This document shows, piece after piece, positions 1-64,000 of a stretch of DNA of 64,000 nucleotides. How positions within the stretch are numbered: position 1 is the first letter of the stretch; the number at the start of each line of letters is the position of its first letter. A model generated the notes under the pieces. That model made no database searches. It was not told the origin of the DNA and was given only the letters and a program-made list of their open reading frames with translations. A program made the translations under genes and the position numbers. Source of the stretch: Paraspadella gotoi (lineage: Eukaryota; Animalia; Chaetognatha); assembly GCA_051294375.1 (NCBI GenBank), contig CM119263.1, forward strand, positions 1,753,664 through 1,817,663. Direction: 5' to 3'.

Positions 1-236
1 TTGGTCAACGGTCAACGGTCAATGGTCAATGGTCATTCACTCATTGATTAGGATTGATAAATTTTCTTCGTAATACGTATAATAAGGCGGATCAAAATTT
101 ATCACTTTTTGTCATATATTTTATTTAAATCATTACGGAATTCCTTGTCTTTCCTCTTTGTTAATCATAACTAATTCATGCACGATATTTAATGATAAGT
201 AGTGACCACGGTCCGTTCTCCCCCCCCATTTATCAG

Positions 237-378
237 TGTTGACAGCGATGATAATCCAGAAGTGACAGCGAGAAAATTGGGAGATTTGTCCGGAGAATCC
301 GAGGATTCAGTTTCGCTCCCACGAGATTTCATCATAAACGATTTTGTTTCGAAGGAAAAATGGAATTTTATTTCATAA
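237..378 (+). CDS. Possible terminal coding exon of a gene that starts left of the window
   Basis: C-rich tract plus CAG acceptor at 234-236, then an open frame VDSDDNPEVTARKLGDLSGESEDSVSLPRDFIINDFVSKEKWNFIS ending at TAA 376-378. No recognisable domain. Confidence 0.3.
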
Positions 379-2321
379 TTTTCGATATGATGACGATGAT
401 ATGGATGGTGATAATGATGATGATAACGATGATGGTTATGAAGTTCATGCCGATGATAGTTATTAAGATATTGATTATGATGACAATGATGAACATTATG
501 ATTTATGATTATGATCCCGACGATGATGTGGCTTCCTCAAAATCGCTGGAAAAAAAAAAAGGTTTCGTGTAGAATTTTTGTTCTTTCGATGATTTTAAAA
601 GAATTAATCATTTATATGTTTCGAACATCCCAAATATTTCCACGAATATTTTCTCAGCCAAAAACTCAGAGAATCAAATCTGAAAAATATTTTAGGATTT
701 TTCGGCTCCGAGACAAAAGTTCATCTTTAATTCAGGGAGACCCATAGCTTCGTTGGGCGTCAAGGGCCATTGGGCCGATCGGGTATGAATGCAAGGGATA
801 CGAGCAGATGGAAGATGGATGCCTGCAATGAAATCAATGGTCGCTGAATGAAAGCGATGGATTAAAACGACACGTGCGACGATGTTGCAAAACAGGATTC
901 AAACATCATCGAAACATTTCATACAAAAGGTTAATAAACTAAAGAGTTCTCTGAAAGCTATGTATACAAGCAATTTTCATGAATACAAGCTCTGATTGCA
1001 AGGAGAAAGTCGGGATTAAAGCGACGACAGGGATGAATAATCCTTTCCTCGAGTCTAACTCTCGTCGGTTCCATTATTCATTCGAATTTTGGCGCCAGAA
1101 ATGATTCTACCTTCGACGCATAATCTCGAGGCCGAAGTCGCTGGAGTTGATGTTCGGGCTGGTGCTGTTGTTGCTAATGCTGTGACCTCAACTGTTATAG
1201 TTTTTACTGTTGTTATGAAAAATTGCAAAATTACTTGTTTTACTAAATTAGACTTTAAAATTTTATATTAAAATATATTACAATATATAATATATTAAAA
1301 TTTTAAAATAAATGTAAGAATTTAATAAATTTCACTATATATAGAGTATATTTTTTTTATAATGTAATGGGGAGAGGGATGTTTGAATTTATCGGTATCA
1401 TATTTTCGTTTATATAAAGACAACTGATTAATGGAGTTATTATTTAATTATTATTATTTAATCCTACGAAAATAACNNNNNNNNNNTCTATTTACTTGAC
1501 TTGAGTCTTTCTTCTGTCTCTCTGCTTTTTTCTTTCTCATTTTCTATTTTTTTTCTTTTTCTGTCTCGTGTCTGTTTTGCCACATTTTTCAATCCCTTTT
1601 CTTTTTGTCCTTTTCTCGTCTTCCAGTTCCGAGTTTCTCTTTTTATTTCTTTCTTTCTTTCTTTCTTTCTTTCTTTAATTCTCTATTTCATTATTTCTTT
1701 CTCTCTTTAATTCTCTCTTTCATTCTTTCTTTCTTTCTCTCTTTTCTTTCTTTCTCTCTTTCATTCTTTCTTTCTTCTGTCCATCCTTTCATCTTCTTCT
1801 TTTCTCCGTCTCTCTTACTATTTTCATTTTCCTTTTCTTCTTTCTGTTCTGATGTATTTTATCTGTCAAGTCCATCTCTCCATTCGTGATCCGTTTTGAC
1901 TTTTCCCGCTGTTTTCTTTTTTTGTTGTTCAGTCATCCATTGACTTTTTGTTTTGTTATTCAACTTTTTTTTATTCATTTATTCTCTTATTGTTTTCTCC
2001 CTCAAGATCAGCATTCAGGAGCAACAGCAATTAATTACATTTTTTCTCACTTATATCTCTAATGTCTAATGTATCTGTATCTGAACTTCTCTACATGCCT
2101 GGCTATTGCCCAATAAAGTAATTTTTAACTCCTTAAACTCTAGACTACTTAAAAATTCGGTAAAAAAAACCAAAAATTTTAAAAATTGATTTGCTTGAAT
2201 GTTTTTCCCAATTAACTTAAACCAAAGAAGGTTTGTAAACCTTTGTTGAAATGTAACGAACTGACAATTTTTTCTCGATATTTATCAGTGCTGATATTTT
2301 AGATTTGTCATTTCTCTTCCA

Positions 2322-2394
2322 TTTTTTATCAAGCCATGACCGGCGAAGCCGGTTCAGGCTTGATATTCATTCGGGTGAGCTTCTTTGTGACGTA

Positions 2395-2428
<34 letters not shown>

Positions 2429-2470
2429 GCCGTCACGCTGTTTTTAAATAAAAACTACTACGCTTTTATA
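2322..2470 (+). mobile_element. End of a non-autonomous Helentron/HINE-like element
   Basis: T-run, then inverted repeat TATCAAGCC (2327-2335) / GGCTTGATA (2357-2365) enclosing the hairpin ACCGGC-GAA-GCCGGT, followed by a (GTC)n microsatellite. This layout is typical of HINE/DINE-like elements. Confidence 0.5.
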
Positions 2471-2899
2471 GGTTTGGCTGTGACTTAGCGTTTTTTTTCA
2501 AATAAAAATTATTATGAATTATTCTAAAGTTTTACAAAAGTGTGCGATCATAGTAAGTTAAAAATTTAGATATGGCTTCTCATCTTGAAATAGCTTTGAT
2601 ATTTTTTCCAATTTTTCTGTAGAGAAAACCCTCGTCTTTCTCCCACTCCGTCGCTCTATTAATTAAGAATCAACCCTTTTGTCTCTCCGACCCGAACCGT
2701 TTCAACCTAATATAGTTAAATCACGTCTAATCATGATACAAGATTGCATTATTACGACTTTTCCTCCCATTTTTCCGTACTCATTTCGGTCTTTATTTCC
2801 CAAAACCACCTCATGTCATCTTAAATTCGGAATTTAATAAATAATCAATTAATAAATAAGTAATTTTTAAGGATTAAAAATTATGTTAGAGGTTAGTGT

Positions 2900-3245
2900 T
2901 AAGATTAGTTTATGGATTAGGTAATGGATAAAGGCTTGAGTTCAAATTAGGCTTAAGATTAAGATTAATATTAAGATTAAGGCTTGAGATCATATTAAGC
3001 TTAAAATTAAGATTAATACTAAGATTAAAATTAATATTAGGCTTAAGATTAAGATTAAGATTAAAGCTTGAGATCATATTAAGCTTAAAATTAAGATTAA
3101 TATTAAGATTAATATTAAAATTAATATTAAAGCTTGAGATCTTATTAGGGATAAGGATTAGATATTAGGATTAGGATTAACGATTAGAGATTAAGATTTA
3201 AGATTATGGTTAAGGATTATGTTAGGGTTAAAGATTTTGATTAGA
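2900..3245. repeat. Degenerate TTAAGA/TTAGG-type low-complexity tandem repeat
   Basis: Repeated ttaagattaa / ggcttgagat units. Confidence 0.7.
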
Positions 3246-3973
3246 GATTGGGTCATCGGTTTGGCAATATACACTTTTATACAGTTAAATATAAATATAA
3301 CATCAATATAAAGTTCATGAAAAGAATTGGGCCGTTTTTGTAAAAGAGAGCCTCCCTTTCTCATCTCGGTCGGTTCTGACTTTTCCATTATTTCTCTTTT
3401 CTGTCCACCAACGTTGGACGTTTTTTTTTTCTTTCTTTTTTTTCTTTCTTTCTTTTTTTTTATGTTTTGTTTTCCTTTATTTTTTTTGTTTCCATATTTT
3501 TTTTTATTATTATTATTTTTTTCTTAACATATTTTCTTTTTTCTTTCTTTTGTCATTTCCTCTTCCAACCCGCGGATAAAAGCTTTCGGTCTTCGCTTCT
3601 CTCAACCTTTGTTATCTTCCATCTCCATCCTCTCTCTTCTTTTCTTCTCTTCTCTTCTTCTCTTTTTTTCTCTCCTCTCTCTTCTCTTTCTTCCATCTCC
3701 CTCCTCTCTCTTCTTTTCTTTATTTTCTTTATCTTTCCATCCCCTTCCGCCCAATCACTCCCCACTCACTCCAACCCTCATTTTCCCTTCACTCCCCCCT
3801 TACTCCCCCCTCACTCCCCCTCTGCCTTCCCTCCCCCCGCGCGCATTCTCGTTTCTCCAAAGTTATCATTGTTTGCCTCTTTTTTTCTTCTCTGATTCTT
3901 CCTTTTGGCCTTTTTCTCTCTCTTTCCATCAAGAAGTTGCCATATCCCTCCGAGTGTCTCTCTCTCCTCTCCT

Positions 3974-4033
<60 letters not shown>

Positions 4034-4217
4034 TCCCTCCCAGACTCACGCTCTTCACAATGTCACATCCAACTCAGCGAAATCCTTTTACGAAGCCGGC
4101 TCCGATTCACACGCACACTCCGCACGCAGTCGCACGTGCGCCGCGCGCGTCGATTCGCACGCAGTACGCGCGCTTTCGTCACTTTTCCTCTCCCGATGCC
4201 ACTTACCCTCTGCCCAA

Positions 4218-4309
<92 letters not shown>

Positions 4310-4873
4310 ATAATTGAAACGTGGGCTCGGCCCAGAAAAAAAAAGGAGCGAGGAAAAGAGGATCAGACGGAAATATAAGGAAGATAAAAGTTAAGTGAGC
4401 GGAGAGATGAAAAAGGTGATTTTCTAAAGATGAAAAAGGTAAGTGGTCGGAAAAGATGAAAAGTATAAGGAAAAGAAAGAGAGAAAAGAGAAATGGGAAA
4501 ATGTGGCGGTATATTCACACCGCCTCACCTCCTGATTCTTTCAGCCAATCCCATTGGCTCAGAGCGAACGCACCGTCCCAAGGGTTACGTTCCATCCACA
4601 GTCCTACCGAGTACAGACTTCACATGAAACCCGGCTGTTGCCATAAGATATTTAATAAATAGGGGACAGAAAGGCATTCCCAACTAAAACCGTTAATTTC
4701 CTTTGGGACTTTAGAGATCATTAAAATTTACAATGTCCTAAACACCAAAGCAGGTAATGGACCGCCGATGGATAGACCGTCGCAGGCTATTTTTAAACGA
4801 CCGTAAATTATATGTTATACTTTTTATAGAGGATCGCTCGTTATTTCGCCTAACACAATTTTATAATTAACTT

Positions 4874-5104
4874 GGTATAATCCTTTCTTTCGTTGTTTTT
4901 GAGAGAATAACAAAGTTTTTAATTTAATTTGTACAACGATTTTATTTGTATCATAGCAGACATGTTTCGGCTCACAAATTCGAGCCTTCATCTGCGCTTT
5001 TTACAGTTTTAAAGCGCTGATGAAGGCTCGAATTTGTGAGCCGAAACATGTCTGCTATGATACAAATAAAATCGTTGTACAAATTAAATTAAAAACTTTG
5101 TTAT
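4874..5104. mobile_element. Penelope-like element remnant: head-to-head inverted terminal fragments
   Basis: Near-perfect inverted repeat, arms 4907-5000 and 5011-5104, each carrying a hammerhead motif. Direct repeat TTATAATTAACTT at 4861-4873 and 5101-5113 resembles a target-site duplication. Confidence 0.7.
5013..5056 (+). ncRNA. Minimal type I hammerhead ribozyme (Penelope type)
   Basis: AGCG-CTGATGA-A-GGCTC-gaatttgt-GAGCC-GAAA-CATG-TC-TGCT. Core CUGAUGA (5017-5023), 5-bp stem II, GAAA (5043-5046), palindromic stem III ACAUGU, GUC cleavage triplet (5050-5052), stem I AGCG/UGCU. Confidence 0.8.
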
Positions 5105-5566
5105 AATTAACTTACAAACCTTGAATTTACGAAATATATTTGAAGATAAAAGGGCTAGTCCATTTATGAAAAACTAAGCAAAGGACGAGAGGTTTATAAA
5201 TGACTCCCTTCAACGTCGTTCTCTATCAAGATTCTGTCATTGAAAAGAATTTATGAGACAATAAGAGTGAAGCTAGTAACCGAACCCAACCATTAAACTT
5301 TTTTTTAGTTTTGAAATGGCATTAGGTTTTGCCAATAAGTTCAATAAATACGTAAATACTGTAAATTAATCAAAAAACTTATCAAGATACCTACTTCTGA
5401 TCTGGTTGATTTTCCAACTCGCACAACCAGATTTACAAATGAAAGTGGATGGAAAATTGAATTTGGTTTTGATGGATCTCGCCAGACTTGATTCATGGAT
5501 GAATGGAAAAAGCGACTAACTTAGTTAAGTTCCTCTTCGCTAAAGTCTTTAGTAAAGAGAAGCAAG

Positions 5567-5611
<45 letters not shown>

Positions 5612-6279
5612 CTCTTCTCTCTCCTGTCTATCGTATCGTATCTTCAGGACACCAGCCATGAGAACTCGACTGGAACTATGGCGTGGGTTTCCTGAAAAAC
5701 ATTTCGAGTCAAAATCTTCATTAGTTTGATATTAAAATGATGAAGGCAAGAAAAAATAAACACAAAGAAACATAAATAAATGAAAAGAAACAAATGATAA
5801 TTATTTAAAAACGAATTAAATACAGATTATAATAATGTCAAGATGAATAAGGTTAACTTTTTAGCATAAACTTTCTTTTTTCTTCTTTCTTTTTTCTTCT
5901 TTCTTTTTTCTTCTTTCTTTTTCAAACTTTGCGTGTTTAGATTTGTTTCCATGAAATTTCTTTCTTTCTTTTCGCCACAAAAGGTAAAAGGAAACATCTT
6001 GGATCACCCACCGTCACGCAATCTACAATGTTTGTGCTCTGTCATGCTCAGTTACTGAAATCGACAGAAAAAAAAACTCCCTAAAATCGTTTTTTTTTTT
6101 AAATTAAATAACTCGTCATCATTCACTTGTATTTAGCGACTCTCTCTCTTTCTCTCTCTCTCTATTTATTTCACTTTCTTCCTTTCTCTCTCTGTTTTTA
6201 GTTTTGAATTAACTAGTAATTAGCCAGAAACGAATGTCGCCCCGGTTGCTCTTTATGGATTTTCAACGCCACTTTTGCG

Positions 6280-6496
6280 CAAACTACTTCCGGTTTTAAA
6301 CAGATCGAGAGTTTTAACAAAAAAGCCCTTATTTGGCCAGCACATTAATATTTTAGCGGGCATCGCGAAGTGGCCGAGTGGACGATGGTGATTCTGAAGT
6401 CGCAGTTTGGAACCGCGTACAGTGACGCCGCCTACGGTTGCTATGGCAACGAAGATAGACTGAGCGTGAGGGTGTGAGGCAAGATTGAGGGTGAGT
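6280..6496. promoter_or_regulatory. CpG-rich promoter with RFX X-box
   Basis: GTTGCTATGGCAAC (6437-6450) matches the palindromic RFX X-box consensus. ETS-like ACTTCCGG near 6286; + strand donor G|GTGAGT at 6490/6491. Confidence 0.55.
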
Positions 6497-9400
6497 GATC
6501 GGTTCCGTCTACTGTGATTCACTTACGTTTATAATATTTTTCATTATCTTCGAAAACAAGCAATTGGTCTTGCGGGGCTAATTCTCTAAAGATCTCCCAT
6601 TTTTAATTACTTATAATAATTATATGTACTTATAATAACGTTGCTCTCCTCCTTCGCTTTAAGTTTACATATTTCTCTGTTTTAACTAAAGTAAAAAAAA
6701 CAATTAAAGACGTAAGTTAGGTACATACTAAAAATGTATGCTTCATTTGTAATAATTAATCAAAACTTTTTTTCAAATCCAATATCGATTTTGATTTCGC
6801 TTTTTCCATTTTTTTCCTCCTGATTTCAATATTTTCCCGAAAAAAAAACACACAAGTTCCCGGCGTAATAAGCATCACGGCAATGCAGTTTTTCACCGCA
6901 ACAGCGTCTGTTTTCGCAGTAAAGGGGGAATTTGATAAAAAAAAAACAAAAAACAAAAAAAACAAAAACTATTTCTCTAATTTTTTTATTATTAATAAAC
7001 AGTTATTCTGATTGTTTAGTAATAGAAGTTAATAAAAGTAGGCAATTGTAACTTAAAGGATAAAACTTCAAAACAGAAATAAAACTGACAAATTTAAGAC
7101 CTTTTTGCTAACATTAAAGAAAAAACTTAATATATGATGAAACCAAACAAAGTCATAAAAAATTGAATATAAATATAAATAAACAAGTTTGAGCCAACAA
7201 TGTCGGATCTGACTACGATAATTAAGCGGTAATCATAGGAGTCTACGTCGTTCTTAGAGATCGAGGAAGACTTTTTCAATGGAGATTTTCGTTCAAATCT
7301 GACTACCAAACAATATAAACGCTCCTGGTAAAAATTCTGGTAAAATATCGATGTAAAAACACTTGATTCCGATCCTGTTGTATCTGAAGGGCTCGCATTT
7401 TTTTTTCTCTTGTCAAATCATCAACATCTTGATATCAAACAAGCCAGAACAAATAGACTGCTTCTGGACGAAAAAATTTTTTATCTCTGATTTTATATAT
7501 AAATGAAAGGGATTTTTTTTCCTTGAAAACAATATAAACTGAGTTATGTTCCTGTTCAACAAATGACGTCCAATTTTGGAATCCTTTGGAAAAGTGTCTG
7601 AAGGGCTCTTAAAATTTTTATTTACATTTTATTTGATTATTTTGATATGATACAATCATGGGAAAGTGAATTAGTCTATTTTGGTGAAATTTTTATTTAA
7701 AGTAAAAGTAAAAGAGGAGGAATTCTAAGAGTTTTCAACCGGGAGTCAGATTCGGGAAAAATCTTCTATGGCGAAAATCTTCCAAAGAAGGGGTAGATTT
7801 TCCAAAGATTTTGGTTAATATTTTTTATATCTATGGTCGGATTTTTTTAAAACTTAATATTAACAATATTGCCATCATTCTACCTTGGCCAGTATAAGAA
7901 TATATTAAAAAAACCTTGTGCTTTGTTCGTCCTAGTAATCAGCTAATCAGATGATAAATCACGATAATTATTTAAATTTGTGTATACAGCATTAAAATAA
8001 TCTATCATGAGCATAGATTATAGTATTAAAATATTTTTTGTCAAAAATCCTTTTTTCTGAGTGTACTAGCCTAATTAAAATTATTATATTACTATATAAT
8101 GAAAAAAAAATTGAAATCTTAACATTTTTTATATAAATATAATTATAGCTTTTAATAGGGACGTCTGGCGTTAAGCGTCCGAGATAAAAATTAGCGAATA
8201 AAAAAGTTATTTTACTCACTGAATAAAAATACTTAAAATACTTACAAAATACATAAAATTAATAAAATTATTATTGCAATAACATTGTTCAATCACATGC
8301 AATATATCTAGTGCCTTTTTTTTCACTGAAATCGATACTTATTAACTAAAAATATTAAAATTAATTTTTCTTTTTGATATAATAAGAGAACCAAACTTCC
8401 GTCACTTGATGTGGTCAGGTTACTAGTAAATATGCGTTTGAGGAATCCAAATCTGTTTTTAAAATTAACCTACGTAGACGCGCATAGACGCGATATGCCT
8501 TGAAAGCAAGTTGTTCCGTTACTGTTGAAAAAAAAAAGTACAAAATCATGTAGCAACCTTAAAAAACATATGATTTAAATATGAAAATTTATGAGTTCAA
8601 ACTTTGTTCCCCCTGATTTAAAAACTACTGACATAGGGCTAAAAGACTGTATTATCAGATTTTTAAATTGTGGTGATCTTCAGGTGAAAATTAAACCCAT
8701 TTCATAATGCCCATTAGCTATATTAATATAAAAAAATTTATTAAAAAACAACTACAATCTTTCAATAACACGGTAATACATGTAGCTGTATGGTTAAATT
8801 ATTGTTTTCATTTTTTATTATAATACAAGGCCCTTATGAATAAAGGGGTAAATTACGAAGAAAATGAGGTATTTCAAGGCTCCATATTGAGACTATGATA
8901 TCAATGAATTTTCTTTGTTCCGGCAACGAAATGTACCTAAGACTTTGTAGTTTCATTAGCTAATCTTTATTTTTCTAATTTTAAAGGGCATGTTTGGCAA
9001 AAACAGTCAGAAACAAAAATGATGGTAAATTTTGAGAAAAAATTTGGAATAATTGCTATTATTTCTTACTATGAGATCAAGTTATTTTTTTTGTTATGTG
9101 CTTGAAAGATAGGCTAAACCCAACAGAATCGGAATCAGTGCATGACCGCTGTATATTTATTTGAATTAAGGAAAAAAAATCAATTCTGATAAAAAATTTC
9201 AAAATAAATTAATTTAAAAAATATATTTTTGTCAATATTATCAAAATTTATTAGTCCCAATTATTACAAATGTAAATATAAGATTTAGCTGTGTCTACGA
9301 GGCCTGGCAGAAAAAAATTATCACAATTTTTTTTTTGTTTATGTCATAATGCTATCATAAAATAATTTTAATGCATCATGTGAGGTATCATATGAAAGCG

Positions 9401-9544
9401 AACAATGTCTGCTACATGACAGCACGTGAAAAAAAATTTTCTTAATAAAAATAAAAAATCACCCAACTACCCTACTTTTAAAAATTCTTACGTTTTCTTA
9501 GTAAAAATCTAAAAAAACTGATAAAGTCATTGAAAGATGATGAT

Positions 9545-10140
9545 GATTTTAATGGAAACAGTATTAAATGAATCCATTATTGGTATTAGTTATTGTGTTA
9601 AAATATTTTTTAGCAAAAATGTTCCGAACCATGAGTAATTTTCTAATTATAATTAGTATATTGCTATATAATGTAAAAAATTTTTTTTGAATATTTAAAG
9701 TTTTTTTAATTGATTCTGATAGAGCTCAAAAAGTTAAGCAAAAAATGTAATTACAACTTTTTAAAATTTTGATGTTTTATTACTGAAAATTAGCAAAGAC
9801 TACTAAAATTATCGGATGATGATGATAGCGGTAGCCGACCAAATTCAAATTTTAATGGGAACAGCATTAGACAAATCCATTATTGGTATTAAATTATTGT
9901 GTTAAATATTTTTTTGCAAAAGTGTTCCGAACCATGAGTAATTTGCTAATTAATATTATTATATTGCTATATAATGCCAAAAATATTTTTTTGGATATTT
10001 TAAGTTTTTTTAATTGATTCTGATAGAGCTTAAAAAGTTAAGCAAAAATATATAATTACAACTTTTTAAGATTTTGATGTTTTATTACTAAAAATTAGAA
10101 AAACTGCTAAAATCATTGGATGATGATGATGATGATGATT
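9545..10140. repeat. Diverged ~300-bp tandem duplication within an AT-rich, probably transposon-derived tract
   Basis: 9548-9825 aligns to 9851-10135 (shared aatccattattggtatt, gttccgaaccatgagtaatt, ttgattctgatagagct). Confidence 0.8.
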
Positions 10141-12797
10141 TTTAAAGGTTTTTCTCAATTTTTACCCACTTATCATCAAAAATATTGAAAAAAGAATTAT
10201 ACTTTGCGTAGATAACTTTTCATAAGCTATTTGAATCTGCTTTAAAAAATAAAAATTCCAAAAAATGTTTTGACATTTCCTATCTAATAAAAAATATTAA
10301 AAAATAATTACTAATGCTTCTTGCAATTTTAGAAAATTTTGGTCCATTAAAAGTTTTCTCAAAAATGTATGAAGTTTCATTTGGGAAGGTTCTCAATAAA
10401 CTTCTGACCCACCCCATTGCCAAAGTTTTGGCTCTTACTTTAAGCATAATACAAATATAAAAAAAGTCAAAGAAAGAAAAAGCAGCAATGTAATTCTAAT
10501 TTTATTATTATGTTTTCTCGTTCTCGTCTTTCTCTTTCTCTCTTTCCGCTTTCTCTTTTTTTCTTTCTCTATTTCTCTTTCCCCTCATTATTTTTCTAGT
10601 TGTTTGTCTTTCATAAACCATGACCATAACTATAAATATAAAATATGAATATTAGTTTATTGATTAAATGGTTTATTGATTGAGCTATTGATCAAAAGAT
10701 TTATTGATTAATAATTTTTTTTTGTTTTATTAAAAAGTATATCAAAATTTTTATAATAATTTTTTCAAATGTTTTTATTTATTTTTTTAATTCATTAGGT
10801 TTTATTTCATTTGCTTCTTTGTTCGTTCTAAAGAGGGAAAGAAAAATAGAAAAAAAAATTTATTTATTTTTTAATAAAAAATGAGAATAAAAAGTTTAAG
10901 CCTTTTTCAGTGTCATTTTAGTTTGTAAAATTATTAGACAGAATTTGTATAGAAGATAAAATAAAAACATACTGGAAGGGCAGAAAAAAAGAAGAGAAAA
11001 AAAAGGGGGGAAAGAAGGAGGGGAAAAGAGAGAAAGAAAAAGAAAGGAACAGAAGGGTATAAAGTAGGGGGAAGAAAGAATAAGAGAGATTAGGATAAAA
11101 AAAAATTGGGGATGATAATAAAAAAGAAAAAAAACATTGAAAAAATGGAGAAGAGTGAGAAGGGGGAAAATATGGTGAGAAAGGGAGAGGAGAATAAGAG
11201 ACGACGGGAAAAAAATTTCGAGTTAACTTTTAACGGTTATCGGAACACTAAGTGTGACTACCCTTAATAACAGATAGTACCATACAAAACTAGTGGCTGC
11301 GCCAATACATTTAAATCGCTTGTTAGGGATTACCCTAAACTGTTGGTAAGGTAGAAATAATTACAAAAAAGTACAAATATTTTGTTTAACTATTATTATT
11401 TTTTCCACTTGCATCATTTTTTCAACTTGCATCATTTTTTTCTTACCGACAAGGTTAATGGGGTGGACAGACGGACCGACAAAGTGAATTATAGAAAAAC
11501 CCTTTCCTTAAAATTAATTTAAGGATTAATTTATAGATTAATTTAAGGATTAATTTATAGATTAATTTAGGGATTAATTTAAGGATTAATTTAATTTAGG
11601 TAAATTGAATTAAAATTTGCTCAGTTAATCAGGTCAAATATTACCTTCGTTTACCCCTCTTTCTGCATCTTTCGAACCACTGTACACAATCACTCTATCA
11701 GAATTCAAATTAAAAAATTATCCTGTCTGTATTCCAAAAAATATTGTAATAATATTACAAAATATATATATATTTTTAAAAGCTTTGAACGTACGCCGTC
11801 CATTCTTTTTTTATGTTGAACTCCTTTGCTCAAAAACTTATGAAGATGTTCCTTTTTCAATTCTTCTTCAGTTAGTCCCTAGTTTAAAACGATTGAGTTA
11901 ATTAACAACCAAATAAAACAGCCAACAGTTTAAACGATTTAGTTAAAGAACAACAAAATACAACAGACAACAGGATTTTTCTTCTTACATATTTTGCCTC
12001 CAAAGAGAAGGCGATCATGGCCGCCAAAAGAATCCAAACGAACATTTCCATTTTTTATTTTAAAATTGAAATAAATAAATTTAAAAAAAAAAATAAAAAA
12101 AAGAAGAGTAAAGCAAATTTGTAACAACTAGATCAAAATGTTTGTTTCTTAGTAAGAAAGAAATTTTTCGAGTTTCCGCTAATTAAAATCCGAAAACATT
12201 TCATCGCCGCGAAAGAAAAGGAAAAGAAACTCGTCGTCGTTGTCACAACTTACATGACATCGCCTATTTACGATAAATATTATCCACAAAAGTGACGCCA
12301 CCGAAACGCCACACCAGCGCCACAACCAAGCCTCACCATTTACAAACTCCACAGCTACGCCACATCAGCGTCACATCCACGCCACTACAACGCCACATCG
12401 TCCCACCACAGATTTTGTTTTTTCGAAGCAAAAAACGAATTCGACGAAAACTAGTTTGAGCAGACAATGTCGGATCTGCCTAATTCAGCGGTAATCAGTT
12501 AATCAGATCCATAATTTTTTCAATTCGCAATCATTTTTTTAATTTGCAAACTAATTTCCATTCCTCGATTCCATCAAAATTTTATAATTTATAATTAAAA
12601 TTAATAAAAAGTAAAGGCGACTTATGTTTTTTTTCCATTTCAACTCATTTCCACATTAAATTCACGAGATTAATTATACAATGTCACGGTATATAAAAAA
12701 AATTACTACCAATTAGAAAATTCTAAATATCGAAACAATAAGTTGGACGAAGCGTCCAAGAAAATATGTTCTTCCTTCGATCCCGTTGCGCACAATC

Positions 12798-14069
12798 ATG
12801 ACGCAAGTCCGAGCAGCGGCTGCGGCGGCGACAGCGGCTGTGTCGTCGCTGGAGGCAGCGGCGGCGGCGGCTTCGTTAGAGGCGGTCTTGGCGGAGCGAC
12901 TCGATTACAAACGCGTCGTCGACGACTCGATGCTGTCGCCGACGCAAAAGGCATCCAGGTCAGGGAAGAAACAGTCAACTGTTTACAGTTTATTGTTTAC
13001 TGTTTGCTGCTTTCTTCACGATTCACGCTATTTCGTTTATCATATTGATAAAGGATCGTAGGAATGTTTGGTATGTTAGATATATTTTGTATGTTAGGTA
13101 TGTTAGGTATGCTATGTATGTTAGATAATTTTTCAGTTCAATTAAGATCTATTAGATGTCTATAGTATGGTGAAATAAAATCCTCCAACTGATCATCAGC
13201 GGCCATTGGTGCAGGAGGCAAGTCATTCGCCTCTCACCTAGCAGTTAAGAGGGACGGGGGGCTTAAGCCGCTTGAAAAACGGTGTTACGGAACAATAGTA
13301 AAATTCAAGTGTATATTATGAATAATTATATGTATACCTTTTAGGTCTTCAAAAACTTTCAATAAATATGTTTTTATTGACAGACTTGGAATCCGATTGA
13401 AATCTACTCCCGTTTCTTCGTTTGGCGGAAACAAAGGGTGAGTCAGATTCTTTTTAGTCAAACTTGAAGAGATTTATCACTAACAAGCATTTTAACAAAC
13501 TAGTATGTAAAATTGTAATCAATTAGAGGACAGATAAAGAGGCGAAGTGAGCACGAGCGAATCATTTCACGAACGAATGGCCAACAAAAAAATTCGGGTC
13601 GAGATTCTTAACCGCTTTACCCTGGCTTGATAACTTGATTACTTAGAGCCATTTCAAAATTAATTAGTTATTCTAAAATAATAAATTCGGAAAATCACCA
13701 ACCGCTACAAATTCGACATGGGAGTTTTCTTTCTTTTGTTTTTTTTTCAGTCGCCTTCGTTCCGCGAGTCTCCACCAGTCTGCGCAACGTCCTTCCTCTC
13801 CCAAACAAAAGACGTCGCCTCATTTGAGCCCGAATCTTCGGCGGATCCCGGTGACCGTCGTTTCGGAGCCAGAGGAGGATCGCCTCAAGAAGCCCGTCGA
13901 CGGGGAAGGCTCGCCCCTCGGGAAGCCTTTAAGGATGGAGAGCATCGTCATCAATGATGGGGTGGAAGAGGAGGAGGAGGAGGAGGAAGAGGAGGAGGAA
14001 GAAGAAGATGACGCTGATGACGAAGACGAAGAAAATGGAGGAAGGAATAAGAGGAGAGACAAGGGGAAT

Positions 14070-14155
<86 letters not shown>

Positions 14156-16179
14156 CCCAGAATTAGCCTTCTTGTCTTTTCTTCTTTCTTTCTTTATTTT
14201 CCAGCAATTCCCTGGAACGACCATCGGCGCTGAAGCGGCGCGCCGCCTTCAAAGCGGGCGGCGCCGTCTTCGCCGTTGGCGACGCGGAGGAACGACTGGA
14301 GGCGTCGGGGCGACCTTCGGCTGAGGACGTGAAGAACCTCATTAAGTCGACGGTGGCCGCCAATGCGTTCGTCGCTGCTGGAAGGATGAAAAAGGTAAAA
14401 ATAATTATATTTATATATTTATATATTTATATATTGATATACCTATATCTTATATATCTTTTTAAGTTTTATTTATTTATTTGATCATTTTTTTCTTTCT
14501 TCGTTTCTTTTTTATTAAATATTATACAACTATTATTTTATTTATTTGTTTTTTACTTATATTTATTCATTTTTTACGCTCAAAATTTATCAATTTAATC
14601 GTATATATATATATATATATATTTATATCGTATATCCCTAAATACTTCCACTCATCCTTTAATCTCCTCCACCTAAGGTTCGCCTTCCCGACTCCCAGGC
14701 CCGTCGCAAGCATTTTCAATCCACTCTACCGGGCACCACCTCCGATTCTCTCGTTTCTCCCTCAGCCCCTTTACCCCTTCGAGTTCGCTATGTCCCTCAC
14801 ACGATTCACTCTCGCCCCAACCTCTTCCCTCCCTCCTTCTCTTCCTCGGGTCTTCCCGCCGAAACGCTGACTCAAGACTTGACCAGAATGTTGGGTGAGT
14901 TGAAGAGTGAGGTTTATTGCGAAGTGAGTGAGACAGTGGCATTGGTGAGTGATTGCTGAATGCTGAATGATTAGGAAAATAATACAACAATTTTTAGATT
15001 AAGTATGAATTTTTTCTTCAACAAAGTAGGCTGAGATGCTCAGTCGATATTACAACTAACAAGGTCAAATATTGTACAATGGAGAGAGAGAGAGAAATTA
15101 AGGTCAAGATTGAGATAGCATGTCACATTTTTTCGTCCACAACAAGTTTATTCTGCGATAACTCGGTCTACAATGTTAACTCAAACAATATTATGGCAAT
15201 ATAAAAACAATTATTATCCATTTTAGCCAACGCGGATCGCGGATCGACGAAGATTCTCGCTTTTGGTTCCACAGAAAAACCAGAAATTCTGGGCAACACG
15301 AAAACAGTGGGACTCAAGGCCGCGACATTGACGAGCGGTAATTAAGATTTTAAAAAAATCGAAAATGTAAACTTTTAATTTTTTTATTTAAAGTTTTTCA
15401 TCGCAATTTTATTGTTGAACAAATATAACAAATTTACTAATTTGAGCAAATTGAAAAAAATTTTATTCATGTACACATTACATAATTTTTGTAGTCTTAA
15501 CGCTAATACATTAATACAATAATTTAATAATTAATAATAATTAAAAAATAATAAAATCCTCACTTTTTCGATCTTCAACCGCCACGCCCACTTCATGACG
15601 GCGCAAAGGCCGTCACTATCTGATGACGGGGCGTCGACTCTCCGTCACCAACCGCCTCGACGTGGACGAGACCGAATTGGAGCAGCTGAGGGAAGAGGCG
15701 CGCCTCCGCGCAGTCTCTGTCCATTACGGCGTCGACGGGCGTCATCACGGCGCCAAGAGTCACGGGAGGGCGTCGGGGACGACGCGGGTGAAGAGGATTT
15801 GGATTTTGATTTGATAAAATGGAATAAATTGATTTAATCGATTTAATTAATTTTAATTAATCTATTCTCCCTCCTGCCCTTCGACCCTTCTCCCCCGCAG
15901 AGCACCATCCGTCACTCGGCGTCAACGAGCGTCGGCGCCGCAGACCCGACGCCGCAGGCCAGCGGCGATGCGGCGGCGGGAGCGGCGCCGCCGAATTCGG
16001 AGGGCGGCGCCGGCGGGACGACGCTGGGCGTGGTCGTCGGCACCGCTGAGGCGCGGTCGGCGTCGGCGTCGACGACGGCGTCCACTCAACGCCAACGACT
16101 CAAAGCGGAAAAAGAGAAATCGGCGGAAATCTTTGGCGAACACGATACCCTTCACCAGATGGTCATTTATCACAAGTGA
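12798..16179 (+). CDS. 8-exon gene for an uncharacterised, largely low-complexity protein (503 aa)
   Basis: Exons 12798-12958, 13384-13437, 13751-14071, 14205-14394, 14678-14894, 15227-15337, 15609-15787, 15901-16179. All introns are GT-AG and phases join into one 1512-nt ORF (MTQVRAAAA...poly-E...HQMVIYHK*). No domain recognised. Confidence 0.8.
13177..13288 (+). mobile_element. Internally deleted copy of tRNA-derived SINE-like family 1
   Basis: Shares tcatcagcggccattggtgc...gcaagtcattcgcct...cctagcagttaagagggacgggg with the copies at 22565, 55661, 55905 and 62565. Confidence 0.7.
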
Positions 16180-16212
16180 ACGACGACGACGAACTCGACG
16201 AACTCGACGACC

Positions 16213-16255
<43 letters not shown>

Positions 16256-16586
16256 AGATCATCTGGATCAAAAAGCGCATCGTGTTTGTGGTTAATTTTT
16301 TTTTTTTTTTTTCATTTGACTTTTGTTCTTGCTTGAAATTGACAAAATAAACTCGAAGAAACATACACATTTAGAAAAATATTGTATTCATAAATAATTC
16401 AATTTAAAATCAATCAGTATTGAGCAAAACTATTAACAGTATTAACACAGTTCGTTATTCCAAGAATCACAGTCACAAAAACATTGAATATTTTCGACGT
16501 AGTTTAAATAAAAACATTTTACAATCTAACAATGTATCACTTTGACGCAATAAAAGAAAAAGAGGAATCGAGACTCGAACCTGAGC

Positions 16587-19017
16587 TTATTTCATCTCGA
16601 TCTCCCACGAAAAGGTTTTTCGTCGCGAGGACGAAGGGCGATCGTCGCTGATCCAATCCGCGTCGTTCGCCGTTGGACGCGATTCGTCGTAGGATCTTTC
16701 TGCATTGTTGTTGTTGTTGATTTCCTCGCTGCTTTTGATGCTTGGGCGGCGGTTGTGGTCAATGTGGTTGTGGTCAATGTGGTTGTGGTCGCAGTTGTCG
16801 TCCTCGAAGACTGTTGTCGACGAAGAGTAACGCGACGAACTTCGCGACGAATCTCTCGGCGAATCGCCCCAAGTCTCGATGGAAGATTCGTCGAGATCCA
16901 AAGACTCATCGACGAACTTCTCGGCGTCCTCTCGGCGTCCTCTCGGCGTCCTCTCGGCGCCCTCTCGCGGCGTCGACGTCAGTGACAACGTCCTCAACCT
17001 CCTTCTCCGCGGCGTCGACCGTCGACCGGCGTCCTCGGAGAATCGTCTCGAAGACGCGATGTCGTCGCCAGCCGCGGCTGAGCCGCCCGGGCTGCTGAGG
17101 CTGCGCGAGTGCTTCTCCTCTTCCGACGACAGACTCTCGAAGGAAAAAGTAGAGTTACGTAGTTTAAAGTCGAGTTCTTCGTTTCGCCGCGAGAGGCGCA
17201 GTTTCTCTTCCGATTCGCGCTTCAGTTTTTTCCGCAGCTGCTGCAGTTCTCGCTGCATCGATCTCTCTTTCTCGATCTTATCGTTGAGCTGTGACCTCGC
17301 CTCTTCCAGCTGCTGATTGGACTTTTCGACATTGACGCTCGCGCTGCTGATCTCCGCGGCGGCTTTCTCCGCTTTGGCCTGCAGAGCCTCGATCCTCGAT
17401 CGCTGCTCACGAACTTCACCATTTTTTAAACTGAGGACAAAGTTCAAGGACTCGACTTCCTGGGTGAGATGGCAGCGGCTGCCTGCGGTGCAGACAGAGG
17501 ATGAGGAAGTGTTGGAGGTGTTGAAATGATCCTCAGGTGGTGGCGACTGAGTGGCAACATCTTTACGGCCTTTTTGAAAACAATTTTTACACTTAAAATA
17601 ATTAGATTCTTTAAAATAATAATTGCATACAATACCAAGTCCAACAAATTTAGTCTCCAACAAACTTTTCTCATAAAGAAGTGCTTGTAATCTATGACAA
17701 ATGATCTCACATTTTTCGTTTGATTCCTTCAACTCTGCCTCAACCATTTTCAGCCTCTCATCCTTGCTCTCCTCTCCATCCTTTCTCATCGCCTCTCGAC
17801 AATGAGCTTCGGCCAACTCGTTTCTCAGTAAGTCGACCTGTCTCCGTACCAATGCGCCCTCTCGCTTCTCCAGCTCGAGATCGCGTCTAATTTGCAAGTT
17901 CTTCCCTTGCTCAGTCATTATTTGACCCAAGATTCGGTCCAAATCGATGACGCATTTGCCCATCTCTGCTTCGTTGATCCCTATCTCTTCCTCAAGATCA
18001 AAAATGTGTTGATTCTTATCAAGGAGATCATCCTCAAGACGCTGGAGTTGTTCATTTTTATCGGCGACTTCTATCTGAAATCTTTCGACTTGATCGTCTC
18101 TGTCTTGAATCTTGCTGGCGGCATCATCGAGAGAGCGATCCCGTTCTTTAATCTTTTCTTCCATTTGCTTTAAAAGATCATTTTTATCATCGATCATATG
18201 AAATGCTTCATCCAGATGAAGATCTTTTACTTTGACTTCCTCCCTCAACTCAATTGCCTCTCGTTCCAAATCGACGAGTCGCTCGTCTTTTTTACGCATC
18301 TCGACCTCAGATTTTTTGATCGCTTCCGCATCACTTCGCTTGGTTTCTCTCGCTCTCATCGCCACTCGGCGCAGCAACATTCCGAGCAGCAGCGATGACG
18401 CTGTTGCCAACGTCGCTTCCTTGATCGCCCGCGTCTTTGAGACCTTTGCTTTCTGCAATCTCGACTCTGCCAATTCCAGTTGAGTCGTTCGATCAATCAA
18501 TTTTGCTTCGGTATTTTCAAACTTATTGGTTAAGCAGCTAATATTCTTGTTGGTTTCTTGCAATTGCGACGCCTGTTTCGCGAGCAGAGTGTCTTTCTCT
18601 TGCAGTTGCTCCGTTTGCAATTGCAATTGCGCCGTCAATTGTTCGATCTTTGCATCTAATTCCTCCGCTCGACGCCACAAAGAATCAGATTCTTTGACAA
18701 GTTTTTCCATCTCATTCGGCTGCAGTTGTTGATGTAGTTGCTGTGGTTGATGTAGTTGATTCTCTTGCTGAATCGAATGACGAACATCGCCATTGTGGAT
18801 CCCGTTTATGGATGACAAATGATTGCTTCCTTTTTCGCCTTTCGACGTTGTTTCGCCCTTAGATTTGCCCTTAGATTCGACTTTAGATTTGCCCTTAGAT
18901 TCGCCCTTGGATTCGCCCTTCATTTGGTTGTGGAGTACATTTCGATTAAATATTGATTTTTTTTCTCTTTTAGTTTTCGCAGCTGATTCGTTTTCTGTCG
19001 ATCCGTCATCGGCGAGC
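16587..19017 (-). CDS. Large terminal exon encoding a long coiled-coil protein (~780-810 aa)
   Basis: Uninterrupted ORF rich in E/K/L/Q heptads with a Ser/Arg-rich tail. Acceptor TTTTTCGTCAG| at 19018/19017 (phase 2); first in-exon ATG at 18923. Confidence 0.85.
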
Positions 19018-19098
19018 CTGACGAAAAATAAACGACATTTAAACTTAAAGGATAAGATTAATTCTATCTCCCCCATTAATACAATATTATTAATTCTG

Positions 19099-19236
<138 letters not shown>

Positions 19237-20054
19237 GAGAGACAGGTCCAAGCCTGATTTCAGTTACTCACGAATTAGTGTCCAAAGATTGTTTTTATAC
19301 CGACACATTACCCTCAGTAAAAAATAATGTATCGGTCATTTCTTTTTATATGGATTTAAAATCGTGAAATAAAGCATAATTTTCCTTCGACGGTTGTATT
19401 ACCCCAACATCCTGTTTAGTGTTTAATATCCAGTTTATTCACGATTAAGCAATAAATTTCATTTCGGAGCAGTAATTGAATCACCGGTTCTTTTTTTAAA
19501 GAAAAATTGTAACTCTTTTTTTCCCCAACCCTTATTGAAAGTGTAGCGATTTACTGTGCGGGTTTTATCAGTAAAGGTTTTAGACAGGGAATTGTCACAA
19601 TTTCGTCAATTCACTTGCCTCAAGAATAAACGTTTAGTTATTTTTAAAAATGGACAAATAATAACTTGGGATATAATTTATGGGTTTATAGGATTAATTA
19701 CCACAATAAAAATACAATAAAATGGATTTAGATTTAAAATGAAAGTAGAAATCTTAACGAATTAGATTTAGTTACAAAGAGTACCAATGTTTTTTTATAG
19801 CTTTTTTGAGAATATACTATATTCCGTCGATCGATGAAAAATCTCGAGAATTAAATTTCAAATTGATGCAACTCGATCTTGCCAGCTGCTGCTGTCGTTG
19901 CCGCAGCTGCTGTTGTTACCGCAGCAGCTGCGGTTGCTGTTGATGTATTAAGTATTTATTTTGAATTATTTCAATATGAACGACCTAACAAAAAAGTATT
20001 AAAGTTTAAGTCTATCAAAAAATAGAATACGATATATAAAATTATATATTCCAT

Positions 20055-20130
20055 GTATGGATGGGAAAAGTAAAAATAGATATTTAGCCCTTGTTGACCC
20101 TGAAGTGCTAAACTGAGAGCTCAGTGGCGT

Positions 20131-20135
<5 letters not shown>
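20055..20135. repeat. Short dispersed repeat abutting (TC)n; second copy at 22701-22778
   Basis: atgggaaaagtaaaa...atatttagcccttgttgaccctga..gtg..aactgagagctcagtggcgttctc followed by (TC)n in both copies. Confidence 0.7.
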
Positions 20136-20228
<93 letters not shown>

Positions 20229-20229
<1 letters not shown>

Positions 20230-20994
20230 TTTTTAAAGGGCGTGGCCTTGGCCATTTCGCAGCAACGTTGGGACAGAGATGCTGAATGATTTTCTCTGGA
20301 AACTCGGACGCCAAATTGGTTTCGACGACATCGTGGATGATCGAAGCGTCGATGCGGTCGCCTTGGAAACGAAGCAGCGGCGGCGCGGTTCCTGCTGGAC
20401 CTGCTGCGGTGAGTGCGGCGTCGAATTCCCCGTCCGCTGTTGCTGCTGCTTCCCGAGCGGTTCCCGACTGCCGCTTCTGACAATCCTTTCCGCGGAATCC
20501 CTCCGTGACGAACGTCCCGACGCTGCGACGATCCTTTGAGACGAATCGTCCTCGAGTCTTCGCCGCGAGGATCTCGATCTCAGCGGCGAATCGTCCTTGG
20601 ATTCTCGCCGCGCTGTCGGTCTTCGAGACGAAGAAGGAGACGACGAAGTTTTTAGTCTCGACGGCGAATCTGATCGTCGACGAGCCACTTGAGCATTTGA
20701 TCGTCGAGGAGTCGGGATACGAGATTTTCTCTCGGTTTTTTGAATCGTCGTCGTCGTCGTCGTCGTCGTCCTCTTCCCGTCGTCTGATTTATCGTCCTTC
20801 TTTTCCGCGGCCCGAGGACGATGAGGGTCAACTACGACGACGACTTCGGATGACGAGAGATCGTGCTGACCTTCGAGGGGCGTGGCCGGGCAGGGTCGGG
20901 CGCCGATGGAACCGGCCGTGCCATGCCGGCTCAATCTGGGAATCAAGGATACGTCGGGTCTTCTCGTCCCGGATCCGGGTCGATTCACCGTCAT
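20229..20994 (-). CDS. Probable upstream exon or ORF of the coiled-coil gene (253-aa Ser/Arg-rich disordered ORF)
   Basis: ATG at 20994 in AAACAATG context, GC-rich, SxIP-like motifs (SLIP, SRIP). Donor AAG|GTGAG at 20229, but the ATG frame stops (TAA 20235-20233) four nt before it. Confidence 0.55.
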
Positions 20995-21649
20995 TGTTTA
21001 GTTAATTGTATTTAAATATTAAGTTTCGTTTTGTTTCTTTGTTTGTTTGTTTTGTTTTTTTTTCCTTTTCGGCCGGTCCCAATTTAGTCGTAGTTTTCTC
21101 GCAGTCTCTCGCTCTCTTTCTCTCTCTATGTCTCGCTCTCTCTCGGCCTTAGACTTCAATTTTTCCGGACGCAACGCATTAAATCCGAACTGATTTTTGT
21201 TCCCTTGACTCGAAAATCCACAGAAAGACCGCAATTCTGGGTCGAGTCAAATTCGGAAGGAAATATAAGCCGGGATTTCTTTCTTTTTTTTTTCTTTTTT
21301 ATCTTGGAGTGGAATGACTCAAAAACCGATTGGAAAATACTACAGTTGCTTTGAATCATGACATTACGTAATGAGTGAAACGAATTTTTAATACGGTAAC
21401 GATAATCCCATTTTTTCGTAGCTGGCGAGAGACGAAACAAAAAGAAGAGCATTGATCAGGAAGGCGTTTTGTGAAGCCGAATTGAAATGATTACTGAATG
21501 CGATAAGAAAGTCAGGGGGCGATAAGGACTGTCGCACCTAGATGCACCTAGATGCACCTATCAAAGGTAGTTCGATATCTTGGAGGCGCTTAATTTAAAA
21601 ACTCTGAATTTGAATCGTTATGTCAAAATGTTATTTAGAAATAAATATA

Positions 21650-22012
21650 TGAAATTGGTAAAACCAATATAAAAATTATCCATTCATTTAATAAATAAGC
21701 TATCTTGCCCCTGACTTTGGACAGGCTTTGGCGGTTTAAGGCCTGCCTCACTCTTACAAGATAGTGGGTCCCTGCAAGCTTTCAATCAAGACTTTTTCAC
21801 AGTCTCGTTTATTAACTCCCAGAATACCTGGCTTTCCTATCAATGAAGTGGTATATTATTTCAAAAAATGTTTCAATTGTATGAAAATACCACTCCCTTA
21901 AGTAATAGATCGGGGGAATACTATATTGTACTCCGCACTAGCATCAAAATAGAAGGAGCTAAATTTATGAAATTAGTACAACCAATATAAAAATTATCCA
22001 TTCATTCAATAA
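21650..22012 (-). mobile_element. Dispersed ~320-bp repeat family 2: full copy plus head-to-tail partial copy
   Basis: 21650-21944 is the reverse complement of 40069-40372. 21945-22012 repeats the unit's end, giving a tandem junction. Confidence 0.75.
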
Positions 22013-22564
22013 TATTTGAGAATGATCCGAAAGTTAGATTCCAGGAAGAACGGGAAAAAAGAACTTTCTTAATGATTTTCTGAAGAAAGGTTTTGTTCAG
22101 AAAATGTTTATTTTGATATATGTATCATCCCGAACCACAACAACAACAACGACGACAACAACAACATCGGATTCTGTCACAAAGTTTTAGAGCCATCACT
22201 TCTAAAACTGAGTTTGTTGCCAAAAGGCAAACACCATTTAGAGAGTTCACTTTTCTTTCACGATCATTCATTGTGACTGTGTTCAGTGTTCAGTGTTCAC
22301 GTGAATCACGCGTAACCTCGTTTTCTTTTTACGGTCAATCGAATTGATTATCATTGGCCATACTATTTGCATCCTTCATTGCTTCGTAATATTCTTTTTT
22401 CTTGGGTGCTAGGTTTTATTTAGTTTCATATTGCTTTCTTTGTAGTAGTATTTCATTTATATATACATTATCTCCCCAATGAATGGTTATCAAATCTCTT
22501 ATTTTCTTACGATTTGTAAGTAAAGGGAACTCAGAGCACGCACTCTCTCTCTCTCTCTCTCTCT

Positions 22565-22700
22565 TCGGATCAGGCTGTAACACCGTGTTACAGGCGGATC
22601 AAGCGCCCCGTCCCTCTTAACTGGTAGGCGACCACCTTTGAGTGAGTAGGCGAATGACTTGCCTCCGGCACCAATGGCCGCTGATGAACGGTTGGTGGAT
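22565..22700 (-). mobile_element. tRNA-derived SINE-like family 1 copy
   Basis: Matches 55975-56095 on the same strand. Confidence 0.7.
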
Positions 22701-22771
22701 GGATGTATGGGAAAAGTAAAAGAATATTTAGCCCTTGTTGACCCTGATGTGTTGAACTGAGAGCTCAGTGG

Positions 22772-22822
<51 letters not shown>

Positions 22823-23151
22823 GTATAGTTTTAAATGTTTTTTAGATAATTAATTGCGGTTATATAATTGGAGAATGGTTGTACGTAACGTATAATCCGT
22901 TAATTATTGATTACTAACACTAGTTTAATTTACAACGGAAGATCGGTAATAATTCAATGATGAAAGAATATGTATTAACAACACAGAGTGTAGATAAATT
23001 ATGACGTGTAGCATTCAGATATTAATCGGCAATATCAATTAAGAATCTTGATGTTTTACGGATACACGAGTTTCATAATTATTATGAAAGTAGTAGACTT
23101 AAAAACCATTCTGTATCAAATTGTTGAATTTAATGTGCTAATACATACCAG

Positions 23152-23201
<50 letters not shown>

Positions 23202-23844
23202 ATCAAAATCTCTCTCTTTACAAAATTATGCGTCGGAAAACCGGTTTCTCTTGAAACTTCGTACTTGTAAACTAAAGAACATTGACACATTTAATTCGAC
23301 CAAGATTTTTTTAAATTTTTTTAGAATTAAAAAAAACTTATATTATAGTTCTATGTCTCAAGTTTAACCCTTTCCTTATTTTTAAAGTTAAACTTGTAAT
23401 CATTTGTCGATGACAACTGTCAGCCAGGACAATGTCATCGCTCAGTTAGTAAATTTCGCGTAATGAAAAATTGGGTTTTGAGCCAGAAACAAATCCGGTT
23501 TATCTTCGCTCGATCAAGTTTCGAGATGAAGAAATAAAGAGCCCAAAGACAACGTGGTCCTTTTTTCTTTGACTCTGTCATTGTCTTTATCTATTATACT
23601 TGTCCTTGTCCTTATTTCTCTTCATGGTCGATTTATCGAAAACAATTTATCCGATGGGTTTCAGAGTACAGTCTACAAATATTTTAAACGATTAAAACAA
23701 TAATAATATTTTATTTATTTAAAACGACGAAAATACGCCGATGGCTCTTATGAAAAAGTTAAACGCCATTCTCATGACCTCTCACACAATGGAGATGACG
23801 CTTTACCATTTCCCAATTCACGCGAGCGCGTAGTGTGAATCGAA

Positions 23845-30609
<6,765 letters not shown>

Positions 30610-30619
30610 AAGAAAGAGA

Positions 30620-30679
<60 letters not shown>

Positions 30680-31105
30680 CATATTTAAAATCAGTAACAA
30701 TTAAACTTTCCAAAAACTGCTGTGAATTGTTTTTTATGCCAAACTGATTCCCTGAATTTGAAATACATTACATTGTTTGTTGAACCAACAAAATCTCGGC
30801 GAATCTAAGTCGTAACACGTGGAATCTTATTTTTTCACAAGTTTTTCTTTTATTTTCACTGGATGACAACTTTTTTTTTCGTTTGCGGTTTTTGATGGCG
30901 AGAAAGACGACGACGACGACGATTTAGCAATGATCGGTTCTTTCGGATTTTTCGCCTAAAAATTTTAGGTCTTTAGCGAAACAATTTTACCCTTTTCCTG
31001 AACTATAATTTATAGCATTATGCCGTTTAACTCAATCGATCAATATTCGAAAATTTTTAAATTCATTATACATTTTAAAATAATCATTAATCTATCGACG
31101 GAAAA

Positions 31106-31773
31106 ATGAGGCGCCGATTGTTTCGTATTTTTATTTTTCTTCTCGGCATCACCATTTTCATTTGTTCGTTCTCGCCTTTGAAGAACCTTTTGTTCGACGA
31201 AAACCACTACCGCCGCCTTTCGAGACTCGAGAGAAGATTGGCCAACGAGGAGAAACTGGAAAACAAAAGGCTGGAATCCAAGTCGACCGGCTACGAAGTT
31301 TTTCAAGTTGGCTGCCGCATTCCCGCCTTTGATCCGTTCGATCCCACACTGAGAGGCATCGTATCAACTGGTTTGGTCGCTGTATTTTATTTAGTATTTA
31401 ATGCTGCTTTATATTAGTATTTTATTTAGTATTTAATGCTGTTTTATATTAGTATTTTATTTAGTATTTAATGCCGTTTTATATTTGAGTTAGAAATTTA
31501 GTATCAATTGAAAAGATATAACGCACTGGACATAGTTTGTGTTTATTTTAACGCAAAAAGACATAGAGAGAAGCGACAAACTAAATTTTCTAATATGAAT
31601 AAATGGATGTATAAATAGATGAATAAATATATAAATGAATAAACATGTCAATAAATAGAAGAAAAAATAGACGTAATAAAAACAATAAAAGTCTAAGCTT
31701 ATTGTTTATATATTATTTGCTCAAAGCTCATTCTAACAATAAGCCTCTCAACTTCCCCTCTCTCTATTTCCCG

Positions 31774-31804
<31 letters not shown>

Positions 31805-34800
31805 CTTCTTCTTCTTCTTCTTCTTCTTCGTCCCCAGCGCGGCGCCAAGCCCGGTGCTCGGGCCCGCAGCACTTCGTCGACGCCCTCCCTCTCCGCGGTG
31901 CCATCATAATTCGACGCGAAAGGGCCGAAGATTTAAGGATAGTACTTTGCCGAAAGGAAAATTCGCGGTGCCAGGGAGACGATCCCCGGTGCCGAAAGGA
32001 AATTTTGCGGCGCGGGGAAGAAAACGACTCGACCTGGTGGTGGAAAGATGAGGGAGAAGTAAGGATCGGAATCGAGGTAAGTTTAGAGAGAAATATATTA
32101 TTTAAAAAACTTTAATATATCACAATATGATGTAATATAAGAGAGTCTTGATTGAAAGCTTGCAGGGACCTGCTATGTCATTATCTTGTAAGATGAAGAC
32201 CTTAAACCACCAAAGCCTGTCCAAAGTCAGTGGCATAATAGCTTATTTATTAAATGAATAGATAATTTTTATATTGGTTGTACCAATTTCATATCACAAT
32301 ATAATATAATATGGTCCTTTTGATAAAATTTTTATTCAAACAGTAACAGTTGAACATATATGTCACTTCATTGATAGGGAAGTCAAGTAGTCTAAGTAAA
32401 TTAACTAGGCTTTGAAGGAGCAATGATTAATAATTAATTGCAGAGTCTCGCCATAGTATTATCTTGTTAGATTGATGGAAGCCTTTACCTACAATTGTCT
32501 GTCCGAATCCCAAATTCAAGGGCAAGACAGTGAAGACACTTCATTTATTGAATTAATAGATAATTTTATTGTGCCGGTACAATGTAAATATTTCACAAAA
32601 GATTAAGATTTGTAACGAACTCTTTTTCCATTCATTCTTATCCTAATTACGCCACACGAGACGCCCGTCGAGGCCGATTTCATCCGCGTGACGTGCGTCA
32701 ACGTCAACGCCACACGATTCGTCGATCACGTGACTTTGGGACATCGCGACGCCGACGAAGCGAAAAAGAAGCGATGGTTGAGGAGAAGGAAACGGACAGA
32801 TGGAGAGACGGACGGATTCGTGGACGGACCGACGGACATCCATCATCAGAAAGACAGACTGCACGCCAGCGTTTTGTCCGATTCGTCGAAACGGGCAGGC
32901 CCCGCCCGACCGTCCCCGCCCGACTCGCCCGCCGACTCTCCGGCCTTCGACGTTCACCTTATCGGCATCGACTCAGTCTCTCGGCAAAACTTCATCCGGC
33001 AATTTCCGGCGACCCGTCGGCTGTTGCTCGAGGATCTCGGCGCCATAGAGTTCTACGGGTAGGGGAATGAGTTGACGTTGTTGTCGTTGTTTTTGTTGTT
33101 GTTGTCACGATCCTTCTCATCCTGCTCTTCCCTCTCCGGGTTGTTGTTCTTAGTTGCGCCGCGAATTAATCGGGAAGAAACTCTATGAGACACATTTCGG
33201 TCGGTCTGTCGGTCGGTCGGTCGGTCCGTTTGGTATGTCTTTCCGTCCGTCTGTCCCACTTACGTTAAAGATGCTCATAACTCGCCGATAGTTAGTTGCT
33301 CATTTGTTAAGACAGAAAAAAACCTCAAATCTAAGCGACTACTAGCGCCGCCTGAGGAAATCATAAAACTATAAAGAATAAAAGACGGGTTAAGAAAGTG
33401 ACTGCGGCGCAACACAACATTTGAATTTCCGTTCTTGTTTCTGGTTGTGAGTGTTGCGGTCGTTGTCTTTAACCCCTCCCCCGCATCAGATACAACAAAG
33501 TGGCGGACAACACTCTTCCCAACTTAATAACGGTTTTGACGGGAAAGTTCTTGGAGGATCTCCCTTGGAACGAGAGGATGCGGCGAAGGCCCTTTGACTA
33601 TTATCCGTTTGTGTGGAAAAACTATTCAAAAAACGGGTGAAATGATTTATGAATAAATAAGGTTATAATTAGATATATATAAAAAATAGGTATGAATTAG
33701 TCAATGAATAAATAAATACTTATATATAATTAAATGAATATAAATAAATAAAGAGATTAAATAAAAAAAGATTCAATTTTAACCACTCAATCAATGATTG
33801 AATGACGCTTAATGATTCTATCTATTAGTAATCCAATCCATCAACTCTTTTCATTAATCCATTAGTCAATCAATCAATCAATCAACCAATCAATCCTTTC
33901 CCACAGTTACTGGACGATCTTCGGCGAGGAAGCGTCGCCGCTCCACACGTTCAATTTCAAAAAAGCCGGTTTTTGGCGCAGACCGACCGATCATTACTAC
34001 AGGCCCTTCGCTTTGGCTTTGGAGGAGAGCGGCCTTAAGAATGACGAAGGGAAATGCTTCGGCGAAAAATTACAGGTTACCGATTACATTTTATGACTTA
34101 AGTCACGAACAGAATATCAAAGAAAAAATAAAAATTTAAATATTTCCATTTATTTGAAAATGAAATGATTTATTCAGTGAGGAAATGGTCATTCAACGTC
34201 GCGTTTAAAAGCACCACCATTCAGAATTACACTTCCCGGATCAACATTTTTTTTGTCTGAGGATTTAAAAAATTTTTGTGAACTTTATTATTAACATCAT
34301 AAGTTTAAATTTTCATTCGGGTTATTAAAAATTGTATTTGATAAGAAAATTTGAAAAACATAAATAAGTAACAAACTGTATCATAGGTTAAAATTAGGTA
34401 TGAATTTGATATAATTTAATATGAAAAACAAAAATAAGTAAAAAACTGTATCATAGGTTAAAATTAGGTATAAAATTGCTTTCATGCAAAATAATATTTT
34501 CGAGTGATGAAACAATTTAAAAAACAAATTCAAAATAACATTTTTCAAATAAGAGACAATGATTTTAACTTGATATTATTTGTTATTTTTTATTGCAAGG
34601 CCTCATTTTTAGATTAACGAGATTTTCTCCTCCTCGTTCAGTCCGAGTGGCTCTTCAACTGGTTCCTCAATTGCCTTCGCTCCCACAAACGTGATCCAGT
34701 TTTCTCGCTCATCTGGACGAACCAGTTGACGCACGGGGATTTGAACGGAGCCGGACTCGCCGACGGCCCCACCGAGAGGCTCTTTCGTGCCTTGAAGGAA

Positions 34801-34820
34801 GGTGAAGGACGGGGAGAGAG

Positions 34821-34874
<54 letters not shown>

Positions 34875-36950
34875 TTATTGCAATGACCGGTTTCAATTTT
34901 TTGGATTTTCTTTGTTTCGAAGTCACGTTTGAATTTTGGTTTTAAATAATCAGTCAAATTTAATGGTTTATTAGTTTAGCTTGAAAAGTTATTATAATAG
35001 TTATGATATAGTTATGATAATGTATAAACAGCATTCATCGTTGAGGGAATTTCCTGGGTATTTAATCAGTTAGAGGGCACAAAACGATTCCATGAGGGAA
35101 ATATAAAAATACCTTGCTGTGTGAATGTTCGTCAAACGTTACAAATGTGACAAACGTGACAGCTATCGCCGAGAGAAATATTTAATGCTTGCTTACTTTA
35201 TCATAAACCGGTTTTAATTCTTTCCTCCAATATTTTTAATTTTAATGAAAATCACGTTGCCTTAGCCTCGTGACTTTGTCCAAAGAGGTAGAACAAAAAA
35301 AGCCGCGAAAGGAATTGACTTATACATAAATCTATTTTCAAATTTTCAAATAATAATTTCTATTTCTCTGATATTCTATTAGTATTGAGGATTTTACCGT
35401 AACGCCGTGAGCGAGCTAGTGTTTTCTGACTTGCTATTTATTTATAGAGATTCGAAGAATGTAAATTTAGTAATATTTATTGTAGTAGACATAACATGAG
35501 CGTGAGACGTGAAGCAAGTAGAAGGGAGACTATTTCTAAAGATACAAAAAAAAATAACTTATTAAAAATAGTCAACTTTAAGCTTAACCATAAAATTACA
35601 AAATATCGTTTTAAATGCTTACCGACTGTCACGAATCATTGGTAACTTATCCTCTTAGTTTTAGGTAAGCACATCTCTTTTATATCTTTGGTTAAGGCAC
35701 AATCATAAGGACTAACCAATCAGAGAGCGACGTTTAAAATACTTGATCAATCAGATACTTCGTAAGCAACAAAAATACGAATTCAATAATAAAAAGGGCA
35801 TCAAACAACCGAGAGACTATCTCGTAACAAATAAAAATTTAACAATTAGATTCCAATATTTTGAAGTCATACCATTACAGGCAAGATCAAATTTAAAAAT
35901 CAATATCAGTTTTATTTTATTTTTGACTACAACCAAGTTTTTTTTCGCTCGCTCGACGTTTTTTTCCGCGACCACTGGTTATTAAAAAGACGAGGCTTCC
36001 GCTCGAAATTCACTTTCTGCCGACGCGATTCCGTTTTACTTTTAAACTCATTCGACACAAAAGGAAATCGATCCTCTACGGAATAAATTGCTATAAGAAG
36101 TTCACAATGTTGAAAATTCTGGCAATCACGCTCATCGCTCTCGCGATTTACGGTAAATGATGATTTTTGATTTTTGATTCGGCGATTCCATTTCCACGGA
36201 GATCGCCCGAGTCTCCGATCCGATTTGCTTTTGGTGGCTTGATACTCCTGCGATGGTATGTTGAGTCTGAACTTGAGAGAGAATAAAACTCGTTTTTTGT
36301 AAACTCAATATTAAAAGGCAACGCAACGAAAGTCTTTTCACTATGATTGTTGTAAGGTGTAAAATGAGGATTGTGGACGAACCATTACATTCGAGAATTT
36401 TTTTCACAGGATTTACTTCGGTCGACGCTTCACCGAGGAAAAGAAGGAGTTTGGAGGAAAAAGTTTTCGATAAGAGAAGAATGGAAGGTAATTGACTTTC
36501 ACAACTAATAATTAAACTATTCAGTATGGAATTGGCAGTATGCAATTGGCATGCAAAAACCTACTTCATAATTCCATTCACAGACCCTTCTTCTATGCAT
36601 CGCGGTTTCGAGAAAACATTTTTCCAAAAGAAGAGCAAAGCCGAAGGTACAAGATATTTATACTAATTGCGTTAATAAGAAAATCTGAGGAGAGTTTATC
36701 GTATGTATTCTTCTTATGATAACTTGCTTTTTATTTTTTAATACTCATTTACAAAAAAATAACTATTAAAACTATGGAGGTATTATTTGACATGATAAGT
36801 ATTCTAGGATATTAATTACTAATGAGTAACGACTATACTTGTCTTTAATCCATTGATTGGTAATTGTTTCTTTTGATAATGTGATTCGCTCATGAAAATA
36901 AATGAAATTCTGAATGTTTGAAAACATTTATATTATTAATGTTGTGATTG

Positions 36951-37026
<76 letters not shown>

Positions 37027-37085
37027 CATTATTATCATTATCATTATTATCATTATTATCATTATTATTTTTATTATTTTTATTA

Positions 37086-37161
<76 letters not shown>

Positions 37162-40031
37162 CATAATTATTGACAACTAAATAGAAAACGGTTACCCACC
37201 TGAAGGACATCTCGAGAGTCTCGCGAAGATCCTGGCTTCGCATCCCGAGACGAGAGAACTCGTTGAAGAGCTCCTCGAAGAAAAGAAGGAAGAGGGATCT
37301 GGATCGGGAGACAACGACCAAGGACAAAGCGACCAAGGACAAAACGACCAAGGACAAAACGACCAGGAACTACTATCGTGGATCCAATACATTTATGGAA
37401 GTAAGTGTAAAAACTTTAAGAAATATGTCGCAAATAGGTTTGCCCACTTTATCCTTATTTTCCCAGAAAGCCCCTTTTCATTTTTAAATTCGAAATTAGG
37501 TTAACTTTTTTTAATTAAATATTAGGTAGAAGGTTAGAGTTATGGATTAGGTTAAGGATTAAAGTTAGGGATTAGGGTTTAATGTTAAAGGTTATGGATA
37601 GAAATTAGGGATAAAGCTTTAGGAAAAGGAGTACCAAAGTATTTCTTTCTCTCTCTCTCTCGCAGATAATCGAACGGAAATTAAAGATTTCTTTCCTTTC
37701 TGCGAAAACAAGGACGAAAAATACACTGAGCTTCTTTGCGCCTCCCAGACGGGCTGGTGGTTCTGCAGGGAGCGTTGTCTCGCCTTTTACATTTCGAACA
37801 CAGACCTGACTAAATGCGAGAACAAATGGAACGATGATCAATGCCAGACGGCGGTAGCAAAGGGCCTTTGCGGTATGTTCAACGATGAATCTGCCAATTG
37901 CGCCGCCAGCTGCTTTCATTACCGATGGCACAGGTCTTGCAACGAGCACGACTATTGGTACATGGAACCGATTTCTTTTTTCTTTTAGAATGAACAAAAA
38001 AAGTCTTTAATTTGGCAGCCTTAATTTTTTTTTGCTGAAAAGTAAAAGAATAAAATTCTATTTATCGTAACGGCGTAAATTTGTTTTTCATTTTAACAAT
38101 GTATATACATTAGAATCTGTCACTCTTGCCTTTTGATAAAAACATTTTTTTGATGCCCTAATCGGTATAAAGGTTGAAAAAGAAAAACCTAAGTTGTAGT
38201 TCATTCAAATAGCGATGTCGCCGGCGATTCACGCACGAGTCGCAGGTGTGGTTCTAGTTGGTTGGCGACTTCGCCATGGCGATATCGCCAGGGCCCTGGC
38301 GATGTCGCCAGTACCCCCAGTGGCGACCTCGCCAGTGATAAAAGTAGCGAATATAATGAAAAGCGCGAGTTAAAGAAGAGGCTCGCAGCTAACACGGGGA
38401 TGAACACATCACCCACGGGCTCCTCTCCCAACCCTAACCCTAAACAAGACCTCCCATTAAACCCTTACGCTAACCGCCTTTGACACGTCAACCACGGGCC
38501 CCTCCCCCAACCCTAACCCTAAACCAGGCCTCCCATTCAACTCTGTTCCTCTCCCCTAACCCGGGTCTGGGCCTCCTGTACATCTCGGTGCCTCAACCCT
38601 AACCCTAACCGCCTTCGATGCATCAACAACGGGCCCCTCCCCAAAGGAAGCCCGTGTTAGAGTTAGGGAAGGTATTGGCGAGGGACATTAGGGATTAGGG
38701 TTGAGGCACGAAGATGTACTGGAGGCCTAGGTCTGGTTTAGAGTTAGGGTTGGGAGAAAGACCCGTGGGTTATATATCGAAGGCGGTTAGGGTTAGGGTT
38801 GAGGTACGGAGATGTACGGGAGGCCGAGCCTGGGTTAGGGTTAGGGGAGAGGCAGGGAGTTGAACGGGAGGCTCAGTTTAGGGTTAGGGTTGGGGAAGGG
38901 GCCCATGGTTAATGCATCGAAGGCGGTTAGGGTTAGGATTGAGGCACGGAGATGTATGGGAGGCCCAGGCCCGGGTTAGGGTTAGGGGAGAGGCACAGAG
39001 CTGAAACGGTAGGCCCGGTTTAGGGTTAGGGTTAGGGTTGGGGGAGGGGCCCGTGGTTGATGTGTCGAAGGCGGTTAGGGTTAGGGTTTAATGGGAGGTC
39101 TGGTTTAGGGTTAGGGTTGGGAGAGGAGCCCGTGGGTGATGTGTTCATCCCCGTGTTAGCTGCGAGCCTCTCCTTTAACTACTTTTTGCTACTTTTATCA
39201 CTAGCGAGGTCGCCAGTGGGGGTACTGGCGACATCGCCAGGGCCATGGCAATATCACCATGGCGAAATCGCCAACCAACTAGAGCCATACTTTCATGATT
39301 TTAAATATCGAATGATTGCGTATTTGAAACCATAACAACGAATCAGTTGAATTCTCCCGCTTTTTAGTTAATTTTTCTAAATAATCAATCATACAATGCT
39401 TTTAATAAATGTTTGACAATATTTCTCGTGTTTTTATTACAGTTGTTAGACAATAGTTAGAAACACTCTTACTATCTAGGAAAAGAAGTATATCACATAA
39501 TTGTTGAGAAGTTCATTTATTCAAAAAATATGGGTAAAGCATTTTCAAAATTGGGTGTGCCCTCCCTCGACATTGACTACTGCCTAAATTCGGCTGGGTT
39601 AATTAGTTTGATTACAGTGATGAACAATCGAGGGACACCTCGACGCTTCGGTGACCATGTTCTTCTCCGATCAATGCCCCCCCTCGATCACTCAACCCCT
39701 CCGTTATACCGCCCACTCTCCCCCCCCCCGGCCAGAGGGACACCTCGACGCTTCGGTGACCATCTTCTTCTCCGATCACGGAATTCGTTTCGGAAGAATT
39801 CGCGACGTCTTCGTCGGAAAACTCGAGGAGCGACTTCCCTTCCTCTTCATCCTTCTCCCAGAGAGGCTCAAGGCACGAAGAGAGATTATAAAGTAAAATT
39901 CGTTACGTAAAAAGGCGCTATCGCCTAAATCTCCGTATTTTTTCGGAGATCCAATTAGAAACGAGAAAGAAGAAAAGGCGAAGATAAGGAGGAGGAAGAG
40001 GAGGAGGAGTTAATTTTTAGTCTCGGAAAAA

Positions 40032-40071
<40 letters not shown>

Positions 40072-41851
40072 ATGCTAGTGCGGAGTACAATAAGTATTCC
40101 CCGATCTAATACTAAGGGAGTGGTCTTTTCATACAATTGAAACATTCTTTGAAATATTTTCCACTTCATTGATAGGGAAGCCAGGTACTCTGGGAGTGAA
40201 TGAACGGGACTGTGAGAGAGTCTTGATTGAAAGCTTGCAGGGACCTGCTATGTAATTATCTTGTAAGAGTGATGGAGGCCTTAAACCAGCAAAGCCTGTC
40301 CAAAGTCAGGGGCAAGATAGCTTATTTATTAAATGAATGGATAATTTTTATATTGGTTGTACCAATTTCATAAACATTTAAATATAAATAATTAATTCCT
40401 GATGTCAGATGACGAGACCAGACCTTCACGAAAATCTCATCGAAAACTCTAGGAAACTCGTCACCGGATTCGACGTCCACGAGACGTTGCTGCATTTACT
40501 GCGGCTGCAGCACCAGCCGCTGATGCGTCACTCGCCGCAGCCGCTTGACGAGGCTGATGAAGGAAAAGCCAATGGGTGCGTGTGAATACAAAAATGGTGT
40601 TAGATTTTACGAAGCACGTCACACGTGGACGAAAAATCTTGACGATTGAAATAAAAAGCAAAGAGCTTTAAAAACTATCAAATATTTTTCTTAAAATAAA
40701 GTTATTAATATTATAATTCATCCTATAGTTCCATATCTCATTTTATAAATTTTGTTTACTGTAAATCAAGCTAAATAAAAAAAAATTGGGCACAATTTAT
40801 TGCCTCTTTACTTTTCATTATATTTTCTTTACTTTTATTCGCTTCTTTCATCCCCGTTTCCTTTCACCCCCTGACACCCCCTTCATTCGCTAGCCATCCC
40901 TCAAACACCCCGACCAACCCCTCCAACACTCTGTCCACATCTTCCAACTCCTTCTTCCGCCACTCCCTCCTCGCACGCATCCCAGCCAATCGCACGTGCG
41001 CCGACGCGCTCATCCTTCCTCATTGGTGCACGTGTCAGTTGGAGCGGGCCGTCAACGCCAGCGGCGGGGTGGTTAGGGTGGTCGCCCAGTATCTCGTCAA
41101 TAAGGTAGGGGAAGTGAAAGATTGGGAGAAGAAAGGAGGGACAGAATGAGTAGATACAGGATTTGGACTTAAAACTTACCCCCCCCCTAGGAAAAATTAC
41201 TAATTACCTCGATAATTTGTATTTAATGATATATCTGAGGAATTTCCTTTTATCAATCATTTGATTGGTCATTTAAATAATAATAATAAAAGAAGAAAGA
41301 AAGAAAGAAAACGAACAAGCAGGAAAGAAAGAAAGAAATAAAGCTAAAAAAAGAAGAAAAGAAAGCGAGAGAAAAAGAAAGAGATACAAAAATATTAAAA
41401 AATACAGATAAGAAAGTATATAAATCAACTAATTTTAAATCCTCTTCAGATCAACTCGCTCCTCTTCCCCCACCCCTCCTCTTCCTCCTCCTCCCCCTGC
41501 GCCCGCCTCCGCCTCGTTCGCGTCACCAGCGCCTACTCCTCTTCCCCGAGCGAAAAGCTCCTCTCCTTCCGTCGCTCCAGCAAAGAGGTCCTCAACCGTC
41601 ACGTGATCTACGGACGACCCGTTCCGGGCGTCGTCGACTTTTTGGTGACGGTGAGGACGGCGCCGGGGGGCGGGACCTTCGAGGGGACCGTCAGAGTTTG
41701 GGCGGCGCGGAGTGGTGGCGGTGGCGGTGGCGGAGCAGCACCGGAAGGGAAGAAGATGACGCTGGAGGGCGGGATAAGTCGAATCGACGTCTACGGAAAC
41801 TCGTCGTCCTGCGTCGATGAGAATTTGCAAAAATATTGTTTTTGCAAATGA
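31106..41851 (+). CDS. DUF229-family type II membrane protein, paralog 2 (764 aa, 10 exons)
   Basis: Exons 31106-31370, 31838-32076, 32661-33058, 33490-33636, 33907-34075, 34642-34801, 39736-39872, 40409-40575, 40894-41104, 41450-41851 join into one frame. Motifs IGIDSVSRQNFIRQFP, YNKVADNT, PTDHYYRPF, FFSDHGIRFG, IPANRTC..HWCTC, QKYCFC. Intron 39873-40408 is GC-AG. Confidence 0.88.
32140..32293 (+). mobile_element. Partial copy of repeat family 2; a more degenerate copy follows at ~32365-32590
   Basis: gagtcttgattgaaagcttgcagggacc...atattggttgtaccaatttcata. Confidence 0.75.
35716..36015 (+). promoter_or_regulatory. Putative core promoter of the nested ShK-like gene
   Basis: CCAAT box (accaatcag ~35716), TATA-like TATTAAAA at 35980, and Inr-like TCACTT at 36010-36015, with the Inr A 32 nt after the TATA start. 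ATG lies at 36107. Confidence 0.45.
36107..37988 (+). CDS. Nested secreted prepro-protein with ShK-like cysteine-rich domains (241 aa, 5 exons)
   Basis: Exons 36107-36152, 36410-36487, 36584-36646, 37185-37400, 37666-37988; all introns GT-AG, phase 1. Signal peptide MLKILAITLIALAIYGFTSVDA, RKRR and KRR sites, acidic spacer (EEGSGSG, DQGQN repeats), then CENKDEKYTELLCASQTGWWFCRERC and CENKWNDDQCQTAVAKGLCGMFNDESANCAASCFHYRWHRSC. AATAAA at 38049. Confidence 0.85.
36950..37165. repeat. (TAT)n microsatellite in intron 3 of the nested gene
   Basis: Long TAT run with TCA/TTT variants. Confidence 0.95.
38246..39290. mobile_element. Foldback/MITE-like element with long inverted arms and internal (CCCTAA)/(TTAGGG)-rich subrepeats
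   Basis: 38246-~38500 is the reverse complement of ~39050-39290 (gtgtggttctagttggttggcga / tcgccaaccaactagagccatac). The left interior is C-strand and the right interior is G-strand telomere-like repeat. Confidence 0.85.
40069..40372 (+). mobile_element. Most complete copy of repeat family 2, inside the GC-AG intron of DUF229 paralog 2
   Basis: Starts after (TA)n with ttgatgctagtgcggagtac and ends in the hairpin attggttgtaccaat-ttcata. Other copies at 43857-43980(-), 47342-47543, 48355-48585, 48868-49105, 63960-63995. Confidence 0.8.
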
Positions 41852-43147
41852 CAAATGAGCAAATGAACATTGATTTACTTTCTTACAACATTATTCAAGT
41901 AGATTGTTTGTTGAAAAATCCTTTTTTTGGGTTGTTTTTTTTTTAGTACAGTTTTTATAGTTTATTTAGATAGTCTTTTATAGATTAGGATAATGAATTC
42001 TCGGTTAGATAGCTCGTTTTAATTTTAACAAGATGCAAATTATTACAGTTTAAATCATCACCTTCGAGAGTTTATCTACAGTTTTTAAAAATTTGTACAA
42101 GAAATTGTTCTATCTGTGTGGGTTGGGTCATTATACATCTGGGATATTAACTAAACTGGCCAATTGTATAATTATTTAAAATAAGGAATGGTAAATCCAA
42201 AGCGTTGCGCCGCATTTTTCTTTTGATTACTATATTAGTTTATGATCTGGTAATTAAATAAAAATAAGTAGTTTTTATAATTTTTAAAAAAATTAATTGA
42301 AAACAGTCAGACAGACTAACGAGCTGACCGACCAAAAAGAGACTTATAAAGCTGCTACGCGAGTACTCACTGCGTAAAAATAAAAATGGTGAATATAAGT
42401 GTATGTACTACCAAGAAACTGCTAAGAAAAGTTGGATAATTACTCAAATATTATATGAAAGGGCATGGCATGGCATGGCAGTGCTTAAGAGATAAAACAT
42501 TCTTTAGATTCTTTAGCTTTTTCTCTTTTTCCTCTTCTCTGCCGGCGAATCCCACTGAAGAGGCATTTTCACGTTATACAGTTTCTCGGGTAAGTAATCC
42601 TGACCGCCGCCGGGTAGTTTGATTTGGAGGAAATGAGAGAAAAAGAGGGGAAAAAAGCGAAAAAAAATTAATTAAATTCAATTACAATATCTCTTTTATT
42701 TAGTTTTTAAATTACCTGGGGTTCTAACAACAAATCTTTGTCGTGGGGGAAAACGACGCCGCTGTTCTTTTGTTTCTCTTGATACTGTATTCGAGCGTCC
42801 TCTATCGGCAAATAGTCTTGCTCTTTTATCGGCGTCATGGGAGAATCGCCGACGAATGGACCAGTGAGACTAATGTGGGGTTGTTGCTCCAGCTCGATCT
42901 CATCCGAGGATGGAACCATTTTAACCCTTTTAGAAGAAAATGTGATTCGTGAAGTTTCATTGTGATGTAAAAATATAAAAAAAACTACGATGATTAAAAA
43001 ATTAAAGGAAAGCGAGACATAAACTTTATAACCATATGACTAAATAAAGTGTTTTTAGGTTTTAAAATATTTAATATTCATTCATTTAATATTGAAATTA
43101 GTTTCATTATGGTATTTCTGTGCGTTTTTAAAATGTTTATTTGTCAA

Positions 43148-43186
43148 ATATTTCGGAACTGTTTTTCAGTCCATCATCAGTGGCAG
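43148..43186 (-). ncRNA. Degenerate Penelope-type hammerhead motif
   Basis: Minus strand: TGCCA-CTGATGA-T-GGACTG-aaaaa-CAGTTCC-GAAA-TATTTGACA. Core and stem II present; cleavage-site region degenerate. Confidence 0.45.
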
Positions 43187-44554
43187 TGAAAAAAAACATG
43201 ATTTGATACACGGAAAGATAATATGAGACAGAAAGAGACAGGTAAAGGGAAAAAAAGTGGTCAAAAATCTTAATTATTTATATGTAATATTATTTAATAT
43301 TATTGGGATTGACTTCTGGCAATAGAGAGATTATCTTTACATACAAGGTTAGATTACTTTCTGCACTAGTTTTCTAATAGATATCATACATTATTTCTGT
43401 TGGAAAATCATAAATTAGAAAATCATAATATCTAAAAGGTTGAACAAAACAGGTGGATATGGATATTTTTTGGGGATATATTAAGAATATTTATATTAAG
43501 GTTATAATTATATATATAAATGATTATTTTTACTATTAAGGAAGAATCTTATGTTCTGAGAGGCATTACGTACTGGGGAATCTTTTATAGGGGCAATGTA
43601 ATTTTAAAGTAATAGTTAAAATGTATTTTTTTAAACGATTTAATATGTATTATCAACTGAGTGATTCTTACTTTGGGCTGAGGAGACAAACGAGCAGCGT
43701 GTAATAGTGACCGTTTCTCATGCAGCCTGGAATCACAGCGCAACCGATCCTCTCTGTGTTCATCATCTGAAAGGTGAATTCACGGTTATTAAGAATAGAG
43801 AGATAATTGTATCATTGAAGGAAAAACTCATGGATTTCTTAAAAGATTAAATTTTATTAAATTGCTACAACCAATGTAAAAATTATCCAATCGTTCAATA
43901 GACTAACTGTCTCGCTCCTGACTCAGAACAGACTATGGTTGATTAAGCCCTCTGTCACTCTTACAAGATAATAACATTGCAGTAAAAGTGAAGGAAGATG
44001 TGAAACATTGGATCATTTCAACAATATTTTACAATCCATTTTTTAAATTTTCTTATTCAAATTTTGTAATTTTTTGTTACATTTTAAGCATATTTTTCTT
44101 TATAATTATACGATTTTACTATTTGTACATTAAATAATAATTTGACCTATATCATCATTCTCGCGCCCCCAAACCTTTCTCTCGAACCCTCTCAGCCCCG
44201 CCCCCGGCCCCCCCACCCCTCGACTTCAAACCACCGCCTTGTATTCTCCCGCGTAGTCCGGCGGCCGCGAGCCACACCTCCACGATCCGCTTGAGGTCCT
44301 TCCACTTCGCGCCACGGCGTCAAGAGCGTCGAAGAGCGGGGGAGAAGCGAGACGCCGGTGGCGCCACGCCGCGAGTGAAATGGGTCAGTTGTGATTGATT
44401 CTAGGGGGGGTTGGTGATAGTGGTGGGTGGGCGGGTGAGGGAAGATGGCGGGAAAAGGGGAAACAACGCGATTTAAGGCTTCGAAGTATTCGTTTACGTT
44501 CGGACTCTGATTACAGAAAAATGTAAAGTGACCACAATTGTAAATAAGGTTTTA

Positions 44555-44745
44555 AATAATAATGGCAACGAGGGAGACGTCCGTGATTCCCGGGCTGTGA
44601 GACATCTCATGCACTGCTGGCGCTCACAGGTTTAGACGTGAAAGGACCTCTCTAAGTTGCGACCGGCGCCGTCACACTCTAACCGGCGTCACGTGCGGGA
44701 ATCGAACTATTGAGTTTAACGTCGGAAAGCGAGTTGTTTAACAAT
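44555..44745 (-). mobile_element. tRNA-derived SINE-like element
   Basis: Minus strand: ctcgctttccgac...AGTTCGATTCCCG (B box), GC-rich body, (ATT)n tail near 44556. Confidence 0.55.

Positions 44746-64000: not shown

Follow-up and report, generated by a model that had tools for sequence, protein, structure and literature searches.

An intron of a DUF229 gene in the chaetognath Paraspadella gotoi contains a five-exon gene with its own spliced RNA

Intron 6 of a DUF229 gene in the chaetognath Paraspadella gotoi contains a real gene of five exons, on the same strand as its host. This nested gene yields a separate spliced mRNA whose first coding exon is its own, and the host gene is intact on both sides of it. 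On balance we consider it probable that the host still joins its exons 6 and 7, with the same-strand gene making its own spliced RNA from inside the intact DUF229 gene's intron 6.

The window, by which we mean the whole stretch of 64,000 nucleotides that was analysed (GenBank assembly GCA_051294375.1, contig CM119263.1, positions 1,753,664 to 1,817,663), consists of animal DNA and contains a tandem pair of DUF229 genes, the second of which is the host. Coordinates below are positions in the window, and both genes lie on its forward (+) strand. Nine public runs cover the stretch, and contigs were compared for four of them, namely three DNA runs and X9, which is probably RNA. All RNA evidence comes from the contigs of this one probable RNA run, and contigs drop rare forms.

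Exon structure and transcripts of the nested gene

Exon prediction on the genomic sequence gave a nested open frame of 241 amino acids (36107-36152, 36410-36487, 36584-36646, 37185-37400 and 37666-37988). The entire coding unit lies within one host intron in the assembly as given, two repeats of which are crossed by no independent DNA contig. There are four introns (257, 96, 559 and 265 nt), each GT-AG and phase 1, and all of them are spliced out in X9 contigs as GT..AG joints, including 36152>36410. The depth of these joints is 0 in each of the three DNA runs compared alongside X9, and therefore the four joints in X9 are not chance. The initial annotation had proposed a five-exon gene on the same strand in the DUF229 intron and had named both the junction 36152>36410 and spliced RNA over the five exons as checks; we rebuilt the frame, and both were found in X9, where 4/4 joints are present. 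Its phase assignment, phase 1 for all four nested introns as for the host intron, was reproduced by computation from the exon model. The protein length had to be corrected. The RNA joint 36646>37206 uses the acceptor at 37206, not 37185. This moves the end of intron 3 to 37205, reduces exon 4 to 37206-37400 and shortens the nested protein from 241 to 234 amino acids.

Exon 1 (36107..36152, +) holds the ATG and the hydrophobic core of a predicted signal peptide, and is followed by two 1-1 exons with joints in X9. Exon 2 (36410..36487, +) encodes the end of the signal peptide and the basic sites RKRR and KRR, and exon 3 (36584..36646, +) resembles it in its DNA. The score of that DNA similarity was reached by none of 2000 base shuffles, although both exons are purine-rich, and the score of the protein similarity was reached by 161 of 2000 shuffles; from their sequences, the two exons look like duplicates of each other. 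Exon 4 (37206..37400, +), bounded in X9 by the joints 36646>37206 and 37400>37666, encodes an acidic pro-region with 15-nt repeats (D11). The coding part of exon 5 (37666..37988, +) contains the stop codon and ten cysteines, four in one group and six in another.

The 3' untranslated stretch (37989..38213, +) has the AATAAA at 38049 that the initial annotation had pointed out. It is present, but it is not the sole transcript end. The X9 contig 37666-38213 extends 160 nt beyond it, and therefore the AATAAA is no hard stop for all molecules and some end further down. At the other end of the gene, TATA-like and Inr-like words are present in the sequence and form a candidate promoter only, contigs being blind to start sites.

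The host gene and the rest of intron 6

The host spans 31106 to 41851 in ten exons, with a frame of 764 amino acids and a single terminal stop. Exons 1-6 (31106-31370, 31838-32076, 32661-33058, 33490-33636, 33907-34075 and 34642-34801, +) encode an N-terminal hydrophobic anchor and the first conserved motifs. Intron 6 (34802..39735, +), which houses the nested gene, is a GT-AG intron of 4934 nt in phase 1. Exons 7-10 (39736-39872, 40409-40575, 40894-41104 and 41450-41851, +) were placed by Pfam and by an X9 contig. The DUF229 profile (PF02995) is matched in order on five host exons (profile positions 108-163, 212-271, 274-326, 327-374 and 425-476). Exon 6 covers positions 274-326 and exon 7 continues with 327-374, so that the profile is contiguous over the two exons and intron 6 therefore splits one continuous domain. 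Alignment with the paralog and two outside relatives places conserved DUF229 motifs in exons 3, 4 and 6 on one side of the intron and in exons 7 and 8 on the other. Neither half contains an internal stop or a frameshift, and the motifs are preserved in both. Pfam also gives Sulfatase co-matches on the paralog and on the outside relatives, and we infer that the host may be an enzyme of the sulfatase/phosphatase type.

The tandem paralog (23845..30609, +) is an intact model of 683 amino acids, 37% identical to the host. Its equivalent intron (28224-28431) is also in phase 1 and has only 208 nt. When rebuilt from the exon models, the phase and the 4.9-kb length of host intron 6 and the 208 nt of its counterpart all agreed with the initial annotation.

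RNA of the host is represented mainly by a 765-nt X9 contig, under which we treated two X9 listings as one because they match in length and depth. It aligns in three pieces (39762-39872, 40893-41104 and 41524-41725), the offsets of which equal the lengths of host exons 7-10. The skipped introns were derived from the piece coordinates (111+167=278; 75=75), the joints themselves not being among those listed. In this contig the second half of the host, from the end of exon 7 through exons 8-10, is spliced in frame, and host intron 7 is fixed as GC-AG. It begins 26 nt inside exon 7, so this spliced C-half could stem from read-through of the nested gene. A separate X9 contig maps to host exon 3 and an unspliced one lies at 39393-39693; X9 contigs reach neither end of intron 6, and the junction 34801>39736 is not seen among them.

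Besides the nested gene, the intron holds several repeats. A (GA)n tract (34824..34871, +) stands just behind the host donor and is included only in host-initiated RNA. Between the nested gene and the host acceptor there is a foldback, or palindromic, high-copy element (38246..39290, unstranded) with TTAGGG/CCCTAA repeats and inverted arms (I1 and I2), the summed depth of which is very high in the DNA runs. Closer to the acceptor, the head of host exon 7 is duplicated over 44 nt (D15; 39630..39673, +), and no in-frame AG precedes this copy. When the 306 AG sites of intron 6 were scored, the host acceptor at 39736 ranked 1 and the nested acceptors ranked 2, 13, 17 and 18, with a matrix built from 18 other acceptors that is crude and biased to C-rich tracts. 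The host donor matches the splice consensus at 5 of 9 positions and the nested donors at 5-7 of 9, so the host donor is no better than they are.

The nested protein

The product of the nested gene is hydrophobic at its N-terminus and contains, besides four basic sites and an acidic spacer, ten cysteines. Four of the cysteines lie at 140-165; the other six (C178, 187, 196, 206, 210 and 219 in the 234-residue model) have the spacing x8, x8, x9, x3, x8. The initial annotation had called the protein ShK-like, and in support of this there are the six cysteines and a resemblance found by a protein language model, in which every neighbour (Atlas) is an ShK cluster (0.85-0.87; 128-149 features in common), and which we take as a lead only. 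Other parts of the likeness are absent. ShK and ShKT domains close with C-x3-C-x2-C, and in the nested protein the last cysteine comes eight residues on. In ShK the lysine of the Lys-Tyr dyad is placed between the third and fourth cysteines, and there is no lysine between C196 and C206. Searches of Pfam with four pieces of the nested protein returned 0 families at E<=10 for all four, ShK (PF01549) included. HMMER against 1.84 billion representatives found no relative, the sole match being one spurious repeat protein. Single-sequence structure models had pLDDT values of 43 and 55.5, and fold searches with these low-pLDDT models were uninformative and gave no fold match. We therefore keep ShK as a lead and do not call the protein an ShK toxin, given the lack of a Pfam, sequence or fold match, the wrong closing spacing and the missing C3-C4 lysine.

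As described in PMC6409789, the ShK fold has the bonds C1-C6, C2-C4 and C3-C5, and the Lys-Tyr dyad belongs to the ShK-type potassium-channel blockers, many ShKT domains being without it. Compared with secreted ShK/ShKT proteins (PF01549; PMC6409789), the nested protein is alike in its predicted signal peptide, pro-region and six-cysteine module, and differs in the position of the last cysteine and in a C3-C4 loop without lysine. The passenger therefore appears, from its sequence, to be an orphan secreted precursor with a module that is possibly ShK-derived. Cleavage at the basic sites is predicted to release short peptides and a C-terminal part that is rich in disulfides and of no recognised family.

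Coexistence of the two genes and comparison with known systems

The host could be spliced across a complete gene most simply by the following route. In the host pre-mRNA, the four short inner introns would go first, each with its own nearby donor; this order is one that we infer. Their removal would use up the four nested acceptors, so that the host donor at 34802 would be left only with the acceptor at 39736, and the remaining 3.8 kb would then be removed as one intron. The polymerase would have to get past the nested poly(A) site, which is apparently leaky. Intron phase would play no part in this route. The DUF229 duplication probably came first, and the nested gene later settled in an intron that was already old; the insertion may have been tolerated because of the intact paralog next door and because the two genes probably operate in different cells. 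Host output probably falls through interference wherever the nested gene is on, by analogy with human pairs (PMC3192792; PMC11694760). A full-length host mRNA is suggested because both halves of the gene are undamaged although the intron has gathered the 1-kb foldback, other repeats and the 44-nt duplication.

The nested gene could instead act as a natural gene trap, the host RNA splicing into nested exon 2 and ending at the nested poly(A) site; we give this an outside chance. The C-half RNA would then be nested read-through, and the enzyme would be lost or nearly so and covered by the paralog, an extension that we regard as an outside chance as well. Four same-strand acceptors and a terminal exon do stand ahead of the host acceptor, the paralog is intact, the unspliced contig at 39393-39693 and the contig beyond 38049 are consistent with read-through, and nested genes are described as inducing exonization and early polyadenylation of their hosts (PMC3192792; PMC11694760). 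However, the host halves have neither stops nor frameshifts and keep their motifs despite the time in which the intron gathered its repeats, and the host acceptor is the top-scoring AG of intron 6. It is very unlikely, in our view, that the arrangement is an assembly error in which a nested gene from elsewhere was joined in by way of the GA tract at its left and the foldback at its right. The contigs listed for the three DNA runs are interrupted in three places (the GA tract, a repeat near 35410-35866 and the foldback), no independent DNA contig spans the GA tract or the foldback, and the window has six N gaps, as in a short-read scaffold. However, there is no N between 1487 and 45402, and such an error requires two misjoins in concert, one out of the intron and one back into it. 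The DNA contigs 39215-39658 and 39409-39979 link the right arm of the foldback to the acceptor region and exon 7, and an X9 contig reaches 38213, only 33 nt short of the left arm.

Two further readings assign a function to features of the intron. The phase match of the five phase-1 introns makes hybrids in frame, and from this the initial annotation had proposed a regulated splice/poly(A) switch that yields useful hybrids, either the host N-half with nested exons 2-5 or the nested signal exon with the host C-half. On paper, host exon 6 joined to nested exon 2 (34801>36410) is in frame, and this hybrid terminates at the nested stop, in its last exon; nested exon 1 joined to host exon 7 (36152>39736) is in frame as well, from its phase-1 donor and acceptor. 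We nevertheless find the phase match unremarkable and do not take it as a sign of a switch. The phase of the host intron is older than the insertion, because the paralog has the same intron and phase, and since phase 1 is found in 4/19 introns of the two DUF229 models, about one insertion in five would be expected to meet a phase-1 intron. Phase-1 introns are reported as enriched next to the sites at which signal peptides are cleaved and in the shuffling of 1-1 exons (PMC7259759), and because of this enrichment and the resemblance of exons 2 and 3, the four nested phases are not independent draws. Conserved DUF229 motifs are divided between the two sides of the intron, so neither half is likely to be an enzyme, each lacking part of the presumed active site. 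An RKRR site lies nine residues past the join of the N-half hybrid; a convertase would therefore likely cut it, and a membrane-anchored ShK, which had also been envisaged, is unlikely to persist. The chance of such a switch is slim, and of the products first listed, the host enzyme and the free precursor hold as gene models. In the other reading, the GA tract would pair, and only in host-initiated RNA, with the TC tract at the acceptor of the last nested exon; this would loop out nested exons 2-4 and hide that acceptor, an idea that we find very improbable. The predicted duplex (-42.9 kcal/mol) is the best among the five acceptors in the intron, the (TC)7 tract at 37666 is alone among 23 acceptors, and the GA tract is absent from nested transcripts. 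However, 20% of the 1.3-kb windows in this DNA contain a GA tract, comparable scores (-49.1 and -39.5) are obtained for 2 of the 18 acceptors located outside intron 6, intron 3 of the paralog has a GA tract behind its donor and no partner in that intron, and the pairing was noticed after the fact.

The RKRR site that speaks against an anchored hybrid also allows a speculative variant, of which we are doubtful, in which the host promoter feeds the nested precursor as well. Host exon 6 would be spliced in frame to nested exon 2, the anchor would replace the signal peptide, and cleavage at RKRR would free the same secreted peptides. If true, one splice choice would toggle a cell between the enzyme and an additional source of the secreted product, and what began as a gene trap would have become a regulatory device.

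Compared with nested genes described elsewhere, our preferred reading, a self-spliced passenger in a host that is likely still spliced, is uncommon but familiar. In the accounts of Drosophila melanogaster by Lee and Chang 2013 (PMC3814207) and Assis 2016 (PMC5174743), 71% of nested genes are antisense, 73% of those on the same strand consist of a single exon, and the median for those with several exons is one intron. Fifty hosts of intron-bearing same-strand nested genes are tabulated in the first of these, in which such hosts are less often essential (PMC3814207). The locus of P. gotoi shares with the Drosophila same-strand cases a complete gene in an intron, a fast-evolving passenger and, in view of the tandem paralog, a likely dispensable host; it differs in that four nested introns are packed in a host intron of only 4.9 kb. 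In mammals, the strand bias of nested genes is given as slight when all biotypes are counted (PMC11694760). By this comparison, the locus is a member of a known, uncommon class, and its four introns put it at the rare, intron-rich end.

Transcriptional interference is described for human tandem host/nested pairs such as TXNDC12/KTI12 (Kaer et al. 2011, PMC3192792). In that pair and at imprinted loci (PMC11694760), as may happen here, an inner gene of the same direction can truncate host transcripts or pull exons in. The interference is demonstrated there and proposed here, and in-frame hybrids are not among what those accounts describe. One literature search on chimeric transcripts that join nested and host genes in frame found no paper, which is a weak negative. 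The removal of introns from inside a larger intron has precedents in dystrophin intron 7 and in EPB41 (reviewed in PMC4394429). Inner introns are removed within a larger one in those cases, as we propose for the host pre-mRNA; the inner sites there belong to the same gene, whereas those in P. gotoi come from the introns of a separate, nested gene.

The hybrid products, proposed from the sequence, would be the exciting part of this locus, with ordinary explanations at hand. Annotation pipelines would likely fuse or split the host and nested genes. Same-strand nested genes with several introns are a class thought to be purged by selection against mis-splicing, and the splicing of their hosts has been little studied. 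The locus described here is compact (4.9 kb), its five-exon passenger is confirmed by RNA, and the empty paralog adjacent to it serves as a built-in control. It therefore offers a clear test of whether inner introns are removed first or the exons of the nested gene are trapped.

Repeats within the host introns

Intron 6 of the host, a ten-exon DUF229 gene, contains a 1-kb, high-copy foldback element (38246-39290) made of nested inverted repeats, in which 20 TTAGGG and 7 CCCTAA words were counted and for which the predicted fold would leave 82% of the bases paired. A search for a target duplication at this element found none. The 3' end of the nested gene, which lies in the same intron on the same strand, may enter the foldback. 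Further downstream, a 44-nt segment (39630-39673) duplicates the start of host exon 7 and sits 105 nt upstream of the real start of that exon; this copy is covered by DNA contigs from other samples and has no in-frame acceptor. Host introns 2 and 7 share a very high-copy element (32140-32393 and 40113-40372, respectively; repeats D6, D12 and D16), and the summed depth was highest there. By eye, a short repeated element has related copies elsewhere, at 22560-22760 on the forward strand and at 55690-56080 on the reverse strand, and the latter interval apparently holds two copies face to face.

The nested precursor and other genes in the window

Exons 2 and 3 of the nested gene look like the products of an internal duplication (36410-36646). 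The likeness of this gene to a peptide-hormone precursor consists of two short peptides bordered by basic sites. A multi-exon gene on the reverse strand (53770-56970) also encodes a predicted secreted protein, similar by eye to the CAP/SCP family; a Pfam search of three of its single-exon frames gave no match. The first four clear exons of this gene are separated by three introns that all appear to be in phase 0, and phase 1 is therefore not universal among the secreted genes here. An uninterrupted 890-codon frame (16587-19259, reverse strand) encodes a long coiled-coil-like protein, the sole match of which was a weak one, below the cut-off, to the Crescentin rod.

Splice sites and a motif residue of the DUF229 genes

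Each of the two DUF229 paralogs has one GC-AG intron, at different positions: host intron 7 (39873-40408, forward strand), supported by a contig of the presumed RNA run X9 and lacking a counterpart in the paralog, and paralog intron 10 (29622-30401, forward strand), required to keep the frame open. In the alignment, the residue after the conserved motif His (34720-34745) is Gly in the host, and Asp or Glu in the paralog and both outside relatives. This Gly may be a sign of altered activity.
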